Source: a candidate division TM6 bacterium GW2011_GWF2_28_16 (lineage in GTDB: Bacteria; Babelota; Babeliae; Babelales; UASB340). Taken from it: a stretch of DNA of 64,000 nucleotides. This document shows positions 1-64,000 of the stretch, one piece after another (position 1 is the stretch's first letter; each line of letters starts with the position of its first letter). The DNA lies in assembly GCA_000989185.1 (NCBI GenBank), contig LBNX01000004.1:23797-87796 (forward strand). The letters are read 5' to 3'. The translations under genes and the position numbers were made by a program. The notes beneath the pieces are model-generated. The model made no database searches and was not told the origin of the DNA. It was given only the letters and a program-made list of their open reading frames with translations.

Positions 1-239
1 AGGATATTAGCTGTATTACCACTTTTATCCCAACCTGATCTGGCATCGCCATACATGAAATCATCTTCTATCTTCCATGCCCAGTCATCAACTTCATAGT
101 AACGTTCATCATCGAACCAACAAGCTGTTGGATTTCTGTGTAGATTTGCGCTTTTGAAATAATGCGCGTTGTCTTTTGCAGACAAGCCCACACTCAACAA
201 TAAAAGCATGCTGAGTATGCGCATATTTGGTCTTCTCAT
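1..239 (-). CDS. hypothetical secreted protein, N-terminal part (gene runs off window start)
   Basis: Absent from the ORF track because no stop lies in the window. ATG at 239-237 with GAGGAG (rc of 245-250) 5 nt upstream. Reads MRRPNMRILSMLLLLSVGLSAKDNAHYFKSANLHRNPTACWFDDERYYEVDDWAWKIEDDFMYGDARSGWDKSGNTANI, open to position 1. Signal-peptide-like N-terminus, and GC-richer than its neighbours. Confidence 0.55.
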   Translation of the reverse strand, partial: MRRPNMRILSMLLLLSVGLSAKDNAHYFKSANLHRNPTACWFDDERYYEVDDWAWKIEDDFMYGDARSGWDKSGNTANI

Positions 240-467
240 TAAGACTCCTCTCTCGTTATAGTGTTAAACTTACTACCAACTCTTTTGAACATGTTTTTGC
301 GCCACACACGCAAAGTAGTGCCGCAGGCACTGTAGTACCGTGTTCGATACCATGCGATTAGGGTAGATATAAAAAAATATTATTTAAAGTATTTTTTTAA
401 TAATATAGGTTTGTCTTAAAGATAAAGGGTTTTTTGTGATTATAATTAATGTATTATTCTTGTACTT

Positions 468-500
468 GTTATGCTGAATTTGTTTCAGCATTTAGAAATA
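468..500 (+). repeat. F-type hairpin repeat, variant copy
   Basis: GTTATGCTGAA-tttgt-TTCAGCATTTAGAAATA. Same architecture as GTCATCCTGAA-cttgt-TTCAGGATCTAGATA at 59729, with paired stem changes (CC/GG to GC/GC). Confidence 0.55.
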
Positions 501-506
501 TAAATT

Positions 507-700
507 TTTTAACAAATTAATATTTTTTTAATAACAAAGTTCTTCTTTTAACAAAAGAAGAGGCTGTTGGCCTCTCCTTTTGAAATCCTCACCAACAAAA
601 GAGTAAACTCTTTTGAATCTCTTAACGCTTCAAATCGCACCTATCCACCTGTGGTGGAATAGGCGTCTCGATGAAGCTAATAAAGTATTTTATATAAATA
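507..700 (+). repeat. family-1 intergenic repeat, copy 1 (AT-rich leader, two hairpins, module A hairpin)
   Basis: 507-628 is near-identical to 2210-2332. Contains hairpins AGAGGC-tgttg-GCCTCT and AAAAGAG-taaa-CTCTTTT. Module A stem is CCTATCCACC-tgt-GGTGGAATAGG (640-663). Ends in AGCTAATAAAGTA, as the other copies do. Confidence 0.8.
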
Positions 701-707
701 TAATTTC

Positions 708-752
708 AAAAAGAGCCTGCTTTAGCTGGCGTAACTGTGCTAGCGGCAGGCT
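708..752 (-). terminator. putative rho-independent terminator downstream of uppP
   Basis: On the minus strand, stem AGCCTGC (752-746) pairs with GCAGGCT (720-714), followed by CTTTTT. It starts 15 nt after the uppP stop. Confidence 0.45.
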
Positions 753-766
753 AGCGCTTGCTGCGT

Positions 767-1645
767 TTAACGTGAGATAATTAACCAAATTATTAAAATA
801 ATTATTGGTATTGGCATATAATATGCAAATTTATATAATTTGCCAGATTCAGCAATTTGTTTAACTTTTTTGAAAATAAAATAAGAGATAATGCTAGCCC
901 AGCCTACGCACAAGGCTACGGCGGGCATGCTATAATTAGGTGAAATATAATAAATAAAGTTTTTATTTGTCATTATAATTTTATAAACCCCCAACAAAAA
1001 TCCAGCGCAAATAATTGGGAATTGTATTAAAAATGTTATTTCAAAATTTCTTTTTAAATTTTTATTTAATAAACTCGCAAAAAAGAATACTGCTGCAAAT
1101 CTTGATATACCTGGGATTAGTGCAAGCCCCTGCACAAGGCCAAGAAGGGCAAAATTTATCGCAATGTGATTATTCGCCAGGCGATAGCCTGGCTCTACCT
1201 CAATGCCGCCACGCCTTGCGGCGGGCTCAAATGCCAGCAATAAGCCTGTTATACAAAAGCCAGTGAGTAATAAAAAATTAGAATTATAAAAGCTTAAATT
1301 TGTGATATAAAATTTAAATAAAAGCCAGATTAAAACTGTTATGCTGTCAGCAATAAAAATAAGCGATATTATTTTAAAAAATATTTTATATAAATTTTTA
1401 TAAGAATCTTTTAAATATATTTTTTTATTAAGTATGCCTGATAATAATTTTTGTATAGGCCCCCACCAGTTTTTATAAAAAATTATTAATAATATAATTA
1501 TTGTTGGTAAGTGCAAAACGTAATCAAAATATTCTGGAATATTTATACCAAAAAGTTTTTCTGCTAATAAAAAATGGCCAGAGCTCGAGATTGGCAGTGA
1601 TTCTAATATTATTTGTATAAAAATAAATATGATAATATAAAACAT
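767..1645 (-). CDS. uppP: undecaprenyl-diphosphate phosphatase (BacA/UppP family)
   Basis: 292 aa polytopic membrane protein. N-terminal LPISSSGH matches the UppP LPxSSxGH motif, and GLALIPGISR matches the ALxPGxSRSG motif. Confidence 0.85.
   Translation of the reverse strand: MFYIIIFIFIQIILESLPISSSGHFLLAEKLFGINIPEYFDYVLHLPTIIILLIIFYKNWWGPIQKLLSGILNKKIYLKDSYKNLYKIFFKIISLIFIADSITVLIWLLFKFYITNLSFYNSNFLLLTGFCITGLLLAFEPAARRGGIEVEPGYRLANNHIAINFALLGLVQGLALIPGISRFAAVFFFASLLNKNLKRNFEITFLIQFPIICAGFLLGVYKIIMTNKNFIYYISPNYSMPAVALCVGWASIISYFIFKKVKQIAESGKLYKFAYYMPIPIIILIIWLIISR
1175..1228. repeat. GC-rich palindromic segment translated in frame within uppP
   Basis: 54 nt encoding EPAARRGGIEVEPGYRLA. Contains hairpin GCCAGGC-gata-GCCTGGC (1176-1193). 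Also contains GCCGCCACGCCTTGCGGCGGGC, which resembles the intergenic modules at 5291-5318 and 11891-11916. GC rises sharply here in an AT-rich gene. Confidence 0.5.
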
Positions 1646-1691
1646 AAGTTAGCTTTCTTTTTTTATGATATTTACCGTTTTTATTGTTAAG

Positions 1692-1720
1692 TTGCAATGT
1701 ACAATCCAAAATATTATAAA
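1692..1720 (+). promoter_or_regulatory. candidate sigma70-type promoter for the antitoxin/toxin-remnant pair
   Basis: TTGCAA (1692-1697), 17-nt spacer, TATAAA (1715-1720), about 30 nt upstream of the ATG at 1750. Pattern match only. Confidence 0.3.
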
Positions 1721-1749
1721 TATATAGATATTAATTTGAAAGGATAATT

Positions 1750-1956
1750 ATGAAAAATTTCTTAGATGACTTGGCTCCAAATATTATAAAAAATAGTTCA
1801 GGACAAGAGATAGGTGTGTTTTTTGATATTAAAGATTATAATTTGCTTCTTGAGCATTTAGAAGAATTGTATTTGGGCAAAATTGCACAAAAAATTAAAA
1901 AAGAAGAAGGTGATAATTTAAAGAGCTTAGAAGATTTTGAAAAAGATCTTGATTAA
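1750..1956 (+). CDS. putative type II antitoxin (Phd/YefM-like)
   Basis: 68 aa acidic protein. Its stop lies 2 nt before a RelE/ParE-like remnant, which is the typical antitoxin-first arrangement. Confidence 0.5.
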   Translation: MKNFLDDLAPNIIKNSSGQEIGVFFDIKDYNLLLEHLEELYLGKIAQKIKKEEGDNLKSLEDFEKDLD

Positions 1957-1958
1957 AG

Positions 1959-2117
1959 ATGAGTAAAAATAGTTTATTTGGTTACAAAATATTTTTAACT
2001 AATAGAGCACAAAAAGAAATAAAAAAACTTACAAAGATAGATAGAGATAATGTATCTATAATTTTTGTTGGGCATAGAAAAAAAGTATATCAAGAATTTA
2101 AAAATATGTTTGGCTAA
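1959..2117 (+). pseudogene. internally deleted RelE/ParE-family toxin remnant
   Basis: 52-aa ORF not in the track: MSKNSLFGYKIFLTNRAQKEIKKLTKIDRDNVSIIFVGHRKKVYQEFKNMFG. It keeps the family N-terminus (Y-I-F-T..A.KEIKKL) and C-terminus (VSIIFVGHRKKVY). About 40 residues of the core are missing. Confidence 0.55.
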
Positions 2118-2209
2118 TTTTTTTAATACAGATTATAGATTATTTTTATAGTATTAATTTTTATTAAAATTTTAATTTAAAAATAACTTTAATAAAGTAA
2201 TAAAAGATC

Positions 2210-2416
2210 TTTTAACAAATTAATATTTTTTTAATAACAAAGTTTTTCTTTCTACAAAAGAAGAGGCTGTTGGCCTCTCCTTTTGAAATCCTCACCAACA
2301 AAAGAGTAAACTCTTTTGAATCTCTTAACGCTCCAACTCACATTGCCGGTTGCGCACTACGTGCTATCCGGACAAATGTTCGGTGTAGCTAATAAAGTAT
2401 TTTTTATAAATTGTAG
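2210..2416 (+). repeat. family-1 intergenic repeat, copy 2 (alternative inner hairpin cassette)
   Basis: 2210-2332 matches 507-628 with only a few mismatches. The module A hairpin is replaced by a different GC-rich hairpin (ACATTGCCGG...CCGGACAAATGT, inner GCAC-tac-GTGC). The shared end AGCTAATAAAGTATTTTTTATAAATTGTAG is retained. Confidence 0.8.
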
Positions 2417-2467
2417 TTTGAAGTATATATGCGACAAGCAATACTTGTGTTAATAATCTAAAAAAAT

Positions 2468-2757
2468 CTTTATTAGCTTCATCGAGACACCCATTCCACA
2501 AACGGTGGATGGGTGCGATTTGAAGCGACACAAAGGGTTTTAAAAGGGTCGTCCCTTTTATTTGCGGGGATCGCAAAGGGGTTGTCAAAACATAACCCCT
2601 TTGCAAACGAAATAAATATTTTAATTAAAAAAGAGTTTATCCAGCCTTCGCGTAAAGCTTCCAACTTCGCCAAGGCTTCGATGGACAGGACGGCGGACAC
2701 AGTCAGTAAAGATGATTTTCTTATATCTGGATCCTGAAATAAATTCAGGATGACAAA
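2468..2757. repeat. mosaic of GC-rich hairpin modules (A inverted, C, D, E, B inverted, F inverted)
   Basis: 2468-2527 is the rc of module A. AAAAGGG-tcgt-CCCTTTT lies at 2542-2559 and TTTGCG-gggat-CGCAAA at 2561-2577. GCAAAGGGGTT-gtcaaaacat-AACCCCTTTGC lies at 2573-2604. 2641-2699 is the rc of module B (5154-5212). 2725-2756 is an F hairpin. Confidence 0.8.
2725..2756 (-). repeat. F-type hairpin repeat
   Basis: The rc reads GTCATCCTGAA-tttat-TTCAGGATCCAGATAT, with a perfect 8-bp stem. Confidence 0.75.
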
Positions 2758-3237
2758 TGATTTTAAAATAAATAATAATAAAAAATAATAAATAATAAAA
2801 AATAAATAAATTTAAATTAAAAAAATTACATAAAAATATAAAATTTCTACACCCCATTTACCTAGCTTTTAAAAGCTAAAAAACCCTTTATTTTTCAGTA
2901 TAATCTTTGCTTTTTGTCGATCAACAGAGGGTTGCAGAATAAAATTTTTTTTTAAAAAACTTGAAATGTGGATCAAGAGTTGCTAAGTTATAAGGCATAA
3001 TGATTTAGAAAAATAAAAAGTGAGACACAAACAACATAAATGTTAGTATGTTTATCTAGTTAAAGAAAGGAGGAGGCACAAAAACAATCTTTCTTTTTTT
3101 CTACTCGTAAGTTTTTACAAGACGTGTTTATAGTAACGAGTTTAGGTAAGTACTTTTAATTGAGTAAGTGAATTCGTCAATAACAGACATGTTTCATTTA
3201 CAAAATTAAAATCGTTTTTTTATAGGGGAAAGACAGT

Positions 3238-4761
3238 ATGAACAAACTGTTAAAAGGTTTACTTGTCACAGCTTTAGTTGTTGGCACCGTAAACGCAGAT
3301 ACAAACAAAACATTCTTAATGCCTAGATCAGCTGGCGTTAATCTTCCAATGGAATACACAACATTTAATGAATTAATTCAACATAAAAATGGCGACTTCT
3401 TTGGAGCTCATTTCCAAGTAGTTCCATTTTATATGGATTCAACAAATGGTTCTGATATAGGTAAGTATTTTGGTATTGCTGGCAAAAATACATTTGTAAT
3501 TGGTAACTCAACTTTAGTTACAGCAGGTACAGCTGATATGAATTATGGATATATAATTCATAATATAGCAACTGCAGCAACTGCTGGTGTTGCAACATTG
3601 AATTTTGATCCAGAACTACAAGCTTATGGTGCAAGAATTGATTATTATCAAGATTTAGAAAAAATTCTTGATGGTTTATATTTAAAAGTTGCATTACCTA
3701 TAGTTCACACTGAAACAAAGATAAATAGAACAGTTTCATCTGTTACAGCAAGTAACAATTTGACAGAAGCACACTTGAATGAATATTTTGCTGGTACTTA
3801 TTCTCAAGATATTGCAGATGCAAATGCTCAAGCAGTTCTTGAACATGCAAAAAGAGATGGTTCTCATTCAGAAACATCTGTTGCAGACATTGATGTAGTA
3901 TTAGGCTACAAGATTTGGGACAAAGAAAAATACTCTTTTGCATTAAATCTTGGCTTAACAATTCCTGTTGGCAATGATGCTGATGGAGATTGGGCATTTG
4001 AACCAATAGTCGGCAATGGCGATCATTGGGGCTTTGGTGGTGGCTTAGATGCAATGGTAAGACTTTGGAAGAAGAATGATCAAGATATTAAATTAACATT
4101 AGCAGCTAACTATAGATATTTATTCTCTGGTACAGAAAAGAGAACATTGGGCTTAAATGATGTTGATGGTGTAGAAGTTCCTTTTGGCCAATATTATTTA
4201 GCAGCAACAATTGGTGATATACGTAGAACTCAACAATTACAACCTGTTGCAAATCTTTTAACACAAGATGTTAAAGTAGAGACAGGCAGCCAATTGGATG
4301 CAGAGTTATATTTTACATATAACAATGGTGGCTGGAATGTAGAACTTGGCTATAACCTATTCTACAAAGATTCTGAAGATGTAAGTCTTAAGAATGCTTG
4401 GTCAGACGGAGTATATGGTATAGCATTTATAGATCAAACATTTGCTACTGGTGGTGATGGTACTTTCGTAGCATCTGCAGATGGTACTGCCGCTGTTGGT
4501 GCTAATGGTGGTTCTCGTGGTCTTATAAACAATACTCCAACAAATACAGCTTTAGGCCAAACAACCAGAGCTTATGGTATCAATACCCATGTCGCAGAAT
4601 CAGCATCACAATTTACAAACAAGATCTTTGGTGGCGTTGGATATATTTTCAGAGAATGGGAATATCCAATGATGCTAAACATCAGTGGTGCATATGAATT
4701 TGCTGATCGTGATGCAATTGAAAATTGGCAAATCTGGGGTAAGATTGGCGTTAAATTTTAA
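3238..4761 (+). CDS. secreted outer-membrane beta-barrel candidate, OMP family paralogue 1
   Basis: 507 aa with signal peptide MNKLLKGLLVTALVVGTVNA and a C-terminal ...WGKIGVKF ending in Phe. Clear paralogy with 6994-8571 and 13647-15074 (TNKT(F/Y)L..RS, DIGKYFG, LQP.AN.LTQ.VK..(T/P)GS.LD). SD GGGGAAAG upstream. Confidence 0.65.
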   Translation: MNKLLKGLLVTALVVGTVNADTNKTFLMPRSAGVNLPMEYTTFNELIQHKNGDFFGAHFQVVPFYMDSTNGSDIGKYFGIAGKNTFVIGNSTLVTAGTADMNYGYIIHNIATAATAGVATLNFDPELQAYGARIDYYQDLEKILDGLYLKVALPIVHTETKINRTVSSVTASNNLTEAHLNEYFAGTYSQDIADANAQAVLEHAKRDGSHSETSVADIDVVLGYKIWDKEKYSFALNLGLTIPVGNDADGDWAFEPIVGNGDHWGFGGGLDAMVRLWKKNDQDIKLTLAANYRYLFSGTEKRTLGLNDVDGVEVPFGQYYLAATIGDIRRTQQLQPVANLLTQDVKVETGSQLDAELYFTYNNGGWNVELGYNLFYKDSEDVSLKNAWSDGVYGIAFIDQTFATGGDGTFVASADGTAAVGANGGSRGLINNTPTNTALGQTTRAYGINTHVAESASQFTNKIFGGVGYIFREWEYPMMLNISGAYEFADRDAIENWQIWGKIGVKF

Positions 4762-4834
4762 TTGAATAATTAATAATTTAATTTCAATTTACCATGATCC
4801 ATAAAGTAATTTGTGGATTACGATGTAAATCGAT

Positions 4835-4864
4835 GGGGCTCATAGAAATATGAGCCCTTTTTTG
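4835..4864 (+). terminator. rho-independent terminator after OMP paralogue 1
   Basis: GGGCTCATA-gaaa-TATGAGCCC followed by TTTTTT. Confidence 0.7.
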
Positions 4865-4935
4865 TTATATGAATTTTTTATTTATATTTTAATTTTTGAG
4901 TTTTCGTTACTGATTAACTTATTTTAAATATAAAA

Positions 4936-5404
4936 TTTATTTCGTCTTTAGGGGACTTCATTTTGGAAGTCCCCTATAACCCCTGCAAACAAAAGAGTAA
5001 ACTCTTTTGAATCTCTTGACGCTTCAAATCGCACCCCTCCACCGTTGGTGGAACGGGTGTCTCGATGAAGCTAATAAAGTACTTTTTATAAATTGTAGCA
5101 TTATATCTAGTGTTTAATTTAAAGATCTCCATATTAGACTTACCTTGTCTGCCTGTCCGCCGTCCTGTCCATCGAAGCCTTGGCAAAGTTGGAAGCCTTG
5201 TGCAAAGGCTGGAAGTGCCTAATGACGTTAGTCAGGAGGCACGAGTTAAGTCGTAATAAAGGGTTTTAAAAGGGTCTTCCCTTTTGACCTGCCCGCCATA
5301 GCCTTGGCGACGGCTGGGTTTACAGGGGTTATAGGGGACCATTAAATACATCGATGCCCTTTAGGCGTTGAGATGAAATCATGGTCCCCTAAAGACGAAA
5401 TAAA
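4936..5404. mobile_element. 469-bp composite palindromic element bounded by perfect inverted repeats (MITE-like, no ORF)
   Basis: Outer IR is TTTATTTCGTCTTTAGGGGAC (4936-4956) against GTCCCCTAAAGACGAAATAAA (5384-5404), 21/21. Inner IR is GTCCCCTATAACCCCTG (4969-4985) against CAGGGGTTATAGGGGAC (5323-5339), 17/17. The interior carries module A (4986-5099), module B (5154-5212), module C (5258-5286) and a CGCCATAGCCTTGGCGACGGC module. Confidence 0.6.
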
Positions 5405-5489
5405 CTTTTTAAGTAAAAAAGAGTTAGTCAGAAAATATAACTTAGAAATTAAATTTAAATTAAATTTAAATTTTAAGTTATAATTCGTT

Positions 5490-5739
5490 TTAATTTACAA
5501 TTTTATTTTTAAAAATTTTAGCAATTTTATTTTTATCTAGTTTAGAACATGCTATATCAAGGCCTAAATTAACAAGTTCTTCATTTGTAAAATTTACGAT
5601 ATAGCCATTTAATTCTAAAAAGATTATTGCTGTCATAAGGCCAGTTCTTTTATTGCCATCAAAAAATGGATGATTTTTTAATTAATTGATCATGTATTTT
5701 AATAATTTGATTAATAGATAAAAAAATAATTTTAGACAT
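5490..5739 (-). pseudogene. doc: Doc/Fic-family toxin pseudogene (internal deletion plus frameshift)
   Basis: ATG at 5739 gives MSKIIFLSINQIIKIHDQLIKKSSIF then a stop. The adjacent frame reads HPFFDGNKRTGLMTAIIFLELNGYIVNFTNEELVNLGLDIACSKLDKNKIAKIFKNKIVN. HPFxDGNKRT is the Doc/Fic active-site motif. About 40 residues between the N-terminal helix and the motif are missing. Confidence 0.7.
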
Positions 5740-5743
5740 AGCT

Positions 5744-5935
5744 TTATTTATGCGCTAATTCTTTTAAGGCGTTAGAATATTTTTTTATATTTTTTTTAAC
5801 AATTTTATCAAATTTATTCTGATCTTGAATAACAAGGATGACTTTTATTTTACTGTTTTTTAATTTTTGTTTATATTTTTGTGGAATTTTTAAAAAACCA
5901 TTTTCTTCTTGTGTTATAAATTCTATTTTTTCCAT
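5744..5935 (-). CDS. putative antitoxin partner of the doc remnant
   Basis: 63 aa. Its stop lies 4 nt upstream of the doc-remnant ATG on the same strand, the antitoxin-first order. Confidence 0.5.
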   Translation of the reverse strand: MEKIEFITQEENGFLKIPQKYKQKLKNSKIKVILVIQDQNKFDKIVKKNIKKYSNALKELAHK

Positions 5936-5965
5936 ATTTTGTCCTTATAATAATAATTTTTAAAA

Positions 5966-5991
5966 TTATAACTTAAATTTGTTAGTTATAA
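5966..5991. promoter_or_regulatory. inverted repeat upstream of the antitoxin (candidate operator)
   Basis: TTATAACT-N10-AGTTATAA, a perfect 8-bp IR 31-56 nt upstream of the ATG at 5935. Confidence 0.3.
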
Positions 5992-6062
5992 AAATTTAAT
6001 AAAATTTAAATAAATTTAGCGTATTTTGATTATATAAATATTATAATTATTTGTTTTATAAC

Positions 6063-6112
6063 TTTTACTTGGCCTATAATTATACTTATTGCTATATTAA
6101 TTTTATTAAATA
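6063..6112 (+). repeat. 50-bp direct repeat, copy 1 (upstream of the MNT/HEPN pair)
   Basis: TTTTACTTGGCCTATAATTATACTTATTGCTATATTAATTTTATTAAATA. Matches 6875-6924 at 48/50. Confidence 0.85.
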
Positions 6113-6143
6113 TTTAAATGTTAAAAAAAACAGGAACATAAAT

Positions 6144-6458
6144 ATGAAAAATATTTTGGATGAAATAAAAAATAGATTAGTAAAAGTATATAGTCCTACA
6201 AAAATATATTTATTTGGCTCTAGCGCTTGGGGTAAGCAAACACCAGAAAGTGATTTAGACTTATTGATATTAATTCCAGAATCTAACGAAAGAAGTTACA
6301 AACGAGCAATTAAAGGAGAATTAGCTTTAGCAGATTTATTGGTTTCTAGAGATTTACTTGTTTATACAGAAAAAGAATTTGAATCTCTAGCAAGCGATGT
6401 AACTACTTTATGCTATAAAATAAAAAAAGAGGGAAAAGTAATCTATGCAAATGCATGA
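6144..6458 (+). CDS. nucleotidyltransferase-domain protein (MNT-type antitoxin)
   Basis: Start moved to the ATG at 6144, which has an AGGA SD. Contains the GS...D.D minimal nucleotidyltransferase motif (LFGSSAWGKQTPESDLDLLIL). Overlaps the downstream HEPN gene by 14 nt. Confidence 0.75.
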   Translation: MKNILDEIKNRLVKVYSPTKIYLFGSSAWGKQTPESDLDLLILIPESNERSYKRAIKGELALADLLVSRDLLVYTEKEFESLASDVTTLCYKIKKEGKVIYANA

Positions 6459-6864
6459 TGCATGGTTAAAAAAAGCTCATAGTGATTTATTAATAGCAAA
6501 AAAACTTTTTGATTTAAATGAGCTTGATTTATTTGATGGCGCAGCATATCACACTCAACAGTGTGCAGAAAAAGCTTTTAAATCATATTTGGCATATAAA
6601 AAACAAAATATTGAAAAAACACATAATTTAGTTTTATTGGTAAAATTATGTAGTCAGTATGATGCTGAATTTGAATCTTTATTGAATATATCAGCTATCT
6701 TAAATCCATATAGTATTAAATTTAGATATCCAGATGATGTAATGGTTCCAGAAAAGAGTGACTTAAAAGAGGCAATAGACTCTGCAGAAGTTATATTTAA
6801 ATTTATAAAGAAAAAAATTTCTGAGTTTAATACAGGACAGGGTAGTATATTTAGAAAATTATAA
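6445..6864 (+). CDS. HEPN-domain protein (toxin of the HEPN/MNT pair)
   Basis: 139 aa all-helical protein directly coupled to the MNT gene. The layout and size are typical of HEPN partners. Confidence 0.65.
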   Translation: MQMHDAWLKKAHSDLLIAKKLFDLNELDLFDGAAYHTQQCAEKAFKSYLAYKKQNIEKTHNLVLLVKLCSQYDAEFESLLNISAILNPYSIKFRYPDDVMVPEKSDLKEAIDSAEVIFKFIKKKISEFNTGQGSIFRKL

Positions 6865-6874
6865 ACTTTATAAA

Positions 6875-6924
6875 TTTTACTTGGTCTATAAATATACTTA
6901 TTGCTATATTAATTTTATTAAATA
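6875..6924 (+). repeat. 50-bp direct repeat, copy 2 (upstream of OMP paralogue 2)
   Basis: 48/50 identity with 6063-6112. The two copies bracket the complete MNT/HEPN operon. Confidence 0.85.
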
Positions 6925-6926
6925 GG

Positions 6927-6958
6927 ATTAGATCACGGCTCGGCGGCCGGGATGACAT
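6927..6958 (-). repeat. F-type hairpin repeat (GC-stem subtype)
   Basis: The rc reads GTCATCCCGGC-cgccga-GCCGTGATCTAA, with one stem mismatch. Confidence 0.65.
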
Positions 6959-6993
6959 ACTGTGTGATAGTATTTTTAAAAGAAAGAGAGAGT

Positions 6994-8571
6994 ATGAACA
7001 AAATTTCAAAAAATTTTATATTTAAATTTTTATTATTTTTAAATTTATTTTTTATAAATAATATTTATTCGACAGAAACAAATAAAACTTATCTTTTATC
7101 AAGATCTACTGGTGTAAACTTATCAATGGAGTACACGACTTTTAATAATTTTGTAAATTACAGAGATGATAAGCGTGCCCGGGATAATAAAGACAATAGC
7201 TTTGGGGCGCATATACAAGCAACGCCATATTATTTAGAATCGAATAATGGCAAAGATATAGGTAAATATTTTGGTTTTGATGATAAAAATATTTTACGAA
7301 TAGCTAGAAATAATATTGCTGGTTATGATCTAGATTTTAGATATATGGTGCATGATAATGTAAATACAGCAAATACAAATGCAATTGTAAAACTTGATCC
7401 AAAGTTTGAATCGTATGGTTTGCGTCTTGATTATTATCAAAAATTAGAAAAATTTCTCGATGGTTTATATTTTAAAATAGCTATACCAATATCTTATGTT
7501 AAAACAGATGTGCGATTAAATATTGCTGATCAGGCTGGATATTTTGTTGCTGGAACAAACACAGATTTGTATAAATATTTTGATGGCACTTATAATTTAC
7601 CTGTAGGTAATGCCCGAGCTCAAGCTGCTCTTGAATATGCAAAAATTTCTCAACATAAATTTTCAAAGACAAGCGTTGCAGATTTAGATTTAGTTTTAGG
7701 TTGCAAGTTTATAGATAGAGATAAATACTATGCAATAATAAATTTTGCATTAACAATACCAACAAATAACGAAGCTGGTGCCGGATATATGTTTGATGTA
7801 AATGTTGGCAATGGTAGTTATTGGGCTTTGGGTGGTGGGCTCGAAGGTATGATGCGCTTGTTTGGAAAAACAAATGATCATAATTTAAATTTAGTTGCAG
7901 TTGCAAATTATAGATATTTATTCGAAGGCAGAGCTGAGCGAACTATGGGTTTATTAAATCCAGATGGTACACGTGCAAACTGGGGCCAATATTATTTGGT
8001 TGGCGAAATTGGTACAGCTGTAAGTACACAACAGTTACAGCCTGCTGCAAATGTTTTGACACAAAGAGTAAAACTTGCTCCGGGTAGCCAATTAGATTCT
8101 ATGATCTATTTAAATTATAAATATTCTGGATTTACAGCAGAATTAGGTTATAACTTTTTCTGGCGTGATGACGAACAAATTAGTTTAAAAAATGAATGGC
8201 AAAATAATGTTTATGGCGTAGCAATTTTAGATCAAGATATGACTATTGCTGGAGGCGCAACTTTTGCAAACACTGGTTTTGCAGCTACAGCTGTACCTGT
8301 TAACGGTGGCTCTATGGGATATATTAATAATGACCCAGATAACACAGCTTTTACTGCTGCAGGAACAGTTGCAACTAGAGCTTATGGTTTAGATGAAGGT
8401 GTAGGTGCTGCCAGTTCACAAAATACACACAAAATTTTTGCTGGTTTGGGTTATGGCTTTTATGATTTTAAATTTCCCTGCATGCTTGGCATCGGCGGAG
8501 CATATGAATTTAATGGCGATGATGGAATTGAAAATTGGCAAGTTTATGGCAAAGTGGGATTAAAGTTTTAA
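6994..8571 (+). CDS. secreted outer-membrane beta-barrel candidate, OMP family paralogue 2
   Basis: Start moved to the ATG at 6994, after AGAAAGAGAGAG. Has a signal peptide and a C-terminal ...YGKVGLKF. Collinear with paralogue 1 along its whole length. Confidence 0.65.
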   Translation: MNKISKNFIFKFLLFLNLFFINNIYSTETNKTYLLSRSTGVNLSMEYTTFNNFVNYRDDKRARDNKDNSFGAHIQATPYYLESNNGKDIGKYFGFDDKNILRIARNNIAGYDLDFRYMVHDNVNTANTNAIVKLDPKFESYGLRLDYYQKLEKFLDGLYFKIAIPISYVKTDVRLNIADQAGYFVAGTNTDLYKYFDGTYNLPVGNARAQAALEYAKISQHKFSKTSVADLDLVLGCKFIDRDKYYAIINFALTIPTNNEAGAGYMFDVNVGNGSYWALGGGLEGMMRLFGKTNDHNLNLVAVANYRYLFEGRAERTMGLLNPDGTRANWGQYYLVGEIGTAVSTQQLQPAANVLTQRVKLAPGSQLDSMIYLNYKYSGFTAELGYNFFWRDDEQISLKNEWQNNVYGVAILDQDMTIAGGATFANTGFAATAVPVNGGSMGYINNDPDNTAFTAAGTVATRAYGLDEGVGAASSQNTHKIFAGLGYGFYDFKFPCMLGIGGAYEFNGDDGIENWQVYGKVGLKF

Positions 8572-8587
8572 AAATTGCATTTTTTAT

Positions 8588-9988
8588 TTACTTTCCTGCC
8601 AGCTCTTGCGCAATCAAGTTAACTCGTCCAGCGCCGATAGTTAAAAGTAAATCGTTATCTTGTAAAATATTTTGTACATCTTTTGTAATAGATGCATAAT
8701 CAGGATAATAAATTACTTTGATATTTTTATTTTGAGCTTGAATATCTTGTGCAAGTTTATAACTATTAATACCTTCTATAGGTGTTTCGCTTGCAGGATA
8801 AATATCTGTGATATATAAAGTTTTAATTTGTGTATTTTGTGAGAATACATTTACAAAGTCTTGCCATAATTTTTGCGTACGTGTAAATCTATGTGGCTGA
8901 AAGATTACATGTAAATTTTTATTGGCTCTTTTTTGTGCAATCAAAAGAGTATTATAAATTTCTGTAGGGTGATGACCGTAATCATCGAAAATTTCAGCAC
9001 CATTACATGTGCCTTTAAATTCAAAACGTCTTTCGACGCCTTTAAATGTTTCTAGTGCATTTTTTATTTTTTCAAAAGAGAGTTCAAGCTCAAGAGCGAG
9101 TGCAATGGCTGCAAGTGAGTTTAAAATATTGTGATGGCCTGGAACGTTAAGTGTGATTTGTCCTAATAAAAATTTGGGTTTTTTATAAATATTTTTATTA
9201 TTTAAATAAACATTATAAACAGAATTTGCTTTATTAAGTTCTAAAACTTCACAAGTAATATCAGCATCATCAGAAACACCATATTTTATAATATTAATAT
9301 CTGGTAGTGGCAGCATAGAGCGTATATTTTCATTATCTATGCATAAAATTGCTTTACCAAAAAATGGTAGTCTTTCTAAAAAATTTTTAAAAGTATTTTT
9401 TATATCGTCTAAATCTTTATAAGTATCTAAATGTTCTAAGTCTATGTTTGTAACAACAGCTATACATGGGCTTAAAAATAAAAATGATCTATCAGATTCA
9501 TCGGCTTCGGCAATTAAAATATCACTTTTGCCAAGTTTTGCATTTAGCGAAATACTTTTTAATACACCACCAATAATTATCGTTGGATCATAATTCGCTT
9601 CGAGTAATATATGCGAAATCATAGAAGTTGTTGTTGTTTTGCCATGCGCACCGGTAACGGCAATGCCGTGCTTCATACGCATTATTTCTGCAAGCATTTT
9701 GGCTCTTGGTATTACAGGGATATTTTTATTTATTGCTTCTATAACTTCTGGGTTATCGTTGTGTACCGCAGAAGAATAAACTAAAACGTCAGCATCGTTA
9801 ATATGCGTTTTATCATGATCTTTGTAAATTATACAGCCAATATCACGCAAGTGATTTATAATATTTGAGTTTATATCTTTATCGCAACCAGATACTATAT
9901 AGCCTTGCAAACGTAATATTTCTGCAATGCCACTCATGCCTATGCCGCCTATGCCTATAAAATGTATATGCTGATGTTTTTTGTACAT
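8588..9988 (-). CDS. murC: UDP-N-acetylmuramate--L-alanine ligase
   Basis: Start at MYKKHQHIHFIGIGGIGMSGIAE. Mur ligase ATP-binding motif GAHGKTTTTS present. The 12-codon extension in the ORF track is rejected. Confidence 0.9.
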   Translation of the reverse strand: MYKKHQHIHFIGIGGIGMSGIAEILRLQGYIVSGCDKDINSNIINHLRDIGCIIYKDHDKTHINDADVLVYSSAVHNDNPEVIEAINKNIPVIPRAKMLAEIMRMKHGIAVTGAHGKTTTTSMISHILLEANYDPTIIIGGVLKSISLNAKLGKSDILIAEADESDRSFLFLSPCIAVVTNIDLEHLDTYKDLDDIKNTFKNFLERLPFFGKAILCIDNENIRSMLPLPDINIIKYGVSDDADITCEVLELNKANSVYNVYLNNKNIYKKPKFLLGQITLNVPGHHNILNSLAAIALALELELSFEKIKNALETFKGVERRFEFKGTCNGAEIFDDYGHHPTEIYNTLLIAQKRANKNLHVIFQPHRFTRTQKLWQDFVNVFSQNTQIKTLYITDIYPASETPIEGINSYKLAQDIQAQNKNIKVIYYPDYASITKDVQNILQDNDLLLTIGAGRVNLIAQELAGK

Positions 9989-9989
9989 A

Positions 9990-11129
9990 CTAGATTTTCC
10001 CAAAAAAATTATTAATACGATCAAGCCCTTCTATAAGAACTTCTGGATTACGTGCAAAACATAATCTTAAATAACTTTTGCCACTAGCACCAAAATATTT
10101 ACCGGCAATTAAGCCAACTTTTGCTTGGCGTAATATTTGTTCACTTAATACTTCTGCATCAGGATAATCTGTTTTTAAAAAAACAAAAAAACCGCCGGCA
10201 GGTTTTTGGTAGCTAAATATATTTTTGTTAACTAAATTTTGTAATTTGTTTTCAAGAATATTTAAATTATTTTTTACTATTAAACTAAATTCTTGTGTAA
10301 ATTCTGGATGATCAAGTGCAAATAATGCTGCATATTGTGATGGTACATTTGTGCAATTTAATAAAGCATCTTGCATTGCTCCAAGGGGAATATTTAAACT
10401 TTCGGGTATAACCATATAACCTACTCGCCAGCCAGACATGCCCATACTTTTTGAAAAAGTATTAACGTTTATAAAGTAATTACTTTCGTTAACAAATTTT
10501 GCACTAGAATTATAATTATTATTATAAATATAATCGCGATAAGCTTCGTCTATTATTAAATAAATTTTATTCTCTTCGCACCAGCTTAATAATTCTTTAA
10601 TAATATTTTCGGGAATTATAATACCCAAAGGGTTATTTGGGTTAGAAAATATTATAATTTTAGTTTTACTTGTAGTTGCTTGTTTTATTTTTTCTATGTT
10701 TAATTCCCATTTATTATCTTGTGCCATGCTAACAAACACAGCATTTGCTCGAGCGAGTTTTACAAGTTTTTCGTATGCAGGATAAGTTGGTTCTGGAATA
10801 ATAACTTCGTCACCAGCTTCTAGTAAAGTTAAAAATATAGTCGAAAGTGCACCTATAGCACCATGTGTGACTATAATATTATTTATATTTAAATTTATAT
10901 TATTATTTTCGCTAACAACTTGAGCTAATTTTTCACGTAATTTTAAAATTCCCCAAGCGCTTTGATAGTAATCGCTTTTATCTGTTTTTAAAACTTCTTG
11001 TATATAATTTTTGATTTGCTCTGGTATTCCACCAACTTTTAATGCACCCTGTGAAAGTGAAATATATTCGTTACTACTATTAACTATTGCTTCAACTTTT
11101 TTTATTCCAGATAATGGGATATTTAGCAT
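9990..11129 (-). CDS. PLP-dependent aminotransferase, class I/II
   Basis: 379 aa. NTFSKSMGMSGWRVGY matches the PLP-lysine motif (SKxxxxxGxRxG). Confidence 0.75.
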   Translation of the reverse strand: MLNIPLSGIKKVEAIVNSSNEYISLSQGALKVGGIPEQIKNYIQEVLKTDKSDYYQSAWGILKLREKLAQVVSENNNINLNINNIIVTHGAIGALSTIFLTLLEAGDEVIIPEPTYPAYEKLVKLARANAVFVSMAQDNKWELNIEKIKQATTSKTKIIIFSNPNNPLGIIIPENIIKELLSWCEENKIYLIIDEAYRDYIYNNNYNSSAKFVNESNYFINVNTFSKSMGMSGWRVGYMVIPESLNIPLGAMQDALLNCTNVPSQYAALFALDHPEFTQEFSLIVKNNLNILENKLQNLVNKNIFSYQKPAGGFFVFLKTDYPDAEVLSEQILRQAKVGLIAGKYFGASGKSYLRLCFARNPEVLIEGLDRINNFFGKI

Positions 11130-11132
11130 TTG

Positions 11133-11663
11133 TCATCCAGATACGTTAAGTAAAATTATAAATTCGTTATACGATAAATAAGACAAGATAAGAATACTAA
11201 ATAATATTAATATAAATCGCAAGATATAATGTAAATATTTATTATAGAAAAAATTTTGGTATCCAATTATAAATCTATAAAAGGTTGCAAATGCACTTAC
11301 TAAAAGCGCAATCCAGTATGGCCATGGGTTTGTTAAAATTACATAAAACATGTGATTTAACATTGAACAAAAATAAATATTTTCTAAAAAAATTACAGAG
11401 TAAATAGAAAATATTAAAGCCATTGGCCATGCGATTAATTCAGGGTATTTTAAAATTTTACCTGTAATAATTTTATAAGGTAACCCTAAAACTATTTTTC
11501 CATGAAATGCAGGTATGCACAAAACATAAAAAGCCCAAGTTACAAATGTAGATAAAATGGCTGTTTTAAGATTATGATTTGCATAAAAGCTAAAAAATAT
11601 AAAAGAAAAGTTTATTATTGGTATTAAGAATAACCATTTATTTGGCGCTTTATTTTTATTCAC
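11133..11663 (-). CDS. hypothetical polytopic membrane protein
   Basis: 176 aa with several hydrophobic helices and a GTG start. No recognisable motif. Confidence 0.5.
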   Translation of the reverse strand: MNKNKAPNKWLFLIPIINFSFIFFSFYANHNLKTAILSTFVTWAFYVLCIPAFHGKIVLGLPYKIITGKILKYPELIAWPMALIFSIYSVIFLENIYFCSMLNHMFYVILTNPWPYWIALLVSAFATFYRFIIGYQNFFYNKYLHYILRFILILFSILILSYLSYNEFIILLNVSG

Positions 11664-11675
11664 TTACTCTCCATG

Positions 11676-11912
11676 GTTTTTTGCCCAGGGCATTAGAAGC
11701 AAGTCGGTAGCATTCGCGTAGGCAAATTTGAAGCTATCTCAAATATAAAATATTTAAAATTATATTTTCTAGATAGCGTCAAAAAAAACAATATCAATTT
11801 CAGGTCCGCCTTCGTTAAAACTTCGGCGGGACAGCCTACGCAACTGTGCTATTAAAATCTTTTTAAATTATAATACCGGTACTGGCATGCCAGCCGTAGC
11901 CTTGGCGTAGGC
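11676..11912. repeat. GC-rich hairpin modules flanking the 3' side of tRNA-Ala
   Basis: TTTGCC...GGCAAA at 11680-11726. GTCCGCC...GGCGGGAC at 11804-11831. CAACTGTGCTA (11841-11851) differs by one base from TAACTGTGCTA at 732-742. CCAGCCGTAGCCTTGGCGTAGGCTGG (11890-11915) abuts and overlaps the tRNA 3' end. Confidence 0.6.
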
Positions 11913-11988
11913 TGGTGGAGCTAACCGGGGTCGAACCGGTGACCTCATGAATGCCATTCATGCGTTCTACCAACTGAACTATAGCCCC
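11913..11988 (-). tRNA. tRNA-Ala (anticodon GGC), CCA encoded
   Basis: The rc folds as a cloverleaf. Acceptor stem GGGGCTA/TAGCTCC carries the G3:U70 alanine identity pair. D arm is GTTC/GAAC. Anticodon stem CATGA/TCATG has loop ATGGCAT. T arm is ACCGG-TTCGACC-CCGGT, and the 3' end is ACCA. Confidence 0.9.
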
Positions 11989-12126
11989 ATTAATAAATTT
12001 CAAAAATTTATGCATTTATTGCATTTTAAAAATATAACAGATTAAATTGTAAAAAAACTGTGAAAAAATAGCAAATATTTTATACACTTTTTTGTAAATA
12101 AAAGATTTATTTTACGAAAGTCTTTA

Positions 12127-13629
12127 ATGGAAAATTTATTTAAAATAATTAAAAAATTAAACCCAATATTAAAAGAAATAATAAATAATGGTTCTGTACC
12201 GTATCTTGTTGGTGGTAGCGTGCGAGATTTAGTTTTAAATTTAGAAACAAAAGATCTTGATATAGAAGTTCATAAAATATCTATAAAAGATTTAGAAAAA
12301 ATTTTAAAAAAATTTGGACATGTGCGTCTTGTTGGTCAAAAATTTGGTGTTTTAAAAATAGATGGAATAAACGTAGATTGGTCATTACCCAGAAAAGATA
12401 GTATTGGCAGAAAGCCAAAAGTTATAATAAAAAAAGATATTTCTATAAAAGATGCGCTTGTACGGCGTGATTTAACTATTAATGCAATGGCTATAGATTT
12501 GCGGGAGCTTTTAAAAAATAAAAATAATTTTAAAAAAATAATTATTGACCCATTTGGTGGCCTAAAAGATATTAAAAATAAAAAATTAAGAGTTATTGAT
12601 GCTAATTTTTTTGTTCAGGATCCTTTAAGATTATTTAGAGTTATGCAATTTGCAGCACGTTTTAATATGGCGCCAGATAAAAATTTAAATAATATTTGTA
12701 AAACTATGAGTTTGCAGGACCCAGCAACAGGAAAATTAATTTCGCGTGAACGAATTTTTGATGAAATTAAAAAATTATTATTAAAGAGTAAACAACCAAG
12801 TATTGGCTTTAGATGGCTATTAAAAATAAATAGATTAAAAGATATTTTTCCTGAAATTTATAATTTAATTGGTGTTAAACAGAAAAAAGAATATCATCCA
12901 GAGGGTGATGTGTTTGAGCACACTATGCAGTGTATAGATGTTGCTGCAAATCTTGATATTTATGAAACAGAAAACGAAAAATTCTTGATTATTTTAGCGC
13001 TTTTGTGTCACGATTTTGGCAAGCCAAAAGTTACAGATAAAAATTTATCAGCAATAGGGCACGAAAAAGAGGGCGTAGAAATTGCAAAAAAATTTTTAAA
13101 GCGAATTACGCGCGATAAAAATTTGATAAACTCTGTGTGCAAGTTGGTTTTGTATCACATGCAGCCAGCGCAATTATTAAAAAGTAATGCAAAAATTAGT
13201 GCATATAAAAGATTAGCTATAAAACTTGCCACAGATATAAACATGAAACAACTTGGCATTGTTTGGCTTGCGGATAATTTGGGACGGGTAGCGTATCGCT
13301 CGGGTAGACGCTTCGATACACCTCGCGTTGTTCGGCACTCAGCGCGAACGGGAAGTTTGAAAAAACACGCCGTGCAGGCTTTGTCATCCCGGGCAAGGAC
13401 CCGGGATCTAGAAAATAAAATAATAAGTGAGTTTAAACAATATTTAAAAATAATAAAAAATTTAAATATAGAAACAGGTCCGGAAAAGCCAATTTTACTT
13501 GGCCGTGATATTTTGGATAAAGTAAAACCAGGGCCTCAAATGGGTAAAATTTTAAAATGTGCTTATAAAATACAAATAGAGGAGGGTGTTAAAGATAAGG
13601 AGACGTTAAAGAAAAGAGTATTAAAGTAG
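12127..13629 (+). CDS. cca: CCA-adding enzyme / poly(A) polymerase family nucleotidyltransferase with HD domain
   Basis: N-terminal YLVGGSVRD...DLDIEV matches the class II nucleotidyltransferase GGxVRD...DxD motif. The HD-domain motif LLCHDFGK is present. Confidence 0.85.
   Translation: MENLFKIIKKLNPILKEIINNGSVPYLVGGSVRDLVLNLETKDLDIEVHKISIKDLEKILKKFGHVRLVGQKFGVLKIDGINVDWSLPRKDSIGRKPKVIIKKDISIKDALVRRDLTINAMAIDLRELLKNKNNFKKIIIDPFGGLKDIKNKKLRVIDANFFVQDPLRLFRVMQFAARFNMAPDKNLNNICKTMSLQDPATGKLISRERIFDEIKKLLLKSKQPSIGFRWLLKINRLKDIFPEIYNLIGVKQKKEYHPEGDVFEHTMQCIDVAANLDIYETENEKFLIILALLCHDFGKPKVTDKNLSAIGHEKEGVEIAKKFLKRITRDKNLINSVCKLVLYHMQPAQLLKSNAKISAYKRLAIKLATDINMKQLGIVWLADNLGRVAYRSGRRFDTPRVVRHSARTGSLKKHAVQALSSRARTRDLENKIISEFKQYLKIIKNLNIETGPEKPILLGRDILDKVKPGPQMGKILKCAYKIQIEEGVKDKETLKKRVLK
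13282..13413 (+). repeat. composite GC-rich palindromic element translated in frame within cca (ends in an F hairpin)
   Basis: 44 codons (about G386-E429, ...VAYRSGRRFDTPRVVRHSARTGSLKKHAVQALSSRARTRDLE). 13381-13413 is TTGTCATCCCGGG-caagga-CCCGGGATCTAGAA with a perfect stem. The 5' part shares CTCAG(C/G)GCGAACG(G/A)GA with 18462-18540. Confidence 0.75.
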
Positions 13630-13646
13630 TTTTTATAGGAGAAAGT

Positions 13647-15074
13647 ATGAAAAAAAATATTTTGTTATTATTAGTGCTTAGCTTATTTGCAGCTAACATA
13701 TCTGCATATACAAATAAAACATATATGCGCCCACAAGATAGTTCTACGTATTTACCAGATAGATTTAGAGTAAATGATTATTATAAAGCTGATTTTAAAA
13801 TGCCTAGCTTAATAGGTAAATTAGATATTACTGCTTATCATTTTCATTCTATAAGTAAAGATAAAATGGGAAGATATTTTGGTGTGAATGAAAAAAGTGA
13901 ATTTAATTTTATTGGTGATCAAACCAATGATGATATGGATATTGACTACAGATATTTAATTTCAAATTATTCTGCACATACTAATTATTCTGCAAAAATG
14001 AGTCTTGATCCAAAAACACAATATGCAGGCTTTAATGCATCTGTTATATTAGATTTATCTAGAATAAATAAACATTTAGCGTTTAAGATTAATGTTCCAT
14101 ATCAAAGAGTACATACAGATTTGCGTTCAAATTTTTCTTCTTCTAATGCAAGTTTGATTAAAGATTATTTAGCGGGTGATTATTCTTTAAATGTTGCAGC
14201 AGGTACTCGTAATCAAGAAGCATTAAGATATGCAAAAATTACTGATCAACAAGAAAAATTAGGCATTCCATTTATGGATTTTTGTCTTGCATATAACACT
14301 CATAACGAAGATGGTTTAATTAATACAGTAAAACTTGGATTTATTTCAACAGTAGAAAAAAAAGCTACAGCTGAATATCTTTTTGAACCAATATTAGGGA
14401 ACAATAATCACTTTGGTATTGATGTTGGTATTGAAGGTAGCAAAAGACTTTTTGATGGTAATGGTCATAGAAGTTTTGTAGATTTTGTTTGGGATTTAAA
14501 TTATAAATATTTATTCTCTAATACACAGTTTAGAACTTTGGGTATAAAGGGTGCAAACTGGGGACAATATTATTTATTAGGTAAAGAGGGCGTTTCTGGT
14601 GCATTTATTCCTGCTGCCAACGTTTTGACTCAAAATGTAAAAGTTGAACCAGGTAGTCACCTTGATTTAAATTTAGAATTATTATTTGGATATCATGCAT
14701 CTAGAGTTTCTGTTGGTGGTAATATTATTGCAAGACAAGAAGAAGAATTAGATTTTAAAAATAATCTTGCGACTCAAACTTATGGTGTAGTTACACCAGG
14801 AACATCTTCTGCTGTAAACTTTGATTTAAGTACTAATGTTGGACTTGGTAATTATACAACATATGCTTTAAGCAACGATAATATAGATTTAAAAGCTGCT
14901 CAAGCTCCAGGTATATTTGCTTACAAAGTTTATTTGCAGTATGCATATGATTATGTAAAACGAAATACAGAAAGAATGTTTACAGTCGCAACAGGTGTAT
15001 CTCTTAACATTACAGATCAGAATGCTCATTTTGACGGCATTGGGTGTTGGTTTAAGATGGCTGCATATTTTTAA
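13647..15074 (+). CDS. secreted outer-membrane beta-barrel candidate, OMP family paralogue 3 (divergent)
   Basis: 475 aa with signal peptide and TNKTYMRP start of the mature protein. Contains RYFG, NWGQYYLL and PAANVLTQNVKVEPGSHLD, and ends in Phe. Starts 17 nt after cca. Confidence 0.6.
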   Translation: MKKNILLLLVLSLFAANISAYTNKTYMRPQDSSTYLPDRFRVNDYYKADFKMPSLIGKLDITAYHFHSISKDKMGRYFGVNEKSEFNFIGDQTNDDMDIDYRYLISNYSAHTNYSAKMSLDPKTQYAGFNASVILDLSRINKHLAFKINVPYQRVHTDLRSNFSSSNASLIKDYLAGDYSLNVAAGTRNQEALRYAKITDQQEKLGIPFMDFCLAYNTHNEDGLINTVKLGFISTVEKKATAEYLFEPILGNNNHFGIDVGIEGSKRLFDGNGHRSFVDFVWDLNYKYLFSNTQFRTLGIKGANWGQYYLLGKEGVSGAFIPAANVLTQNVKVEPGSHLDLNLELLFGYHASRVSVGGNIIARQEEELDFKNNLATQTYGVVTPGTSSAVNFDLSTNVGLGNYTTYALSNDNIDLKAAQAPGIFAYKVYLQYAYDYVKRNTERMFTVATGVSLNITDQNAHFDGIGCWFKMAAYF

Positions 15075-15103
15075 TTATTTAAAAATATAATTTTTGTCAA
15101 AAT

Positions 15104-15140
15104 AAAAACGGGTAGATTTTTTACGTCTACCCGTTTTTTT
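15104..15140. terminator. bidirectional rho-independent terminator
   Basis: ACGGGTAGA-ttttttacg-TCTACCCGT with an A-run before and a T-run after. Lies between convergent genes. Confidence 0.75.
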
Positions 15141-15172
15141 AAGTTTACTTGTTTTTAAAAATTTAATTATAT

Positions 15173-16603
15173 TTAATTATCTTGATTTAATTTTTTTCTT
15201 GAAAACCAACTTTTAAATTTATTAACTATATTGTTACTTGTTGATAATATAACGTTTGTTCCAACACCAGAAGCAAGAGCTGTTGCTACAGGAACTAGTA
15301 ACATTTGTGGAATTGAATAACCAGAAAGATCACAGTTGTTATATTTTGCATATTGTTCTAATAATTGATAAAAGAACATTGTTTGTCCTGCTGTAATGCC
15401 TGTTATCCAAGAAAATTTACTAATATTGTTTGAAGTATTATCTTCACCAATTCTTGCATTTTGCATAGATAAAACTTTTTTTAGATCTGTATTTTCACCT
15501 GTTATTTTTGTTATGACAGATTTATTTTCTTCGATGGCTTGTTTAAGTTCATCAATTTGTGTTTTATAATTGTTTAATTCTTGAGCTAAATTTTCAATTA
15601 ATTTAGCAAAATCGTTATCTTTAGAATTTATATTTTTTGTATTTATATTAAGTGTTTTAACAATAAATTCTAAAGTTTCTATTTTGTTTTTTAATTCTTG
15701 ATCTTTTTCTTGAAATAGTTTTTCTAAATTGCCATATTTATTTACATAATCAGTTATAGTTTCTTGAGCTGTTTTTACATTTTCTTCTAAAGAATTATTT
15801 AAAGTATTTAATGCTTTTATGGATTCAGATAATTCTTTATTTTCTATTGTTTTAGTATTTAAGTCTTGAGTTATAGATTCTATTGTTTCATTTAAACTTA
15901 AAACTTGTGTTGAAAGTTTTGCATTTTCATTTTGATGTGATTTGTTTGTATTTTCTAATTCTTCAATTTTATTTGGTAAATCTAAATCGTTTAAATTTTT
16001 ATTTAAATTTTGTGCAGCTTCAAGTTCTTTTATAGTTAATATTAATGTTTCATTAAGTCTTTCTATTTCGGCAGATTTAGTTGTATCTAATGTTTTTATT
16101 TCTGTATTTAAGTCAGAAATTTTGGTGTTAAGTTTTACACTTTCTTCTGTTAATGTTTTTATATGATTATTAACACCTTCGATTATCTTTTTTGCATTAT
16201 CGGTTATTACTAAACCAGCTTTAACTAAATCATAAGAAAATGATTCAAATGCAAGTTTTAATTCTTCTTTATAACAGTTTGGAGCACTATTAATTAAGCT
16301 TTCTGTTTCTTTTAAAAATTCAAAAATAGCATTTAAAGTTTCTAATTTTGATTTATCTGTTAAGTTTTTTAATTTATTTTCTAATGTAATAAAAATACTT
16401 TCTTTAAAATTTTTTGTTGTTGTGTAATTGGTTCTTGTTTTAGTATTTTTGAGTCCAGTTGATAATGTATTTGTAAATGTTTCAAATATGCTTTCTATAT
16501 TATTTACTTTCTCGTACATATTATTTGTAAAATCACCAAAAGACTTAACTTGTGTAAATAATATTAACCCCGTTAATATTATTGAGTTTATAATTTTTTT
16601 CAT
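15173..16603 (-). CDS. secreted coiled-coil protein with hydrophobic C-terminal region
   Basis: Start moved to the ATG at 16603, with GGAGGT 7 nt upstream. Signal peptide MKKIINSIILTGLILFTQVKS. Long heptad-like E/K/N/L-rich core and two C-terminal hydrophobic stretches. Confidence 0.55.
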   Translation of the reverse strand: MKKIINSIILTGLILFTQVKSFGDFTNNMYEKVNNIESIFETFTNTLSTGLKNTKTRTNYTTTKNFKESIFITLENKLKNLTDKSKLETLNAIFEFLKETESLINSAPNCYKEELKLAFESFSYDLVKAGLVITDNAKKIIEGVNNHIKTLTEESVKLNTKISDLNTEIKTLDTTKSAEIERLNETLILTIKELEAAQNLNKNLNDLDLPNKIEELENTNKSHQNENAKLSTQVLSLNETIESITQDLNTKTIENKELSESIKALNTLNNSLEENVKTAQETITDYVNKYGNLEKLFQEKDQELKNKIETLEFIVKTLNINTKNINSKDNDFAKLIENLAQELNNYKTQIDELKQAIEENKSVITKITGENTDLKKVLSMQNARIGEDNTSNNISKFSWITGITAGQTMFFYQLLEQYAKYNNCDLSGYSIPQMLLVPVATALASGVGTNVILSTSNNIVNKFKSWFSRKKLNQDN

Positions 16604-16617
16604 ATTTAAAACCTCCA

Positions 16618-17163
16618 TTAATCTTTACCAAAAAAACAACCAGATTTTTCTGTATATGTTCCATTTTCACGAACATTTTTAGCACACTCTTTAACTGTTG
16701 GTTGTTTATATTCTGTAATATTGCATACTGGGCATTTTGTTTCTATTTTATTTATACAATTACCAGGAACTTTAATGTATTCTGTTATTGTTGTGTTTGT
16801 ACAATTAAACGCTGTTGGGTTAGTAGGTGTAATAACTTTTGAATTATGCAAATAATAACCACCAACTCCAGAACCTGTTAATATCATAAGTATTATAACT
16901 AAGTTTGTAGGAGAAATTTTTGAATTATTTTGTGCTTTATTTTTCCATGCACTTGTTAAGTTTAAAATTGCTTCTTCTGTTTTTTTCTTATCTATTTTAT
17001 CTAATTTTCGCATGTTATCTTGTTCTTGACGTTTATCTTTTTTGCAAAAAGTAGATACTGTTGGTTTATAATATCTTAATTCTGCATTAAGATTTTGCAC
17101 AGATAAAGCAACAAGTGTTGATAATATCAAACCTGATATTAAATTTTTTATAGATTTATTCAT
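16618..17163 (-). CDS. hypothetical signal-peptide protein with one TM helix and a Cys-rich C-terminal domain
   Basis: 181 aa with signal peptide, TM helix LVIILMILTGSGVGGYYL and 8 Cys in the last 70 residues. Same strand as 15173-16603; its stop (16618-16620) lies 14 nt before the preferred ATG at 16603. Confidence 0.5.
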   Translation of the reverse strand: MNKSIKNLISGLILSTLVALSVQNLNAELRYYKPTVSTFCKKDKRQEQDNMRKLDKIDKKKTEEAILNLTSAWKNKAQNNSKISPTNLVIILMILTGSGVGGYYLHNSKVITPTNPTAFNCTNTTITEYIKVPGNCINKIETKCPVCNITEYKQPTVKECAKNVRENGTYTEKSGCFFGKD

Positions 17164-17270
17164 GATATAACCCCCAATAAATTTATTTATAACCTCTATT
17201 ATTAATTATAATAAATATACACAATATTTGGGGTTTTAAAAAATGAGTTTTTCGAGTGAATTTTTGATAC

Positions 17271-17310
17271 AAAAAGGGCAAAAAACGTAAAAAAAACGTT
17301 TTTTGCCCTA
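17271..17310 (-). terminator. rho-independent terminator after the VOC-family gene
   Basis: GGGCAAAAAACG (17276-17287) pairs with CGTTTTTTGCCC (17297-17308). A T-run follows on the minus strand. Confidence 0.6.
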
Positions 17311-17328
17311 AAAATCTTTAAATTTGAT

Positions 17329-17913
17329 TTATTTTTGTAGGCTTTTTACCCAATTTTTTGAATATTTTTTAGAAGCTCTACGCAAAATACCTAGTGTTTT
17401 TAGATATTTTATCATTCGTTCAATAACTTGAGCATCTTGGGCAGGATTGCCGGTAATATCTTTTTTGCCAAGACCTGAGTGTAAAAAATGTTCTGGAGCT
17501 TTATAGTTTTCTAACTTTTGAGCAAAAGTTAATTTAATTCCAAATGGATCTTTTACTGCAAAAGTTTTATATCCATAATTTTCATCTTTTAAAGATTGAA
17601 CAATCTGGACTCCTTTTTGTTCACATTTTTTAAAGTATTTTTCTAGTCCTTTTTTCATTTCTATAAAAATACCAACACTTCTGCTAGCACATCTTTTGAT
17701 AAAGCTAAATTCTGCTAGCTCTTCTATGTGAGGAGCTCTAAGCATTAAAAAGCATTTACCTTTGCGTAAATGTGCATATGTAATTTGTTCATCCTCACCA
17801 GGATTTTTTTCTGTTATTAGTTCTACTACATCAAAGGCTAATTTTTCAGTATAAAATTTTGTAGCCTTTTCTACAGATTCTACAACTAAAACAGTTGTTC
17901 CAGACTTCATCAT
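17329..17913 (-). CDS. VOC (glyoxalase/bleomycin-resistance) family protein with C-terminal extension
   Basis: 194 aa. The N-terminal 120 aa follow the beta-alpha-beta-beta-beta pattern (VVESVEKATKFYTEKLAFDV...YGYKTFAVKDPFGIKLTF). Assignment is by pattern only. Confidence 0.45.
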   Translation of the reverse strand: MMKSGTTVLVVESVEKATKFYTEKLAFDVVELITEKNPGEDEQITYAHLRKGKCFLMLRAPHIEELAEFSFIKRCASRSVGIFIEMKKGLEKYFKKCEQKGVQIVQSLKDENYGYKTFAVKDPFGIKLTFAQKLENYKAPEHFLHSGLGKKDITGNPAQDAQVIERMIKYLKTLGILRRASKKYSKNWVKSLQK

Positions 17914-17954
17914 ATCTTTCTCTCCGTCTTGCTTACCGCCAAAATAAAATTTGC

Positions 17955-18221
17955 CTATTTTTGAATGGCAACAAGCTTTTGTACAAGCCTGCTTACTTTG
18001 CGTGAAGCAGTATTTTTCTTAAATAGGCCCTTACCTGCAGCTCTATTAATTTTGCTTTCTGCTAATGCTAATAATTCTTTAGCTGTTTTTGCATCTTTGT
18101 TTTCTATTGCAGAGCTATATTTCTTTATAATAGATTTAATCTCTGTTTTTCTAGCTAAATTAATTTCTCTTCTTTTTTCGTTGGTTTTTGCTCTTTTTTT
18201 TGATGACTTTAAATTTGCCAT
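17955..18221 (-). CDS. rpsT: 30S ribosomal protein S20
   Basis: 88 aa, MANLKSSKKRAKTNEKRREINLARK..., a typical S20. Confidence 0.9.
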   Translation of the reverse strand: MANLKSSKKRAKTNEKRREINLARKTEIKSIIKKYSSAIENKDAKTAKELLALAESKINRAAGKGLFKKNTASRKVSRLVQKLVAIQK

Positions 18222-18253
18222 ATTTTATTTAATCCCAAAATATTTATAATAAT

Positions 18254-18451
18254 TTAAACAACTTTTTCTATTTTTCCAGATTTTAAGCATTTAGTACAAA
18301 CTGCACCACGTTTAACATTTTTTTGACCTTTTAATGTAAAACGTATTGTGTGAACATTTGGGTAAACCCAACGTTTGGTTCTATTGTTTGCATTACTTAC
18401 ATTGTTTGCGACTTGTGGTCTTTTGTCGCATATAACACATATATTTGCCAT
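18254..18451 (-). CDS. rpmB: 50S ribosomal protein L28
   Basis: 65 aa, MANICVICDKRPQVANNVSNANNRTKRWVYPNV, a typical L28. Confidence 0.9.
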   Translation of the reverse strand: MANICVICDKRPQVANNVSNANNRTKRWVYPNVHTIRFTLKGQKNVKRGAVCTKCLKSGKIEKVV

Positions 18452-18461
18452 TTTATCATGT

Positions 18462-18540
18462 CCCTTAGGTTATGCTCGTTCGAGTTCCCTTTGACTACGC
18501 TCAGGGCGAACGAGACGCTCCTGTTCAAGTCTTACCCTTT
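18462..18540. repeat. GC-rich palindromic element between ftsH and rpmB
   Basis: CTCGTTCG (18475-18482) pairs with CGAACGAG (18507-18514). Shares the core CTCAGGGCGAACGAGA with the cca insert. GC is clearly elevated against the AT-rich spacer. Confidence 0.6.
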
Positions 18541-18640
18541 TATGGGTATTAATAAATAACATTATACAATTTTATTATGTTTATAATAACAAAAATTTTA
18601 TTTTTTAAAACACTTATAATACTAAAATTATTAACTAATT

Positions 18641-20509
18641 TTAATTTTCTTTCCATGCATGTGTAATTCTAGGCTTAATATTTAATAATTCATAAACCTG
18701 TTCAGCCTGCAAAGTCTCTTCTAGTATTAATTTTTGCGCTAACAATTCGAGTTTTTCTTTGTTTTCTATTAGTAAATTTTGGGCTTTAGTATAACATTCT
18801 TGTATAATTTTTTCTATTTGTTCATCTACTAATTGTGCTGTTTTTTCCGAATGTCTTGGAGCTGCTTGTATATCTCGGCCAAGATATGGGTGTTCTTTTG
18901 TATCATCAAATGTAATAGGTCCCAATTCTGACATGCCAAAACGGGTTACCATTTTGCGGGCAATATTTGTTGCAACTTCTATGTCGTTACTTGCGCCACT
19001 GGTTTGTTCATTGAATTTTAATTTTTCAGCAAGCATTCCGCCCTGTAAAACCATAATTCTAGAAAGCATTTCACTTTTAGTTTCTGAATATTTATCTTTT
19101 TCTGGTAATGACCATGAAACACCCAAAGCTCTTCCTCTAGGGATAATAGAAACTTTATGAAATGGGTCTGTATCTGGTAATAATAAATTTAATAAGGTAT
19201 GACCAGATTCATGATATGCTGTTAACTCTTTTTCTTTATCGCTTAAACCTAGTGTTTTTCTTTCTGAGCCTAGCATAATTTTGTCTCTTGCCATTTCAAA
19301 ATCGTTTATTTCTACGCTTGCTTTGTTTGCTTTTGATGCTATTAAAGTTGCTTCGTTAATTAAGTTTTCTAAATCAGCTCCAGAAAAACCTGGTGTTCCA
19401 CGAGCGATTTTTTCTAGATCCATAGTAGGGCTTAGTTTTACATTTTTGACATGTACTTGTAATATTTTAAACCTACTGTCTAAGTCTGGATAAGGTACTT
19501 CAATAATTCTGTCAAAACGTCCTGGTCTTAATAATGCTTTATCTAAAACATCAGGTCTATTTGTTGCTGCTAAAATTATAACAGCACCATGTTCTGTTGA
19601 AAACCCATCCATTTCTGCTAATAATTGGTTTAATGTCTGTTCACGTTCGTCGTTACCGCCACCAAGGCCAATACCACGTTGTCTGCCAACAGCATCAATT
19701 TCATCTATAAAAACAATGCAAGGTGCATTTTTTTTGGCTTGAGCAAATAAATCACGAACTCGTGATGCGCCAACGCCTACAAAAACTTCAACAAAATCTG
19801 AACCTGAAATACTAAAAAATGGACAGTTAGCTTCACCTGCAACTGCTTTTGCCAAAAGAGTTTTGCCATTTCCTGGTGCACCTGTTAATAGAATACCTTT
19901 AGGAATTTTTGCACCTAAGCGTTCAAATTTTGCAGGGTTTTTTAAAAACTCTACAATATCTTTTAAATCTTCCTTGGCTTCTTGAACACCGGCTACATCT
20001 TTAAAATTTACATTTATAGTATTGGGTGAAAAAAATCTGGCTTTGCTTTTACCAACGTTAAATATTTTGCCAGCACCACTTGAACCGTTTTGTCCTTGAC
20101 GCATGTACATAAGCCATAAAAATATTAATAACAAAGGCAATAATGAGAAAAATAATAACCCGCCCCAGCCTTGTTTTTCGGCTGGTATTATGTTTGTTAT
20201 TATATTTTTTTCTTTAGCTAAATCACAAATTTTTTCTGGTGAGACTATATAAGTTTCAAATATTTTGCCATTTTTTAGTTTGCCTTGCACATGTTGATCT
20301 TGAATAGCAATAGATTCAACTTTATCTGTGCTTATTAATTCAATTAAATTTGTATAATTAATTTGTTCTATTTGTCTGTTGCCACTATTGTACCAAAACA
20401 AATAAACAAGTCCCATTGCGAGTAATACAAAAAGTAACCAGACGGCATTTGGTCCTTTTTTGTTAAAACCCGTTTTTTTTTCGTTTGTTGGTTTTTTTTT
20501 ATTTATCAT
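18641..20509 (-). CDS. ftsH: ATP-dependent zinc metalloprotease FtsH
   Basis: 622 aa with Walker A GAPGNGKT, the second region of homology, and the zinc motif HESGH. Confidence 0.95.
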
Positions 20510-20540
20510 AATTAAAGCCTCTTAATATTTATATTAATAA

Positions 20541-21869
20541 TTACGCAATAATTGGGGTTTTGCTCCATTTTGGAAAACTCTTTGGTGCAGTTGTTTGTGT
20601 TAATACTCTAATTCGTCCACTGTTGATATTTAATACTGCTATTTGCTGAGTCTGAGCCCCCTTCTTGTATTCAAAGTCATAAGAGAATAACACAAAACGG
20701 CCACATTGTGAAATATCCGGTTCATGTTTATTTCCAAAATTAAATGTAAGTTGTTTTTCTTCTAAATTTTCTAAATTACTTAAATTTAACGAAAATAACT
20801 GAAATGTTCCATTAACGCTTCTGGTATAGGTAATAGAGTTAGTTTTTTCACAATATGTTGGTGCGGCACAATAGCCTGTTCCATTGGTCAGTCTTGTTGT
20901 TTTATTATTTTTAATATCGAGTAAATATATTTGTGGTAACCCTGTCTGAAAATCTGAACAAAATATTAAATTGCCATTATCAAGTAGGCATGGCGAGACG
21001 TTGTTACCATTATTTTTCGTTAATTGTTTGAACACTTTTTTATTTAATTTTTTATTAGTTGCAGCATCATATAAATAAATTTCTGTATTTTTGCCACCAG
21101 ACATGCATAATGCTACTTTAGAACCATCTTTAGAAAATGAAGGTTGCATGTTAATGCCGTCATAGGAGCATATTGTGTTACTATTTTTATTTGAAAAATT
21201 AAATGATTTAAGATTTATTTTTTCTGTTGCGAGTTGAGAATAATAAATTATTGGCAATTTTGTATGCCAGCTTGGTGCAATATTAATTGTTCTGGCAGCA
21301 GAAATTATTGTATTTTCAAAATTGCAGGCATAATCTGCTAGACATACATTTTTTTGTTTATTATTTATCATTTTTGAGTATGCAACGTAATATTGGCTTA
21401 TTGGCATTTCGCCGGTTAATATTGGTAATAATTTTGCCGATATATTATGTCCTGTTTTTATTAAATTATCTTTATTTAGTGTTATATTTTCTGTATATAA
21501 AGTTTTTGCACAAGATAAATCTTTAAGCGTTATATTAATATTATTATTGGTATTATCTAAAATATATAAACATAAGCTTGTATCTTTACTAAATAAATTT
21601 TTTTCTATTTCTGGCGTTGGCATAGTAATGGTTTTTTTTAGATTTAATTCTAGTTGATCTGTAAATTCAAGGTCATATTTTAATGTTTTGCTAAATTTAA
21701 TTAAATCTTGATTATTGTCTTTACTTATTATTAGTTCAAGACAATTTATTTTTGCATTTGTTAAATCATTGCTGTCAACGCTAAAGCTTAAATCTGTTAC
21801 AGCGTATAAATTTATATTTAATAAAATATTTATTATTAATATTAAATATTTTTTAAAAAAATTATTCAT
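20541..21869 (-). CDS. tolB: TolB-like periplasmic beta-propeller protein
   Basis: 442 aa with signal peptide. Has repeated P.FSKDG/..IY motifs, and sits after tolQ-tolR-tolA. Confidence 0.7.
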   Translation of the reverse strand: MNNFFKKYLILIINILLNINLYAVTDLSFSVDSNDLTNAKINCLELIISKDNNQDLIKFSKTLKYDLEFTDQLELNLKKTITMPTPEIEKNLFSKDTSLCLYILDNTNNNINITLKDLSCAKTLYTENITLNKDNLIKTGHNISAKLLPILTGEMPISQYYVAYSKMINNKQKNVCLADYACNFENTIISAARTINIAPSWHTKLPIIYYSQLATEKINLKSFNFSNKNSNTICSYDGINMQPSFSKDGSKVALCMSGGKNTEIYLYDAATNKKLNKKVFKQLTKNNGNNVSPCLLDNGNLIFCSDFQTGLPQIYLLDIKNNKTTRLTNGTGYCAAPTYCEKTNSITYTRSVNGTFQLFSLNLSNLENLEEKQLTFNFGNKHEPDISQCGRFVLFSYDFEYKKGAQTQQIAVLNINSGRIRVLTQTTAPKSFPKWSKTPIIA

Positions 21870-21877
21870 AAATTCCT

Positions 21878-22714
21878 CTATTGTCTAAAATCGATAGTAA
21901 AAATTTTACCACATAAAAAACCATAAAATTTAAATTGTTTAATAGCATTTATTATACTTAGATCATAAATTAAAATATTTGATTTTTCTGTAAAATTAAA
22001 TTCTGTTACATTACCATTACTGTCTGTAGCTAATTTTAATTTGCATTCGGTTCCTTTTGGTACGCCTACTGGTGGGTGCCAAGTTGTTTTTACGATTCCT
22101 TTAATTTGTTCTCCAGCTGCTTTAAGGTTAGGATCTTGCTCTCCTGTTTCTTCTAGATTAAATACTAGTTCTTGATTTTCTTGGATATTATTTTCTGGAG
22201 TTATTTCTGGTTCTAATTCTTTTTCTGGTTCTGGGGCCTGTTCAGGTTCTTGGGCTTTTTCTTTTTTTTGGTCTATTTTTTTAGGTTTTTCTTCTTTTTT
22301 TTGTTTAACTTTTTTCTTTTTTTTCTCTTGTGATTCTTTTATTTTAGACTCTTGTTCGAGCTTTTTTTGTTTTGCGAGTTCTAGATCACGGGTCTTAGCC
22401 TGGGATGACAATATCTTTGCCTTTTTTTGTGCTTCTATTTTTGCCTTGCGAGCTTTTTCGGCTTTAATTTTTGCATTTCGTTTTTCTTTTAATTCTTTTT
22501 CTTGAGCGATTCTTTTTGCATACCAGTTAGTTTGTTTATTTTCTTTATTAGATTTAAATAATGCTTGAGTTGGGATTTTAGAGTGAGCTCCATATACTAA
22601 AAAATGTTTGTCTATTTTTTTATTATATAGTCCTGTAAAAAGGGCAATAAGTATTATTGTTATATGTATCCAAAAAGAACGTATTATATATTTTTTTAGT
22701 ATTTTATCTTCCAT
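21878..22714 (-). CDS. tolA: TolA-like protein (N-terminal anchor, K/E-rich spacer, C-terminal globular domain)
   Basis: 278 aa with TM helix IIRSFWIHITIILIALFTGL and a long KEKxxAK-rich region. Called mainly by its position in the tol cluster. Confidence 0.55.
   Translation of the reverse strand: MEDKILKKYIIRSFWIHITIILIALFTGLYNKKIDKHFLVYGAHSKIPTQALFKSNKENKQTNWYAKRIAQEKELKEKRNAKIKAEKARKAKIEAQKKAKILSSQAKTRDLELAKQKKLEQESKIKESQEKKKKKVKQKKEEKPKKIDQKKEKAQEPEQAPEPEKELEPEITPENNIQENQELVFNLEETGEQDPNLKAAGEQIKGIVKTTWHPPVGVPKGTECKLKLATDSNGNVTEFNFTEKSNILIYDLSIINAIKQFKFYGFLCGKIFTIDFRQ
22379..22411 (-). repeat. F-type hairpin repeat translated in frame within tolA-like gene
   Basis: The sense strand reads TTGTCATCCCAGG-ctaaga-CCCGTGATCTAGAA and encodes LSSQAKTRDLE. 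Orientation and reading frame match the cca copy, which encodes LSSRARTRDLE. Confidence 0.7.
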
Positions 22715-22738
22715 GTCATTCCAGACCCTGATTAAATA

Positions 22739-23158
22739 TTAACTGTTTGGCCTTGTTGACATGGCAACATATTTTACACCGGCAAACTTTAATTGGTCTA
22801 CAATTTCTATAACTTTTCCATAAGCTATAGATTCGTCTGCTTTTATATATACAGGTAAATCATCCTTTTGTACTAGAGCTTTTTTTATTGAATCTACAAG
22901 AGTCTCTTTGCTTGTTGGGTAGCTATTAAAGTATATTTTATTATCTTTGCTTAATGTTACTACTAGCTCTTGTTGACTTGCAGCTTCTTTACTTTTTCCA
23001 AATGGCAAGTCTACTTTTATACCATTTTGAACAATAGGAGCTGTAATCATAAATATAACTAGCAAGTTTAACGCTGTATCTATAAGTGGCGTTAAAGTTA
23101 AACTTGTTATTTCTGAATGTTTTCTTTTTCTATTTTTAAAATCTCTAAATCTTGACAC
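22739..23158 (-). CDS. tolR: TolR/ExbD family protein
   Basis: 139 aa. LTPLIDTALNLLVIFMITAP is the ExbD/TolR TM signature. Confidence 0.85.
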   Translation of the reverse strand: MSRFRDFKNRKRKHSEITSLTLTPLIDTALNLLVIFMITAPIVQNGIKVDLPFGKSKEAASQQELVVTLSKDNKIYFNSYPTSKETLVDSIKKALVQKDDLPVYIKADESIAYGKVIEIVDQLKFAGVKYVAMSTRPNS

Positions 23159-23173
23159 AATATACTCCCATTT

Positions 23174-23857
23174 TTATTTTAAATATTTATTTTTTAAAAT
23201 TACCATATATCTGTCTGTGATATGAGATAATAATTGTTCATGCTTTCTTATTTCGTTAGCATAATAGTTGTAAGCAATCATGGCAGGAATAGCAACAATT
23301 AAACCTGCAAGTGTTGTTACCAAAGCTTCTGCAATACCAGGAGCTACAATGGCAATATCCGCAGATTTTTCTTGGCTTATATTTACAAAAGAATGTATTA
23401 GTCCCCAAATGGTTCCAAATAAACCAATTAATGGCGAAACAGAAGCACTTGTATTTAAAATGTGCAAATATTTTTCTGAATCTACAAGAATTTGGTCTAT
23501 ATTTTGAAAAGACATAAGCTCTAAATTTTCCATATTTTGTAAAGATAATTCGGGGCTGTTTTTGTTTTCTATAACTTCTTTTAAATATATTAAATTATTA
23601 GATAAAAATTCTTGAGCAACAGAAGATTTTTCTTTTTGTGCTAATTCTATTAAATTTTCAAAATTTTTTATTTTTTTTAATTTATTTAATAAATTTTCAA
23701 GATCAAGTTTTTGTTTTTTTAATTCTTTAGATTTTAATAGTACTATTGCAAAACATATAACAGAAAGAAAGAATAAACCGAGTAAAATAAACTTTGTCAT
23801 CCAGTCAGATTGTGCAACCAATGCCCAAGCTGGTGATTTAAATATAAAATCGAACAT
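23174..23857 (-). CDS. tolQ: TolQ/ExbB/MotA family proton-channel protein
   Basis: 227 aa with three TM helices and the conserved C-terminal GIAEALVTTLAGLIVAIP. Confidence 0.85.
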   Translation of the reverse strand: MFDFIFKSPAWALVAQSDWMTKFILLGLFFLSVICFAIVLLKSKELKKQKLDLENLLNKLKKIKNFENLIELAQKEKSSVAQEFLSNNLIYLKEVIENKNSPELSLQNMENLELMSFQNIDQILVDSEKYLHILNTSASVSPLIGLFGTIWGLIHSFVNISQEKSADIAIVAPGIAEALVTTLAGLIVAIPAMIAYNYYANEIRKHEQLLSHITDRYMVILKNKYLK

Positions 23858-23970
23858 GATTAACCCTTTTTTTATTATTTAAAATATTATTTAAAACTAA
23901 AATTATAAAAATTAATTATAAATAAAAAAGCTTATTTAATAAATATAAATAAAAATAAATATTTATTTGC

Positions 23971-24726
23971 CTATATTTTTGTTAATAAAATATTTGAGTT
24001 AATTAATTTGCTTTCTATATCTTGTATATTTTTTAAATTATCGAGATTTATAGCATCTTTTATATTTATATTACCAATTTTTGTGCGAGTTAGTTTATAA
24101 CAAGTAGCATGTGTATTTAATTTTTGTGCTATATCATCTACAAGAGATCTAATATAAGTTCCCTTAGATACATGTGCTTTTATAGTAAAAAAAGGGTAAT
24201 TATAATCTATTAATTTTATATTATAAATTTCACATTCACGTGTTTTATCTTTTATTATTGTATTTAATTCTTGTTCTGTTAATTTTTTTTCTCTTGCTAA
24301 CTTATATAGAGGCTCGCCGTTATATTTTAATGCAGAGTATATTGGTGGTGTTTGAAGGTATTTACCTGTAAAATTTTTTATAGTATCTGTAAGAGTATCA
24401 AGAGTTATATTATTATTATTATTATTATTATTTAAAATAATATTTCCTGTATTATCTAGTGTATCCGTTAGTTCGTGCAATTTACCAGTAGCGATATATT
24501 CTTTATCTGTATTTAAAAATAAATCTATTTGTTTTGTTGCTTTACCTATAGCTATTATTAATAATCCGGTGGCAAAATTGTCTAAGGTTCCTGTGTGGCC
24601 TATTTTTAATTTATTTTTAATAATTTTTTTGATAACTCTTATGCAATCGTAAGAGCTTAAGCTTTCAGGTTTATTTATTAATAAAAAGCCATTTAATTTA
24701 TCGTTTATATTATTCGTATCTGTCAT
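23971..24726 (-). CDS. truB: tRNA pseudouridine(55) synthase
   Basis: 251 aa. Catalytic motif GHTGTLDNFATGLL matches TruB GHxGTLDPxAxG. Confidence 0.85.
   Translation of the reverse strand: MTDTNNINDKLNGFLLINKPESLSSYDCIRVIKKIIKNKLKIGHTGTLDNFATGLLIIAIGKATKQIDLFLNTDKEYIATGKLHELTDTLDNTGNIILNNNNNNNNITLDTLTDTIKNFTGKYLQTPPIYSALKYNGEPLYKLAREKKLTEQELNTIIKDKTRECEIYNIKLIDYNYPFFTIKAHVSKGTYIRSLVDDIAQKLNTHATCYKLTRTKIGNINIKDAINLDNLKNIQDIESKLINSNILLTKI
24409..24432 (-). repeat. (AAT)8 microsatellite encoding Asn8 inside truB
   Basis: Eight consecutive ATT triplets on the plus strand, giving NNNNNNNN in the truB frame. Confidence 0.9.
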
Positions 24727-24820
24727 TTTTTTAATTTATTTTAAATTATTTTTATATTTAATTTTACAAAATATTCGCTAAATTATATTTTATAACAAAA
24801 GTTTAAAATATAGGGAATTT

Positions 24821-25522
24821 ATGAAAAAGACAAAAGTTTTAAGTATAGTAGTAATTTTTTTTGTATCTTTATTTTTAATTTTACCTGGATGTAGAACTAT
24901 ATTTAAAGATTATTTTGTTTTTTTGCAGGCCTATTTTTTAAAACCATCTAGTATTGGAGCTATTGTACCTAGTACAGCTTTTTTGGCAAATGCAGTGACT
25001 AAGCATATAGATATTAATAATCAAAATAATTTAGAATCTGTAAAAATATTAGAAGTTGGTGCAGGTACAGGCGTTATGACAGAAAAAATTTTAGAAAAAT
25101 TGAGGCCTCAAGATATCCTTGATGTGGTTGAACTTGATCCTGAATTTTGCAAAATTTTGAAAGATAAGTTTAAGAAATATAAAAATATAAAAATATATAA
25201 TATTTCTATATTAGATTGGAATCCTAATTATTCTTATAATTATATTATATCAGGCTTACCTTTTAATTCTTTTAATCATGATTTTTTAAAATCAGTGTTA
25301 AACAAATATAAAACGCTAGTCGTTCCAGGTGGTATAATTTCTTATTTTGAATATATAGCTCTTGCAAAAATAAAATTGTTTTTCTTAACCGGCCAAGAAA
25401 AAACACAGTTTTCGCAAACTATAACTACAACAGATCAATTTGTAAACCAATATGAATTTGACAATGAAAAGGTTTTTGCAAATATACCACCAGCACAAGT
25501 ACATCATCTAACGGTAAGTTAA
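24821..25522 (+). CDS. class I SAM-dependent methyltransferase with N-terminal membrane anchor
   Basis: 233 aa. SAM motif I is ILEVGAGTGVMT, with the acidic residue VVELD after beta-2. Confidence 0.6.
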   Translation: MKKTKVLSIVVIFFVSLFLILPGCRTIFKDYFVFLQAYFLKPSSIGAIVPSTAFLANAVTKHIDINNQNNLESVKILEVGAGTGVMTEKILEKLRPQDILDVVELDPEFCKILKDKFKKYKNIKIYNISILDWNPNYSYNYIISGLPFNSFNHDFLKSVLNKYKTLVVPGGIISYFEYIALAKIKLFFLTGQEKTQFSQTITTTDQFVNQYEFDNEKVFANIPPAQVHHLTVS

Positions 25523-25524
25523 AA

Positions 25525-25938
25525 TTATAATCTTTGTTGTAAATTAATTAATTGTTTTTTAAGCACTTCGAGTTTTTCGTTTATTATTTGATAATTATTT
25601 TTGAATTCTTCTTGTGCTTTCATATTTTCTTGAATTAAAGCTTCTTCTGTTACATTGCTTGTAAAATTTTCTGTTATCGCTGGAGTTATTTCGTTCATAT
25701 TTTTTAATTGATTTTTTGCACCAGGTATAGTGAATTTTTGTTCATATAAAAGTGATTTTATTAAAGCAAATTTATTAAAATCATCTTGGGAATAAAACCT
25801 TTGTCCGCCGCCAGATCTATCTGAGCGTAAGCCAAATTCTTTTTCCCAAAATCTTATTACAAATTTTTTGACATTAAGTTGTTCGGCAAGTTCACCTATC
25901 CGGAACTTTCGTTGGTCCATTTTTATTTTTTGTTCCAT
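25525..25938 (-). CDS. MerR-family transcriptional regulator
   Basis: 137 aa. N-terminal HTH FRIGELAEQLNVKKFVIRFWEKEFGL is typical of MerR, and a C-terminal coiled coil follows. Confidence 0.75.
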   Translation of the reverse strand: MEQKIKMDQRKFRIGELAEQLNVKKFVIRFWEKEFGLRSDRSGGGQRFYSQDDFNKFALIKSLLYEQKFTIPGAKNQLKNMNEITPAITENFTSNVTEEALIQENMKAQEEFKNNYQIINEKLEVLKKQLINLQQRL

Positions 25939-26386
25939 TACTATTTTCTCCCTCTTTAGAAAAACTCATCAATATCTCATCTTGTTTTACCAAACTGGAC
26001 TCGAAAATGTGAATAGTTTTTATAAAACAATCACTTATGGCTTTAATTTCATTCTCCATTTTCATAGATTCTATTGTTATAAGTGTTTGGTTTTTTTTAA
26101 CAAAATCGTTTTCTTTAAAATATATTTTGAGTATTTTTCCAGAAATAGGGCATTTAAGTTGTTCTTGAAAGTTATTTTCAAAATTATTTAAAGTAGCAAG
26201 TTTTGCAGGAGATATTTTTTTGTTTAAATTATTTTTTAATATTATAGTTTTATTAAAATTATAAATATAAATTTTAAATTCTTCGTCCGTATTATTAATA
26301 ATTTTAGCTTTATATAATTTATTATTAATTTCAAGAATTAATATATTATTTATAGTATTATTTATAGCCAAGATTTGCGCCCCCAA
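25892..26386 (-). CDS. biotin carboxyl carrier (biotinyl/lipoyl) domain protein, no ATG start
   Basis: 164 aa. The biotinylation motif ESMKME (consensus E(A/S)MKM) lies near the C-terminus. The only start upstream of the domain is TTG at 26386, inside the end of the BC gene. Confidence 0.6.
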   Translation of the reverse strand: MGAQILAINNTINNILILEINNKLYKAKIINNTDEEFKIYIYNFNKTIILKNNLNKKISPAKLATLNNFENNFQEQLKCPISGKILKIYFKENDFVKKNQTLITIESMKMENEIKAISDCFIKTIHIFESSLVKQDEILMSFSKEGENSNGTKNKNGPTKVPDR

Positions 26387-27858
26387 TTTTTTATATTTTT
26401 ATAATTATTAATATTAAATTTATTACTATTTATATTTTTATCTTGTATAAATTTTAAAAAAATATTAGCTATTTCTAGTTCATGTGTATTTATAAAATTA
26501 TTATTATTTAAAAAATTTAAAATATTACTTTCTATTAATTGTGTGTGAATATCACCAGAATTAAATTCAGGTGAATTTAATATGTTTATTAAAAAATTAA
26601 TATTATTTTTAATGCCCGAGATTTCTGTTTGATTTAATATAGTAAGCATATTTTTAATGGCAATATTCCTGGTTGTTCCAGAACATGTAATTTTTGCAAG
26701 CATAGGGTCAAAAAAAGCTGTGATTTCTTGATCTTGTTCTAGATTGCTATCTATTCTTGTATTTGGTGTATTCGGCAAAATTAAATTAATTATTTTACCT
26801 GTGCTGGGCATAAAGCTATTATTTGGATCTTCTGCGTAAATACGACATTCAATCGCATGATTTTTTATATTTATATTTTCTTGTTTTAAATTTAAATTTT
26901 TTTCTTGAGCAAGACTAATTTGCAATAATACTAAATCTATTCCAGTAATACTTTCTGTTACAGAGTGTTCAACTTGTAATCTTGTATTTATTTCTAGAAA
27001 ATAAAAATTATTATCTGGTGTGACTATAAATTCGACAGTGCCTATATTATCGTAATTAATAATAGAAATGGCTTTTATTGCTGCATTATAAATATTATTT
27101 AAAATATTTTTGTCTAAAAAATTACATGGGGCTTCTTCGATTATTTTTTGATGTCTTCTTTGGATAGAACATTCTCGTTCGTATAAGTGTACAAAATTTT
27201 TTCCATCACCTGCAACTTGAACTTCTATGTGTCTGCCTTTTTGTATATATTTTTCTATTAAAATATTGTTAGAACTGGTTAATCTGGAACTTTCAGATTT
27301 TATTGTATTAAAAGCTGATTCTAGTTCTTCAGGGTTAAAGACTTTTTTAATGCCTTTCCCTCCGCCACCAAGAGGGTCTTTTAAAATTACAGGGTAGCCA
27401 ATATTTATATTAATTAAATTTAATAGTTTATTTATTTCTATATCATGCGATACAAAAACTGCTGGAATAGTTGGTACTCCAGCTTTTAGCATTATATTTT
27501 TAGCATTTATTTTATCACCCATTAATTTGATAATTTCTGGGCTTGGGCCTATCCAGTTAATTCCTGCAGCAATAACTTTTTGAGCAAAATCGCTATTTTC
27601 AGATAAAAAGCCATATCCTGGGTGAATAGCTTCGACGTTAAATTTTTTAGCGATATTTATAATTTCTTCTTGATTTAAATAAGCACTAGCTCCAGAGCCA
27701 GAAAGTTTATGATTTTCGTCAGCTTGAAAGACATATGGCAAACTTTTGTCCTGTTCATAGTAAATAGCAACAGTTTTTATATTTAAACTTTTGCATGCAA
27801 ATATTATTCTACTTGCAATTTCGCCTCTATTAGCTATTAAAATTTTGTTAAATATCAT
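26362..27858 (-). CDS. biotin carboxylase (ATP-grasp) component of a biotin-dependent carboxylase
   Basis: 498 aa. MIFNKILIANRGEIA is the BC N-terminus, with an ATP-grasp glycine-rich loop LGGGGKGI and EINTRLQVEH. Confidence 0.85.
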   Translation of the reverse strand: MIFNKILIANRGEIASRIIFACKSLNIKTVAIYYEQDKSLPYVFQADENHKLSGSGASAYLNQEEIINIAKKFNVEAIHPGYGFLSENSDFAQKVIAAGINWIGPSPEIIKLMGDKINAKNIMLKAGVPTIPAVFVSHDIEINKLLNLININIGYPVILKDPLGGGGKGIKKVFNPEELESAFNTIKSESSRLTSSNNILIEKYIQKGRHIEVQVAGDGKNFVHLYERECSIQRRHQKIIEEAPCNFLDKNILNNIYNAAIKAISIINYDNIGTVEFIVTPDNNFYFLEINTRLQVEHSVTESITGIDLVLLQISLAQEKNLNLKQENINIKNHAIECRIYAEDPNNSFMPSTGKIINLILPNTPNTRIDSNLEQDQEITAFFDPMLAKITCSGTTRNIAIKNMLTILNQTEISGIKNNINFLINILNSPEFNSGDIHTQLIESNILNFLNNNNFINTHELEIANIFLKFIQDKNINSNKFNINNYKNIKNWGRKSWL

Positions 27859-27984
27859 GTTTTTAAAATTATAAATTTATACTTGTAATAAATAAAATAA
27901 GCCCTTTGACTTGCTATATTATATATTTAAAATTAGTTATATAAAGCATAAAAGTTTATATTTTGGGGTCTAGGGATTATAATT

Positions 27985-28647
27985 GTGAAATTTAATAAAA
28001 AAATATTTATATTTATATTTATATTTATATTTATATTTGGGCATCTTAATGCTTTTAATGTTAGTAAAACAATAGATAAATCTATATACGCTTATACTAA
28101 GCATTTATTATATGCTTCGGCTATACACGAAGCTGCACATATAATTATAGCTAAAAATTTGGGAAATAAAGTAAATAATGTTTCTGTAGTCAAAAAAAAT
28201 GTAAATGGTGTTGTCTGGGATGGTTTTGCAGATACTAATTTTTCGACATTTAAAAAAGAAATAGAAGTTCTTTTGGCTGGGTATATGGCTGAAAGTATTT
28301 TATTAAAAAAAGAATATAATTTTTTAAATAATAATAACTTAGATAATATAATAAAAGAATATATTAATAATAGTGATCATGATTTTTCTAAAGCTATAAA
28401 ATATATAATTTTAGATAATAATTTAATTAATAATAAATCACAAAATTGGGTTCAAGAATTAAAAAATAATTTAAATTTAGTTTTGCCTAAAATTAAAGCA
28501 ATATATTTAGAAAATTTAGCTTTAACTAAAAACTTAATTTTAGAAAATCAAGAAATTATAAAAAAATTAGCAGAGAAACTTTTGCATGTAAAAGAGTTTA
28601 ACGAACAAGAGCTCTCTGCTTTTTTTGATTCTATAAAAGTTAATTAA
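27985..28647 (+). CDS. stand-alone FtsH-like M41 peptidase domain with N-terminal hydrophobic anchor
   Basis: 220 aa with a GTG start. IHEAAHIIIA aligns with FtsH HEAGHA, LLAGYMAESILL with GGRAAEE, and SDHDFSKAI with the SNDL..AT region. There is no AAA module. Confidence 0.55.
   Translation: MKFNKKIFIFIFIFIFIFGHLNAFNVSKTIDKSIYAYTKHLLYASAIHEAAHIIIAKNLGNKVNNVSVVKKNVNGVVWDGFADTNFSTFKKEIEVLLAGYMAESILLKKEYNFLNNNNLDNIIKEYINNSDHDFSKAIKYIILDNNLINNKSQNWVQELKNNLNLVLPKIKAIYLENLALTKNLILENQEIIKKLAEKLLHVKEFNEQELSAFFDSIKVN
28003..28038 (+). repeat. (ATATTT)6 hexanucleotide repeat encoding (IF)6 in the signal/anchor region
   Basis: Six perfect tandem ATATTT units, in frame. Confidence 0.9.
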
Positions 28648-28650
28648 AAT

Positions 28651-29088
28651 TTATTTTTTTGTATAAACTTTTACTAAATCAATTTTTTCGTTATAAATAT
28701 TTACTATTATTTTTTCTAAATAATTGGTACCCAAAGCTAAGTTTAAATAGCATGGGTATTCTGCTATTTCGTCAACTTTAAAGCCTTCTTTATTATATTT
28801 AACTTGTACTCTGGCTATTCTGCCGTCTTTTTTAAGTTTGATTTCTTTTTTTGCATTAGGGGCTAATTCTGGACTAAATTCTAATTTTTTATCTTTTAAT
28901 ACTCCAAGGGTTTTTCTAAGGTCAAAATCAATAAATTTTAATTTATAACTAGATTTATTATAAATTTCTACAAGTATAGAATTTTGGCTTTTTACTTTGT
29001 TTTCAGTTTTTTTAGCTGCAAAACTTCCATGTATTCCTAAAAATATTACAAACAGTACGATACTTAGACCTATATTTTTTATATTCAT
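28651..29088 (-). CDS. hypothetical secreted protein
   Basis: 145 aa with signal peptide MNIKNIGLSIVLFVIFLGIHGSFA. No recognisable motif. Confidence 0.5.
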   Translation of the reverse strand: MNIKNIGLSIVLFVIFLGIHGSFAAKKTENKVKSQNSILVEIYNKSSYKLKFIDFDLRKTLGVLKDKKLEFSPELAPNAKKEIKLKKDGRIARVQVKYNKEGFKVDEIAEYPCYLNLALGTNYLEKIIVNIYNEKIDLVKVYTKK

Positions 29089-29185
29089 AAAATCTTCCCT
29101 TCTAGGCTTATTTATTTTTATTTGTTAAAATACCAGCTTATTATTCTGTTTATATAAAATATATTTTAAAAGGGTTTTAAAAATC

Positions 29186-30739
29186 ATGGACAAAAAGCTT
29201 ATATTTTTAATGGTAATGTCGTTAGGTACTTTTTGGCTTGTTAATTATTTTGGTAAAAAACCAGATGTGCAAGATTTACAAAACATACAACAAGGTCAAA
29301 GTTATAATGTGCCATCTATAAAAGATTTAGCAAAACCAATAAATGCAGAAATTGATTTTGTAGATAAAAAAATTGCAGCACAAGAAGAAGAAAAGAATTT
29401 TGAAACAGAAAAGTATTCGATTTCTTTTTCTAATTATGGTGGTGTAATATCAGGATTAAAATTTAAAAATTATTTAGGCAAAAATAATATTCCATTAAAT
29501 AGTATAAGCAATAAGGGCTTTTATAAGAGAGAAGAAAGTGCTTTTTTGCTTGCATTAGAAAAAGAAACTCCATATTTTTATAAATTTGAAAATAGTGTAA
29601 CTGATAATGATAAAATTACCGTAATTTATTCTACGCAAAATGCAGGTTGGTTAATTAAAAAAAATTATAATATTTATAAAAATTTATACAAAATAGATTT
29701 AGATATTAATTTTATAAAACAAGATAATAATGCAAGTTCTATAAATCCAAGATTATTTATACCTGCACCTGTTGTAAGTGAACTTGAAGATGATAGTTAT
29801 ACAGCTATTACAGGTAGTCTGGATAATAAATCTATAGAAAAAATTAGTGATAGTAAGTTAACTCAGGCATGGGTTGCTCCAAAATTGTTTGGTTCTTACG
29901 ATAAATATTTTTTAAATGTTTTAATTAGTGACACAAATAATTTTGCTAATAGAGGCTTTTTTAAAAAAATAGATAATAATTTATTTGCTGTTTTAGAAGG
30001 CAGAGAAATAACAGAGTCGAGTAATATAAATTTATCATTTTATGTAGGGCCTAAAAATATAGAAAATATTGTTGCAGTAGATAAACGACTAGAAGGAGCG
30101 CTTGATTTTGGATGGTTTTCTTGGTTGTGTAAATTATTATTAAAATTACTTGAGTATTTATATTCTATATTTAATAACTTTGGTGTAGCAATTATAGTTA
30201 TGGCTATATTACTAAAATTGCCATTTACCCCATTTACTATTACAGGTCGTAAAAAGCTTGAAGAATATAATAAATATACTCCAACAATAAACAGAATAAG
30301 ACAAAAATATAAAAATGATCCTGTTGCTCTAAACACAGAATTAGCAAAATTTCATAAAGATCATAATATTTCGCCTATGACAAATTTTTCTGCAGGTTGT
30401 TTACCAATGTTAATACAGATGCCAATTATGTTTGCTTTGTATCGAGTGCTTGTTAATCATATAGATTTATATAATGCTCCATTTATGTTTTGGATAAAAG
30501 ATTTATCTGCAAAAGATCCATATTATATATTGCCAATTTTAATGGCTGTTACAATGTTTATAACTCAGGCTATGAACAAAACAGATGCAGGTGCTGCTCA
30601 AAATATGATGTTGTTATTTATGCCATTAATTATGCTAGCTATGTTTATAAGATTTCCTGCAGGACTTGTATTATATTGGTTTGTAAATAATTTATTAACT
30701 ATTGGCGAAGATTTATTAAGAAAAAGATATTTTAATTAA
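29186..30739 (+). CDS. yidC: membrane protein insertase YidC
   Basis: 517 aa with an N-terminal TM helix and a large periplasmic domain. The C-terminal 60-kDa insertase core includes GCLPMLIQMPIMFALY. Confidence 0.9.
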   Translation: MDKKLIFLMVMSLGTFWLVNYFGKKPDVQDLQNIQQGQSYNVPSIKDLAKPINAEIDFVDKKIAAQEEEKNFETEKYSISFSNYGGVISGLKFKNYLGKNNIPLNSISNKGFYKREESAFLLALEKETPYFYKFENSVTDNDKITVIYSTQNAGWLIKKNYNIYKNLYKIDLDINFIKQDNNASSINPRLFIPAPVVSELEDDSYTAITGSLDNKSIEKISDSKLTQAWVAPKLFGSYDKYFLNVLISDTNNFANRGFFKKIDNNLFAVLEGREITESSNINLSFYVGPKNIENIVAVDKRLEGALDFGWFSWLCKLLLKLLEYLYSIFNNFGVAIIVMAILLKLPFTPFTITGRKKLEEYNKYTPTINRIRQKYKNDPVALNTELAKFHKDHNISPMTNFSAGCLPMLIQMPIMFALYRVLVNHIDLYNAPFMFWIKDLSAKDPYYILPILMAVTMFITQAMNKTDAGAAQNMMLLFMPLIMLAMFIRFPAGLVLYWFVNNLLTIGEDLLRKRYFN

Positions 30740-30748
30740 GATTATAAA

Positions 30749-31354
30749 ATGTTTAGAGATCTGCCAGCGTTACAAAAGATAATAAGACAATTGCAAAAAG
30801 TGCCATACTTGGCATCAAAAAATGTTTATAGGGTGGCATTATACTTTTTGCAGGAAAAAAATAGTGACATAGAATTATTATTTGATTCTATATTAGATGC
30901 AAAAAAAGTAATAAAAAATTGTAGCACTTGTTTTAATTTAACTGAAAACAATAACACATGTTCTATATGTTCTCAAAATATTAGAGATAAATCTGTAATC
31001 TGTGTAGTTGAAACATGGTATGATCTTAATGCAATAGAAAGAGCTGGTGGATTTAACGGTGTTTATCATGTTCTTGGTGGCGCTCTTTGCCCATTAGAAG
31101 GCATAAGCGCAGATGATTTAAATATAGAATCTCTTTTTAAAAGAATAGATAATAATGTAAGTGAAATAATTTTTGCAACAAATTCTACTCCAGAGGGAGA
31201 AGCGACGGCTAGTTATATTTCATCTAAAGTTGAACAGTTAAATTTAAATGTAAAAATTTCACGGTTAGCAAGTGGCGTACCTATAGGATCAAGTCTTGAA
31301 TATATGGATAGAGTTACTATTTACAAAGCTTTATCTGGCAGACGCCCATTTTAA
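30749..31354 (+). CDS. recR: recombination protein RecR
   Basis: 201 aa with the C4 zinc finger CSTCFNLTENNNTCSICS and a Toprim domain. Confidence 0.9.
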   Translation: MFRDLPALQKIIRQLQKVPYLASKNVYRVALYFLQEKNSDIELLFDSILDAKKVIKNCSTCFNLTENNNTCSICSQNIRDKSVICVVETWYDLNAIERAGGFNGVYHVLGGALCPLEGISADDLNIESLFKRIDNNVSEIIFATNSTPEGEATASYISSKVEQLNLNVKISRLASGVPIGSSLEYMDRVTIYKALSGRRPF

Positions 31355-31358
31355 AAAC

Positions 31359-33740
31359 ATGTATGCAAAAATTAATCAAAAAATAAAATATTTTTTATTT
31401 TTATTAATAATATTAAATTTTAATTTTTCTGGATTTTTATTTTCTGGCGTAAAAGATTTAATTGAATCTGTAAAAGTTATTAAAGTTAATAGTATTGAAC
31501 AAAAAATAGATAATTTTAATAAATTAACACTTACAGGAAATGTCGAAGTATTAGTAGATAATAAATTGCATATATTGGCTGATACGATAGAAATAGATAA
31601 AGAAAAACAATTTTTAATTGCAAAAAAAGATATTTCTGGCGCTGTTGTAATAGAAAGTGATGATTTATTAATTTTAGCAGATGAATTTTTTTTAAATATT
31701 AAAGATAAATCTGGTCATGCAAAGAATTTAAATATTTCTATACCTCAGGGTTATATTAGTGCAGCTGTTGCACAAAGAATAGATGATTATAATTGGAAAA
31801 TGCAAGATGTAACATTTACATCTTGTGATGGTGATATTCCTCATTGGTCTTTAAGCGCTAAAAAGGCGCATTTATATAATAATTATTTAATAAAGATAAA
31901 TGGCGCTTTGTTTAAAATTGGTTTAATGCCATTTTTTGCATTACCGTATTTTGTTTTGCCGTTACAAAAAAGTTCATCTTCTGGATTTTTGTTACCCAAA
32001 ATTGCTTATGATAATGACCTTGGCTTTGGAATAAAACAAGAATTTTATTGGTCTATTGCTCCAAGATTTGATAGTACAATTGGTCTTGATTGGAGAGATA
32101 AAAAAGGGTTGGCTTTATTAGATGAATTTAGATGGGCTAGATCAACAGAATCGTTTACTCTAGTAAATTTAAGATATGCCTTAGAAAAAAATGCTTTTGT
32201 AAAAAAGAAAGATAGAATTTTACTTGATACGTATAAACATTATTGGATAGATGGGCAAGATTTTAGATCGATAAAATCTGTTTCTGGTAAAGATATAAAA
32301 GCATTAACTAGAGTAGATTTTGGTACAGATAAAAAAATAGGGTATCAATTTTTTGATAATTATTTAAACGTAGATGATACTTTTTTGAATTCTGCAATTT
32401 TGCGATATTTTAATAATTATAATATTTATAATATTTATTTTGATAGTACTCAAACAAGAAGAAGTAAATTTACAGATTTGACAGAGCAGGAAAAACAAGA
32501 TCTTTTGGTAGTTTTGCCAGAAAAAGATAAGGCTAATATTGCAAATGCTCAAAAAGAAATAGAAGACAAATTTAGCTTAATATTATTACCAAGATTTGAC
32601 TTTAATACTATTAATAAAAAAATATTTAAAAATTTATATATCAGACATGATTTTTTTGTTGATCAGGCACTTTCTAGAGAAAAAAAACAAGAAAAATTTT
32701 ATTTAAATTCTAAAGTTGTAAAAGAAAATGAATTGTCTGTATTTTCTAAAGCAGATAGTTTTAGACTTTTTTATAATATGGACATTTTGGCGAATTTAAA
32801 GGTTAAAGAACAAGATTTTGTAATTTTTTTAGATCCAAATTTTCAATTAAGATCAAAAGTAAAAAATCATGATCAGGATGTTAATGTAAATATTTTAGAA
32901 GGTAGTTTTTTGCATGATGGTGCTTATAGATTTTTATTAAGTGGTGGTTCAGAATGGGTTATGCCGGAATTGTTTTTTGTAAATAATGATTTGTATCATT
33001 ATTATTTACAGCCAAATTTAAAATGGCATTATATTCCAAAGTTTAAACAGGATAATTGGTACCATTCAGATTTGTGGGATAGAATTTATCCTAAAAATGA
33101 AATACAGCTTAATTTAAAAAATAGTTGGTCCATAGATAAAGTTAATATAGATTTAAACTTATATCAGTCGATAGATTTTTATAATAGTTCAGATAGATTT
33201 TATTTAACAAGAACTCCAAGTGAAAAAAATATATTTCCATTAAATTTTGATTTAACTATAGATTGTGATGTTTTAGATTTATTTTTAAAACAAGAATATG
33301 ATTGGAAAAATTTTCAATTATTAACATCTCAAATAGATTTATCTTTTAATTTAAAAGATTTTAATTTTTATATATCTTCAGTTTTTCAGCATAAAAAATT
33401 GCAACAAGCTCGAGAGTTGCTTTCGGATATTCCAAATTTTTTAATTTTATCTTTATCTGTACCTTTAATTAAAAACACAAAGTTTAGCTATGAAGGACAG
33501 TTTTATTCAAAAAAAAGCTCTTCTGTTTTGCCTATGGAAGGGCTTAAACCTTTGCAGCATGCTTTAAAATTGCATTACAATGGACATTGTTGGGGGTTTT
33601 CCTTAGGTTATGAAGAAAAAAGATATAAAGAGTACGGTAATTGGAAGAGTGATAAAGCATTTACTTTATTTTTAAGATTAGATTCTTTAGGCTCATTTGC
33701 AAGAAAGTTTAAGCGTCCTGCTATTTTAAGCAAAACATAA
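31359..33740 (+). CDS. lptD: LPS-assembly protein LptD (OstA family)
   Basis: Start moved to the ATG at 31359 (MYAKINQKIKYFLFLL... signal). Has an OstA-like N-terminal domain (LTGNVEVLVDNKLHILADTIEID) and a large C-terminal beta-barrel. Confidence 0.75.
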   Translation: MYAKINQKIKYFLFLLIILNFNFSGFLFSGVKDLIESVKVIKVNSIEQKIDNFNKLTLTGNVEVLVDNKLHILADTIEIDKEKQFLIAKKDISGAVVIESDDLLILADEFFLNIKDKSGHAKNLNISIPQGYISAAVAQRIDDYNWKMQDVTFTSCDGDIPHWSLSAKKAHLYNNYLIKINGALFKIGLMPFFALPYFVLPLQKSSSSGFLLPKIAYDNDLGFGIKQEFYWSIAPRFDSTIGLDWRDKKGLALLDEFRWARSTESFTLVNLRYALEKNAFVKKKDRILLDTYKHYWIDGQDFRSIKSVSGKDIKALTRVDFGTDKKIGYQFFDNYLNVDDTFLNSAILRYFNNYNIYNIYFDSTQTRRSKFTDLTEQEKQDLLVVLPEKDKANIANAQKEIEDKFSLILLPRFDFNTINKKIFKNLYIRHDFFVDQALSREKKQEKFYLNSKVVKENELSVFSKADSFRLFYNMDILANLKVKEQDFVIFLDPNFQLRSKVKNHDQDVNVNILEGSFLHDGAYRFLLSGGSEWVMPELFFVNNDLYHYYLQPNLKWHYIPKFKQDNWYHSDLWDRIYPKNEIQLNLKNSWSIDKVNIDLNLYQSIDFYNSSDRFYLTRTPSEKNIFPLNFDLTIDCDVLDLFLKQEYDWKNFQLLTSQIDLSFNLKDFNFYISSVFQHKKLQQARELLSDIPNFLILSLSVPLIKNTKFSYEGQFYSKKSSSVLPMEGLKPLQHALKLHYNGHCWGFSLGYEEKRYKEYGNWKSDKAFTLFLRLDSLGSFARKFKRPAILSKT

Positions 33741-33749
33741 GGGGAGTTT

Positions 33750-35060
33750 ATGCAAATTAATCTTGATATAGATTATTCTTTATTTAAGTCTAGACGAGAA
33801 CAAGTAATAGATTTTTTAAAAGAAAAAAATAAAAATATAGAAAATGGGCTAGTTATTTTATTTTCAGACTTTGAAAGCGAAAGATATTTATTTAGACCAG
33901 AAAGTTCTTTTTATTATTTAACAGGTGTAAGTGAGCCTGGGGCTGTTTTGTTATTGTATTTTGATGGACGACAATATTTATATTTGCCAAATTACGGTGG
34001 TATTCGTGAAAAATGGGTTACAAGTGAAATAAATATAAATAATAATGTCGAAGAAATTTCTCAAAAAATGGGATTTACAGAGATAAAATATTTGGGTTCA
34101 AGTATTAATAGTTTTTCTTTTAATTCTTTATTTTCACAAGAAAAATATTTTAATTTATTGTTAGATATAGATATATTTTTAAAAAATTTTGAAAAAAAAG
34201 AAATTTATACTCTTTTAGATTTAGAAAATAATAATAAATATTTTACGCAAATAAATATTTATAAAAATATTCTTGAGTTATACCCAGAAATGGCAAACAT
34301 AACTGGTGATATTGCTCCACTAGTACATTTTTTACGTAGATTTAAATCTGAAGTTGAGATAGATTTAATTTATAAAGCTATACAAATAACAAATATAGCA
34401 CATGATGCTGCTGCAAAAGTTATTGCTCCAGGTAGAATTGAGCGAGAAGTGCAGGCGATAATAGAATCTGTATTTATACAAACAGGTGCAGTTAGACCTG
34501 CATTTCCAAGTATTGTTGCAACAGGTAAAAATACAACTATTTTGCATTATACAAAAAAGGATCAAGAATTAATGCCAGGAGATTTAGTTGTTGTTGATAT
34601 TGGTGCAGAGTATGGCATGTATGCTGCAGATTTAACTCGCACTTATCCCGTATCAGGTCAGTTTACAGAGCGACAAAAAGAAATTTATAATATAGTTTTA
34701 GAAACGCAGGTTTATGTAGAATCTATAGCTAAGCCTGGTATGTATTTAAATAACAAAAATTTCCCAGAAAAATCGTTAAATTATTTAGCACATAAATTTT
34801 TAGAAAGTTATGGCTTAGGGCAATACTTTGCGCATAATATAGGACACTTTTTGGGCTTAGATGTGCATGATGTTGGTGATAATAATTATGAATTACAACC
34901 AGGTGATGTATTTACAATAGAGCCTGGAATTTATATTCCAGAAGAAAATTTGGGTATAAGAATAGAAGATGATTTTTTAATGGTAGAAGATGGAGTGGTT
35001 TGTTTGAGCTTTGGCTTGCCAAAGAGTTGTGATGAAATAGAAAAATTAATGAAAGAATAA
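33750..35060 (+). CDS. pepP: Xaa-Pro aminopeptidase (M24B)
   Basis: 436 aa. M24 metal ligands appear in VVDIGAEYGMYAADLTR, HNIGHFLGLDVHD, EPGIY and IRIEDD. Confidence 0.85.
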   Translation: MQINLDIDYSLFKSRREQVIDFLKEKNKNIENGLVILFSDFESERYLFRPESSFYYLTGVSEPGAVLLLYFDGRQYLYLPNYGGIREKWVTSEININNNVEEISQKMGFTEIKYLGSSINSFSFNSLFSQEKYFNLLLDIDIFLKNFEKKEIYTLLDLENNNKYFTQINIYKNILELYPEMANITGDIAPLVHFLRRFKSEVEIDLIYKAIQITNIAHDAAAKVIAPGRIEREVQAIIESVFIQTGAVRPAFPSIVATGKNTTILHYTKKDQELMPGDLVVVDIGAEYGMYAADLTRTYPVSGQFTERQKEIYNIVLETQVYVESIAKPGMYLNNKNFPEKSLNYLAHKFLESYGLGQYFAHNIGHFLGLDVHDVGDNNYELQPGDVFTIEPGIYIPEENLGIRIEDDFLMVEDGVVCLSFGLPKSCDEIEKLMKE

Positions 35061-35097
35061 AGCCGGGTTTTATCCCGGCTTTATTCTTTCATTAATT
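35044..35097. terminator. perfect 24-bp-stem palindrome overlapping the pepP stop (probable bidirectional terminator)
   Basis: AATTAATGAAAGAATAAAGCCGGG-ttttat-CCCGGCTTTATTCTTTCATTAATT. The left arm includes the last four pepP codons (LMKE) and the TAA. Confidence 0.6.
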
Positions 35098-35110
35098 AGA
35101 TTGAGTGCTA

Positions 35111-36139
35111 TTAATTATATAAAGATGTTTCTAGTTCTTTAGCTATATTAAGTTTTATTTCTGAATTAAAGAAATTTTGATCTAATTTTTCTAAATAATC
35201 TATAGCTTCTTTATTAAGAATTTCTTTTAATTGTCCTAGTCCACAACTTTTTAATCTTTTTTTACGTTCATCAGATTTAAGATAAAATGATTCGTCACTA
35301 TAAATGTATTCAAACATACTACCGCTGATTCCATCCAACTGTGTATCTGTACAAATTATTTGTTTTTTATTGCCATTTATTTTTAAATACATATTACTAA
35401 AATCGTTTATTTGCCATAAATAACATTCTGTAATTAATATTCTTATTGTTAAAAGCATTTGTAAATCATCAATATTTTTTTCTGGTTCTAAGTTTTGAAA
35501 ATTTATTTTATTATTATCAGGAGATGGTAATTCTGGTACAAAAGAAGAAATAATTAGATAGTTTTCATCTATTAATTCATCAGGTTGTCCAGGAATATGG
35601 TAGAACCATTTTTCTATAGGGAATACATTATTTAATTTTTTATCTTGAACTTGTTCATTGCCTAAAATTCTACTGATATTTTGATATTTTGAAGGCCATT
35701 TTGCTCCATTAATTTTTATTAAATATTCTGGCATTTCATTAAAACGCAGAATAAAACTACATGGTAAATTAAAAAATATATTAAGATTATATTTGGTTTT
35801 TAATTCTTCTAATGAATTTTTATAATCTTCTTTATTCCAGGACTCTCTTAAATTATTATTTTTATTTGTAATATCTTCTATTGTTTTGCCATACAATTCT
35901 TCTGTGCGTGGCTTATATTGTGGATATACTTTATCAGCCCTACTTAATATTATATATTCTCTTGAAAGAAATAATTTTTTAGCTGTTTCATTTTCGAATA
36001 AAGAATCTAATTTTTCTGTTATATCTTTTGGTGCTATATATTTTTTTATGAGCATTTCTTGCTCATTTTTAGTTAAATCAGCTTTAATATTTATAGATGA
36101 TAACATTGATATAAATGTTAATAATAAAATTTTTTTCAT
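35111..36139 (-). CDS. hypothetical secreted protein
   Basis: Start moved to the ATG at 36139, with GGAGG 5-6 nt upstream. Signal peptide MKKILLLTFISMLSSINIKA. No secure family assignment. Confidence 0.5.
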   Translation of the reverse strand: MKKILLLTFISMLSSINIKADLTKNEQEMLIKKYIAPKDITEKLDSLFENETAKKLFLSREYIILSRADKVYPQYKPRTEELYGKTIEDITNKNNNLRESWNKEDYKNSLEELKTKYNLNIFFNLPCSFILRFNEMPEYLIKINGAKWPSKYQNISRILGNEQVQDKKLNNVFPIEKWFYHIPGQPDELIDENYLIISSFVPELPSPDNNKINFQNLEPEKNIDDLQMLLTIRILITECYLWQINDFSNMYLKINGNKKQIICTDTQLDGISGSMFEYIYSDESFYLKSDERKKRLKSCGLGQLKEILNKEAIDYLEKLDQNFFNSEIKLNIAKELETSLYN

Positions 36140-36355
36140 AAAAACCTCCATTTTTAAAATTATATTAACCTAATAAATTTTAACTTTTATAATGTTTTGC
36201 ATCAAATGCAGATAGAAAAGAAGGCTACTTTTTAAACTAAAATGGCCTATTTTTTATAAAAACAGAGAAAATTTAAATTTTTTGATAAAAAGTTATAATA
36301 AAATATTATAAAAATATGCAAAAAACGTGATTTTTAAATTAAATCAGGAGAAAAT

Positions 36356-37999
36356 GTGGATAATATAAAGCTTCTAGAAAAAGTAAAAAAGCAAAAAACA
36401 AAATTTATTATAGTTACAGGTGGGGTTTGTTCATCTTTGGGTAAAGGTATTTTAGTATCCTCTTTGGGTGTACTTTTAAAAAATTCTGGATATACAGTAT
36501 CTGTTGCAAAATGGGATCCATATTTAAATGTTGATCCAGGAACAATGTCTCCATTAGTTCATGGTGAAGTTTTTGTTACAGATGATGGAGCAGAGACTGA
36601 TTTAGATTTAGGTCATTATGAACGTATTTTAGATATACGATTAAATAAAGATTCTTCTGTATCTTCGGGCCAAATATATCAAGAAGTTTTAAATGGTGAG
36701 CGTGAAGGCAAATATTTAGGCAAAGATATTCAAGTTATACCCGATGTTATAAATATTATAAAAAATAGATTATTTAATTTTGCCATAAACCATAATACAG
36801 ATTTTGTTTTAATAGAAATTGGTGGCACTGTAGGTGATATCGAAGGTGGTATTTTTTTAGAAGCAGTAAGACAAATAAAAATTGATTTAGATGAACATAA
36901 ATTAATGCATGCACATTTAAGTTTAGTGCCATATTTAGAATGGGCACACGAAATTAAAACAAAACCAACACAACATAGTGTTATAGCTTTAAAGCATTTG
37001 GGTCTTATACCTGATACACTTTTTTTAAGAACAGATTATCCAACAACAGATAAAATAAAAGAAAAGTTATCGATAGGTTGTGGTGTAAAAAAAGAATTAA
37101 TCTTTGATGCTTTAACAGTTAAAAATATTCCAGAAATATTTGTTAATTTAAATAATCAAGATGTAAATACTAGAATTCAAGAATTTTTTAATATCAAAAA
37201 AATTAAACAGGCAAATTTAAAAGATTGGCAAAATTTACTAAATATAATTAAGAGTGAAAAAAAGTTAGTTAATATTGCTCTTGTTGCTAAATACGTGGGC
37301 AATAATGACCCTTATATTAGTATTATAAAAGCCTTAGAATCTGCTGGTAATTATAATAAAGTTAAAATAAATCTAGAAATTCTTGAAGCCGAAAAGCTTG
37401 AAAAGTTAAGCGAAAAAGAAATAAAAAAAGTATTTAGTAAAATAGATGGCATAGTTGTTCCTGGTGGTTTTGACAAGCGTGGTATAGAAGGCAAAATTTT
37501 AGCTGCAAAATATGCCAGAGAAAATAATATCCCATATTTGGGATTATGTTTAGGTATGCAAATAATGCTTATAGAATTTGCAAGAAATATATTAAAATTA
37601 AAAGATGCATCTAGTACTGAATTTGATAAAAATACCAAAAATCCTGTTATATGCTTAATTGAAGAACAAAAAAATATAAAAAATAAGGGCGGGACTATGC
37701 GGCTTGGGGCATATAAGTGTGATTTATTATTAGGTAGTATGGCCCAAAAAATTTATAATAAAAAAGATATCTTAGAAAGACATAGACATAGATACGAGTT
37801 TAATAATAAATATAAAAAAGAGTTTGAAAATAAGGGTATAATATTCTCTGGAACTTATAAAAAAGAGAATTTAGTTGAAATTTCAGAAATAAAAGATCAT
37901 AAATTTATGATCGGCAGCCAGTTTCATCCTGAATTTTTATCAACGTTTTTGCATCCACATCCATTATTTAGAGAGTTTATAAAAGTGGCAAAAGAGTAA
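36356..37999 (+). CDS. pyrG: CTP synthase
   Basis: 547 aa with a GTG start after AGGAG. Has the N-terminal KFIIVTGGVCSSLGKG and the glutaminase motif GLCLGMQ. Confidence 0.95.
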   Translation: MDNIKLLEKVKKQKTKFIIVTGGVCSSLGKGILVSSLGVLLKNSGYTVSVAKWDPYLNVDPGTMSPLVHGEVFVTDDGAETDLDLGHYERILDIRLNKDSSVSSGQIYQEVLNGEREGKYLGKDIQVIPDVINIIKNRLFNFAINHNTDFVLIEIGGTVGDIEGGIFLEAVRQIKIDLDEHKLMHAHLSLVPYLEWAHEIKTKPTQHSVIALKHLGLIPDTLFLRTDYPTTDKIKEKLSIGCGVKKELIFDALTVKNIPEIFVNLNNQDVNTRIQEFFNIKKIKQANLKDWQNLLNIIKSEKKLVNIALVAKYVGNNDPYISIIKALESAGNYNKVKINLEILEAEKLEKLSEKEIKKVFSKIDGIVVPGGFDKRGIEGKILAAKYARENNIPYLGLCLGMQIMLIEFARNILKLKDASSTEFDKNTKNPVICLIEEQKNIKNKGGTMRLGAYKCDLLLGSMAQKIYNKKDILERHRHRYEFNNKYKKEFENKGIIFSGTYKKENLVEISEIKDHKFMIGSQFHPEFLSTFLHPHPLFREFIKVAKE

Positions 38000-38007
38000 A
38001 ATATTGT

Positions 38008-38036
38008 TTGACCTGATTGTTTTTTTAATTTAAACT
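38008..38036 (+). promoter_or_regulatory. candidate sigma70-type promoter for rplM
   Basis: TTGACC (38008-38013), 17-nt spacer, TAAACT (38031-38036). Pattern match only. Confidence 0.35.
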
Positions 38037-38079
38037 CAAAATTCGTTAAAACATTAGTAATTATAAAGGTTTAATAATC

Positions 38080-38517
38080 ATGGATATGAATAAAGCTTAT
38101 TTTGTTTCAAAGCAAACTGCAACTCCAAAGTGGCATGTTATCGATGCCAATGGTAAAATTTTGGGTCGTCTTGCAACACAGATAGCAGACATTTTAAGAG
38201 GTAAAGACAAAGTTACATATACCCCTCATGCAGATGGTGGAGATTATGTAGTTGTTATTAATTGCGAAAAGATAGTTTTGACCGGTAATAAATTAGAAGG
38301 CAAAATTTATCCATTCTTCTCTGGTTGGAGAAGTGGTTTAAAAGAAATAGCCGCAAAAGATATGATGGTCAAAAAACCAGAAAAAATAATAGAACTTGCA
38401 GTTAAAAGAATGTTGCCTAAAAATAAGTTAAGCGATAAAGTATTTACCAAATTAAAAGTTTACACAGGGGATAAGCATCCTCATGCTGCACAAATTGCAG
38501 GTTTTAAACCAGAATAG
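38080..38517 (+). CDS. rplM: 50S ribosomal protein L13
   Basis: 145 aa containing WHVIDANGKILGRLATQIA. Confidence 0.9.
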   Translation: MDMNKAYFVSKQTATPKWHVIDANGKILGRLATQIADILRGKDKVTYTPHADGGDYVVVINCEKIVLTGNKLEGKIYPFFSGWRSGLKEIAAKDMMVKKPEKIIELAVKRMLPKNKLSDKVFTKLKVYTGDKHPHAAQIAGFKPE

Positions 38518-38547
38518 TTAAATATTTTATTAAATTAAAAATAAACA

Positions 38548-38586
38548 AAAAAAGCAGGATAGTTTTACACGATCCTGCTTTTTTTA
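38548..38586 (+). terminator. rho-independent terminator after rplM
   Basis: AAAGCAGGAT-agttttacacg-ATCCTGCTTT followed by a T-run. Confidence 0.75.
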
Positions 38587-38601
38587 TTGGGTATATTAAT
38601 T

Positions 38602-39474
38602 ATGTTTGAACGTACTATAAACAAAAAAATAGAATTTAGTGGTATTGGAGTTCATACAGGATTAAAGACTACTGTTGCTTTAGATCCTGCTCCAGCTGGG
38701 CACGGAATAGTTTTTGTAAATCCAAAATTTGCGCAAGAATGTATAAAATTGGGTACAGTAATTCCTGAAATTGCATTGCATGCATCTGTTTTAAAATCTA
38801 AGTCTTATATAATTAGTACAATAGAGCATTTAATGGCAGCTATTAATGCTTTTAAAATAGATAATATTTTAATAGAAATTTCTGGCATTGAAGTGCCTAT
38901 ATTAGATGGTAGTAGTATAAATTTTGTTAATTTGATTAATAATGCAGGCATAAAAGAGTTAGAAGCAAAAAAAACGTATTTAACTCCAGTAAAAACTTTA
39001 TATTTTAAAGATGAAAAAAGTGATAGAGAAATTATTATTGAGCCTGCTAATTTCGATAAAGAAACAAATAGTTTTGATACAAATTTATATTTTGATTATT
39101 TTGCTGAATTTGAGCATGCATTGGTTGGCAAAAGTTCTATTGTGGGCGAATTTAATATAGATTTTTTTGAGCACGAAATAGCTCCAGCTAGAACATTTGG
39201 ATTTTTAGAGCAGTTACCATATTTAAGAAGCAAAGGCTTGGCCAAAGGTACATCTTTGGGAAATACTGTTGTAATTGGCGAAGATGAATATCTAAATGAG
39301 CCTAGATTTGAAAATGAATTTGTACGGCATAAATTATTAGACTTATTGGGTGATATTGGTTTGCTTGGTAAAAATTTAGCTGGAAAAATAGTTGCAAAAA
39401 AGACAGGTCATAGTTTTAATAGGCTTGTTGTTCAAGATTATATAAATAACCCAGAGAACTGGAAGTTGATATAA
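38602..39474 (+). CDS. lpxC: UDP-3-O-acyl-N-acetylglucosamine deacetylase
   Basis: Start at the ATG at 38602 (MFERTINKKIEFSGIGVHTG). EFVRHKLLDLLGD is the LpxC signature. Confidence 0.9.
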   Translation: MFERTINKKIEFSGIGVHTGLKTTVALDPAPAGHGIVFVNPKFAQECIKLGTVIPEIALHASVLKSKSYIISTIEHLMAAINAFKIDNILIEISGIEVPILDGSSINFVNLINNAGIKELEAKKTYLTPVKTLYFKDEKSDREIIIEPANFDKETNSFDTNLYFDYFAEFEHALVGKSSIVGEFNIDFFEHEIAPARTFGFLEQLPYLRSKGLAKGTSLGNTVVIGEDEYLNEPRFENEFVRHKLLDLLGDIGLLGKNLAGKIVAKKTGHSFNRLVVQDYINNPENWKLI

Positions 39475-39482
39475 AAAATGTG

Positions 39483-39543
39483 GTAGCCCAGCGATGTCCG
39501 TCGAAGCCTGTGGCGAAGACTGGATGCGCAAGCGCTGGGCTAC
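39483..39543. repeat. GC-rich clamp hairpin containing a module B-like core, between convergent lpxC and rseP
   Basis: GTAGCCCAGCG (39483-39493) pairs with CGCTGGGCTAC (39533-39543), 11/11. The interior TGTCCGTCGAAGCCTGTGGCGAAGACTGGATGC resembles module B TGTCCATCGAAGCCTTGGCGAAGTTGGAAGC. Confidence 0.65.
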
Positions 39544-39560
39544 ATGATAACTTATATTAG

Positions 39561-40670
39561 CTATTTAACAAAAATATTTAAAATATCTTTATAAGTTAAG
39601 TATAAAATTAAACTTAATAACAAAACCCAAGATGCAATATTGATCGAAGCTTTTATAATTTCTGGAATTTCACGTCTTATTACAGCTTCTATGCCAGCAA
39701 ATAAAAGTTGGCCGCCATCAAGTGCGCCTAATGGTAATATATTAATTATTGCTAAATTTATACTTATAAAAGCTAAAAATAATAATAATGGTATAAAACC
39801 CTTTTGAGCTGTCTCAAATGTTTTTGAAAGTATCATGATTGGGCCGCCGGCACCACTTAGGCTTTTTGATTTTATTAAGTAAATTATGCCCATGAACATT
39901 TGTTTGATCCAGTTATTGGTTGTCTCGATGCCTTTAATTACAGAATCTATTAAATTATACTTTTCGAATTCTCCTGGAATATCTTGTGATTTAAGTTCTA
40001 ATAATTTTAAAATATTTTCACTTGATTCTTTATCTTGTGAAGATACTGTTATATTTATATTTTTATTATCTCTTAAAATTACAAGTTGAATAGAATCTTT
40101 TTGTAATTTATTAAGTGGAATAATTAACTGTTCTTTAAGTATTTTAAGTGCATTATTTGGCTCAGGGCTTAATTCCTGATTATTTATAGATATAATTTGG
40201 TCTTTTGCCTGTAAATTAAATGTTTGGGCTATTTGGGAGTATTTTTTTTGTTCTGTGATTAATATAGTTACAGATTTTTTTGGTATACCAACAAAAAATA
40301 AGCTTGAATATACTATATATGCAAATAATAGGTTAAAAACAACGCCACCAGTTAAAACAAAAAACTTTTGCCAAAATGGTTTTTGAGCAAAAGAGCCTTC
40401 ACCTGTTAAGGTTGCCATTTTTTGCTCGCCCTGACCAACTTCAGAAAGCCCTGCAATTTCTACATATCCGCCAATTGGTATTAAAGATAGCCTAAAATTA
40501 GTTTGACCTATCTTGCGTTCTAGAATTTTGGGGCCCATTCCAATAGAAAATGTTGGTGTATTAATATTAAATATTTTACAAAATATAAAGTGTCCAAATT
40601 CATGTACTGTTATTAATAGACCAAAGCCGATAAGTGCGTATAATAATGCGAATACATTGTTTGTTATCAT
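39561..40670 (-). CDS. rseP: RIP metalloprotease RseP (M50 site-2 protease)
   Basis: 369 aa with HEFGHF in TM1, a central PDZ-like region, and a C-terminal LPLGALDGG motif. Confidence 0.85.
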   Translation of the reverse strand: MITNNVFALLYALIGFGLLITVHEFGHFIFCKIFNINTPTFSIGMGPKILERKIGQTNFRLSLIPIGGYVEIAGLSEVGQGEQKMATLTGEGSFAQKPFWQKFFVLTGGVVFNLLFAYIVYSSLFFVGIPKKSVTILITEQKKYSQIAQTFNLQAKDQIISINNQELSPEPNNALKILKEQLIIPLNKLQKDSIQLVILRDNKNINITVSSQDKESSENILKLLELKSQDIPGEFEKYNLIDSVIKGIETTNNWIKQMFMGIIYLIKSKSLSGAGGPIMILSKTFETAQKGFIPLLLFLAFISINLAIINILPLGALDGGQLLFAGIEAVIRREIPEIIKASINIASWVLLLSLILYLTYKDILNIFVK

Positions 40671-40969
40671 AAATTCTCCCGAAAAATATTAAAAGTTTTT
40701 TATAAATTTTTTTATATTTAAGTAAAGTATATACTTTTTTTGTTAGTTTTGCTTGAAAAAAAATAAATAAAATATAAAATTATATCTGCTATTAGTTCAT
40801 TTTTGAGCACGTAAATCTTTATTTTTTGTTAAAGTAAAAGAAAATTTTATAAAAAAATTTAAAATTTTGGTGTGCTACACAGCAGGAATTGTGTATGAAT
40901 TAATCGCTGTATTTAATTGGTTTTTATTAATTTATTAATTTTTAGGTTAGATATTGTAGGAAAGATTTT

Positions 40970-41350
40970 ATGCCAACAATTAATCAGCTAGTCCGTTCAA
41001 AGCGTACAGCACCAAAGTATAAAACAAAATCACCAGCTTTGAATGGTGCCCCTCAAAAAAGAGGCGTTTGTGTTCGTGTATATACAGTGACACCAAAAAA
41101 ACCAAACTCAGCATTACGTAAAGTTGCTCGTGTAAAATTGGTATCAGGCAAAGAGGTTACAGCATATATCCCAGGTGAAGGCCATAATTTGCAAGAACAC
41201 TCTGTTGTTCTTATTCGTGGTGGCAGGGTAAAAGACTTGCCTGGTGTAAAATATCATATTATTCGTGGTGTTCTTGATACTCAAGGTGTTGCAAATAGAG
41301 CACAAAGTAGATCTTTGTATGGTGCTAAGCGTAAGAAAGGTGGTGCATAA
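40970..41350 (+). CDS. rpsL: 30S ribosomal protein S12
   Basis: MPTINQLVR... and [10 protein letters not shown]. Confidence 0.95.
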
Positions 41351-41829
41351 TGCCTAGACGTAAGTCGGTTAATGCAATCAGAGAAATAGGAACTGATTCA
41401 AGATTTAATTCATATGTTGTTCAAAAATTAATAAATATGATTATGGAGCGTGGTAAAAAAGATTTAGCCCGTTCTATAGTATATCAAGCATTTGATATAG
41501 TTTCAGAAAAAGTTGGCGGCGAAGATAAGGCTTATGCTGCTTTTGAAAAAGCAATTACTTCAATAAAACCATCAGTAGAGGTTAAGTCTAGAAGAGTTGG
41601 TGGCGGTGTTTATCAAATTCCAACAGAAGTTCGTCCAAGAAGAGCATTGGCTCTTGCAATGCGTTGGTTGATTGAGTCTGCTTCAGAGCGCTCAGATAAA
41701 ACTATGGGACAACGTTTAGCTGTTGAAATTTTAGAAGCATCCCAGGGTAGAGGTAATGCGTTTAAAAAACGTGCAGACGTTCATAGAATGGCAGAAGCAA
41801 ATAGAGCTTTCTCTCATTATGCTTGGTAA
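41350..41829 (+). CDS. rpsG: 30S ribosomal protein S7
   Basis: 159 aa. TAATG overlap with rpsL. Ends ...ANRAFSHYAW. Confidence 0.95.
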   Translation: MPRRKSVNAIREIGTDSRFNSYVVQKLINMIMERGKKDLARSIVYQAFDIVSEKVGGEDKAYAAFEKAITSIKPSVEVKSRRVGGGVYQIPTEVRPRRALALAMRWLIESASERSDKTMGQRLAVEILEASQGRGNAFKKRADVHRMAEANRAFSHYAW

Positions 41830-41841
41830 TTGGGGGTTTTA

Positions 41842-43917
41842 ATGAGTGATATTAAAGTTGATTTAAAAAGATATAGAAATATGGGCATTATGGCTCATAT
41901 AGATGCCGGCAAAACTACAGTTTCAGAACGAATTTTGTTTTATACTGGTGTTTCGCATAAAATAGGTGAAGTTCACGAAGGCGCTGCCATAATGGACTGG
42001 ATGGAGCAGGAACAAGAGCGTGGAATTACAATTACATCTGCTGCAACAACCTGTTTTTGGAAAGATCATAGAATAAATTTAATAGACACTCCGGGCCACG
42101 TGGATTTTACTATAGAAGTAGAAAGATCTTTACGTGTTTTGGATGGTTGCGTTGCAGTATTTTGTGGCGTAGGTGGTGTTGAGCCTCAATCAGAAACTGT
42201 TTGGCGTCAAGCTGACAGATATAAAGTTCCAAGATTAGCTTTTGTTAATAAATTAGATAGAATTGGCGCAGATTATTTTTCCGTAGTAGGTGAAGTAGAA
42301 TCTAAATTGCATGGTAATCCATTGGCAATGCAAATTCCTGTGGGCCAATCTGAAGATTTTTATGGAATAATAGATTTGATAACTCAAAAAATGGCTACTT
42401 TTGATGAAGAATCAAAAGGTTCTAAAGTAAATTGGGTAGAGATTCCAGAAGAATTTAGAGAAAAAGCTACAGAATTACGTTCTCACGTTGTAGAAAGAGC
42501 TTGTGATTTTGACGATCAATTGGCAGAAGATTATTTAGATGGAAAAGAAATTTCTATAGAAAGAATTAAAGCAGCTCTTAGAAAAGGTGTTTTAGATCAA
42601 AAAGTAACCCCAGTTTTTTGTGGTTCAGCATTTAAAAACAAAGGCGTACAGTTGTTATTGGATGCCGTAGTTGATTATTTGCCATCACCATTGGATGTTC
42701 CAGCTATTGAAGGAACAAATCCAGATACAGATGCAAAAGAATTTCGTAAAGCAGATTCAAATGAGCCTTTCAGCGCCTTGGCATTTAAGATTATGACAGA
42801 TCCATTTGTAGGATCTTTAACATTTACAAGAATTTATTCAGGACATTTGGAAGCTGGCTCTTATATTTATAACTCATCAAAAGGCAAAAAAGAGCGTGTA
42901 AGTAGATTAGTTAAAATGCATGCAAATAAACGAGAAGAAGTTGATGCTGTTACTGCTGGTGATATTGTTGCGGTTGTTGGTGTAAAAGATGTAACAACTG
43001 GTGATACGTTTTGTGATGAAAATCATCCAATATTATTAGAATCAATACAATTTCCAGAACCAGTTGTTAGCGTTGCAATAGAACCTAAGGGTAAAGGCGA
43101 TTATGAAAAGATGACAATTGCGTTAAGAAAATTAATGCAAGAAGATCCATCTTTTAGATTTACATTTAATAATGAAACTGGTCAGACAGTTATTTCTGGA
43201 ATGGGTGAATTGCATCTAGAAATTATTGTTGATCGAATGCTTAGAGAACATAAAGTTGAAGCAAATGTAGGTAAGCCTCAGGTTGCATTTAAAGAAACAA
43301 TTCAAGCAACAGCGCAAGCTCAAGGTAAATTTATTCGTCAGTCTGGCGGTAGAGGCCAATACGGAGACGTATGGCTTAACGTTATGCCTTTAGAGCGTGG
43401 TACTGGGTTTCAGTTTGCTAATAAAGTTGTTGGTGGTACTATTCCAAAAGAATATATTCCTGCAATAGAAAAGGGTGTAAACGAAGCTTTAACTACTGGT
43501 GTTTTGGCAGGGTATCCTGTTGTAGATATGAGAGTTGAAGTATTTGATGGATCTTTTCACGAAGTTGACTCTTCAGAAATAGCATTTAAGATAGCAGCTT
43601 CTATGGCATTTAAAGATGCTGTAAAAAGTGCTTCCCCTGTAATTTTGGAACCAATTTTTAAAATAGAAGTTGTTACTCCAGAAGAATACATGGGTGATGT
43701 TATGGGAGATTTAAACTCTAGACGAGGAAAAATTTTAGGAATGGAAGAGCGTAAAGGTGTTCAGATAATTTCAGCTCATGTTCCATTGGCTGAGATGTTT
43801 GGTTACACTACAGATTTGCGTTCTATGACTAAAGGTAGAGCAAGTTCTTCTATGCAATTTGAAGTTTACAAGGAAGTTCCTAGAAACGTTCAAGATGCAA
43901 TAGTAAATAGTAAGTAA
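41842..43917 (+). CDS. fusA: elongation factor G
   Basis: Start at the ATG at 41842, after GGGGG. Contains AHIDAGKTT and DTPGHVDF. The TTG extension in the ORF track is rejected. Confidence 0.95.
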
Positions 43918-43965
43918 TAAATAGTAGTTTGTGGGTAAATTTTAGACACATAAAGGATATACAAA

Positions 43966-45156
43966 ATGGCAAAAGGTATATTTGAAAGAAAAAAACCGCA
44001 TTGTAATATTGGTACAATAGGTCACGTTGACCACGGTAAGACATCTTTGACTGCTGCAATAACAAAATATTTAGCATCAAAGGGTTTAGCAAATTTTAGA
44101 GCATTCGATCAAATCGATAACGCTCCAGAAGAAAAAGCTAGAGGTATTACAATTGCAGTATCTCACGTAGAATACGAAACAGAAAAAAGACACTATGCAC
44201 ACGTAGACTGTCCAGGCCACGCTGACTATGTTAAAAACATGATCACCGGTGCGGCTCAAATGGATGGTGCAATATTGGTAGTATCAGCATCTGATGGACC
44301 AATGCCTCAAACAAGAGAGCATATTATTTTGGCTAGACAGGTTGGTGTTCCTGCTATAGTCGTCTTTTTAAATAAAGTTGACATGGTTGATGATGAAGGA
44401 TTAATCGAACTTGTAGAAGAAGAAGTAAGAGATCTTTTATCACAATATGGTTTCCCTGGTAAGGATATTCCTATTATCAGAGGTTCAGCATTAAAAGTTT
44501 TAGAAGGCGATACATCAGAAATAGGTGCACCATCAATTCAAAGATTAATGGATGCAGTTGATAGCTATATTCCAACACCAACAAGAGATTTAGATAAAGC
44601 ATTCTTGATGCCAGTAGAAGACGTATTTTCTATTTCTGGTAGAGGTACAGTTGCTACAGGTCGTGTAGAACGTGGTGTTGTCAAATTAGGTGAAGAAGTA
44701 GAAATTGTAGGCTTTAAAGATACAGTTAAAACAGCTATCACCGGTATCGAAATGTTTAACAAAGAGCTTAAAGATGCTCAACCAGGCGATAACGTAGGTA
44801 TATTGCTTCGTGGTGTTAAAAAAGAAGATATTGAAAGAGGTCAAGTTATTGCTAAAGTTGGTTCAATAACTCCTCATAAAAAATTTAAGGCTAAAATTGT
44901 TACATTAACCAAAGATGAAGGTGGAAGACATACCCCATTCTTTGATGGTTATAGACCACAATTTTACTTTAGAACAACAGACGTAACAGGAAATATTGCT
45001 TTACCTGCAGGTAGAGAAATGGTTATGCCTGGTGACGAAGTTGAAGTAACAGTTCAGCTTGTAAGCAAAATAGCTATGGATAAAGAGCTAAAGTTTGCTG
45101 TTCGTGAAGGCGGAAGAACTGTTGGTGCTGGTATTGTTACTGAAATTATAGAATAA
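43966..45156 (+). CDS. tuf: elongation factor Tu
   Basis: 396 aa with [17 protein letters not shown] and NKVD. Confidence 0.97.
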
Positions 45157-45173
45157 AATATTTGAGTTTGTTA

Positions 45174-45479
45174 ATGAAAAAACAGAAAATACGTTTGACA
45201 TTAAAGTCTTATGACCATCGTTTATTAGATAGTGCTGTTAAGCAAATAGTATTGACTGTAAAAAGAACGGGGTCCCAGTTATTGGGGCCTGTTCCTCTTC
45301 CAAACAGGAAGCAGTGTTTTACAGTATTAAAGTCTCCTCATATAGATAAGAAAGCTAGAGAACAGTTTGAGTTGACAACACATAAGCGTATTTTAGACAT
45401 AATATCACCGTCTGAACAAACAATGGACGCTCTTATGAAATTGAATATTTCTGCAGGCGTTGATGTCGAAATTAAATAA
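45174..45479 (+). CDS. rpsJ: 30S ribosomal protein S10
   Basis: Start at the ATG at 45174 ([19 protein letters not shown]). Confidence 0.93.
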
Positions 45480-45502
45480 GAATTAGAACAAGAGGCTGTA
45501 TA

Positions 45503-46132
45503 ATGCTAAGTAGTTTTTTTGGCAAAAAGATTGGAATGACTCAAATTTTTACAGAAGACGGAAATGTTCTTCCTGTTACAGTGGTAGATGCTGCAAATTG
45601 GTTTGTTACTCAAATTAAAACATCCAAAACAGATGGCTACAGTGCTGTGCAGCTAGGATTATTAAAGAAAAAATATGAGTCTGAGACTTTAGGCGCAAAT
45701 TGGGTAAATAATAAAAATAACTATTGTTATTTTTTCAAAGAGGTTCGTGTAAACGAATCAGATTTAGGTAATTTTAAATTAGGCCAAAAAATTGGTCTTG
45801 AAAATACTCTTTTATCCGAAAAAGATATTGTCAAAGTTACTGGTAAGAGTAAAGGTTTAGGGTTCCAGGGTGTTGTAAAACGTTGGGGCTTTTCAGGCGG
45901 ACCAAGTGGTCACGGCTCTACATTTCATAGAATTCCTGGCTCTATTGGTAATATGCGCTCTCAAGGTGAAGTTTTAAAAGGTAAAAAATTGCCTGGTCAT
46001 GCTGGTGATAGAACTTTTACTATAAAAAATTTAGAAATAGTTAAAATAGATAAAGATGGCAATGTTTTATTTATCAAAGGCGCTGTCCCTGGTAAAAAAG
46101 AATCATTGGTCTTTATTAGCAGACAAGGGTAA
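45503..46132 (+). CDS. rplC: 50S ribosomal protein L3
   Basis: [10 protein letters not shown] and [10 protein letters not shown]. Confidence 0.93.
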
Positions 46133-46137
46133 TTTTT

Positions 46138-46782
46138 ATGAATCAGATTGTTGTATATAATGCTGCAGGCGAAATACAAGATAAATTAAATCTTGATATT
46201 GCAATTATAGAAAAAGAATTAAGTCCTAAAACTTATTCTTATGCAATAAAAGCCTTGCGATTAAATTGGCGCCAGGGAACTGCTGCTTGTAAGGATAGAG
46301 GTGAAGTGGCTTTTTCTAACAAAAAGCCATGGAAACAAAAAGGAACTGGTCGAGCAAGAGCAAGTTCACTAAGATCTCCATTATGGAGAAAAGGTGGTGT
46401 AACGTTTGGGCCACAACCAAGAACTAGAACTCTTTCTATTAACAAAAAACAAGTAAAATTTGCTATGAATAATATATTTACAGAATTTATAAATCAAGAT
46501 AATAAAATATATTGTTCAGATTTTGATAGTTCAAAAGATGGAAAACCTAATACAAAACAAGCTTATTCTTTATTAAAAGGATTAGGTCTTGAAAATAAAA
46601 AAGTTGTATTTTTTCTACCATTTGAAGATGAAATGAACTTTGTATCTTTTAGAAATATACCTAATGTTTTTGTAGTAAGTTTTAGTCAGCCAAATGCTTA
46701 TGATTTGGCCAATTGCGATTGTTGGTTGTTTTTAAAAAAAGATTTGGATTTGTTTAAGAAAATGGTTAGCGCATGGAATTAA
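46138..46782 (+). CDS. rplD: 50S ribosomal protein L4
   Basis: [27 protein letters not shown]. Confidence 0.93.
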
Positions 46783-47126
46783 GTGTTTATGACATTATAA
46801 AAAGACGAGTAATGACTACAAAAAGTTTGGATATCTTCAAAAAAGAAGGCAAAATAACTTTTGAAGTTCATATAAAGTCTAACAAAATAATGATAAAGCA
46901 GGCTGTAGAAAAGATTTGGAATGTTAAGGTTGATAATGTTCGTGTTATTTCTATTCCGGGAAAAACAAAGTCTTTTGGTAGACGTCCATTTGTTGGTTCG
47001 GATAGGAAAAAAGCAATAGTATCTTTAAAAAAAGGTTATACTATTGATTTGCCAGGACATTTTGAAACTATGGGTATAAATCCTGCGGCTGCAAAAGAAA
47101 AAGAAATACCTCTAGAGGGAAAATAA
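46773..47126 (+). CDS. rplW: 50S ribosomal protein L23
   Basis: Lies between L4 and L2. Has a KITFEV..K..IKQAVEK.. pattern. Confidence 0.85.
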
Positions 47127-47127
47127 A

Positions 47128-47943
47128 ATGGCTATTATAACAAGAAGACCTATAACATCGTCTTTAAGAGGACAACAATTTTTGTCTCATAAAGATTTAA
47201 CAAAAAAAAGACCGGAAAAAAGTTTGCTTGCTCCACTAAGTAAAACTGGTGGTCGTAATGCATACGGTAGAATTACAACAAGACATATTGGTGGTGGCGC
47301 TAAGAGAAGATATAGAATTGTAGATTTTAACTGGGAAAGCCGTGAAATTCCAGGTAAAGTCGTTGCATTTGAATATGATCCAAACAGAAACGTATCAATT
47401 GCCTTAGTCGTTTATAAAAACGGTTCTAAAAAATATATTTTAAGACCGGATGGTTTAAATATAGGCGATATAGTGTTTGCCAGTTTAAAGGCTGAAGCTA
47501 AAACTGGAAATAGCTTGCCATTACGTAATATTCCTGTTGGCTTTTTTATTCACAATGTAGAACTTGTTCCTAGTAAAGGTGCTAAATTGGCCAGAAGTGC
47601 TGGTGGTGCTATTCAGTTACTTGGAAAAGAAGGTGAATTAGCAATATTAAAAATGCCTTCTGGTGAAACAAGAACAGTTTCTGTAAATTGTTGGGCAACA
47701 GTTGGAAGACTTTCTAACTCAGAGTATAAAAACGTTACTCTTGGAAAAGCAGGAAGAACAAGACACAGAGGAATACGTCCTACAGTAAGAGGTATGGCTA
47801 TGAACCCTGTCGATCACCCTCATGGTGGTGGTGAAGGTAGGTCTAAGTCTGGCTCACATCCTGTTACTCCTTGGGGTAAAGGTTGCAAAGGCACAAGAAC
47901 AAGAACTCGTAAGAGCACAGCAATTTTAAAAAGACGCAAGTAG
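47128..47943 (+). CDS. rplB: 50S ribosomal protein L2
   Basis: GGGAKRRYRIVDF and HPHGGGEGR. Confidence 0.95.
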   Translation: MAIITRRPITSSLRGQQFLSHKDLTKKRPEKSLLAPLSKTGGRNAYGRITTRHIGGGAKRRYRIVDFNWESREIPGKVVAFEYDPNRNVSIALVVYKNGSKKYILRPDGLNIGDIVFASLKAEAKTGNSLPLRNIPVGFFIHNVELVPSKGAKLARSAGGAIQLLGKEGELAILKMPSGETRTVSVNCWATVGRLSNSEYKNVTLGKAGRTRHRGIRPTVRGMAMNPVDHPHGGGEGRSKSGSHPVTPWGKGCKGTRTRTRKSTAILKRRK

Positions 47944-47997
47944 TATATAATGGTTTTAAGAATAGAAAAGTTTGTTGTTGAAATTAAAAGGACATAG

Positions 47998-48306
47998 ATG
48001 GCCAGATCTACAAAAAAGGGTCCATACGTTGATCCTACATTGCTAGAAAAAATAGAAGCAGCTAAAGAAGCTGGTTCTAGACAGGCAATAAAGACATGGA
48101 AGCGAAATAGCGTAATTATTCCTGATATGGTGGGATTAACTATAGCTGTTCATGATGGACGAAAATTTATTTCTGTGTTTGTTACAGAAAATATGGTTGG
48201 GCATAGATTAGGTGAATTTGCTCCATCCAGAACATTTAGAATGCATAGTGGACAGAGAAAAACAGCTGCCCCAGAAGCTGCTCCAGCTCCTGCTGCAAAA
48301 AAGTAG
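47998..48306 (+). CDS. rpsS: 30S ribosomal protein S19 (Ala/Pro-rich C-terminal tail)
   Basis: [12 protein letters not shown] and HDGRKF. The tail reads [14 protein letters not shown]. Confidence 0.93.
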
Positions 48307-48368
48307 TTATGCAAACAGAATAGTTAAATGTTATTAATTGATATTATTTAAAAGCTAAAGGTTTTAAG

Positions 48369-48731
48369 ATGCTTGTAAGAGCTGTGAGTAAATACATTAG
48401 AGTTTCCCCGTATAAATTGCGTCCAGTAATAGACGTAATAAGAGGTTATTCGGTAGATAAAGCTCTTGCCTGGTTGCAAACAACTTCATTAAGAAAAGTT
48501 GTTCCTATAAAAAAGACTCTTTTGTCTGCATATGCAAACGGCAAGAATGTTTTAGCTGCTGATGTTCCTATGAATCAATTTTTTATAAAAGAAATAAAAG
48601 TTGATCAAGGTCCTATTATTAAATATTTTAAGCCGGGCGCACAGGGTAGAGCTAATGTGCAACGTAAAAGATTAAGTCATATATATATAGTTTTGGAAAA
48701 AAAAGAAATAACCAATAAAACTAAAAATTAA
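48369..48731 (+). CDS. rplV: 50S ribosomal protein L22
   Basis: Called by position plus RVSPYKLRPVIDVIRG. Confidence 0.9.
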   Translation: MLVRAVSKYIRVSPYKLRPVIDVIRGYSVDKALAWLQTTSLRKVVPIKKTLLSAYANGKNVLAADVPMNQFFIKEIKVDQGPIIKYFKPGAQGRANVQRKRLSHIYIVLEKKEITNKTKN

Positions 48732-48752
48732 AATATTATATAGAGGTGATTT

Positions 48753-49373
48753 GTGGGACAGAAAGTTCATCCTGTAGGATTTAGAATCGGTGTCTTTGAA
48801 GATTGGAGAGCCCGTTGGTTTTCTAAAAAATCTTATGGCAAAGAATTGTTAGAAGATTTAGAAATTAGAAGATACTTAAAATACAGCTTAAATTTTGAAG
48901 ATATAGATAAAATAGTTATAGAAAAAGCTGGTGAAAATATTCGTGTAATATTACATTCATCCAGACCTGGTTTTATTATTGGTAAAAAAGGTATGGGTAT
49001 AGAAAAACTTAAAAGTGATTTCTATGCTAAGTTTAAAAAGAATGTTGATATTTCTGTTCAAGAAGTTAAAAATCCAGATTTGAGTGCTGCTATATTAGCA
49101 AAAAGTATTGCTGATCAACTCATAAAGCGTGTTAGTTTTAAGCGTGCTATGAAAAGAGCAGGTTTTGCAGCTATGAAAAGTGGTGCAAAAGGAATTAAAG
49201 TATGTTGCTCTGGACGTTTAGATGGAGCTGAAATTGCAAGAACCGAATGGTTAAGACTTGGTTCTGTTCCATTGCATACATTGCGTTCTAATATTGATTA
49301 TTCGTTAGCAGAAGCAAAAACTACTTACGGTATAATTGGTGTTAAGGTTTGGATTTGCAAAGGTTCTTATTAA
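48753..49373 (+). CDS. rpsC: 30S ribosomal protein S3
   Basis: GTG start, then GQKVHPVGFRIG. Confidence 0.93.
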   Translation: MGQKVHPVGFRIGVFEDWRARWFSKKSYGKELLEDLEIRRYLKYSLNFEDIDKIVIEKAGENIRVILHSSRPGFIIGKKGMGIEKLKSDFYAKFKKNVDISVQEVKNPDLSAAILAKSIADQLIKRVSFKRAMKRAGFAAMKSGAKGIKVCCSGRLDGAEIARTEWLRLGSVPLHTLRSNIDYSLAEAKTTYGIIGVKVWICKGSY

Positions 49374-49388
49374 TAGAGAGATTAAATC

Positions 49389-49826
49389 ATGTTGATGCCG
49401 AAAAAAACTAAATATAGAAAAATCCAAAGAGGTAGGATGAAGGGGAAATCTAAAGCCGGCAATTTAGTTTTTGGTACTATTGGTTTGGCTGCAGTTGAAC
49501 CAGGTTGGTTAACAGCAAGACAAATAGAAGCTGCAAGAGTAGCTATAAGCCGAAATCTAAAAAAAGAAGGCGAAATGTTTTTAAGAGTTTTCCCTGACAA
49601 ACCTGTTACCAAAAAACCAGCAGAAACTCGTATGGGTAAAGGTAAGGGTACACCAGAATTTTGGGTATGCGTTATTAAGCGTGAGAAAATGTTGATAGAA
49701 CTTAAAGATATCAACATAGACTTAGCAAAAAAGATTTTAAAATCTGCTGCTTACAAAATCCCAATGAAGACTAAGATTATTTTAAAAGATAATAATATTG
49801 TAGCCAGAAAACAAATAGATAAATAA
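49389..49826 (+). CDS. rplP: 50S ribosomal protein L16
   Basis: MLMPKKTKYRK. Confidence 0.93.
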   Translation: MLMPKKTKYRKIQRGRMKGKSKAGNLVFGTIGLAAVEPGWLTARQIEAARVAISRNLKKEGEMFLRVFPDKPVTKKPAETRMGKGKGTPEFWVCVIKREKMLIELKDINIDLAKKILKSAAYKIPMKTKIILKDNNIVARKQIDK

Positions 49827-49839
49827 CTCAGGGATTGAT

Positions 49840-50028
49840 ATGAAAAAAGAAGATTTAAAAAAGCTAAGTGAAACAGAAATAAATAAAGAATTAAAGCAAC
49901 TTAAAAAAGAAATTTTTGATTTAAGATTGAGTCTTGATGGCGGTGAGGTTAAAGATTACTCTCAATTTGGCAAGATTCGTAAAAATATTGCAAGATGTTT
50001 AACTTTTTTAAGACAAAAACAATCATAA
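49840..50028 (+). CDS. rpmC: 50S ribosomal protein L29
   Basis: 62 aa. Called by position plus the helical L29 pattern. Confidence 0.85.
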   Translation: MKKEDLKKLSETEINKELKQLKKEIFDLRLSLDGGEVKDYSQFGKIRKNIARCLTFLRQKQS

Positions 50029-50112
50029 GTGCTAATATTTTCTTAAAAATATGTTAAAGTATTACTTAAGCTTTTGCTTTAAAAATTTAGTTAGTTGCTA
50101 ATTGAGGTAAAA

Positions 50113-50394
50113 ATGACAAACGGTAAAAAAGAAACAAATATAAAGCCTTCCAAAGGGCAAGTACTTACAGGAGAAGTTATTTCCTGTAGTATGGACAAAA
50201 CTGTGGTTGTCAAAGTTTTAAGAACTTTTAAACATCCATTATTGGGTAAAACAATAAAACAAGCTAAAAAATATAAAGCCCATGATGAAAAAGAAGTTGC
50301 AAAACTTGGTGATGTGGTCGAAATTGCTGAATGTAGACCAGTTTCTAAAACAAAGCACATGGTCCTAAATCGCGTTTTAAGGGCGGCTGTTTAA
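50113..50394 (+). CDS. rpsQ: 30S ribosomal protein S17
   Basis: Start at the ATG at 50113, after GAGGT. Contains [14 protein letters not shown] and KYKAHDE. Confidence 0.9.
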
Positions 50395-50406
50395 GAAAGG
50401 TAACTC

Positions 50407-50775
50407 ATGATACAAAAGCAAACAATGTTAAACGTTGCGGATAATTCAGGCGCAAAAAAAGCGATGGTTATTCATATTATAGGTGGCACCCGTAAACGCT
50501 ATGCATACCTTGGTGATGTAGTTAAGGTTGCAGTCAAAAAGGCTATTGTTGGTGGTACTGTAAAAAAAAGTGACGTTCTTACAGCTGTTATTGTTAGAAC
50601 AAGAAAAGAAGTAAAAAGAGCTGATGGTAGCTATATAAGATTTAGCGATAATGCTGCTGTTATTATTGATAAAGAAAAACAACCAGTAGGAACACGTATA
50701 TTTGGTCCTATTGCAAGAGAATTAAGAGCAGAAGGATATGTAAAAATTATATCTTTGGCTCCAGAAGTTTTATAG
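50407..50775 (+). CDS. rplN: 50S ribosomal protein L14
   Basis: [18 protein letters not shown]. Confidence 0.95.
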
Positions 50776-50782
50776 GATTTAT

Positions 50783-51097
50783 ATGTTAAGTCGAATAAAA
50801 AAAGATGATAATGTTGTTGTCATATCTGGAAAAGATAAGGGCAAACAAGGTGTAGTTATAAAAGTTGCACCAAAAGATGGACAGGCTTTGGTTAAGGGCA
50901 TAGCTATAATGACAAGGCATGCAAAGGCTAAAAAATCTGGAGAAACCAGTAGAATAGTTAAAGAAGAAGCTTTTATTTCCTTATCTAAAATTATGCCGGT
51001 ATGTAAGTCTTGTAAAAAAGCTTGTAGAATATCAACCAAAGTTTTAGACAATGATAATAAAGTTAGAGTTTGTCATCGTTGTCACGAAGCTTTTTAG
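50783..51097 (+). CDS. rplX: 50S ribosomal protein L24 (Cys-containing C-terminal tail)
   Basis: KOW motif GKDKGKQGVV. The C-terminus contains CKSC...CHRC. Confidence 0.9.
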   Translation: MLSRIKKDDNVVVISGKDKGKQGVVIKVAPKDGQALVKGIAIMTRHAKAKKSGETSRIVKEEAFISLSKIMPVCKSCKKACRISTKVLDNDNKVRVCHRCHEAF

Positions 51098-51107
51098 CTA
51101 GGGTTTA

Positions 51108-51656
51108 ATGTTTATGAAAGCACGTTTAGAAACTTTATATAAAGATAAAATTTGTAAAGATTTAAAAAAAGAATTAGCCCTAGGCAATATAATGGAAGTG
51201 CCAAAAGTCACTAAAATTGTATTAAATATGGGTGTAAAGGATTCAGTTGCTGATAGCAAAGTTTTGAATTTAGTAAAAGATATTTTTGGTAAAATATCTG
51301 GTCAATCAGCAGTTAGGACCTATGCAAAAAAATCTATTGCAGGTTTTAAATTGCGTGAAGGTATGCCTATAGGAGTTATGGTTACATTAAGAGGTCGAAA
51401 AATGTACGATTTTCTCGACAAATTAATAAATATCTCAATTCCTCGAGTAAAAGATTTTCATGGTCTTAACTCAAAACTTGATGGTAATGGAAATTATAAT
51501 ATAGGGCTAAAAGACTGGATGGTTTTTCCTGAAGTAGATTATGATTCTGTTGATAAATCAAGAGGCATGAATATTACGATTCACACTTCAGCAAAAAATG
51601 ATGATCATGCTATTGCATTGTTAAAAAGTTTTAATATGCCATTTAAGCAAGATTAA
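51108..51656 (+). CDS. rplE: 50S ribosomal protein L5
   Basis: Called by position plus VPKVTKIVLNMGV. Confidence 0.92.
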   Translation: MFMKARLETLYKDKICKDLKKELALGNIMEVPKVTKIVLNMGVKDSVADSKVLNLVKDIFGKISGQSAVRTYAKKSIAGFKLREGMPIGVMVTLRGRKMYDFLDKLINISIPRVKDFHGLNSKLDGNGNYNIGLKDWMVFPEVDYDSVDKSRGMNITIHTSAKNDDHAIALLKSFNMPFKQD

Positions 51657-51680
51657 TGGTTTTGTAAGGGTAAATTAATT

Positions 51681-51866
51681 ATGGCAAAAAAAGCGTTAAT
51701 TGAAAAAGCAAATAGAACTCCAAAGTTTTCTACAAGACAAAGAAATAGATGCAAATCTTGTGGAAGACCTAGAGGATTTTTGCGTGACTTTTTGTTATGT
51801 AGAATTTGTTTTAGAAAGTATGCATTAGAAGGGCTTCTGCCAGGTGTTAAAAAAACAAGCTGGTAG
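51681..51866 (+). CDS. rpsN: 30S ribosomal protein S14, zinc-ribbon (type Z) form
   Basis: 61 aa with [10 protein letters not shown]...CRICFR. Confidence 0.92.
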
Positions 51867-51883
51867 AATTTAGAAGGATTAAT

Positions 51884-52279
51884 ATGTCAGTTGATGTCGT
51901 TGGAAATTTTTTAACTGTTATCAGAAACGCATTAATGGTTTATAAGCGTTCTATTAAAGTTCCTTACTCAAATTTAAAAGCTGAAATTGCAAGAGTGTTA
52001 AAAGAAGAAGGTTTTATTAAGGATTTTAGCAAAGAAACTGACGCTAATGGACATTTTGTATTAACAGTAATGTTAAAATATGTCGATGGACAGTCGGCAA
52101 TAAATGAAATTACAAGAATAAGTAAGCCGGGCTGTCGTTTTTATGAGAGAACAAGTAAAATTACACCTGTTATAGGTGGTTTAGGTGTTGCAATATTAAC
52201 AACCAGTTCTGGCATTATGACTGATCAACAGGCAAGAAAACTTTCTGTTGGTGGCGAAGTTATTTGTCACGTTTGGTAA
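51884..52279 (+). CDS. rpsH: 30S ribosomal protein S8
   Basis: Called by position plus DVVGNFLTVIRNA. Confidence 0.92.
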   Translation: MSVDVVGNFLTVIRNALMVYKRSIKVPYSNLKAEIARVLKEEGFIKDFSKETDANGHFVLTVMLKYVDGQSAINEITRISKPGCRFYERTSKITPVIGGLGVAILTTSSGIMTDQQARKLSVGGEVICHVW

Positions 52280-52289
52280 GGATTAAAAC

Positions 52290-52832
52290 ATGTCGAAGAT
52301 AGGTAGAAAACCAATTGAACTTTTGGCTACAAAAGTTGAAATAAAAGGGCAAGAACTTTTGATAAGTGGTCCAAAAGCTAAATTTACACATACATTGCCT
52401 GTTGAATTAAAAGCAAAATTAGTAGATGGTACACTTGTTATTGCACCAGAAAAAGATGCAAAAGAACATGCGGCTATGTGGGGTTTGCATAGAGCTTTGG
52501 TTGCAAATAAAATAATGGGCGCACGTCAATTTTTTGAAAAAAAAGTTACAATTGTTGGGTTGGGATTTAAAGCACAACTTTCTGGTAAAAAAATGGTTTT
52601 TTCTCTTGGATATAGCCATAAAATTGATTTTAATATTCCAGTTGGTGTGGAAGTTGACGTTGATAAATCAGGACAACAATTAGTATTTAAATCTAGCGAT
52701 AAGCTTTTGTTGGGCAATGCTTGTGACAAAGTAAGAAGCTTTCGTTTACCTGAGCCTTACAAAGGTACCGGTATTATTGTTGAGGGTGAAGTTATTATTC
52801 GTAAGGCTGGAAAAGCTAAGGCTAGTGCTTAA
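52290..52832 (+). CDS. rplF: 50S ribosomal protein L6
   Basis: MSKIGRKPI. Confidence 0.92.
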   Translation: MSKIGRKPIELLATKVEIKGQELLISGPKAKFTHTLPVELKAKLVDGTLVIAPEKDAKEHAAMWGLHRALVANKIMGARQFFEKKVTIVGLGFKAQLSGKKMVFSLGYSHKIDFNIPVGVEVDVDKSGQQLVFKSSDKLLLGNACDKVRSFRLPEPYKGTGIIVEGEVIIRKAGKAKASA

Positions 52833-52859
52833 TTGCAGATTTAATGAAAGGTTTTTCGC

Positions 52860-53228
52860 GTGAGTTATCTTAAAAGAAGCCAGAAAAAAATAGAAAAAAG
52901 ATCTAAAAGAAGAGCATTTAGAGTTAAAAATAAACAGCAAAGTTGGGGATTATTCCCAAGAGTTGCTGTGTTTAGAAGTTTAAATCATATATATGCTCAA
53001 ATAATAGACGACTCTATTGGATCTACAATAGTAAGTTTTTCTTCTTTGAATTTAAAAGAGAAAAAAGCAGATAAAAAAGCAATAGCAAAAGAAGTTGGTT
53101 TGCAATTAGGAAAACTTGCTTTAGGTAAATCTTTAGAAAAAGTATTTTTTGATCGTGGTCGTTATTTGTATCACGGAAGAGTTAAAGCTCTTGCTGAAGG
53201 TTTACGTGAAGGTGGCTTAAAATTTTAA
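52860..53228 (+). CDS. rplR: 50S ribosomal protein L18
   Basis: GTG start. Contains [17 protein letters not shown] and [18 protein letters not shown]. Confidence 0.9.
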
Positions 53229-53269
53229 TAACTATTGATTCAAGAGTTTATTAGGAAAGATTAAGTATT

Positions 53270-53833
53270 ATGGCAGAATTAAAAGGGAAAAAAAATATTC
53301 CCGTAGCAGCAGAAGAATATGCAGAGACAGTTTTAAATGTACGAAGAGTTGCCAAGGTAATAAAAGGTGGCAAGCGCTTTGCATTTTCTGCATTGGTTGC
53401 TGTTGGTGATAAAAACGGGAAAGTTGGCATAGCATTGGGTAAGGGACGTGAAGTTTCTGCTGCAATAGCAAAAGCCTTAAAAAGAGCTAAAAAAAGTATG
53501 TTTGCTGTTCCATTATATAAAACTACTATACCATTTACAGTAAAAGCAAAACATGGTTCTAGTTTAGTTTTATTAAGATCTGCATCAAAAGGTACAGGTG
53601 TTATTGCTGGTGGTGCTGTACGTTCTGTAATGGAAGTTTTGGGTATAAAAGATGTTTTGGCAAAGTCGTTGGGCTCTGGCAATCCTCAAAACGTTGTAAA
53701 AGCAACATTAAAAGCATTAAAAAAATTAAAATCTGCTAAACAGATTGCAGCAATTAGAAATAAAAAGTTAAGTGAAATTATAAGTACAAGAACAATAACA
53801 ACTAAGACTGGGGAAAAAGATGTTATCGCTTAA
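53270..53833 (+). CDS. rpsE: 30S ribosomal protein S5
   Basis: VRRVAKVIKGGKRFAFSALV. Confidence 0.92.
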   Translation: MAELKGKKNIPVAAEEYAETVLNVRRVAKVIKGGKRFAFSALVAVGDKNGKVGIALGKGREVSAAIAKALKRAKKSMFAVPLYKTTIPFTVKAKHGSSLVLLRSASKGTGVIAGGAVRSVMEVLGIKDVLAKSLGSGNPQNVVKATLKALKKLKSAKQIAAIRNKKLSEIISTRTITTKTGEKDVIA

Positions 53834-54269
53834 TAATTTAAAATCCACTTCTAAAAAAAGAAAAAGAATTGGACGTGGTGGTGACAAAGGTGGAACTTCT
53901 GGAAAAGGACATAAAGGTCAAATAGCAAGATCTGGATCTCCTGGAGAATTAAAAGCCTGGTTTGAAGGCGGACAAATGAATATTACAAGACGTCTGCCAA
54001 AAAGAGGTTTTAATAATAGATTTAAAAAAGATTTTAGAATTGTTAATTTGCAAGATATTGAAGAAAGATTTTCTTCTGGAGATACAGTTAATACTCAAAG
54101 TTTGATTGAAAAAAATTTAATAAAAACAGGTGGCAAATTTTTTGTTAAAATTTTGGGCACTGGTAAATTAACTAAAAAGTTAACAGTCTGTGCTGATAAA
54201 TTAAGTAAATCTGCTGTTGAACAAATAGAAAAGGCCGGAGGCAAGGTAGAGTTAGTTAGAGAGGCGTAA
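53820..54269 (+). CDS. rplO: 50S ribosomal protein L15
   Basis: GRGGDKGGTSGKGHKGQ. It follows S5 directly, with no L30 gene between them. Confidence 0.92.
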   Translation: MLSLNNLKSTSKKRKRIGRGGDKGGTSGKGHKGQIARSGSPGELKAWFEGGQMNITRRLPKRGFNNRFKKDFRIVNLQDIEERFSSGDTVNTQSLIEKNLIKTGGKFFVKILGTGKLTKKLTVCADKLSKSAVEQIEKAGGKVELVREA

Positions 54270-54270
54270 G

Positions 54271-55596
54271 GTGATTGTATTACTAAAAAACTTTAAAAAT
54301 ATTTTTTTAGTTCCTGAATTAAGAAAAAAATTGGGTTTTACACTGGGTGTTTTGGCTGTGTTTAGATTTGGAGCACATATACCTGTTCCTGGTGTAAATT
54401 TATCAGCACTGCAAGCATTGATGAGTTCAAAATTTGCAGGAGGATTATTATCTTATTTAGATCTTTTTTCGGGTGGAGCATTAAAGCAATTTGCAATTTT
54501 TGCATTGGGTATTAGCCCTTATATTACTGCTTCTATTATGATGCAATTACTTACTATGATGGTTCCATCTCTTGAAATGCTTTCAAAAGAGGGTGAATAT
54601 GGTAGAAAGATTATTAATCAGTATACCAGATATTTAACCCTTGGTTTAAGTCTTGTTCAGGGGTTTATGCTTTCGATATTTATAGAAAGCCAACCAGGTG
54701 TAGTTTTAAACCCTGGCTTTGGATTTAAATTGTTGACAGTATTAATATTGAGCGTTGGTTCAATATTTGTAATGTGGCTTGGTGAGCAAATAAATGCGCA
54801 TGGTCTTGGAAATGGAAGTTCGATTATTATTTTTGCAGGTATAGTTGTTAACTTGCCTGGAGCAATAATTAAACTTGTAAGTTTGATAAACTTAGGACAA
54901 ACAGATCCATTAGTAGCAATATTTTTATTGTTAATATCTATTGCTGTTGTTGCCATGATAGTATTTTTGGAAAAAGGTGAGCGTCGAGTTGTTGTTCAAT
55001 ACGCTAAAAGAGTTGTTGGACAAAAAGTTTATGGTGGCCAAAGCTCATATATTCCATTTAAAATTAATCCATCTGGTGTTATTCCTGTAATATTTGCAAG
55101 TACAATAGGCCAGTTGCCTGTAATGCTTACAAGGTTTTTGGCAACAAGTTTTCCATCAACAATTACTAATTCTATTGCAGATTTATTTAATTATGGTGGA
55201 TTTTTGTTTTTTATAATACAAACAGGGTTAATAATATTTTTTGCATTTTTTTATACAGCAATAATTTTTAATCCGGTAGAACTTGCAGATAATATAAGAA
55301 AATCTGGAGGCTTTATTCCTGGAATTAGACCTGGTAAAAGAACATCAGAATTTTTTGATTATTTGTTAACAAGAATTGGTCTTCCTGGAGCTATATATTT
55401 AGCTTCGTTAGCATTAGTACCAAGTTTATTACAAATTGCTTTTAATTTTCCAGTAATGTTTAGCGGCATAAGCTTGTTAATTGTTATTGGTGTTGCAATG
55501 GATATGTCTGCACAAATTGAATCGCATTTAATAGAACGCAGATATGAAGGATTTTTAACTTCTGGTAGATTAAAAGGAAGATTGGGACGATATTAA
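54271..55596 (+). CDS. secY: preprotein translocase subunit SecY
   Basis: 441 aa with a GTG start, 10 TM helices, and a typical SecY position. Confidence 0.93.
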   Translation: MIVLLKNFKNIFLVPELRKKLGFTLGVLAVFRFGAHIPVPGVNLSALQALMSSKFAGGLLSYLDLFSGGALKQFAIFALGISPYITASIMMQLLTMMVPSLEMLSKEGEYGRKIINQYTRYLTLGLSLVQGFMLSIFIESQPGVVLNPGFGFKLLTVLILSVGSIFVMWLGEQINAHGLGNGSSIIIFAGIVVNLPGAIIKLVSLINLGQTDPLVAIFLLLISIAVVAMIVFLEKGERRVVVQYAKRVVGQKVYGGQSSYIPFKINPSGVIPVIFASTIGQLPVMLTRFLATSFPSTITNSIADLFNYGGFLFFIIQTGLIIFFAFFYTAIIFNPVELADNIRKSGGFIPGIRPGKRTSEFFDYLLTRIGLPGAIYLASLALVPSLLQIAFNFPVMFSGISLLIVIGVAMDMSAQIESHLIERRYEGFLTSGRLKGRLGRY

Positions 55597-55617
55597 GTTC
55601 CTATCTATGGTGTCCAG

Positions 55618-56370
55618 GTGATAGTCATTAAAAATAAAAGTGCAATAGATAAAATGAGAGCAGCTGGGCATAATTTGGCTATTATAATGCAAGATGTAAA
55701 AGCTATAGTAAAAGAGGGTGTTACAACCCTAGAAATAGATAGTTTTATTGAAGACAAAATTCGTAAATTTGAAATGATTCCGGAATGCAAAGGATACGCT
55801 GGATATAAGTATGCAACATGTATTTCGTTAAATGATACGGTTATTCATGGCGTTCCATCTAACAAAATCGTTTTAAAATCTGGAGATTTTGTTAAGATAG
55901 ATGTAGTTGCTTCTTACAAAGGCTACTGTGCAGATTTGACTAGATTCTTTTTTATCGGGACTGTGACTCCAGAAATTAAGCATATAGCACAAACGGCACA
56001 ATTTGCTTTAGATTCGGCTATTAAACTGGCTGTTGAAGGTACGCATCTTTCGGATATATCCTCTTGCATACAAGAAATAGTAGAAAAAGAGGGTTTTGGG
56101 GTGGTAAGAAAATTTGCGGGACATGGGATTGGGCGTAATCTTCATGAAGATCCTGAAATTCCAAATTTTGGGAAACCAGGTTTGGGGCCGGTACTTCGCA
56201 GTGGAATGACCTTGGCTATCGAGCCTATGATTACGCAGCGAAGTTTTGATATAAAAGTTATGGATGATGGTTGGACAACTAAAACAGTTGATGGCGGCAT
56301 TGCGGCTCATGTTGAAGATACTATTTTAGTTACAACAGGAAGTCCTGAAATATTAACTAGGCTTTCATAA
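55618..56370 (+). CDS. map: methionine aminopeptidase type I
   Basis: GTG start. M24A ligands appear in DVVASYKGYCADLTR, GHGIG, EPM and HVED. Confidence 0.9.
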   Translation: MIVIKNKSAIDKMRAAGHNLAIIMQDVKAIVKEGVTTLEIDSFIEDKIRKFEMIPECKGYAGYKYATCISLNDTVIHGVPSNKIVLKSGDFVKIDVVASYKGYCADLTRFFFIGTVTPEIKHIAQTAQFALDSAIKLAVEGTHLSDISSCIQEIVEKEGFGVVRKFAGHGIGRNLHEDPEIPNFGKPGLGPVLRSGMTLAIEPMITQRSFDIKVMDDGWTTKTVDGGIAAHVEDTILVTTGSPEILTRLS

Positions 56371-56391
56371 ATATGAAAGTTGAAGGATAAA

Positions 56392-56616
56392 ATGAAGAAT
56401 AAAAAAGATGTGATAGTTGTTGATGGTGTCGTCGAGAAGGCTTTGCCAAATGCAATGTTTCATGTAAGAATAGAAGGCGGACACTTGGTTTTAGCACATG
56501 TTTCTGGTAAAATGCGAATGTATTACATTAAGCTTTTGCCTGGAGACAAAGTGGCAGTTGAGTTATCTGCCTATGATTTGACAAAAGGTCGAATTATTTC
56601 GAGATATAAAGCTTGA
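56392..56616 (+). CDS. infA: translation initiation factor IF-1
   Basis: ATG at 56392. [25 protein letters not shown] aligns with E. coli IF-1. Confidence 0.92.
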
Positions 56617-56640
56617 TTTTAAAGATTGAAAGAATTTGCG

Positions 56641-56757
56641 ATGAAAGTAAGAACATCTATAAAAAAGATTTGCATGTATTGCAAAATAATTAGACGTGGC
56701 AAAACTGTTAGAGTTATTTGTAACAAAAATCCAAGACATAAACAACGTCAAGGTTAA
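56641..56757 (+). CDS. rpmJ: 50S ribosomal protein L36
   Basis: 38-aa ORF not in the track: [38 protein letters not shown]. Confidence 0.92.
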
Positions 56758-56776
56758 GATTTAGAGAGGTTTTTAA

Positions 56777-57166
56777 ATGGCTCGTATTGAAGGTGTAAAT
56801 TTACCAGGTGGTAAGCGTGTTGAAGTTGGTCTAACGTACCTTTTTGGTATTGGTCTTAAAAGATCACAAGATATTTTGCATGCTACAAAAATTAGTCCTG
56901 ATACAAGAATAAAAGATTTGACACATGAGCAAGTTGGTGCGATTTCAAGATTTATCTCTGAAAGCTATACAGTAGAAGGCGATTTGAGAAAAGAGATAAC
57001 ATTAAATATTAAAAGACTTCAAGAAATTGGCTCTTATAGAGGTTTAAGACACAAGAGGTCATTACCTGTAAGAGGCCAGCGTACAAAAACAAATGCTAGA
57101 ACTCGTAAGGGACCTAGAAAAGCTGGAAGTCAGATCACGTTGAAAAAAGCTGTAACTAAAAAATAA
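56777..57166 (+). CDS. rpsM: 30S ribosomal protein S13
   Basis: [10 protein letters not shown]. Confidence 0.93.
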
Positions 57167-57188
57167 TAGTCGGTGATTAGAGGTAAAG

Positions 57189-57572
57189 ATGGCTTATAAG
57201 AAAAATAAAAAACGACAAGTAAAAAATGTGGACACTGTAGTTGCTCACGTACAATCGACTTTTAACAATACTATTGTTTCTATTTCTACAACAGATGGCG
57301 ATGTTCTTTTAAGGGGCAGCGCAGGAGCATTAGGTTTTAAGGGCGCTAGAAAAGGTACACCATTTGCTGCAACTCAAATAGCTACAAATTTGGCTAAAGA
57401 GATGCTTAATATGGGTGTTAGAGTTGTGGAAGTCAACATGAAAGGGCCTGGATCTGGAAGAGACTCTGTTGTTAGAGCATTACAATCTTCTGGAATTACT
57501 GTTTCTGTATTAAGAGACGTAACCCCATTGCCTCATAATGGCTGTCGTCCTCCAAAAAAGAGAAGAATTTAG
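57189..57572 (+). CDS. rpsK: 30S ribosomal protein S11
   Basis: VAHVQSTFNNTIVSI and PHNGCRPPKKRR. Confidence 0.93.
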   Translation: MAYKKNKKRQVKNVDTVVAHVQSTFNNTIVSISTTDGDVLLRGSAGALGFKGARKGTPFAATQIATNLAKEMLNMGVRVVEVNMKGPGSGRDSVVRALQSSGITVSVLRDVTPLPHNGCRPPKKRRI

Positions 57573-57647
57573 TTGTAATTATTGTATATATTGTGGCTTT
57601 AAAATTATTAATTTAATTTAAAAATTTTATTTAAATAGGTAAAAAAT

Positions 57648-58286
57648 ATGGCATCAAATTTGGCGATTTGCAGAAGATGTAGACGCGCTGGTGATAAGTT
57701 GTTTCTAAAGGGCTCAAAATGCCGTACAGCTAAATGCCCAATGGAAAGACGAGCAACAACTCCAGGTCAACATCCTAAAAAACAGGGAACATTAAAACTT
57801 TCTGAGTATGGTAAGCAATTAGCAGAAAAACAAAAAGTTAAATTAATGTACGGATCTTTAGAAAAACAATTTAGACGTATATTCGAAATAGCTTCTGCAA
57901 CAAAAGGTATTACAGGCGAAAGCTTATTATCTTTATTAGAGCGAAGAATAGACAACGTAGTATTCCGTTTAAAAATGGCATATTCCAGAGAACAGGCTAG
58001 ACAGTTTGTTGTTCATGGACATATAAATGTTAATGGCAAACGTGTTACATCTCCATCTTATATTGTAAAACTTGGTGATGTAATTTCTTTATCAGGCACA
58101 ACTCTTAAAAATAAAGAGTTCGTTGAAGGAACTATTGATAAACGTTTGAACATTGGCATAAAATTACCTGAATGGTTAGAGTTAGATAAAAAAGAACGTA
58201 AAGGTACAGTATTACGTTTACCTATTCGTTCAGATGTTGCTGCTCCAATAGAAGAGCATTTAATTGTTGAGTTGTATTCTAAGTAA
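57648..58286 (+). CDS. rpsD: 30S ribosomal protein S4
   Basis: N-terminal Cys cluster CRRCRR...CRTAKC and an S4 RNA-binding domain. Confidence 0.92.
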   Translation: MASNLAICRRCRRAGDKLFLKGSKCRTAKCPMERRATTPGQHPKKQGTLKLSEYGKQLAEKQKVKLMYGSLEKQFRRIFEIASATKGITGESLLSLLERRIDNVVFRLKMAYSREQARQFVVHGHINVNGKRVTSPSYIVKLGDVISLSGTTLKNKEFVEGTIDKRLNIGIKLPEWLELDKKERKGTVLRLPIRSDVAAPIEEHLIVELYSK

Positions 58287-58316
58287 GATTTTATTGACAT
58301 GCTGTGGAGGCGCTTA

Positions 58317-59375
58317 ATGCTAGATATGGTATATAAACCGCTAACAATTCCAACTGTGAAGTGGGAAAAAAATAGATTAACAGATACATTGGGAGAATTG
58401 GTTGTACAACCTTTGGAACCTGGTTTTGGAGTTACTTTAGGCAACGCATTGCGTCGCACTATTTTGTCTTCAGTAGAAGGCTCTGCTGTAACTAGTGTTG
58501 TTATAAACGGAGTTAATAATGAATTTTCTACAATGAAGGGTATTATAGAAGATACATTGCAAATTTTGCTTAATATTAAACAGATTTCTATAAAAAATAG
58601 AACAGGCTTGCCTGGAAAAATGAAATTAAGTATTGCCGGTGAAAATGTTGCAAGAGTTGCAAATATTGCAGCTGATGAACATCTTGAATTATTAAATCAG
58701 GATCATATAATTGCTCATTTGGCTCATGATGGCAAACTTGACATAGAATTTTTTGTAGAAACAGGTAGAGGTTATTTACCTGCACAGTGGCCATTAGGTC
58801 AGGCATTGCAACCAGATGGTAGAATTTACTTAGATGCAATGTTTTCTCCTGTAAAAAAAGTTGAAATTCATGTTGAAAAAACTCGTGTTGGTCAATCTAT
58901 AGATTATGATAAATTAAAAATGGTCATAGATACTAACGGCGCAATTTCTCCAATTGATGCAATGCATTATGCTGCATCAGTTTTGAGAACTCAATTTGAG
59001 CATTTTTTACATACAGATGAAATTCCATTTAATCAAATTTCTCAGGAAAAAGTAGAAGAGACTGATAATCAAACTACTTTTGATGTACAAGGTCCAACAA
59101 AAGGTTTACCAGTAGATTTATTCTTGAAACCTATTGATGAATTAGAATTTTCTGTTAGAGCTCATAATTGTTTGGTAGTTGCAGGTATTAAGCGTGTCAT
59201 TGATTTAGTAAATCTTACAGATGATGATCTATTAAAAATTAAAAATTTTGGTAGAAAGTCTTTAAGAGAAGTTAAAGAAATTCTTAGTGCATTTAGCCTT
59301 CAATTGGGCATGAATGTAAAAGAATTAGATCTTAAAAAAGTTATTAAAAAACAAGAGGATAGCTTAAAATCATGA
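58317..59375 (+). CDS. rpoA: DNA-directed RNA polymerase subunit alpha
   Basis: ATG at 58317, after GGAGG. PLEPGFGVTLGNALRRTILSS aligns with the RpoA N-terminal domain. Confidence 0.93.
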   Translation: MLDMVYKPLTIPTVKWEKNRLTDTLGELVVQPLEPGFGVTLGNALRRTILSSVEGSAVTSVVINGVNNEFSTMKGIIEDTLQILLNIKQISIKNRTGLPGKMKLSIAGENVARVANIAADEHLELLNQDHIIAHLAHDGKLDIEFFVETGRGYLPAQWPLGQALQPDGRIYLDAMFSPVKKVEIHVEKTRVGQSIDYDKLKMVIDTNGAISPIDAMHYAASVLRTQFEHFLHTDEIPFNQISQEKVEETDNQTTFDVQGPTKGLPVDLFLKPIDELEFSVRAHNCLVVAGIKRVIDLVNLTDDDLLKIKNFGRKSLREVKEILSAFSLQLGMNVKELDLKKVIKKQEDSLKS

Positions 59376-59728
59376 AACATCAAAATGGTAGAAGAAAGCT
59401 GAGCGTAAAGCCGGCTCATAAAAAGGCTTTAGTCAGAAATCAGGCTATACATTTTATTAAAAATGGTGTTTTGCAAACAACCAAAACAAGAGCTAAAGAA
59501 GTACAGACTTTTGTAGAAAAAACAGTAACTATTGCAAGACAAGGCCAAGATTTTAATACAATAAGAAGAATTAAACAAATATTACCATACGATCAAGATA
59601 CAGTAATGAAACTTATAAAAGAAGTTGCTCCTAAGTATGTTGACCGTCCAGGTGGATATACAAGATTAATTTCTCTTGGACAAAGAGAAGGTGATACTGC
59701 AAAAGTAGCACGTCTTGAATGGGTTTAA
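59372..59728 (+). CDS. rplQ: 50S ribosomal protein L17
   Basis: ATGA overlap with rpoA, typical L17 position, and GGYTRLISLG. Confidence 0.92.
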   Translation: MKHQNGRRKLSVKPAHKKALVRNQAIHFIKNGVLQTTKTRAKEVQTFVEKTVTIARQGQDFNTIRRIKQILPYDQDTVMKLIKEVAPKYVDRPGGYTRLISLGQREGDTAKVARLEWV

Positions 59729-59762
59729 TTGTCATCCTGAACTTGTTTCAGGATCTAGATAT
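59729..59762 (+). repeat. F-type hairpin repeat (reference copy), immediately after the rplQ stop
   Basis: TTGTCATCCTGAA-cttgt-TTCAGGATCTAGATAT with a perfect 8-bp stem. It begins on the nucleotide after the TAA. Confidence 0.8.
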
Positions 59763-59783
59763 ATAAAGTTAAACCAATAAATT

Positions 59784-59822
59784 AAAAAAAAGACTCGTGA
59801 AAATATCACGAGTCTTTTTTTT
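59784..59822. terminator. bidirectional rho-independent terminator ending the ribosomal cluster
   Basis: A-run, AGACTCGTGA-aaata-TCACGAGTCT, T-run. Confidence 0.8.
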
Positions 59823-59834
59823 GTTTATATATTT

Positions 59835-60659
59835 TTATTTATTCATTAATGGTAACTGTATTGCTCTGCCTATAGCAAAATTCTCGAATGCTGGAGTGCT
59901 TGTTCTGGAGCTCCATTTGCTGTATTTAATTTCACCTGCAGAATTTACACCAAAGTACATATCACCACATCCAACACCTTGACCTGTTAAATTTGTAGGT
60001 AAATTTCTTGTATCTTGATAGTGTGTACTACTTGAAGAATCTATTATTCTTACTTTATATTCCCAATATTTTATATTATTTATAGTTACACTTTCTGTAA
60101 ATTTTTCTACAAGATTTACAAGTATTACAACATGTCCAGTGTTTTCTTTTGTATCATCTTTATAATCCCAAACAATAATATCTCCAGGTAAAGCATTTCT
60201 TAAATATTGTATTTTCATCCAGCCTGTAGGGTTTAAAGTAGTATCACTAGTTGTTAGGCAATTATTAAAAAAGTTATAAAAATCTGTTGCTAATGGTCTT
60301 GTTGTGCCTACTATTTTTGCAGCATCTATTGGTAAATAATGCGTATTTAATGCATATTTTAAAACATATCCAACAAGTCCAGAACAATCTGTATTATAAA
60401 TTCCATTATATTCGTCTATAGTTGTTGTATGCTCATATAAAGAACTTTTTAAATTTGCCATAATTCTTTGAGCTTCTAAAAATATTACTTGTGATGGGTA
60501 TAAAAGAGCAAATTCTGGTGTGAATAAATTAAAAATTTCTGGTCTTATTACTTCGTATTTTGTTTCGTTACCTTCGCGTGTTTGTGTAATAATGTTTGTA
60601 TTATCAGCTAAAATATTTTGTGTAAATAAAATAATAAATAAAAATAATAATTTTTTCAT
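59835..60659 (-). CDS. secreted NlpC/P60-like (papain-fold) protein
   Basis: 274 aa with a signal peptide. The candidate catalytic Cys is in NTDCSGLVGYV and the His in NTGHVVILV, an order typical of NlpC/P60. Confidence 0.5.
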   Translation of the reverse strand: MKKLLFLFIILFTQNILADNTNIITQTREGNETKYEVIRPEIFNLFTPEFALLYPSQVIFLEAQRIMANLKSSLYEHTTTIDEYNGIYNTDCSGLVGYVLKYALNTHYLPIDAAKIVGTTRPLATDFYNFFNNCLTTSDTTLNPTGWMKIQYLRNALPGDIIVWDYKDDTKENTGHVVILVNLVEKFTESVTINNIKYWEYKVRIIDSSSSTHYQDTRNLPTNLTGQGVGCGDMYFGVNSAGEIKYSKWSSRTSTPAFENFAIGRAIQLPLMNK

Positions 60660-60827
60660 GACTATCTCCTAAATTAATAAAAAATTAATTAACGCAAAAT
60701 TACTAACTTAACTTTAAAATTTTTACATTTATTAAGTATATTAATTTTTAAAAAATTTAAATTTATTGATTTAGCCTTATTTTTATTTTTATAAATTAAG
60801 CCTGAATAAAAATTTTAGGAGAAATTT

Positions 60828-61787
60828 ATGAGTATTAATTCTGTTAATAATTTTTTAAATAATAAAATAGCAATAATAGGTACAGGTTTTGTTGGTAGTA
60901 CAGCTGCGTATGCTCTTATGTTAGATGGTATTGTAAGTCAGATTGCTTTAATAGATCAAGATGCAAAAGTTGCAAATGGACATGCGCTTGATCTTGTGCA
61001 TGGTATGCAATTTACTAATTCAACAAAAATAATTTCTGGTGATTCATATGAACTTGTTGCAGATGCCAAGATTGTAATAATAACAGCAGGCCATGCTCAA
61101 AAAACAGGAGAATCAAGATCTGAATTATTAAAAGCGAATTTTAAAATTTATAAAAATATAATTCCAGAAATTATAAAGCATAATAAAAACTGTATTTTAT
61201 TAGTTGTTACAAATCCATTAGACGTCATGACTTATATAACTTATAAATTATCAGGCTTTGATCCCTGCCGTGTATTTGGTACAGGTACAGTGCTTGATAC
61301 CTCCAGATTAAGATATTTAATGGGACAAGAATTTAAAGTAAGTCCAAAAGATATTAATGCATTTATTTTGGGTGAACATGGTGATTCGCAATTTGTGTGG
61401 TGGAGCCATGCTAATATTGCTGGAGTGCCAATAAATAAATTTTCTGGATATAGCCCTGAGTTACTGGAAAAATTACATAAAAAAGTTCGTGATTTAGTTT
61501 ACGAAGTTATAAATAAAAAAGGCGCTACTTATTTTGCCATTGCAACAGTAATATCAAAAATAGTAAGAGCTATACTAACAGATCAGGCTAGAGTTTTTTC
61601 TGTTTCTTCTGTCTTGCATAATAAAAATTATGGTGATTTGTGTATAAGCCAGCCAACTATAGTTAGATCTAAAGGTATTTGTAGCGTGCTTGAAATAGAT
61701 TTAGATGAACAAGAAAAAGTTTTATGGCAGAATTCTGTTAATAAAATAAAAAAAGAAATAGAGATAATAAAAGAACTAGGGTTTTAA
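60828..61787 (+). CDS. ldh: L-lactate dehydrogenase
   Basis: 319 aa with a Rossmann motif IAIIGTGFVGS. AGHAQKTGESR carries Gln at the LDH/MDH discriminating position. GEHGDS present. Confidence 0.8.
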   Translation: MSINSVNNFLNNKIAIIGTGFVGSTAAYALMLDGIVSQIALIDQDAKVANGHALDLVHGMQFTNSTKIISGDSYELVADAKIVIITAGHAQKTGESRSELLKANFKIYKNIIPEIIKHNKNCILLVVTNPLDVMTYITYKLSGFDPCRVFGTGTVLDTSRLRYLMGQEFKVSPKDINAFILGEHGDSQFVWWSHANIAGVPINKFSGYSPELLEKLHKKVRDLVYEVINKKGATYFAIATVISKIVRAILTDQARVFSVSSVLHNKNYGDLCISQPTIVRSKGICSVLEIDLDEQEKVLWQNSVNKIKKEIEIIKELGF

Positions 61788-61885
61788 ATTTCTTTACAAA
61801 AGAAATCATACAGATTAAAATTCTTTAGATATTATTTTAAAGGTAATATCGGGAGAGTAGTAATGAAGAAAAGGAGCTTGATTTG

Positions 61886-63352
61886 ATGGAGAGAAAATCA
61901 ACACTGTTGTCATATTTGTTTTTAGGGTCATTTTTTTTATTCATAAAAATTTTACCAGAAAATTTAGCACCAGAAGAAACTGTAGATCAAGAACAAGTTT
62001 TGCAAGATCAGGAGAATAATCAAGATTTTTTGCCACAAGAATTTAGAGATCAAAATTTAAAAGATAATAATTCGCAAGATAATTTTAATAAAAAAGTAAC
62101 AGCATTGCATTTGCAATATCAAAAAGAACGTGAAAAATTTAATATACTTTCAAAAAAACAAAAAGAGCGTGAAAAAAATAAAAATAATTCAAGAACTATT
62201 ATTCCACCGGATCCAACAAAAAAAAGAACTGAATATACGGATATTAGAAATATAGATTTATCTGGCTTAACTGGTAATGTCATATTGACCGGAACTTCCG
62301 GTGATAAGTTTTCTGTAGATGCTGCCGGGGCTGACGTTTTAAACTTAACATTAAAAGAAGGTTCTAATTTAAATATAAAAAACGAAGTTGTAACACTAAG
62401 AGATGGAGATATTATAAATATTGTTGGCAAAAACAATACTTTTTATATTTCAAATACTTTTATTGTAGAAGGTGATTTGCTCTTTGATACAGATTCGCAA
62501 TTAACAATAAATTTTATTACAGATGATGCGCAATTTGTTTTAAGTGAAAGTAATATTATAGATTTAGAATCTAATGTTGAATTTAAATTTATTGGTCAGG
62601 GAGTAGTTTTACTAAAAAATAATGCGACCATAAATTTAAAAGGTGCCACAGCAAATCCTGAATTATATCCATCATTTATTTTGCAAGATTATGCAACACT
62701 TAATGTTGATGCTTCTTCTACAGGTTTAATTAAGGGTGTAGGTAAAGTTATAGCCCAAAACGGTGGCATAATAGATATTCGTGGTTATAGCAATACTAAA
62801 CATTTAAATTTTGGCAACTCTGTTAATGATGATATTGAACTTTACGTAAGAGGTAAAGCTATGCTGCGTGTAGATGGTGGTGTTACACCATACAGAGCAC
62901 ATCCATATAGCACTGTGCCACCAACTGGTAATTATGGCAGCATTTCTTTTGGTACTGGAAAATTCAGCTTATTCTTTAGACAGGGCGGCATTATGTACAT
63001 TGGCCCTGGTGGCTGGATAGAGTTTAACTCGAACTTGGCTGTTCCTACAGATATGGGGCATCTTAAAAAAATTGATTTTGGTCCAGATGGTTGCTTTGAT
63101 TTGCAAACTGGTGGTTATTTATCTTTTGCAGATAATGATTATTCTGCGTCTGTTGAACTTAATACTATTTGGATTGCAGATGACTCTGTAGTTTTTGGTG
63201 ATAATGGCGGTCAGGTTGAATATGTTTGTGCTGCTCCATTATGCGGTGCAACTTATCAGGGTTTTATTGGTACATTTAGCCCTACTGGTTTTATGTTTAA
63301 AGATATAGTTGGTTTAACGCCAAAAGAAATATCTAGAAAGTTAATAACATGA
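61886..63352 (+). CDS. hypothetical secreted protein (Gly/Asn/Ile-rich, possibly beta-solenoid)
   Basis: ATG at 61886, after AAGGAG. Has a hydrophobic N-terminus and a low-complexity Q/N/D/K linker. A repetitive G-rich region follows (NGGIIDIRG, QGGIMYIGPGG, FGDNGG). Confidence 0.5.
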   Translation: MERKSTLLSYLFLGSFFLFIKILPENLAPEETVDQEQVLQDQENNQDFLPQEFRDQNLKDNNSQDNFNKKVTALHLQYQKEREKFNILSKKQKEREKNKNNSRTIIPPDPTKKRTEYTDIRNIDLSGLTGNVILTGTSGDKFSVDAAGADVLNLTLKEGSNLNIKNEVVTLRDGDIINIVGKNNTFYISNTFIVEGDLLFDTDSQLTINFITDDAQFVLSESNIIDLESNVEFKFIGQGVVLLKNNATINLKGATANPELYPSFILQDYATLNVDASSTGLIKGVGKVIAQNGGIIDIRGYSNTKHLNFGNSVNDDIELYVRGKAMLRVDGGVTPYRAHPYSTVPPTGNYGSISFGTGKFSLFFRQGGIMYIGPGGWIEFNSNLAVPTDMGHLKKIDFGPDGCFDLQTGGYLSFADNDYSASVELNTIWIADDSVVFGDNGGQVEYVCAAPLCGATYQGFIGTFSPTGFMFKDIVGLTPKEISRKLIT

Positions 63353-64000
63353 AAAAATTTGTAATTTTTTTAATATTAATTTTTTTTAATAATTTAAATG
63401 CAATAAATTATCCTAATAGCACTACAGAGACAGATAGAATAACAAATGTTTTAACGGTTCTTCAGGGGCTAAATGCAGGAGACACTGTTAGTACTGCTGT
63501 TCAGGGTTTATGTTGGTTTAAAGCAGGTTTGAGTGTGGATGGAGCATCGGCTGGGCGAGTGAATTTTTCTTGCCCTATACCGGTAGACAGAGAAATATAT
63601 CTTAACGAAGATGTCGTTTTAGACTTGCATAAAGATTTAGTATTTTCTGGTAGTGTGCGTTTAGCAAGATCTGGAAATATAATTGCAGGTTCTGCTACAA
63701 GGCTTGAAAGCTCTATAATTTTAACTGGTCCGTTTGACCTTGGTTCTAAAACATTAACATGTACCTATGGTCCAATGTTTATAAATGGCAATGGTAATGT
63801 TATAGATTTTAGAAAAGGTGGACGAATTTTTTATGATAGTCGTAATACAAATGATGCTGGTCGAACTGCTGCGACAATTAGAAACTGTGAATTACGTGGG
63901 GTAAAATTTGAAACTGAAGCAGATTCTCGTTTATGGTTGCGCAATTACAGTGCTTTTAATTGGGATAATGTATTATTGCGTTTAGACGGTGATTATTTAA
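63349..64000 (+). CDS. hypothetical secreted protein, N-terminal part (runs off window end)
   Basis: Absent from the ORF track. The ATG at 63349 overlaps the upstream TGA (ATGA). Reads MKKFVIFLILIFFNNLNAINYPNSTTETDR..., open to position 64000. Confidence 0.55.
   Translation, partial: MKKFVIFLILIFFNNLNAINYPNSTTETDRITNVLTVLQGLNAGDTVSTAVQGLCWFKAGLSVDGASAGRVNFSCPIPVDREIYLNEDVVLDLHKDLVFSGSVRLARSGNIIAGSATRLESSIILTGPFDLGSKTLTCTYGPMFINGNGNVIDFRKGGRIFYDSRNTNDAGRTAATIRNCELRGVKFETEADSRLWLRNYSAFNWDNVLLRLDGDYL

Follow-up and report, generated by a model that had tools for sequence, protein, structure and literature searches.

A predicted MNT–HEPN toxin–antitoxin cassette probably inserted with duplication of the promoter region of an outer-membrane protein gene in Dependentiae

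Introduction

How does a toxin–antitoxin module settle in a chromosome when it has no mobility genes to carry it there? The spread of such modules into chromosomes by this kind of entry is poorly understood. A locus in a Dependentiae (TM6) lineage raises the question in a very compact form. A minimal nucleotidyltransferase gene (MNT) and a HEPN-domain gene lie between two direct repeats (DR1 and DR2), just upstream of OMP2, a gene for an outer-membrane protein. The initial annotation of the window (the whole stretch of DNA analysed, 64 kb) offered three explanations for this arrangement. Did the OMP upstream region become duplicated when the cassette arrived? Is the cassette excisable by recombination between the repeats? 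Or is the repeat a promoter module used twice? The reading favoured here, with a probability of roughly 0.77, is that the MNT–HEPN pair was inserted 5' of OMP2 with duplication of the OMP2 upstream (promoter) region and without a recombinase. On this reading the OMP2 locus captures one such event with the occupied and the empty site both in hand, and a non-DNA-cleaving cargo here bears the signature of long target duplication described for restriction–modification (RM) units. It would also mean that a host promoter, in this case a predicted one, can be taken over by a selfish cassette while the downstream gene escapes silencing, which is relevant to genomes that are small and gene-dense, like those of Dependentiae. 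The features discussed below are collected in Table 1.

Table 1. Features of the MNT–HEPN/OMP2 locus, in window coordinates
Feature	Positions	Strand	Details
Left flank common to L002	5319–5429	+	Element GGGGTTATAGGGGAC...GTCCCCTAAAGACGAAATAAA; L002 23–101 aligns to 5319–5347 and 5376–5429
phd/doc module	5490–5935	-	phd-like small ORF 5744–5935 and doc/Fic pseudogene 5490–5739; missing in L002
DR1	6045–6112	+	Probable duplicate of the OMP2 upstream region; 31 nt 5' of MNT ATG; well-matched core 6055–6112
Promoter-like site in DR1	6069–6098	+	-35 TTGGCC at 6069–6074, 18-nt spacer, extended -10 TGcTATATT at 6090–6098
Inserted DNA (about 0.74 kb)	6113–6856	+	31-nt leader with AGGA ribosome-binding site, MNT and HEPN; missing in L002
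MNT, minimal nucleotidyltransferase, predicted antitoxin	6144–6458	+	104 aa; motif GSSAWGKQTPESDLDL
HEPN-domain protein, PF05168/'HEPN-T' class, predicted toxin	6445–6864	+	139 aa; 14-nt overlap with MNT
DR2	6857–6924	+	OMP2 upstream region, native position; left end overlaps HEPN stop codon
Promoter-like site in DR2	6881–6910	+	-35 TTGGTC, 18-nt spacer, TGcTATATT; same register as DR1
GC-rich element (about 38 nt, 'F hairpin')	6925–6962	+	Stem-loop 6932–6953; fold z = -2.2
OMP2, beta-barrel outer-membrane protein	6994–8571	+	525 aa; gene whose upstream region was probably duplicated

The direct repeats

The pair of 50-bp repeats first described from the sequence (48/50 identical, 812 bp apart) was recovered at 6063–6112 and 6875–6924 with a start-to-start distance of 812, the two mismatches being C/T at 6073/6885 and T/A at 6081/6893. 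Ungapped extension lengthens the match to 55 of 58 positions (94.8%; 6055–6112 versus 6867–6924) and the widest extension, referred to as family D2, to 68 nt at 90% identity (6045–6112 versus 6857–6924). The longest perfect run between the copies is 32 nt. In its 68-nt version DR2 begins within the last codons of HEPN and includes the HEPN stop codon (6862–6864), and a microhomology, ATTATAA, is found at the right junction (DR2). Could such a pair reflect mere chance in an AT-rich sequence, or be an artefact of the assembly? With about 30% GC and a metagenome assembly as its source, the window would speak for either. However, none of 100 dinucleotide shuffles gave a comparable match, the best ungapped score of the pair being 49 against a shuffle maximum of 15, and the identical arrangement, with 0 mismatches over 16.8 kb, is found in L001, from an independent re-assembly of this metagenome in ENA. 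A collapse during assembly is unlikely because the 68-nt repeat is shorter than k = 127, the value suggested by the contig name k127_783533. The probability of chance or artefact is negligible.

Is the repeat found elsewhere? Both the 50-mer (allowing up to 3 mismatches) and a 21-nt core (TTATTGCTATATTANTNTTAT) occur at two sites only, a uniqueness established for the 64-kb window. A search of genome contigs with the 21-nt core returned 60 chance matches in unrelated taxa and 0 in Dependentiae, the source genome being apparently absent there, and a 37-nt degenerate pattern of the repeat had 0 matches among metagenome contigs. It had been argued at the outset that occurrence upstream of many unrelated genes would make the repeat a generic promoter. 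Within the window it precedes no other gene, OMP paralogues 1 and 3 included, and a generic promoter or dispersed repeat was rejected on the two copies in 64 kb and the unrelated upstream region of OMP1. An 11-nt core with one mismatch is weakly enriched (15 occurrences versus 7.6 expected; 2 of 100 shuffles reach 15).

The fold energies of the repeat (-1 to -2.4 kcal/mol, z = +0.2 to +0.7) indicate no hairpin potential, and an attC-like or other structured site was rejected on these values. Integron gene cassettes (attC) are further set apart by what the locus has: repeats with no hairpin, two copies only, and no integrase found in the sampled ORFs. A dif/Xer-like reading of the repeat, made by eye, was dropped as the ATAA-N6-TTAT core is not conserved in L002, the relative described below. 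A search against Rfam at gathering thresholds gave no known RNA family for the repeat, its sole match being a tRNA at 11916–11988.

The MNT–HEPN cassette

What lies between the repeats? As originally proposed, they bracket the MNT and HEPN genes, two intact overlapping ORFs, and the insert has a GC content of 26.9% compared with 29.7% for the window. MNT matches PF01909 (E = 1.1e-12) and PF18765 (E = 1.3e-12), both above threshold, as well as the PADLOC candidate PDC-S09 (E = 1.2e-11). HEPN matches PF05168 (E = 7.6e-23), and its best PDB sequence match is 1ufb, TT1696 (E = 1.2e-3). The residues invariant among HEPN homologues are YHTQQCAEK, KTH and RYP(D/G/E). With PF01909 and PF05168 both above the Pfam threshold and MNT directly upstream of HEPN in 79 of 83 homologous loci, the pair has the domains and the conserved order, MNT then HEPN, of an MNT/HEPN-T two-gene module; the HEPN-T class is described in PMC3710099 (Table 1).

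How close is this pair to HepT/MntA? As in that system, a small MNT gene lies directly 5' of a small HEPN gene and overlaps it, and MNT has a GSx(n)DxD nucleotidyltransferase motif. Unlike in HepT/MntA, the HEPN protein matches PF05168 and not DUF86/HepT, the canonical Rx4-6H RNase motif is missing and RYPDD is found in its place, and MNT scores 38 bits against the curated NCBIfam model of MntA (NF047752), below its cut-off of 60. Neither protein had a sequence match among the solved HepT/MntA structures. What remains, then, of the label 'HEPN/MNT toxin–antitoxin operon' given in the initial annotation? The intact pair stands; 'toxin–antitoxin' is a prediction for a HEPN protein without the canonical Rx4-6H, and the two products would presumably act in this way. 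The closest homologues of the cassette are found at two loci, L004 (73% amino acid identity for HEPN and 80% for MNT) and L005 (70% and 69%), and its DNA homology to both is confined to the stretch from the MNT ATG to the HEPN stop codon.

The empty site in a relative

A related genome with one repeat copy and no cassette had been named as the check for the first explanation, and such a genome was found. The closest relative recovered, L002, has an OMP2 orthologue (P0001) with 82% amino acid identity, and its DNA is 81.7% identical over 2208 nt. It carries the left-flank element, then one copy of the repeat immediately 5' of OMP2, OMP2 itself and murC, and it has no MNT–HEPN, no phd/doc and no GC-rich hairpin, the last being an insertion relative to L002. 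The left extension of DR2, ATTATAAACTTTATAA, is an exact match to L002. This evidence for an empty site at OMP2 comes from one relative, a single 2.4-kb Logan contig with no outgroup; a further contig, L003 (P0002, 99% for OMP2), begins inside OMP2 and is hence uninformative on the upstream region. Because L002 is single-copy and cassette-free, the repeat is best understood as the native OMP2 upstream region, duplicated at insertion, and the conserved flanks around one copy support the arrival of the cassette with a duplicated OMP upstream region. But is the repeat perhaps carried by the cassette? Relatives of the cassette without repeats had been listed as evidence against the duplication. 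They do exist, the cassettes of L004 and L005 having no flanking repeat, but at other genomic sites, which shows that the repeat is target sequence rather than cassette sequence and fits the duplication. The repeat as a component of the cassette was rejected on the same grounds.

How old is the duplication? DR1 and DR2 are each 81% identical to L002 (47/58 for DR1), the level of divergence of coding DNA, and they are 94.8% alike, which suggests that the duplication happened after the window and L002 had separated. The same look could result from gene conversion between the copies. Of the three positions at which DR1 and DR2 differ, L002 shares two with DR1 and one with DR2, which implies drift in both copies after the duplication.

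The repeat as a predicted promoter

What is the function of the duplicated segment? Hexamers of the sigma-70 type, -35 and -10 within the 16–18 nt spacing, are present at the conserved orthologous position in DR1, DR2 and L002. In a consensus scan the site in DR1 has 9 of 12 matches, with TG before the -10. The -35 of DR2, TTGGTC, has 3/6 consensus positions and falls just below the scan threshold, and that of L002 (TTGTTC) is also weaker. TTTATAACTTTTACTTG and TTATTGCTATATTA recur without a single change in L002, with their spacing kept. Measured against L002, the perfectly conserved blocks comprise 17 nt containing the -35 TTG and 14 nt containing TGCTATATT, runs which are mildly unusual at 81% identity. 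The TTGCTA followed by an AT-rich stretch, to which attention had been drawn earlier, is indeed present, and it is better parsed as TGn followed by the first bases of an extended -10 (TGCTATATT), the -35 (TTGGCC/TTGGTC) lying 18 nt upstream.

These motifs predict transcription starts near 6105 for the cassette and near 6917 for OMP2, and they are consistent with a promoter module used twice, the third of the explanations offered at the outset. Because the repeat carries a conserved TTGnnC-N18-TGcTATATT, DR1 probably drives the cassette and DR2 OMP2. No terminator was found after HEPN, so transcription from DR1 probably reads through into OMP2. The insertion would not have orphaned OMP2, as DR2 keeps this gene with its own predicted promoter.

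Recurrence at other loci

Is this arrangement peculiar to one genome? A direct repeat of local sequence (about 28–73 nt) brackets the pair at 5 of 47 testable homologous MNT–HEPN loci from metagenomes, compared with 2 of 604 controls (Fisher p = 3e-5), the controls being position-shifted sites and not other accessory cassettes. Both control hits surround a second MNT–HEPN pair, in L150. L083 and L085 are one organism, with a complex locus. At L078 a 42-nt target spans the overlap between the upstream gene and rpiB, with a copy on each side of the cassette, and this target is single-copy in two cassette-free relatives, L151 and L152, which are verified empty sites. At L150 the duplicated segment is the 3' end of a gene. 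The bracketing repeats at these other loci are unrelated local gene pieces of variable length. Seen at about 10% of related cassettes, across unrelated metagenomic lineages, the signature lends itself to a systematic survey and to tests of the mechanism.

Origin of the insertion

How did the cassette come to lie between two copies of an OMP2 promoter region? In the favoured account, a promoter-less cassette of about 0.74 kb, barely more than two ORFs, would have landed between the promoter region and the leader of OMP2. The insertion, in this Dependentiae (TM6) lineage, would have duplicated about 55–68 bp of target, with no part played by a transposase, an integrase or inverted repeats. DR1 (TTGGCC-N18-TGcTATATT), 31 nt before the MNT start, would most likely transcribe the cassette, and DR2 would retain the OMP2 promoter so that the downstream gene is still supplied. 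The favoured molecular route is microhomology-mediated template switching or an illegitimate join, with later selection of those events that leave both neighbours functional. The GC-rich element sits in the OMP2 leader, exactly abutting the right edge of DR2, with none beside DR1, and its hairpin is a possible stall site. The reverse step, excision of the cassette by recombination between the repeats, is mechanistically feasible because they share 32 nt of perfect identity.

Could the duplication have followed the insertion instead? The cassette might have landed without duplication, the promoter being copied later to its 3' side and selected for restoring OMP2 expression. The end state would look identical, the promoter-like blocks are kept in both copies, and polarity on OMP2 is plausible for a cassette without a terminator. 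Such a two-step history is nevertheless unlikely, as it requires two precise events with end-points that match the borders of the cassette. Brackets of this geometry are also seen at other loci, and a promoter-restoring duplication would be senseless at L078 (a gene overlap) and L150 (the 3' end of a gene). Or are the cassette and both repeats ancestral, the single copy of L002 being the scar of a precise excision? This is quite improbable, even if recombination between 55–68-bp repeats would leave exactly one copy and there is no outgroup. The two repeats are closer to each other than to L002 by the identities given above; L002 also lacks phd/doc and the hairpin, which both lie outside the segment that the repeats enclose; and an earlier insertion with duplication would still be required. 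Are the repeats, finally, attL and attR of a tiny non-autonomous element served by a recombinase in trans (an integrase, Xer or an integron-like enzyme)? Site-specific integration yields direct repeats of tens of bp around the insert, and the 38-nt GC-rich hairpin abutting DR2 belongs to a dispersed element family. Yet integrase, transposase and other mobility domains were found neither in the first 16 kb of the window nor in ten ORFs between 16.6 and 28.6 kb, leaving no recombinase gene in the sampled 0–28.6 kb. The repeat has no attC-like hairpin, related cassettes elsewhere lack such a sequence, and a fixed att core does not fit repeats that at other loci are unrelated local gene pieces of 28–73 nt. 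An att origin is very improbable.

Comparison with known insertions

Is there a precedent for a recombinase-free insertion with duplication of the target? 'Insertion with long target duplication' was named by Kobayashi's group for RM units (Nobusato et al. 2000, Gene 259:99; Furuta, Abe & Kobayashi 2010, PMC2853133). Here as there, a complete selfish or addictive module is inserted without transposase, integrase or inverted repeats, the direct repeats exceed 30 bp, vary in length and are single-copy at the empty site, and they lie at the gene boundaries of the neighbours with the flanking genes intact. The RM repeats often span start or stop codons of neighbours (PMC2853133). Set beside the cases of Furuta et al. 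(2010), the locus has a complete gene module (MNT and HEPN, both intact) in an insert of less than 20 kb (about 0.74 kb, two ORFs) that is free of mobility genes in the sampled ORFs. It also has a flanking repeat of more than 30 bp and an empty-site genome (L002) with conserved flanks, where the two repeats align to a single copy. Its cargo is PF01909 plus PF05168 and not restriction–modification. The locus thus works like the long-target-duplication class, with a cargo that is outside the class as described.

What drives the insertion? The authors of the RM work suggested that it is the DNA double-strand breakage made by the element itself (PMC2853133). This driver cannot apply here because MNT–HEPN, an RNase-type, toxin–antitoxin-like cargo, unlike RM, is not DNA-cleaving. 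As the cargo is not a DNase, the event would have to be driven by the host, for example by template switching at stalled forks (the hairpin lies by DR2). The host, a member of Dependentiae, and the duplicated target, a promoter apparently captured by the cassette, are further differences from the RM cases. No report of a long-target-duplication insertion of toxin–antitoxin modules was found in the literature searched. Long target duplication could, rather tentatively, be proposed as a general recombinase-free route for MNT–HEPN cassettes, perhaps for toxin–antitoxin modules at large. Cassettes trimmed to their ORFs would land at gene boundaries, co-oriented with their neighbours, and the duplicated 28–73 nt would preserve these neighbours and supply the cassette with a promoter, a ribosome-binding site or even a start codon.

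Two better-known kinds of insertion share part of this picture. Campbell-type integration (attL/attR of prophages, islands and IMEX) also gives bracketing direct repeats and a single-copy empty site, but the OMP2 locus has no recombinase in the sampled ORFs and no conserved att core on the cassette, and the repeats differ in length and sequence from locus to locus and are derived from local genes. Transposons double the target on both sides of the insert as well. Their duplications are short and of fixed length, typically <10 bp (19–26 bp for IS1630, cited in PMC2853133), and come with terminal inverted repeats and a transposase, whereas the duplication here measures 55–68 bp (28–73 bp at the other loci) and comes with neither.

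OMP2 and its neighbourhood

What is known about the genes around the cassette? The AlphaFold model of OMP2 (pLDDT 81.7), for which Foldseek gives FapF, COG4313 and FadL barrels as the best PDB fold matches, indicates that it is a real beta-barrel outer-membrane protein. The initial annotation was right in placing DR2 directly upstream of OMP2 and a hairpin, the order being DR2, the GC-rich stem-loop (6932–6953) and the OMP2 start (6994). A related copy of the GC-rich element at 13380–13410, on the minus strand within a CCA-enzyme ORF, points to a dispersed element family. On the other side of the cassette, the doc/Fic pseudogene of the phd/doc module has an in-frame stop and retains the HPFFDGNKR motif (Fic PF02661, E = 1.5e-6). 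The module has no significant flanking repeat; a 30-nt direct repeat of 80% identity around it (5442–5471 and 5982–6011; family D12) was discarded, its score of 12 being shuffle noise. Flanking direct repeats were also looked for around a RelB-like pair at 1750–2117, and none were found. The 31 nt 3' of DR1, compared by eye with the OMP2 leader, agree at 13 of 31 positions, about the AT-rich background, and the equal 31-nt spacing is a curiosity. The loci of other OMP homologues (L066–L070) are too divergent to serve as further empty sites, and they mark the region as a plasticity zone.

Direct repeats and an empty site

The intact MNT and HEPN genes lie between two direct repeats, DR1 and DR2, as the initial annotation had described: the cores (6063-6112 and 6875-6924) are spaced 812 nt apart and differ at 2 positions. 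The ungapped match covers 55/58 positions (6055-6112 against 6867-6924) and extends to 68 nt at 90% (6045-6112 against 6857-6924), with a longest perfect run of 32 nt, and no shuffle of the window sequence produced a match of this kind. L001, an independent re-assembly (ENA) of groundwater metagenome SRR1658473, gives the identical window sequence. Where does the repeat come from? A search of 5.8 billion proteins with OMP2, the outer-membrane-protein gene next to DR2, returned only two close relatives. P0001, an OMP2 orthologue with 82% aa identity, is encoded on L002, a Logan contig that is 81.7% identical to the window DNA over OMP2 and the murC 3' end. Upstream of OMP2, L002 carries, in order, a left-flank element (the same as window 5319-5429, GGGGTTATAGGGGAC...GTCCCCTAAAGACGAAATAAA), a spacer of ~70 nt, one repeat copy and a 31-nt leader; MNT-HEPN, phd/doc and the hairpin beside DR2 are all missing from this 2448-nt contig. 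By this arrangement, window ~5430-6856 is extra DNA relative to L002 and the repeat is the native upstream region of OMP2. The earlier proposal that the cassette came with a duplication of the OMP upstream region, to be tested by looking for a cassette-free relative with a single repeat, is thereby supported. DR1 matches DR2 at 94.8% identity, and each matches the L002 copy at only 81%, which equals the divergence of coding DNA; where DR1 and DR2 differ (three positions), L002 matches DR1 at two and DR2 at one. In this comparison, limited to two lineages and one short empty-site contig, such values point to a duplication younger than the split of the window and L002 lineages, with slight later drift in both copies.

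The cassette, its junctions and other readings of the repeat

The two ORFs of the cassette overlap by 14 nt (Table). The pair is an MNT/HEPN-T (PF05168) module rather than a demonstrated type VII HepT/MntA system: the MNT scores under the MntA model cut-off, the HEPN protein lacks Rx4-6H and the only match detectable by sequence in the PDB is TT1696 (1ufb). Instead, the HEPN protein keeps YHTQQCAEK, KTH and RYP, which fit the HEPN-T class (PMC3710099).

Could the repeat be part of the cassette? The closest cassettes, on L004 (HEPN 73%, MNT 80% aa) and L005 (HEPN 70%, MNT 69% aa), are set in different surroundings and lack flanking repeats, and DNA homology among the three cassettes is confined to the stretch from the MNT ATG to the HEPN stop; this possibility was rejected on both grounds. 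The initial annotation had held that relatives carrying the cassette without repeats would speak against the duplication. Such relatives exist in L004 and L005; both, however, are at other sites, and the repeat does not belong to the cassette. A generic promoter module would be expected upstream of many genes, and there is no further copy of the 50-mer (<=3 mismatches) or of its 21-nt core elsewhere in the 64 kb window, so this reading was discarded as well. An attC-like site was rejected, as the repeat lacks hairpin potential. The repeats, here and at the loci described below, vary in length and are locally derived, which appears to exclude both a staggered cut of the transposase type and a fixed att site; among the neighbouring genes and ten more ORFs as far as 28.6 kb, neither integrase nor transposase domains turned up.

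The left end of the extended DR2 falls within the last HEPN codons, and this extension (ATTATAAACTTTATAA) is an exact match to L002 that takes in the HEPN stop codon. Even so, the C-terminus of HEPN (...SIFRKL) is native to the cassette, since the two closest homologues finish ...SIFNN and ...SIFKKS. Taken together, these observations would place the right junction within a shared ATTATAA, a microhomology inside an imperfect ~20-nt match.

Probable promoter capture

Within the repeat, TTGGCC (TTGGTC in DR2 and TTGTTC in L002) is followed, after an 18-nt spacer, by the extended -10 TGcTATATT. Two blocks of the repeat are perfectly conserved between the window and L002, one of 17 nt that closes with the -35 TTG and one of 14 nt with TGCTATATT; between them the spacer varies in sequence and keeps its spacing. 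This footprint favours a promoter reading without proving it. DR1 would then transcribe the cassette, which has just 31 nt of upstream DNA of its own, AGGA ribosome-binding site included, and DR2 would go on transcribing OMP2, whose leader contains the hairpin. As a search for terminators found none, DR1 transcripts would continue into OMP2. In principle, the 32-nt perfect run would allow DR1 x DR2 recombination to delete the cassette precisely. The distance from repeat end to start codon is 31 nt three times, for MNT (6113-6143), for OMP2 once the hairpin is subtracted (6963-6993) and for OMP2 of L002 (235-265). The MNT and OMP2 leaders show background similarity only (13/31 by eye), and the equal spacing is possibly a coincidence.

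Insertion with long target duplication and its recurrence

Insertion with long target duplication was described by Kobayashi's group for restriction-modification (RM) units: a complete module that carries no mobility genes sits between direct repeats of variable length, >30 bp, which are present as one copy in the empty-site genome and often span start or stop codons of the neighbours (PMC2853133). The window locus shares all these structural features and differs in its cargo, MNT-HEPN instead of RM. The toxin-antitoxin (TA) reviews searched cite this work for RM systems only, and a non-exhaustive literature search found no report of long target duplication for any TA module. The locus is a well-documented insertion with long target duplication, with a new kind of cargo and probable promoter capture.

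Is it an isolated case? Homologues of the window HEPN (39-54% aa identity) were collected from 80 metagenome loci; with the window, L004 and L005 included, MNT lies directly upstream of HEPN in 79/83. The 300 nt 5' of MNT and the 300 nt 3' of HEPN were scored for their best ungapped direct match at the 47 loci with enough flank. Scores of 22-37 were obtained for five of the 47 (L085, L083, L078, L097 and L145); shuffles peaked at 10-15, and the window scores 49. When this geometry was moved by ±400-3000 nt within the same loci, a position-shifted control rather than one of matched accessory cassettes, that score was reached in 2/604 trials (Fisher p = 3e-5). Both control matches enclose another MNT-HEPN pair, which lies farther away in L150, where 1028-2644 holds two different pairs in tandem. 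The first of the tandem pairs was inserted between a 4Fe-4S oxidoreductase gene and the other pair, so the site gathers cassettes repeatedly.

The bracketing repeats are unrelated from locus to locus, 28-73 nt long and built of local sequence (Table). In L097, MNT now begins with the two codons duplicated from the start of the downstream gene. L083 and L085 are probably one organism and were left out as a clean case owing to their complex arrangement. In two relatives of L078 (L151 and L152, upstream gene 81% and 74% aa identical), that gene overlaps rpiB directly, with no cassette, and the 42-nt target is single-copy in both; from the names of its homologues, L078 appears to be a Babeliales/Dependentiae genome. 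There are thus two verified occupied/empty pairs (the window and L078), and this signature is present at three or more additional loci. Taken alone, the window locus is a well-explained evolutionary event; recurrence makes the recombinase-free spread of TA-like cassettes testable.

How might such insertions arise? The favoured route would be microhomology-mediated template switching or illegitimate joining, in replication or repair, with selection acting afterwards: where genes are densely packed, both neighbours and the cassette would stay expressed only if the insertion duplicated the junction instead of deleting it. By GC skew, the + strand is the leading strand across the window, and the DR1 end corresponds exactly to the start of the GC-rich hairpin on the DR2 side. 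A stalled-fork version would fit both, together with the ATTATAA microhomology at the return junction, and would need the hairpin in place before the cassette arrived. HEPN proteins act as RNases or bind nucleotides and are not DNases, so for this cargo there is no need to invoke the RM-specific proposal of an element that drives its insertion by breaking DNA itself.

Features of the window and bracketing repeats at other loci
Feature	Position	Location or strand	Details
GC-rich repeat element	1172-1241	inside uppP (767-1645, minus strand)	in frame
RelB-like pair	1750-2117	between uppP and OMP1	68-aa ORF (PF18506, E 7e-4, sub-cut-off), then 52-aa ORF
phd-like ORF, then doc/Fic gene	5490-5935	minus	63-aa ORF; doc/Fic with in-frame stop, HPFFDGNKR retained
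MNT (minimal nucleotidyltransferase)	6144-6458		104 aa, intact; PF01909 + PF18765; start codon 31 nt past DR1 end
HEPN protein	6445-6864		139 aa, intact; PF05168, E 7.6e-23
OMP2	6994-8571	3' of DR2 and a 38-nt GC-rich stem-loop element
GC-rich repeat element	13279-13413	inside CCA-adding enzyme gene (12127-13629)	in frame
L150 repeat	914-986 and 1784-1856		73-nt duplicate of upstream 4Fe-4S/oxidoreductase gene 3' end
L078 repeat	2154-2195 and 2907-2948		42 nt across overlap of upstream gene and rpiB
L097 repeat	1611-1660 and 2387-2440		~55 nt: promoter-like sequence, ribosome-binding site, first two codons of downstream gene
L145 repeat	2111-2138 and 2926-2953	5' of helicase gene	spacer with TATAAT
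L083/L085 repeats	1897-2172 and 2989-3301		near-identical loci, same repeat families, complex arrangement

Surroundings of the cassette

The uppP-to-OMP region is a conserved plasticity zone. In other Dependentiae (L066, L067, L068, L069, L070) its small accessory genes change from genome to genome and include a DUF5674 pair, an NTP_transf_2/NTase_sub_bind fusion, Y1 transposases and GIY-YIG, along with tandem OMP paralogues. In the window it holds the RelB-like pair, the phd-like ORF and doc pseudogene, the MNT-HEPN cassette and several GC-rich repeat elements. The phd/doc genes are a decaying second TA module, with no significant flanking repeat, and the RelB-like pair, possibly a third small TA-like pair within 6 kb, has no flanking direct repeats.

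The in-frame GC-rich elements sit in housekeeping ORFs of a 30%-GC genome and resemble Rickettsia palindromic elements, which insert into coding genes; compared with its orthologues, uppP has a 9-aa extra segment (...EPAARRGGIEVEPGYRL...). The hairpin beside DR2 (6925-6962) is related to 13380-13410 (minus strand, CCA-enzyme ORF), with common ends GATC.CGG...CCGGGATGACA. The orthologous OMP2 leader in L002 lacks it, so the hairpin was inserted recently and comes from a small family of mobile hairpins. The Y1 transposases could be candidate RAYT-like mobilisers of such hairpins. Between OMP1 and the TA modules, inverted arms of ~70-100 nt (GTCCCCTAAAGACGAAATAAA / GGGGTTATAGGGGAC; 4922-4990 and 5318-5418) enclose a 330-nt GC-rich segment in a MITE-like arrangement; this element also flanks the L002 empty site (1-101), and a similar one lies just 5' of the cassette in L005 (30-70).

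OMP2 has no Pfam match, and its structure model is a confident beta-barrel (pLDDT 81.7) whose best PDB folds are FapF, a COG4313 channel and FadL-type barrels. It is one of three paralogous ~500-aa beta-barrel OMPs in the window (3238-4761, 6994-8571 and 13647-15074), a family without Pfam/NCBIfam match that is seemingly restricted to Dependentiae/Babeliales and whose members often occur in tandem arrays.

Follow-up and report, generated by a model that had tools for sequence, protein, structure and literature searches.

What is the origin of a GC-rich block that lies in frame inside the gene for a CCA-adding enzyme in an AT-rich bacterium, and what has become of it there? We analysed a 64-kb stretch of DNA (referred to as the window; 29.7% GC overall) from a member of the Dependentiae, which are commonly regarded as intracellular or parasitic. 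The cca open reading frame occupies positions 12127-13629 on the forward strand and encodes 500 amino acids (ORF listing of the window). Its GC content is 0.55-0.57 across 13250-13399 and 0.2-0.35 elsewhere in the gene; the block itself has 57% GC compared with approximately 28% for the gene, and 13278-13414 is among the largest GC islands in the window. An initial annotation had described an in-frame GC-rich block at this position and interpreted it as a palindromic composite element. The ORF, the frame and the GC profile bear out the former, with boundaries now set as in Table 1, while the latter has to be replaced: two repeat families that are unrelated to each other (here termed F and S) form a mosaic in the block, together with 27 nt of uncertain origin. 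Our preferred explanation, to which we assign a probability of roughly 0.78, is that the block is selfish repeat DNA which inserted into a tolerant loop of cca and has since been translated along with the rest of the gene.

The host enzyme and the site of the block

Pfam assigns a PolyA_pol head and an HD domain to the cca product (PF01743, PF12627 and PF01966), and the AlphaFold model of this product shows the class II CCA-adding enzyme fold, with the T. maritima and A. aeolicus CCA-adding and CC-adding enzymes as structural matches (Foldseek E = 7e-15 to 5hc9 and 3h37). NCBIfam matches stay under the cut-offs; the Pol-beta-type head, the neck, body and tail fold and the HD domain are those of the bacterial multifunctional class II type. 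The initial annotation spoke of an essential enzyme, a status that is presumptive only; the window holds a single tRNA gene, for tRNA-Ala (11913-11988), and the CCA end of this tRNA is already part of the gene. Moreover, the cca protein has a counterpart with 100% identity in candidate division TM6 bacterium GW2011_GWF2_28 and is recorded on three contigs from several source collections; the block is therefore no assembly artefact.

In the protein alignment and in the DNA alignment with loci L001 and L002 the block takes the place of nine codons (SVKNKILNK) in the closest relative, a net gain of 33 amino acids (codon 386 begins at 13282 and E429 finishes at 13413). It encodes the peptide GRVAYRSGRRFDTPRVVRHSARTGSLKKHAVQALSSRARTRDLE, which has no stops and is strongly basic (nine Arg, net charge about +8). 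That the reading frame stays open, as had been pointed out, is correct though not improbable, the block being free of stops in three of the six frames; stop-free reading comes easily to GC-rich DNA.

The AlphaFold model has a mean pLDDT of 89.8, with values of 49, 41 and 52 for residues 391-420 and above 90 in nearly all other blocks of residues. These low-confidence residues sit in the tail region between helices 373-391 and 411-445, and the model thus places the insert in a predicted permissive surface loop between two tail-domain helices. The length at this site varies among cca orthologues (P0003 has +17 aa, AT-rich; P0009 and P0011 have +10), which would suit an ordinary loop expansion by slippage or duplication with a chance likeness to repeats. 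We regard this as scarcely credible, given the abrupt shift in GC content and the exact box matches, none of which arose in shuffled sequences, to two multi-copy families and to a published motif (see below); the repeat matches already contradict it.

Another reading holds that the segment is absent from the mature protein, as an intervening sequence or through ribosome skipping, or that it reflects a pseudogene or mis-assembly. GC-rich hairpin inserts in an AT-rich genome do resemble a mitochondrial case, in which GC-rich 'byp' inserts in Magnusiomyces genes are reportedly skipped by ribosomes. For cca we consider this very improbable: the length is a multiple of three and the insert is stop-free, hence no removal is needed, the remaining ORF is intact with a high-confidence model, and the sequence is repeated on the three contigs from several sources. 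No intron or other RNA family was detected with Rfam in the window at the gathering threshold or at the locus with E up to 10 (the search returned tRNA-Ala and two chance-level matches), and Pfam gave no intein-like domain in the cca product. The in-frame copies in tolA, other cca genes and uppP (see below) argue in the same direction. We infer that the block is transcribed and translated, as a mostly disordered basic segment between the two tail helices that would leave the enzyme core unaffected.

Table 1. Positions of the inserted block, its parts and related repeat copies in the window
Feature	Position	Strand	Details
Whole inserted block	13288..13413	+	Codons V388-E429, 42 aa, 126 bases; from protein and DNA alignments, GC profile and pLDDT
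Putative remnant of inverted S-unit head	13288..13298	+	GTAGC-GTATCG; GTATCG is the inverted partner of TCGATAC
Putative S-family unit in cca	13310..13353	+	GCT-TCGATAC-acctcgcgttgttcgg-CACTCAGCGCGAACGG-ga; inner hairpin decayed
AT-rich middle	13354..13367	+	AGTTTGAAAAAACA (S-L-K-K-H); ancestral loop codons or S-element spacer
GC-rich linker	13368..13380	+	CGCCGTGCAGGCT; between AT-rich middle and F hairpin
F hairpin in cca	13381..13413	+	TTGTCAT-CCCGGG-caagga-CCCGGG-ATCTAGAA; translated LSSRARTRDLE
Intergenic S element	18473..18545	+	CCCTTTGACTACGCTCAGGGCGAACGAG core; between rpmB (L28) and ftsH
F hairpin in tolA-like gene (21878-22714)	22379..22411	-	Orientation and frame as in cca (LSSQAKTRDLE)
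Intergenic F hairpin	59730..59759	+	AT-rich stem, TGTCATCC-TGAACTTGTTTCA-GGATCTAGA
F copy, intergenic	467-496	+	Fuzzy box search
F copy, intergenic	2726-2755	-	Fuzzy box search
F copy, intergenic	6927-6957	-	Fuzzy box search

Two repeat families within the block

The 3' hairpin, which can also be written TTGTCATCC-CGGGCAAGGACCCG-GGATCTAGAA, has a perfect stem of 7-8 bp (arms 13386-13393 and 13400-13407) between oriented, non-palindromic flanks, TTGTCAT upstream and ATCTAGA downstream, that are constant among the F copies, and the stems co-vary. The 64 kb contain six F copies, in which the boxes are conserved and changes in one stem arm are compensated in the other, and two of the six lie in frame within genes. 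A scan for perfect stems gave five hairpins in the window; the cca hairpin (13386-13407) was the sole F copy among these, and a fuzzy box search was needed for the rest. By this search all the copies cited earlier, at 59729, 2725, 6927 and 468 and in tolA at 22379, turned out to be real; the pattern GTCATCC-N15-26-GATCTA had three exact matches in the window and none in 100 shuffles. The cca hairpin had, however, been called a perfect copy, and this holds for the flanking boxes and not for the whole: no other copy is identical, the best one (tolA) sharing 29 of 33 bases. Similarity among the F copies of the window does not exceed about 80-88%, and they hence show no sign of recent activity.

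In folding comparisons it is the 3' hairpin only that does better than shuffled sequences (z = -2.1), and the view of the entire block as hairpin-forming therefore applies to this part but neither to the whole block (z = -1.0) nor to its 5' 66 nt (z = +0.2). An internal terminator at the hairpin was considered and rejected, the sense strand 3' of it being A-rich and not T-rich.

Ssn GIY-YIG single-strand nucleases recognise the hairpins known as Ssn-related motifs (SRMs; NTS/dRS3-like) (Chenal 2025, PMC11893778); Ssn attaches to the hairpin in single-stranded DNA and cleaves immediately upstream of it, and an IS-like architecture has been described (PMC11893778). Using the SRM sequence HGTCWYN(0-2)YYVSBRHN(0-5)WNVSBRGN(0-2)RNCYNB (PMC11893778) we obtained a single match in the window, at 13382-13411 (TGTCATCCCGGGCAAGGACCCGGGATCTAG), compared with a mean of 0.03 in 100 shuffles. 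By its sequence, the cca 3' hairpin is a solo F unit and an SRM of the NTS/dRS3 type.

A genome scan revealed F boxes with co-varying stems across many phyla, at no fewer than 120 genome loci, and in 52 of 122 F matches, among the matches listed, the stem is perfect over 7 bp or more. A variant identical to the intergenic hairpin with the AT-rich stem (Table 1) is present in many phyla. MAGs of Rickettsiales also proved to carry F boxes, which in one gene are in frame, and more than 300 SRMs have been reported in Rickettsia and Wolbachia (PMC11893778). Together with the SRM match in cca, this makes unsafe the view of the initial annotation that the repeat family looks unrelated to the elements of Rickettsia. 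AT-stem F variants and the whole S family lie outside the published SRM definition.

The S family was defined in this analysis as TCGATAC-hairpin-(T/C)ACTCAGnnCGAACGG, and the pattern TCGATAC-N12-32-CTCAGNNCGAACGG gave at least 120 metagenome matches. Positions outside the search pattern are conserved as well: among the matches listed, CCT or GCT precedes the first box in 136 of 162 and TA or CA the second in 150 of 162. Inner stems of at least 5 bp occur, again among the matches listed, in 91 of 162 units compared with 2 of 162 when shuffled. With the sequence GCT-TCGATAC...CA-CTCAGCGCGAACGG, the copy in cca carries both boxes and the unsearched conserved positions; its best inner stem is 2 bp and it lacks the inner hairpin. 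It can be read as a decayed family member. Its inner part is near-identical to that of an S unit in L186, and local alignment of the cca 5' part to an element in L002 scored 41 compared with 17 +/- 3 for shuffles. The probable assignment of this 5' module to the S family rests on the conserved boxes and one significant local alignment.

Moreover, GTATCG occurs 14 nt upstream of TCGATAC in cca as a head-to-head partner. Among the matches listed, an inverted GTATCG lies within 60 nt upstream in 68 of 157 S units in the metagenome loci, and the head-to-head arrangement recurs in many loci. We read the 5' part (13293-13353) as a probable S-family doublet (TCGATAC-hairpin-CACTCAGnnCGAACGG) in head-to-head arrangement that has been truncated. 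A core common to the 5' half of the block and the element at 18462-18540 had been noted; this core, CTCAG(C/G)GCGAACG(G/A), was found at 13338 and 18500. The suggestion that repeats of an intergenic type lie inside cca agrees with the presence of the modules in intergenic DNA too.

Between the two modules, the origin of the AT-rich middle is ambiguous, either retained ancestral loop codons or S spacer, as it aligns with AGTGTAAAAAATAAA of L001 and equally well with the hairpin loop GGGAAAGTGAAATAC of L002. The GC-rich linker had no significant match in the window or in loci L001-L123. As for further copies, each module has many, but the window and loci L001-L123 contain none of the whole block. 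No intermediate allele was present among 3389 homologues of the cca protein, and the block may reflect one composite insertion or two or three separate ones.

Filled and empty sites, and copies in other genes

In a survey of 120 orthologues the block is missing from 118 of 119 close cca orthologues, and residues 388-429 are gapped in 28 of 29 orthologues in protein alignment A1. In the closest relative (L001), which is syntenic and 83% identical, the cca block is absent, and so are the hairpin in tolA and the element in the L28/ftsH spacer; the outgroup L002 is likewise devoid of all three; GC islands in L001 were not seen outside ftsH. The segment is thus lineage-specific, as had been proposed, and a homologous segment at the site was not encountered in those 118 orthologues. 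The tolA-like gene encodes a TonB_2 C-terminal domain and has TolB and ExbD/TolR as neighbours, and its hairpin adds a net seven codons compared with the L001 and L002 orthologues. Comparison of these sites shows that short hairpin-repeat modules entered the cca loop, tolA and the L28/ftsH spacer after the split from the closest sampled relative.

Neither a target-site duplication nor a clean insertion boundary was found in the three filled versus empty comparisons (cca, tolA and the L28/ftsH spacer), and the cca block has no matching pair of ends and no target-site duplication of the kind that would mark a MITE. At the tolA site some of the hairpin can be aligned with sequence that was there before the insertion (GCTAA...CTAGAA).

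Similar cases were found in other Dependentiae genes. S units occur in frame in another loop of cca in L257, L258 (an inverted pair) and L259, and the P0020 cca has an apparent decayed S pair at the peptide level. Dependentiae uppP orthologues contain peptides that equal F or S translations (orthologue alignment); alignment to the solved E. coli UppP, which is too distant, could not demonstrate an insertion there. Every further copy within a gene, whether in tolA, uppP or the cca of other genomes, is in frame as well. Purifying selection would keep only those insertions that have a multiple-of-three length, are free of stops and lie in tolerant surface loops.

The insert may instead have been kept as useful, the Arg-rich loop providing an extra tRNA-binding surface or the SRM hairpin a site of regulation or of cutting by Ssn, which might for instance limit recombination at the cca locus as NTS does in Neisseria; such a role is compatible with a selfish origin. 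The strongly basic peptide in the tail region of a tRNA-binding enzyme points that way, as does the cca F copy, which alone in the window has kept both a perfect GC stem and agreement with the strict SRM motif, and NTS/Ssn is known to modulate transformation in Neisseria (PMC11893778). Both genic F copies (cca and tolA) are also alike in orientation and frame, but two cases are too few for a preference and four of the six frames of the cca hairpin are open anyway. Since the insert is restricted to one sampled lineage and forms a low-confidence loop with no defined fold in the model, since its 5' unit is decaying, and since there is no ssn gene in the window, we judge usefulness to be quite unlikely. 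Insertion of selfish DNA would require no function of the segment; its 5' unit already appears to be decaying.

GIY-YIG genes, spread of the repeats and known systems

S units bracket small GIY-YIG genes in L129, L142, L161, L186 and L231, and F units do so in L019, L054 and L071. When GIY-YIG homologues were picked blind to repeats, all eight of eight loci had the cognate repeat within about 300 nt, with at least one unit per locus within 250 nt. The repeat-associated genes encode single-domain proteins of approximately 95 aa, and each GIY-YIG clade pairs with its own repeat family, published SRMs flanking F-type genes only; the two clades are not told apart by NCBIfam. Clustering of ORFs within 2 kb of repeats in 240 loci identified the GIY-YIG gene as the only recurrent repeat-specific neighbour, and no recurrent transposase, including Y1 (IS200-like), was found in this set.

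Because both families elsewhere form the inverted flanks of GIY-YIG genes, the modules are most likely non-autonomous offshoots of IS-like units with the layout repeat-nuclease-repeat and would have spread as such, by a nuclease acting in trans or through recombination with incoming DNA that would have brought them. A resident mobilising enzyme in this Dependentiae lineage is unproven, since no GIY-YIG gene was detected in the window or by tblastn in the Dependentiae loci L001-L004 and L053 (L257-L259 were left out of this search). The lack of a nuclease gene in the window and of target-site duplications would also fit real repeats with another spreader, such as an IS200-like REP-associated tyrosine transposase (RAYT), illegitimate recombination or gene conversion among the copies, or uptake of foreign DNA with microhomology-mediated repair. 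Partial alignment of the tolA hairpin with older sequence is as microhomology predicts, and transposition by Ssn units is put forward as a hypothesis only in PMC11893778. We nevertheless hold another spreader to be unlikely, as no recurrent transposase surrounds the 240 repeat-bearing loci, where the GIY-YIG gene is the only specific neighbour, and as each clade has its own repeat family.

Taken together, we tentatively suggest, at somewhat less than even odds, a joint reading in two parts. The S family (which has also the simple form TTCGACAAGCTCAGGnnGAnCGG) with its own clade of approximately 95 aa GIY-YIG proteins might constitute a second Ssn-like repeat/nuclease system in many phyla, uncaptured by the published SRM. 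Rickettsia-type protein-coding palindromes might be a general outcome of GIY-YIG-associated units invading AT-rich genomes, the Dependentiae being a second phylum in which cca, tolA and uppP have been colonised in frame on a large scale. Literature searches on Dependentiae palindromic repeats or on GIY-YIG with REP/MITE gave nothing relevant; the dRS3 literature led to the Ssn work.

Palindromic elements (RPEs) were reportedly described in Rickettsia by Ogata et al. in 2000 and 2002. They are reviewed in PMC10969869. As in RPEs, short repeat DNA lies in frame in unrelated housekeeping genes of an AT-rich bacterium, is tolerated at surface sites, would be translated as an extra peptide, affects several genes and decays over time; the RPE-like behaviour proposed initially, in-frame insertion at a structurally tolerated site, is thus what we see at cca. 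The host here is, however, not Rickettsia, and an RPE is one palindrome of ~100-150 bp, whereas the cca block is a mosaic of 30-45 nt units which as a whole does not fold beyond shuffles. RPEs are found in one genus, in contrast to F and S units in many bacterial phyla; this comparison is one of behaviour and not of consensus sequences.

Such behaviour would therefore not be peculiar to Rickettsia, selfish palindromes occurring within housekeeping proteins in Dependentiae too, and would be tied to repeat families with an associated enzyme family (Ssn-type GIY-YIG), which would make entry into genes approachable by experiment. The S family points to a repeat/nuclease pairing beyond the published motif definition. 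In metagenome-assembled genomes, translations of such units account for many of the odd "lineage-specific inserts" rich in Arg, Gly and Pro and of the short hypothetical ORFs, and these should be masked ahead of alignment, phylogeny and structure prediction.

Like NTS/dRS3 with Ssn (PMC11893778), the cca hairpin has the oriented GTCAT box, GC stem and ATC(Y)RG tail, and the F-type GIY-YIG genes found here are flanked by SRMs as described. In Neisseria only about 2% of NTS are inside genes (PMC11893778), compared with the two in-frame genic F copies of six in the window, where, unlike in the NTS/Ssn system, no ssn gene was seen. REP/REPIN sequences with RAYT, and BIMEs (Bertels and Rainey 2011, PMC3116915; Delihas 2011, PMC3184786), are likewise short hairpins with a conserved oriented box and a variable stem, single or in inverted doublets, which flank a gene for the presumed spreading enzyme. 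That enzyme is a Y1 transposase (RAYT) there and an approximately 95 aa GIY-YIG protein here, and the box is GTAG there and GTCAT or TCGATAC here. REPs are in addition extragenic by definition, unlike the genic units.

Mobile GC clusters and 'byp' inserts are known in yeast mitochondrial genes. These too are GC-rich hairpin modules that enter coding regions of a very AT-rich genome; they are organellar, whereas the present ones are bacterial, in frame and stop-free, and translational bypass is unneeded. Finally, the intragenic ERIC/RU sequences of enterobacteria (Delihas 2007, PMC2759123), which differ in family, host and size and have no known associated nuclease, are similarly small repeats, usually intergenic, that are sometimes found in ORFs, where they add peptide.

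Repeat composition of the block in cca and its gain

The gene for the class II CCA-adding enzyme (cca) carries a GC-rich in-frame block (codons V388-E429, 42 aa) in a window with an overall GC content of 29.7%. As the initial annotation had it, GC rises abruptly inside the gene, to 55-57% across 13282-13413, and the reading frame stays open throughout; the block is free of stops in three of the six frames and the open frame is therefore unremarkable. At the sequence level, repeat identity is established for both halves, making the block a mosaic of two repeat families, S (TCGATAC hairpin, 5' part) and F (GTCAT-box hairpin, 3' part; see the table). Tested against shuffled sequence, the 3' hairpin is the one part of the block that folds better. 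The copies of this hairpin that had been named all exist, but none is identical to that in cca as claimed, the best agreeing at 29 of 33 bases; the core CTCAGsGCGAACG is indeed common to the block and the element at 18500. The S copy in cca has every box present and a decayed inner hairpin. It aligns significantly, with a score of 41 (17 ± 3 after shuffling), to an inverted pair that is complete and lies in the spacer past the next gene of L002, the second nearest relative. For the AT-rich middle, the ancestral loop codons of the nearest relative (L001) and the loop in the element of L002 give equally good alignments, and the 13 nt at 13368-13380 had no match in the window or loci L001-L123; thus, the block fits either one composite insertion or two to three separate ones.

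When 30 orthologues from Dependentiae are aligned, a gap lies opposite residues 388-429 in 28 of 29, one orthologue (P0003) has an unrelated AT-rich insert at the site, and no block-like segment was found elsewhere among the 120 closest cca orthologues surveyed. The nearest relative is represented by contig L001, whose cca protein P0002 shows 83% identity in the alignment; synteny between L001 and the window extends from cca through exbD. In its DNA the site holds nine AT-rich codons (SVKNKILNK) versus 42 in the window. Its tolA-like gene is without the F hairpin (the window has seven additional codons, KILSSQAKTRDLE versus AKAQKLE), the 70-nt GC-rich element of the rpmB/ftsH spacer is missing, and no GC islands were detected in L001 except within ftsH. 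All three elements are missing from L002 as well, which polarises the change as a gain in the window lineage, at no fewer than three sites within about 11 kb on the sequence comparison.

In the cca product, Pfam recognises a PolyA_pol head, an HD domain and a region for RNA binding, and NCBIfam CCA-enzyme models match it with scores under the equivalog cut-offs. Its AlphaFold model (mean pLDDT 89.8) retrieved the T. maritima CCA-adding and A. aeolicus CC-adding enzymes with Foldseek (E about 1e-14). In the model the insert follows the HD domain, between helices 373-391 and 411-445, with pLDDT values of 49, 41 and 52 versus >90 for nearly all other blocks, placing it in a predicted loop of low model confidence where orthologue length varies. 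A protein of 100% identity is known from candidate division TM6 (Dependentiae) bacterium GW2011_GWF2_28, recorded on three contigs and in several source collections, which makes a one-off assembly error unlikely. The enzyme had been called essential; because the only tRNA gene of the window (tRNA-Ala) has its CCA end encoded, this is an assumption.

Features in the window and in loci of other genomes (L numbers)
Feature	Positions	Strand	Remarks
cca ORF, class II CCA-adding enzyme	12127-13629	+	500 codons
Block, 5' part (S)			GCT-TCGATAC-(18 nt)-CACTCAGCGCGAACGG; inverted GTATCG 14 nt upstream
Block, AT-rich middle	13354-13367		
Block, F hairpin	13381-13413	+	TTGTCATCC-CGGGCAAGGACCCG-GGATCTAGAA; perfect stem
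uppP/BacA	767-1645	-	GC-rich hairpin-prone in-frame stretches at 891-933, 1110-1248
Third palindromic family, CCAGCCTACGCCAAGGCTACGGCTGG type, window	891-933, 2664-2708, 5136-5188, 5272-5340, 11883-11915, 39478-39547		GC-rich
Third palindromic family, L002	1386-1445, 4947-5013, 9686-9730		
Fourth hairpin family, window	636-665, 2488-2517, 5015-5071		CACCCnTTCCACC-loop-GGTGGAAnGGGTG
S-bracketed GIY-YIG units	L129 150-568; L142 1253-1714; L161 8064-8444; L186 307-771; L244 1330-1785		

Distribution of the two families

The six F copies in the window have the boxes TGTCAT and ATCTAGA in common, and their stems vary with compensating changes. Scanning one genome per GTDB species with TTGTCATCC-N12-16-GGATCTAGA gave at least 120 matches, with about 90 chance matches estimated for the whole collection; those listed include Dependentiae, Patescibacteria, Alpha-, Gamma- and Deltaproteobacteria, Rickettsiales, Planctomycetota, Bacteroidota, Omnitrophota and others. 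A perfect stem of at least 7 bp is present in 52 of the 122 matches listed, and most of the others listed belong to an inverted doublet, as one of its two arms. For S, metagenomes were scanned with TCGATAC-N12-32-CTCAGNNCGAACGG, yielding at least 120 loci. Among the 162 matches listed, positions outside the pattern were conserved (CCT/GCT in 136, TA/CA in 150), and the inner stem reached 5 bp or more in 91 versus 2 after shuffling; an inverted GTATCG lies upstream in 68 of 157.

Comparison of coding sequences showed that the units recur in other genes and lineages. Other Dependentiae cca genes have in-frame S units in a different loop, near window-protein residues 129-135 (single in L257 and L259, a full inverted pair in L258), and a peptide in the P0020 orthologue reads as a decayed S pair. 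Dependentiae uppP orthologues have many lineage-specific inserts with peptides that are F or S translations (VILNLFQDP, VIPGLIRDL, PFALSAEQRE, RQAHHER); the window uppP has two GC-rich stretches in variable regions, SMPAVALCVGWAS (net +6 aa) and EPAARRGGIEVEPGYRLANNH (variable loop), and the inserts that repeats have contributed to these loops in other Dependentiae are much larger. Among the loci scanned, genes of other phyla also carry F units in frame, one of them in a Rickettsiales MAG.

In L258, a weak OrfB_IS605, TnpB/Cas12f-like fragment (407-844) lies about 840 nt upstream of cca with one gene (905-1435) between them, probably by coincidence.

Small GIY-YIG genes beside the repeats

Among ORFs near repeats in 240 loci of other genomes, the only recurrent repeat-specific neighbour was a single-domain GIY-YIG gene of ~95 aa (PF01541). 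S units form its inverted flanks in L129, L142, L161, L186 and L231. In L019, L054 and L071, F units bracket genes of a second clade (35% identity between clades over 72 aa). In the reverse test, GIY-YIG homologues were chosen by name, blind to repeats (S type: Herbaspirillum, Novosphingobium, Methylophilus; F type: Pseudomaricurvus, Polaromonas, Photobacterium), and each had its cognate repeat no more than about 300 nt away, with at least one unit per locus within 250 nt. In loci with detected units, density within 250 nt of the gene was 1.2-5.7/kb versus 0-0.8/kb elsewhere; under the density-count filters no units were found near the gene in L019, L236 and L237. These sequence data show that both families are associated with small GIY-YIG genes in other genomes.

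For F this association is already published: "Ssn-related motifs" (SRMs) border genes for Ssn, a GIY-YIG nuclease family that recognises the hairpin exclusively in single-stranded DNA, with cleavage upstream of the hairpin, and the repeat-ssn-repeat layout resembles an insertion sequence (Chenal et al. 2025, PMC11893778). The Neisseria NTS (CGTCATTCCCGCGMAVGCGGGAATCYRG) includes the classic dRS3 repeat, only about 2% of NTS are intragenic in N. meningitidis, and Rickettsia and Wolbachia have >300 SRMs (PMC11893778). The published search sequence matched the window once, at the cca hairpin (0.03 in shuffles), and judged by this motif the 3' module of the block is a member of the SRM class. SRMs of the published type flank F-type GIY-YIG genes. 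At S-type genes the motif had no match in 10 of 11 loci, including L129, L142, L161, L186 and L244, and the S family therefore falls outside the published definition; in the limited literature searched, no description of the 5' module family was found. The S units and their own GIY-YIG clade may represent a second Ssn-like system.

The S-type clade has the signature FYVYxLxCSDxSYYxGHTDxLExR... and the layout CCGTTCGnnCTGAG..GTATCGA - gene - TCGATAC..CTCAGnnCGAACGG, together about 400 bp long and IS-like. In a set of syntenic loci from GC-rich genomes (L161 8077-9168, L182 183-1307, L170 and L132), the GIY-YIG ORF runs in frame through the 3' S unit (KSFDTGLRQAQPLLRTNG) into what by eye is a putative SpoU/TrmJ-like methyltransferase-like ORF, giving a single open frame of 364-429 aa from stop to stop. 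In the metagenome collection, small GIY-YIG homologues are mostly found on very short contigs (0.5-2 kb), consistent with multi-copy repeats breaking assemblies around them.

We infer that the units derive from nuclease-bearing elements and spread non-autonomously, that selection would retain in-frame insertions in tolerant loops, and that the block would be translated with neutral effect. Three results speak against the mobilisation step: searches of the window and of Dependentiae loci L001-L004 and L053 found no GIY-YIG gene, no target-site duplications were found, and the F copies of the window are old (about 80-88% alike). The earlier comparison with Rickettsia palindromic elements (RPEs) holds as a functional likeness only, in another phylum, and the block is not a single long palindrome.

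In both genic F hairpins (22379-22411 and that in cca) the GTCAT strand is the coding strand and the reading frame is shared (LSSxAxTRDLE); with two cases, no bias can be claimed. Should an Ssn exist, it would cut the non-template strand there.

Other repeats in the window

One copy of the third family begins inside the encoded CCA end of tRNA-Ala (11913-11915), and the L002 copies may be within a trmD-fusion gene. The fourth family lies within longer repeats of 91-95% identity (504-639 = 2207-2342; 594-699 = 4988-5093), which flank paralogous genes for large secreted/outer-membrane-like proteins (3238-4761, 6952-8571, 13647-15074). A putative nucleotidyltransferase/HEPN-like pair (6051-6458 and 6445-6864, as read from the sequence) is flanked by two direct repeats, 68 nt long and 90% identical (6045-6112, 6857-6924), the second directly followed by an F hairpin (6927-6957), and 6045-6924 looks like an inserted cassette.

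Follow-up and report, generated by a model that had tools for sequence, protein, structure and literature searches.

Two unrelated genes of one bacterial genome carry the same hairpin repeat in the same orientation and the same reading frame. The locus thereby raises the question of whether this frame is favored by selection, imposed by the process of insertion or shared by chance. The genes encode a TolA-like protein and the CCA-adding enzyme, and both are located in the window, the 64-kb stretch of DNA analysed here. The window has a GC content of 29.7% and lies within a 265-kb groundwater-metagenome contig, whose proteins bear in NCBI the name of candidate division TM6 (Dependentiae) bacterium GW2011_GWF2_28_16. 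We consider it very probable that the copy in the tolA-like gene (c2) is a relic of a TGTC-tagged repeat, inserted in frame where TolA tolerates it, and that the frame it shares with the copy in cca (c1) is coincidental.

On the (-) strand c2 comprises 33 bases (TTGTCATCCCAGGCTAAGACCCGTGATCTAGAA). Its translation, LSSQAKTRDLE, begins at codon 102 of the tolA-like ORF, while the (+) strand sequence of c1 (TTGTCATCCCGGGCAAGGACCCGGGATCTAGAA) starts at codon 419 of cca and encodes LSSRARTRDLE. The two sequences differ in 4 of 33 bases. Both are in sense orientation and in the same codon phase, with the first base of the element being the first base of a codon. The occurrence of the same hairpin in the two genes, in the same orientation and frame, had been claimed in a preliminary description of this DNA, and translation confirms both peptides. 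That description also took two stem mismatches in the tolA copy to be consistent with erosion after insertion. In the stem of c2, mismatches are indeed confined to two pairs, C9.T24 and A11.C22, and the predicted folding energy of the copy is close to zero: -1.8 kcal/mol as RNA and 0.0 kcal/mol as DNA, against -14.9 and -8.6 kcal/mol, respectively, for c1. Three of the four differences from c1 are G-to-A or G-to-T changes, which are expected under the AT pressure acting in this genome. The copy forms a GC-rich island within an AT-rich tract of lysine codons and keeps the full order of tag, stem, loop, stem and tail that characterizes the repeat family. No matches to c1 with up to 6 mismatches were found in 60 first-order Markov shuffles of the window, and no matches to c2 with up to 3 mismatches in 100 shuffles. 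We conclude that c2 is a worn copy of a dispersed hairpin repeat, eroded after its insertion.

Table 1. Repeat copies, their host genes and in-frame copies in genes of other taxa. Coordinates refer to the window unless another contig is named.
Feature	Contig	Coordinates	Strand	Description
tolA-like gene	window	21878..22714	(-)	278 aa; PF13103 TonB_2 C-terminal domain; tolQ-tolR-tolA-tolB cluster
c2	window	22379..22411	(-)	decayed TGTC-tagged hairpin repeat; 29/33 identity to c1; residues 102-112
cca	window	12127..13629	(+)	CCA-adding enzyme, 500 aa; PolyA_pol and HD domains
c1	window	13381..13413	(+)	intact hairpin repeat; residues 419-429 of cca; perfect 8-bp stem ATCCCGGG/CCCGGGAT
rest of cca insertion	window	13288..13380	(+)	lineage-specific, GC-rich; residues 388-418; not an SRM
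c3	window	59729..59760	(+)	AT-stem subtype; TTGTCATCCTGAACTTGTTTCAGGATCTAGAT; starts directly past the rplQ stop codon
c4	window	2726..2756	(-)	AT-stem subtype; TTGTCATCCTGAATTTATTTCAGGATCCAGA; intergenic
c5	window	6925..6957	(-)	GC-stem subtype; TGTCATCCCGGCCGCCGAGCCGTGATCTAATCC; one stem mismatch; between HEPN gene and outer-membrane-protein gene
lipoprotein ORF	L155	19210..19824		204 aa; 9 kb upstream of the window; three in-frame copies
O-antigen ligase	L063			VIPHLMRDPG and LSSQTRFGIQ, both in one protein
MurD	L093			VSFQRVTLESR and YLDPSVSYLDDK
PMT_2 mannosyltransferase-like protein	L117			SGSRIGVRDDK
MetRS	L152			LSFPRKRESS
RNase HII	L136			LSSPRRRGSR
Group 1 glycosyltransferase	L037			in-frame copy in a Pfam-confirmed gene

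The closest relative found is represented by a syntenic 15-kb contig, L003, whose TolA shows 76% amino acid identity in the alignment. At the position of c2, the TolA of L003 reads AQKK-AKAQKLEL-AKQKK against AQKKAKI-LSSQAKTRDLE-LAKQKK in the window. The net difference between the two genes amounts to 21 nt, not 33, in a comparison with one close relative over a low-complexity region, which leaves the exact inserted segment uncertain. Two courses of events could have led to this: either a little sequence was deleted as the element went in, or the low-complexity tract diverged after the insertion. The empty tolA site of L003 already has CTAGAA where the element tail CTAGAA lies, and GCTAAR is common to both sequences. 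No LSSxAxTRDLE-type or other repeat-derived peptide was found in the other collected TolA-like or CCA homologues, and L003 is devoid of the whole cca insert. An ancestral origin of the segment in tolA, which the preliminary description proposed to check against relatives, thus finds no support in L003 or the other TolA-like homologues. Both c2 and c1 are, on alignment evidence, lineage-specific insertions.

The insertion in cca has a composite structure. It measures 126 nt in all and ends on its 3' side with c1, which was inserted separately and more recently than c2 and is still perfect. The 93 nt preceding c1 are GC-rich and do not belong to the hairpin repeat, and a BLAST search with the 106-nt upstream part of the insert returned no second copy from the window or any of the fetched loci. 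The 42-residue segment encoded by the whole insert (residues 388-429) follows a nearly invariant GR motif and replaces 9 residues of the L003 protein. Nothing similar to it is present in 63 Dependentiae CCA homologues, and the product reaches 500 aa against 464-490 aa in most homologues. By its absence from the sister and from the homologues, the cca segment represents a clean case of insertion. The structural model of the CCA-adding enzyme has a mean pLDDT of 91.9, with the lowest confidence at residues 391-410 and intermediate values at residues 411-420. The low-pLDDT surface excursion corresponds to the upstream part of the insert, and the residues encoded by c1 are predicted to extend the N-terminus of helix 411-445.

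The TolA-like protein consists of an N-terminal transmembrane helix, a long single helix, a disordered linker and the TonB_2 C-terminal domain, and the stretch following the membrane helix is long and rich in Lys, Glu, Ala and Gln. In the AlphaFold2 model (mean pLDDT 69.5), a single long helix extends over residues 64-137 and spans the insert; the disordered linker and the C-terminal domain come after it. According to this model, the seven net extra residues relative to L003 would lengthen a spacer.

The repeat is not limited to the two genes. A search for its conserved flanks identified five copies within the window, c1 to c5. The stem ATCCNNNN/NNNNGGAT is 8 bp long, and the tail is CTA or CCA. 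Stems are GC-rich in c1, c2 and c5 and AT-rich (ATCCTGAA/TTCAGGAT) in c3 and c4; the loop of the two AT-stem copies measures 5 nt, and that of the other three is slightly long at 6 nt. We extended the census to 81 kb of the source contig by adding about 9 kb upstream and about 8 kb downstream of the window. A relaxed scan of this sequence produced 12 hits, 10 of them good, while 100 shuffles gave 1.0 hits on average and 5 at most, so that the repeat is dispersed and multi-copy above chance in the 81 kb. The tag preceding ATCC is TGTC in c1 to c5 and in an antisense copy located in a lipoprotein ORF. The two sense copies of that ORF also have TGTC, preceded by G and not T, and two tandem intergenic copies have the tag GGTC. 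Neither a target-site duplication nor a common flanking motif was found at the ten copies in the 81 kb. The short length of the copies and the variability of their stems caused a generic repeat finder to miss the hairpin family.

Several other identities were considered for these copies and rejected. The terminator of rplQ is not c3 but another hairpin, bidirectional and located at 59783-59823, and an intrinsic terminator is likewise dismissed by the lack of a T run after any copy. A miniature inverted-repeat element (MITE) is not supported, as the flank TTGTC is not complementary to the opposite flank, CTAGA, and no duplication is visible at the ten sites.

On its sequence, c2 is assigned to the REP family tagged by CGTC or TGTC, which is the same as dRS3/NTS/SRM, is widespread and has already been described. 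The repeat unit is composed of the tag TGTC, an 8-bp stem starting with A-T and T-A, a loop of 5-6 nt and a short tail C(T/C)AG(A). In a collection with one genome per species, at least 120 stretches matched the pattern TTGTCATCC-N10-16-KGATCYAGA. The matches listed include Patescibacteria, Saccharibacteria, another member of Dependentiae, Wolbachia, Rickettsiales and Coxiellaceae, as well as Magnetococcales, Dehalococcoidia, Nitrospirota, Bdellovibrionales and one Bathyarchaeia bin. Among the matches listed, 76 with long enough flanks have at least 7 consecutive stem pairs of varied sequence; in a viral collection taken as background, a stem of at least 7 pairs occurs in 1 of 29 hits. Stem positions 5-8 covary among 92 unique members, with C-G, G-C, A-T and T-A pairs all present and 73-90% of positions paired, against 36-68% after partner shuffling. 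The stem is therefore kept through compensatory changes across family members. Many loci of other taxa contain an inverted partner 5-40 nt downstream.

The published record is in agreement with this assignment. CGTC-tagged REPs were defined by Di Nocera, De Gregorio and Rocco in 2013, and correspond to dRS3 of Neisseria and to RPE-4 and RPE-6 of Rickettsia conorii (PMC3733652). Their stem of 8-9 bp starts with A-T and T-A, the loop is 4-5 nt long, the 3-nt unpaired tail is close to CCA, and the tag is 'changed to TGTC in many repeats' (PMC3733652). The oriented 28-nt form found in Neisseria has been renamed NTS (CGTCATTCCCGCGMAVGCGGGAATCYRG), and the wider class is known as 'Ssn-related motifs' (PMC11893778, 2025). 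The copies described here resemble the CGTC REPs in the tag, the start of the stem, the short loop, the tail, the dispersal and the frequent location just downstream of genes; in both cases there are also copies contained entirely within ORFs, with translation in several frames. The peptide RHSELVSGS of Sulfurovum CGTC-2 is close to CHPELVSGS of GW2011_GWF2_28_16, and the NTS flanks GTCAT...ATCYRG are the same as the flanks observed here. The differences are that most copies here are singletons and not head-to-head dimers, that the loop of c1 is 6 nt long against 4-5 nt in CGTC families, and that Dependentiae/TM6 is not among the five phyla of the 2013 survey. Bases 13382-13411 of c1 match the published SRM string HGTCWYN(0-2)YYVSBRHN(0-5)WNVSBRGN(0-2)RNCYNB, taken from PMC11893778, with no matches in 50 shuffles; c2, c3 and c4 fail the strict string, which requires G or C at stem positions. 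In an Rfam search of the window and 18 hit loci at gathering thresholds, only tRNAs were detected and nothing at the hairpins.

The shared frame has to be weighed against the number of frames available. The preliminary description supposed that only one frame of the element stays open, yet an intact copy of the GC type is free of stops in four of six frames, which read LSSRARTRDLE, VIPGKDPGSR, SRSRVLARDD and LDPGSLPGMT. The probability of two copies occupying the same one of four open frames is about 1/4. The AT-stem copy c3, read in the LSS frame, produces LSS-stop, as had been proposed for the copy after rplQ.

Frames were surveyed in three sets, namely 81 kb of source-contig sequence, 120 listed loci from other taxa and a published table. 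Half of the ten copies in the 81 kb are intragenic, and these five fall into three frame classes: LSS (two copies), CHPEL (two) and antisense RDPGS..GMT (one). The latter two classes come from the lipoprotein ORF, which carries the antisense copy RDPGSQAGMT and, in sense orientation but another phase, CHPELVSGSR and CHPELDSGSS. The ORF has no Pfam or NCBIfam hit; it is supported by a lipobox signal peptide, a public gene call and a 6e-7 chance of 204 stop-free codons at the local composition. In other taxa, Pfam-confirmed genes contain in-frame copies in all five stop-free frames (Table 1). In R. conorii alone, about 30 intragenic CGTC units are listed (PMC3733652, Additional file 3), and these read VIPAKAGI, SFPRKRES, CHSRESGNP, DSRFRGND and WIPAFTGMT, that is, every stop-free frame (PMC3733652).

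Intragenic copies in varied frames and orientations, which according to the preliminary description would speak against a frame rule, are thus found in the 81 kb, in other taxa and in the published table. We attribute the frame common to c2 and c1 to coincidence among four stop-free frames. The same description offered two explanations, selection against other frames and orientations or a frame-biased insertion process. The first holds as far as stop-containing frames are concerned, and nothing points to the second. Selection against stop-containing frames explains the whole spread of frames, and purifying selection would be the only filter acting on them.

The history of c2 can be outlined as follows. 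A hairpin repeat that is mobile or can be amplified would place its copies anywhere, and selection would remove copies that introduce a stop or a frameshift or that damage the folded regions of proteins. The survivors would be in-frame copies in spacers and surface loops, subject to later decay. One such copy would have entered the long Lys/Glu-rich helical spacer of TolA after the split from the closest sampled relative. The TolA-like gene would have stayed functional, because the net gain of 21 nt is a multiple of three and the landing frame is stop-free, and the insertion would have been kept. With the hairpin unmaintained in tolA, G-to-A and G-to-T changes typical of a 30% GC genome would have broken two of its eight pairs.

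Local protein structure might additionally take part in the choice of frame, with frames containing Pro or Gly being removed from helices. This possibility, to which we give about one chance in four, would refine the main explanation and not replace it. Only LSSRARTRDLE and the antisense SRSRVLARDD are free of Pro and Gly among the four open frames, and both copies in the LSS frame lie in predicted helices (TolA 64-137 and CCA 411-445). Pro/Gly frames occur elsewhere, in the lipoprotein of the source genome and in membrane-protein ORFs of other taxa. These are two cases only, however, and VIPAKAGI-type inserts are listed in many kinds of proteins (PMC3733652). If structure does choose the frame, the frame shared by tolA and cca becomes less coincidental.

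A bias of the insertion process itself is improbable. A codon-phased target such as CTA GAA could set the LSS...DLE phase, and the CTAGAA present at the empty tolA site of L003, which matches the element tail, could mean microhomology-guided integration. The empty cca site of L003, however, has no CTAGAA, copies in the source genome and elsewhere occupy several phases and both orientations, and the ten copies share no target motif or duplication. Still less probable is a selected RNA or DNA structure in tolA, such as an attenuator, an RNase site, a pause site or an Ssn cutting site. For members of the repeat family located downstream of genes, an action at the RNA level has been proposed (PMC3733652), and in Neisseria, Ssn modulates transformation through its cutting of NTS repeats (PMC11893778). 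The tolA hairpin, on the contrary, has lost two of eight stem pairs and nearly all of its folding energy, is absent from the sister lineage and has no Rfam match. A chance or convergent resemblance of coding sequence with no insertion is the least credible, since the loose alignment of the right part of c2 with L003 through the common GCTAAR and CTAGAA is outweighed by a 29/33 match never seen in shuffles, the GC-rich island and the complete order of repeat parts.

The relic of an inserted TGTC-tagged repeat remains our preferred reading of c2, and the spread of such repeats would presumably proceed via an Ssn-type nuclease or single-stranded DNA intermediates. SsnA of N. meningitidis is a small single-domain GIY-YIG protein whose binding and cleavage of the hairpin are strand-specific and restricted to single-stranded DNA (PMC11893778). 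The ssn genes are often flanked by repeats, and the authors note an IS-like hairpin-ssn-hairpin layout and a parallel with REP/RAYT (PMC11893778). The main text of that study makes no mention of 'intragenic', 'in-frame' or 'open reading', and both uses of 'coding' concern gene-flanking regions. The exact 25-nt stem-loop of c1 is present in 26 stretches of JGI metagenome contigs with 29-63% GC. In five contigs (L162, L177, L178, L160 and L169) the c1-identical hairpin adjoins a 97-aa GIY-YIG gene, and in several of the five hairpins are located on both sides of the gene. The c1-type repeat is in this respect similar to the NTS/SRM-Ssn system. The source genome differs from that system in that phmmer and a small GIY-YIG profile, run against all ORFs of the 64-kb window and its flanks (81 kb in total), detected no GIY-YIG/Ssn gene. 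The same search found no Ssn-like gene among the ORFs of the sister contig, and the 120 relatives listed in a protein search with the hairpin-adjacent GIY-YIG protein include none from GW2011_GWF2_28_16.

Comparable elements are known from other systems. The GTAG REPs and REPINs, which RAYT transposases of the IS200/IS605 type mobilise, are likewise short tagged hairpins, often in inverted pairs and occasionally intragenic; this identity is rejected by the tag TGTC and by the gene found next to the repeat elsewhere, which encodes a GIY-YIG nuclease and not a tyrosine transposase. In yeast mitochondria, GC clusters are GC-rich palindromes scattered across very AT-rich DNA, one of them in frame in var1. 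They constitute an unrelated sequence family in an organelle and have no known link to GIY-YIG Ssn proteins.

The closest parallel in coding sequences is provided by Rickettsia. The RPE-1-type 'protein-coding palindromes' (Ogata et al. 2000) are summarised in PMC10969869 as inserts compatible with folding and function of the protein. Like the copies described here, they are palindromes placed in frame in housekeeping genes unrelated to one another, in a bacterium that is reduced, AT-rich and dependent on a host, and the tolA and cca copies share with RPE-type elements the combination of an in-frame palindrome with absence from orthologues. RPE-1 elements are about 100-150 bp long and not CGTC-tagged, against a unit of about 30 nt here. 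The 126-nt insert of cca approaches the size of RPE-1, but its recognisable repeat is confined to the last 33 nt.

One could also imagine, though we regard this as doubtful, that TGTC-tagged Ssn-type hairpins actively colonise coding sequences of Dependentiae and the candidate phyla radiation, with identical hairpins exchanged between co-resident phyla and their survival filtered by protein structure. Such exchange might take place without a resident Ssn gene, with Pro/Gly-free frames found in helices and other frames in loops. Were this so, reduced genomes would in general receive short peptide insertions from these repeats, filtered by protein structure, and Rickettsia RPE would be one instance of this.

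The tolA and cca copies reveal no new mechanism, and the removal of stop-containing insertions suffices to explain their shared frame. The repeat family itself is known, and the novelty consists in the presence of in-frame CGTC/TGTC hairpin repeats in a phylum outside the list of the 2013 survey. The identity of the GC-rich 'F hairpin' of the AT-rich GW2011_GWF2_28_16 genome is settled. In annotation, segments such as LSSRARTRDLE, VIPGKDPGS, CHPELVSGS and LDPGS..GMT found in conserved proteins are to be read as repeat insertions and not as protein features. These observations tie a TM6/Dependentiae genome to a repeat family catalogued in 2013 and linked in 2025 to a site-specific single-strand nuclease, and the in-frame habit of this family inside housekeeping genes reaches beyond Rickettsia.

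The 204-aa lipoprotein ORF on the contig of the window carries three in-frame copies of the TGTC-tagged hairpin, one antisense and two sense. The phase of the two sense copies differs from that of the copies in the tolA-like gene and cca, and the ORF contains an additional in-frame GC-rich segment, SVRPAAGKIVANGAVGLPARHSSQERR. No match for this ORF was found in Pfam or NCBIfam.

Coordinates of the features discussed (window or fetched locus)
Feature	Location	Strand	Remark
BacA/UppP gene (membrane protein)	window 767..1645	-	contains the GC-rich island
GC-rich island	window 1172-1248		in frame
First 93 nt of cca insertion	window 13288-13380
Longer GC-rich repeats	window 500-700, 2200-2700, 4990-5340		60-136 nt
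Outer-membrane-protein genes	window 3238-4761, 6952-8571, 13647-15074		paralogous
Nucleotidyltransferase + HEPN gene pair	window 6051-6864
GC-rich palindrome	window 39478-39547		70 nt
Lipoprotein ORF	L155 19210-19824	-	about 8 kb upstream of window start
Truncated or disrupted GIY-YIG (ssn-like) ORFs	L164 9363-9635, L182 5891-6280, L163 4657-4950, L157 1371-1529		all Ga0172379
Hairpin, Kazan bacterium	L111 1460-1490
Hairpin, MAG GFS_5816	L089 7294-7324
Hairpin, IMG/VR contig	L009 5000-5030
Hairpin, Candidatus Bathyarchaeia bin	L085 3790-3820

Other GC-rich segments also occur in the window. The BacA/UppP island, which encodes a peptide of about EPAARRGGIEVEPGYRLANN, looks like a further repeat-derived insertion of a different hairpin family. 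The 5' part of the cca insertion is GC-rich and self-folding; it is not a TGTC hairpin, and neither the window nor any of the fetched loci contains a second copy of it. The longer GC-rich repeats, 87-95% identical and arranged both directly and inverted, surround the outer-membrane-protein genes and are a family distinct from the TGTC hairpin. A short distance upstream of hairpin copy c5 is the toxin-antitoxin-like nucleotidyltransferase and HEPN pair. The palindrome, GTAGCCCAGCG...CGCTGGGCTAC, has GTAG at its end, and may represent a GTAG-type REP alongside the TGTC type in one genome.

Two hairpin copies of the window have identical 31-nt counterparts in other genomes: intergenic copy c4 in Kazan bacterium RIFCSPHIGHO2_01_FULL_44_14, whose RIFCSP prefix presumably denotes the same Rifle aquifer, and copy c3, after rplQ, in MAG GFS_5816. 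This identity suggests either inter-phylum exchange or very tight sequence constraint. Among 29 viral-collection matches, a single contig (L009, 66% GC) bears a perfect 8-bp hairpin; because this hairpin is identical to Rhodospirillaceae copies (L096, L108), the contig probably represents a prophage or a piece of host DNA that carries the repeat. The family member in the archaeal MAG has one stem mismatch, and could be a genuine archaeal occurrence or a binning error.

In four loci (L087, L056, L041, L048), the full hairpin match is immediately preceded on its upstream side by tandemly arrayed 5' half-units of the repeat, each comprising the tag, the 5' arm and a few bases (for example tttgtcatcccgcacttatct x3). 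We know of no description of half-site arrays of this kind.

Hairpin-derived peptides are fused to the several truncated or disrupted GIY-YIG ORFs of one metagenome, which suggests that the ssn-like nuclease genes are themselves disrupted by the repeats.

Follow-up and report, generated by a model that had tools for sequence, protein, structure and literature searches.

Dispersed tagged hairpins in a TM6 bacterium very probably belong to the Ssn-related motifs

Six oriented hairpins around housekeeping genes

The window, meaning the whole 64,000-nucleotide stretch of TM6 DNA that we analyzed, sits on a groundwater contig of 265 kb, has a GC content of about 29% and carries mainly housekeeping genes, plus an MNT-HEPN pair. 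The CCA-adding enzyme encoded there matches a protein of candidate division TM6 bacterium GW2011_GWF2_28... with 100% identity. The stop codon of rplQ occupies positions 59726-59728, and a hairpin motif begins on the base right after it. The original prediction had described this motif as the reference copy of six repeats that share their flanks and differ in their stems, lying ahead of a separate terminator. We found that the six copies indeed exist with these flanks and stems, and that the reference copy stands exactly between the rplQ stop and a distinct terminator-like hairpin:

59729..59762, + strand: reference copy (hairpin confirmed at 59730-59759); T-TGTC tag, stem ATCCTGAA, loop CTTGT, stem TTCAGGAT, tail CTAG; -6.1 kcal/mol, z = -3.0 in the DNA fold; 45 bits in the covariance model
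59783..59823, + strand: intrinsic-terminator-like hairpin with a T-run, separate from the repeat, context only
467..496, + strand: copy of the ATGCTGAA/TTCAGCAT subfamily; -6.9 kcal/mol; 33.5 bits
2726..2755, - strand: copy with stem ATCCTGAA/TTCAGGAT, loop TTTAT, tail CCAG; -6.2 kcal/mol; 39.4 bits
6927..6957, - strand: decayed GC-type copy, ATCCCGGC/GCCGTGAT, one C-T mismatch, tail CTAAT; 34.3 bits
13382..13412, + strand: GC-type copy, ATCCCGGG / CAAGGA / CCCGGGAT; -8.6 kcal/mol; 43.2 bits
22380..22410, - strand: decayed GC-type copy, ATCCCAGG/CCCGTGAT, two mismatches; 39.5 bits

The copies of the window read (T)GTCAT-stem-loop-stem-ATC(T/C)AG. Five of the six carry the tag TGTC, all stems start with AT, and four of the six stems are perfect over 8 bp. 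The loops measure 5 nt in the AT-type copies and 6 nt in the GC-type copies, while the tails are CTA (four copies), CCA (one) and TTA (one). GTCAT and the C behind the stem are kept in five copies; copy 467 has lost both, having a degraded TGTT tag and a T in place of the C after the palindrome. In the window, three sites match the pattern TGTCATCC-N10-30-GATCTAGA exactly (0.00 expected from 100 shuffles), and the remaining three copies deviate by one to three flank bases (TGTT..TTTAGA in 467, ..CCAGA in 2726 and ..CTAAT in 6927).

A covariance model of the hairpin, built from 25 family members and run over the window, returned exactly these six copies with 33.5-45 bits (E <= 2e-7), and the next best matches reached at most 13 bits. 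Since the reverse strands of the same hairpins are among the matches that score only 8-13 bits, the element has an orientation. DNA folding of copies 59730, 2726, 467 and 13382 yields an 8-bp hairpin (-6.1 to -8.6 kcal/mol, z <= -3). The fold of copy 6927 is weak (z = -0.9) and copy 22380 gives no fold, so that both are decayed; they are real members of the set, and to call them near-paired, as had been done before, was generous.

Two of the copies lie in frame within genes. Copy 13382 is part of the gene for the CCA-adding enzyme (cca), where it encodes LSSRARTRDLE, and copy 22380 falls into the Lys/Glu-rich linker of a TolA/TonB-like gene. Copy 2726 lies between two genes and runs antisense to each of them; it adjoins a 60-nt repeat module at 2640-2699 and is not part of this module. 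Copy 6927 lies between the stop of the HEPN gene and the start of the next gene, again antisense to both. None of the copies has a T-run directly on its 3' side. A search of Rfam gave no match at gathering thresholds, and the matches at permissive E-values were driven by the neighbouring terminator only.

Copies along the contig and differences between strains

The contig has five further copies on the upstream side of the window (about 9 kb), in L245:

L245 19315-19344: TGTC-tagged copy, perfect 8-bp stem
L245 19594-19623: TGTC-tagged copy, perfect 8-bp stem
L245 19705-19735: TGTC-tagged copy, perfect 8-bp stem
L245 near 12886 and near 12931: two GGTC-tagged copies with the further stem types ATCCTCGA and ATCCTCAA

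This brings the total to 11 copies in about 79 kb (window and L245 together), seven of which keep a perfect 8-bp palindrome. Five of the 11 lie on the + strand of the window and six on the - strand, and these 11 copies show no replication-strand bias, though the cumulative GC skew climbs almost continuously across the window. The copies of the window are all solitary, and L245 has a head-to-head pair (19594-19623 and 19705-19735) and a tandem pair (12886 and 12931). Three of the 11 copies overlap confirmed genes and three overlap an uncharacterised called ORF. The latter, 204 aa long and located next to rplS (L245 19210-19824), has no Pfam match and harbours three perfect hairpin copies in addition to a GC-rich stretch; either a small gene has been heavily invaded here, or a mosaic intergenic region was mistaken for a gene.

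The hairpins have boundaries of their own. The flanks of the six window copies are mutually unrelated, and the 60-nt module that adjoins copy 2726 is present a second time, at 5154-5213, where there is no hairpin. We also considered whether the hairpin forms one end of a single larger repeat and rejected this: the flanks are unrelated, the 60-nt module recurs alone, and a 93-nt module next to the cca copy is unique. The possibility raised together with the original prediction, that the copies are fragments of a single larger element, thus gave way to independent modules.

Comparison with relatives showed that occupied and empty sites coexist. At the rplQ site, L003 has the hairpin, while L004 and L002 are without it despite an identical encoded RplQ. 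The hairpin is not the terminator, as the prediction had held, since L004 keeps the identical terminator and has 6 nt in place of the 47 nt of the window. In cca the hairpin forms the end of a larger insert:

13288..13411, + strand: composite GC-rich cca insert of about 124 nt, made of a unique module of about 93 nt with the hairpin at its 3' end

According to the DNA alignment with the relative L250, this insert of about 124 nt stands where the gene of the closest orthologue has about 25 nt; in the protein alignment with P0002 it adds about 33 residues between the HD and the C-terminal domains. The hairpin of the TolA-like gene is missing from the L250 orthologue, and the syntenic 11.6 kb of L250 contain no intact copy, with one hairpin there lacking the tag. 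Compared with the empty sites, the filled ones show a replacement (47 nt for 6 and about 124 nt for 25) instead of a clean insertion. Presence and absence between near-identical strains imply a recent turnover, and the copies are most likely independent oriented modules that are gained or lost on short time scales. Another cca orthologue, the Dependentiae-like CCA-adding enzyme P0007, has a different, GC-rich-looking insert of 13 residues (PVRPERSRRMAGV, alignment columns 134-146) at another position; therefore repeat invasion of cca may be recurrent.

These data bear on a possible role of the hairpin at the level of the transcript, as a 3'-UTR stabiliser, a processing site or an attenuator. 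The reference copy would fit, being sense, directly behind the rplQ stop and upstream of the terminator, and Di Nocera, De Gregorio and Rocco (BMC Genomics 2013, PMC3733652) argue that many REPs downstream of ORFs may act as RNA. We nevertheless consider an RNA element very unlikely. Relative to the local genes, the nine TGTC-tagged copies on the contig are divided into five sense and four antisense. Of the six copies in the window, three lie antisense between co-directional genes and two are within coding sequence, and the antisense copies are equally conserved. The same rplQ and terminator exist without the hairpin in L004, no Rfam family matches, and the tag and tail are conserved too, not the stem alone. 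Moreover, the nuclease Ssn, which we discuss below as the partner, does not bind RNA (Chenal et al., Nat Commun 2025, PMC11893778). Of the prediction that selection acts on RNA or on single-stranded DNA, the relevance of a single strand stands; the mixed orientation, the intragenic copies and an enzyme restricted to ssDNA (PMC11893778) point to DNA rather than RNA.

The contig was also inspected for genes that could move the copies. A Pfam scan of 30 window and flank ORFs revealed no transposase and no recombinase/nuclease. Neisseria dRS3 serves filamentous prophages with a Piv/IS110-type recombinase, and the TM6 hairpins could likewise be recombination or integration sites for another mobile element. 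They belong to the same repeat superfamily as dRS3 (PMC3733652), one of them sits exactly at a boundary of the composite cca insert, and the hairpins lie among mosaic repeat modules. Against this, no recombinase, prophage or IS110-like gene adjoins any window copy, and most copies are solitary with nothing inserted beside them, which makes such a role highly improbable.

The surroundings of the hairpins are repeat-rich in other respects as well. Further GC-rich modules of 60-190 nt, 77-95% identical, in both orientations and some of them palindromic, are present around porin-like paralogues (window 500-700, 2200-2700 and 4950-5400; L245 12800-12870 and 16280-16520), in a mosaic layout that resembles the Neisseria intergenic mosaic elements. 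A short motif related to these modules, CCAGGCTTCGCATAAAGCTAC...CGGACA, is found inside the loop of the downstream hairpin at the ssn locus L220. A 68-bp direct repeat (window 6045-6112 and 6857-6924, 90% identical) brackets the pair of MNT (nucleotidyltransferase) and HEPN genes at 6051-6864, and its second copy is directly followed by hairpin copy 6927; the arrangement resembles a cassette insertion in which a promoter-like region became duplicated. Three paralogous genes (3238-4761, 6952-8571 and 13647-15074) encode proteins of about 475-540 aa with signal peptides and without Pfam match, which share conserved blocks such as an NYRYLF motif, and each adjoins repeat-rich intergenic DNA or a hairpin copy.

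The hairpin family and its association with ssn genes

In order to look at the family beyond TM6, we scanned a single genome for each species and kept nothing but the two flanks fixed. At least 120 loci were obtained, from CPR/Patescibacteria, Chloroflexi, Desulfobacterota, Fibrobacter, Wolbachia, Rickettsia, Tisiphia, Dependentiae and others; the same-flank hairpins of Rickettsia and Tisiphia are in loci L009, L051 and L077. Among the 128 matches listed, 26 have at least eight consecutive Watson-Crick pairs, compared with 0.15 expected when the interiors are shuffled, and 58 combine a 5-bp outer stem with tandem G-A pairs and a mini-hairpin of the GCGAAGC type; about 33 look like chance. In the matches listed, each of the stem pairs 5-8 occurs as two to four different Watson-Crick pair types. 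The claim that structure is kept while the inner stem varies is hence borne out by this flank-anchored scan, which is the unbiased test. An alignment of 25 members gave 98.5% of cells paired and 46 double-sided changes, a count that overstates the pairing because 16 of the sequences were chosen for perfect pairing.

A metagenome scan with the pattern TGTCATCCTGAA-N4-6-TTCAGGATC also returned at least 120 loci, with 26-71% GC among the matches listed. Here the loops, again among the matches listed, were CTTGT (59), TTTAT (27) and CTTGA (11), the same as those of the window.

For the next analysis, four ssn homologues were picked by protein similarity alone, namely P0142 (from TM6 GW2011_GWF2_37..., of the same aquifer study), P0248, P0275 (from Dependentiae) and P0250. 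All four loci have TGTC/CGTC-ATCCTGAA-N5-TTCAGGAT-C on both sides, within 100 nt of the putative ssn gene, and the two hairpins are inverted, with the tags pointing outward and the tails toward the gene. Scans that started from the hairpin led to the same kind of gene: a GIY-YIG gene is bracketed in L220 and L206 and adjoined in L173 and L136. The tags of the ssn-flanking copies are CGTC, AGTC and TGTC.

The stem types of the window recur at these genes. In L247 the upstream ssn-flanking copy has the ATGCTGAA/TTCAGCAT (ATGC/GCAT) stem of window copy 467, and in another TM6 genome both the ATCC and the ATGC stem forms flank one putative ssn gene. Taken together, the ATCCTGAA/TTCAGGAT hairpin and its ATGC/GCAT variant bracket a putative ssn in inverted arrangement in another TM6 genome and at five other loci. 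GC-type hairpins stand next to a putative ssn in L111, L101, L069 and L074; in the CPR locus L111 the stem ATCCCGGC/GCCGGGAT follows the gene. Because the stem types recur in unrelated genomes and around ssn, the stem differences, which had been read as compensatory changes within this genome, are mostly differences between established subfamilies that existed before, and they do not attest compensatory evolution in this genome.

The hairpin-flanked GIY-YIG proteins have 98-114 aa with PF01541 as the sole domain, and their assignment to cd10448 (Ssn) was judged from this size, the single PF01541 domain and the context. NCBIfam gave only a sub-threshold GIY-YIG match for the Ssn-like proteins (TIGR01453), and the PDB contains no relative of them. 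As a side observation, a gene of the PDDEXK_9 family (PF08011) is found just beyond the window, at a distance of 6.8 kb downstream of rplQ (L001 17128-18225), and a PDDEXK_9-family gene is also located immediately downstream of the ssn gene of a Dependentiae locus (L254 2292-2765); this may be coincidence.

The gene that the hairpin brackets speaks directly to the question of the partner, for which a Y1 transposase of the RAYT/IS200-like type had been suggested. Classical REPs mobilised by such an enzyme share with our elements the short tagged palindrome, the ssDNA hairpin, the inverted pairs around the enzyme gene and the mosaic intergenic regions. Yet the tag is TGTC/CGTC and not GTAG, Di Nocera et al. 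found CGTC units around none of the RAYT or IS200 genes (PMC3733652), no Y1 domain was seen in the scanned window ORFs or in the precomputed annotations of L001 and L245, and the gene bracketed elsewhere by the hairpin is a GIY-YIG gene. A RAYT-type REP is thus extremely unlikely, and the partner to be expected is the small GIY-YIG nuclease Ssn.

We found no ssn gene, intact or as a remnant, when 84 kb (window, L001 and L245), about a third of the 265-kb contig, were searched by HMM and tblastn. The best 120 protein-database matches named only other TM6/Dependentiae genomes, and an ssn of the window genome was not among them. Therefore the copies may be orphans, decaying remnants of a past invasion that have no present enzyme partner and are neutral, with the palindrome as a legacy. 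Two of the six window copies no longer pair properly, one copy lacks both the C of the tag and the critical C behind the stem, and elsewhere 19% of the genomes with more than 200 Ssn-related motifs (SRM) lack an ssn homologue (PMC11893778). Still, seven of the 11 contig copies remain perfect 8-bp palindromes, near-identical strains differ in presence, which implies recent turnover, and the ssn search covered about a third of one contig. We regard orphan relics as rather unlikely overall; for this genome they are a real possibility, which leaves the family identity of the hairpins unchanged.

The AT-type hairpin also occurs in 54 viral-contig stretches from IMG/VR (L256-L309), in which we found no ssn-like ORF. 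Viral contigs with at least two copies have nearly all of them co-oriented (9/0, 6/0, 4/0, 3/0, 3/0 and 4/1), so that minority copies amount to 4 of 47 (P about 2e-5 if orientation were random). In the viral contigs, the tagged strand tends to be C- and T-rich (mean GC skew -0.105, 74% negative), and crude ORF calls suggest that the viral copies do not just follow the sense strand of genes. Among cellular metagenome loci that have at least two copies, inverted pairs dominate and a skew bias is absent.

Proposed mechanism and comparison with known systems

From these data we conclude that the "F-hairpins" of the original prediction are very probably dispersed SRM copies, that is, NTS-like, CGTC/TGTC-tagged REPs of the group that includes Neisseria dRS3/NTS and Rickettsia RPE-4/RPE-6. 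The module would comprise about 30 nt in a fixed orientation, with an unpaired (T/C)GTC tag, an 8-bp stem starting from A,T, a loop of 5-6 nt and a C-Y-R-G tail. It would work on single-stranded DNA: the tagged strand, when unpaired, is predicted to fold into the hairpin, which would then be the binding site of Ssn, a single-domain GIY-YIG nuclease of about 95-100 aa that would cut the ssDNA a few bases 5' of the tag. Indirect support for this comes only from the strand asymmetry of the motif (45 versus 10-13 bits) and from an orientation that is independent of genes. Two inverted hairpins that bracket ssn with the tags outward may represent a "master" arrangement, similar to an insertion sequence. 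The solitary TM6 copies could then be its non-autonomous, MITE-like progeny, which would be gained and lost between near-identical strains and whose in-frame insertion into genes would be tolerated. Presumably a cognate Ssn acts, or once acted, on the copies of this genome, and Ssn-linked events would have spread them. Because the 84 kb are free of ssn and the sites are of the replacement type, we only infer this functional link here, and an activity on the stem variants is putative.

One may speculate further that hairpin and ssn together form an autonomous ssDNA mobile element, a GIY-YIG counterpart of IS200/RAYT, which spreads across phyla and viruses and of which the solitary TM6 copies are the MITE-like progeny; the co-orientation in viruses would then reflect either strand-specific insertion or selection against the strand that Ssn can cleave. 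We offer this as a tentative idea, possible but on the doubtful side. If true, a single near-identical 25-nt hairpin would now be spreading through contigs of 26-71% GC, and if selection against the cleavable strand holds, Ssn would be an anti-viral ssDNA restriction enzyme.

The hairpin family as such is already known; new here are the host phylum, TM6/Dependentiae, and an uncatalogued stem subfamily. The enzyme partner of the family was identified only in 2025, and the TM6 repeat can now very probably be placed in this family. How CGTC/SRM hairpins spread was left open by both Di Nocera et al. and Chenal et al., and the rplQ, cca and TolA-like sites provide concrete junctions for this question. 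The ATCCTGAA/TTCAGGAT hairpin together with a nuclease of the P0142 type is a candidate for a new specificity in ssDNA-cutting tools. For annotation it matters that, in AT-rich symbiont genomes, such hairpins give rise to in-frame peptide inserts and to spurious ORFs.

Among the closest known systems is the NTS of Neisseria, an oriented hairpin with the consensus CGTCATTCCCGCGMAVGCGGGAATCYRG. Its nuclease SsnA, a 94-aa single-domain GIY-YIG protein, binds the NTS as ssDNA only, not as dsDNA or RNA, and cuts the ssDNA a few nucleotides upstream of it. Binding depends most on the C that follows the palindrome, cleavage on the conserved bases in front of it, GTC(A/T). SRMs are found near 71% of the ssn homologues, and the ssn-NTS pair restricts transformation in N. 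meningitidis; Dependentiae go unmentioned (PMC11893778). The TM6 hairpins agree with NTS/SRM in the orientation, the 5' (C/T)GTCAT tag, the palindrome, the C right behind it and the YRG tail. Inverted repeats bracketing a GIY-YIG gene of about 95-100 aa, the many dispersed solitary copies and the enrichment in host-associated bacteria are common to both. NTS repeats have been reported to cluster around outer-membrane protein genes in Neisseria, and the placement of the TM6 signal-peptide paralogues recalls that clustering. The TM6 hairpins differ from NTS/SRM in the host and in that ssn was not found in the 84 kb searched, in the share of intragenic copies (three of 11 in confirmed genes, versus 2% in N. 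meningitidis) and in the AT-type stem, which is A/T-rich at its inner half (CCTGAA/TTCAGG). This last difference has a practical consequence. The SRM motif, transcribed from the published text as HGTCWYN(0-2)YYVSBRHN(0-5)WNVSBRGN(0-2)RNCYNB (PMC11893778), fits only one of the six window copies, namely 13382. All AT-type copies fail it, the ssn-flanking ones included, because the motif demands S (G/C) at the inner stem positions. As the motif misses the widespread, ssn-bracketing ATCCTGAA/TTCAGGAT subfamily, SRM censuses are probably underestimates.

The CGTC-tagged REPs, whose members include Neisseria dRS3 (CGTC-1) as well as Rickettsia RPE-6 and RPE-4, are described with an unpaired tag that is "changed to TGTC" in many of them, TGTC or CCTC being allowed as well, stems of 8-9 bp with A,T nearly always in the first two positions, loops of 4-5 nt and a tail of 3 nt, for the most part CCA. 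Copies may be intragenic, a dedicated (tyrosine) transposase is missing, and head-to-head dimers are a tendency and not a requirement (PMC3733652). The TM6 copies share the CGTC/TGTC tag and the 8-bp stem from A,T, and likewise include intragenic copies and have no tyrosine transposase in the ORFs scanned. They also lie among mosaic intergenic repeats, as in the Neisseria NIMEs. Loop and tail agree in part and depart slightly: the AT-type loops have 5 nt and the GC-type loops 6 nt, and the 3-nt tail is CCA in copy 2726 but mostly CTA. The copies are mostly solitary instead of head-to-head dimers, of which there is one pair, in L245.

With the GTAG-tagged REP/BIME and RAYT systems the hairpins have in common a tagged ssDNA hairpin, a small nuclease and a gene bracketed by inverted copies. 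The tag of TM6 is TGTC, however, and the enzyme is GIY-YIG, not HUH/Y1; a transposition by Ssn would be hypothetical.

Finally, the palindromic elements of Rickettsia (RPEs) are 100-150 nt long, while the TM6 unit has 30 nt, or 124 nt in the cca composite. Ogata et al. in 2000 reportedly described them as inserted in frame in protein genes. Sequence similarity between RPEs and the TM6 elements is confined to the hairpin and its flanks. In both cases, GC-richer palindromic inserts keep the frame in essential genes of an AT-rich intracellular bacterium, the TM6 counterpart sites being the inter-domain region of cca and the linker of the TolA-like gene.
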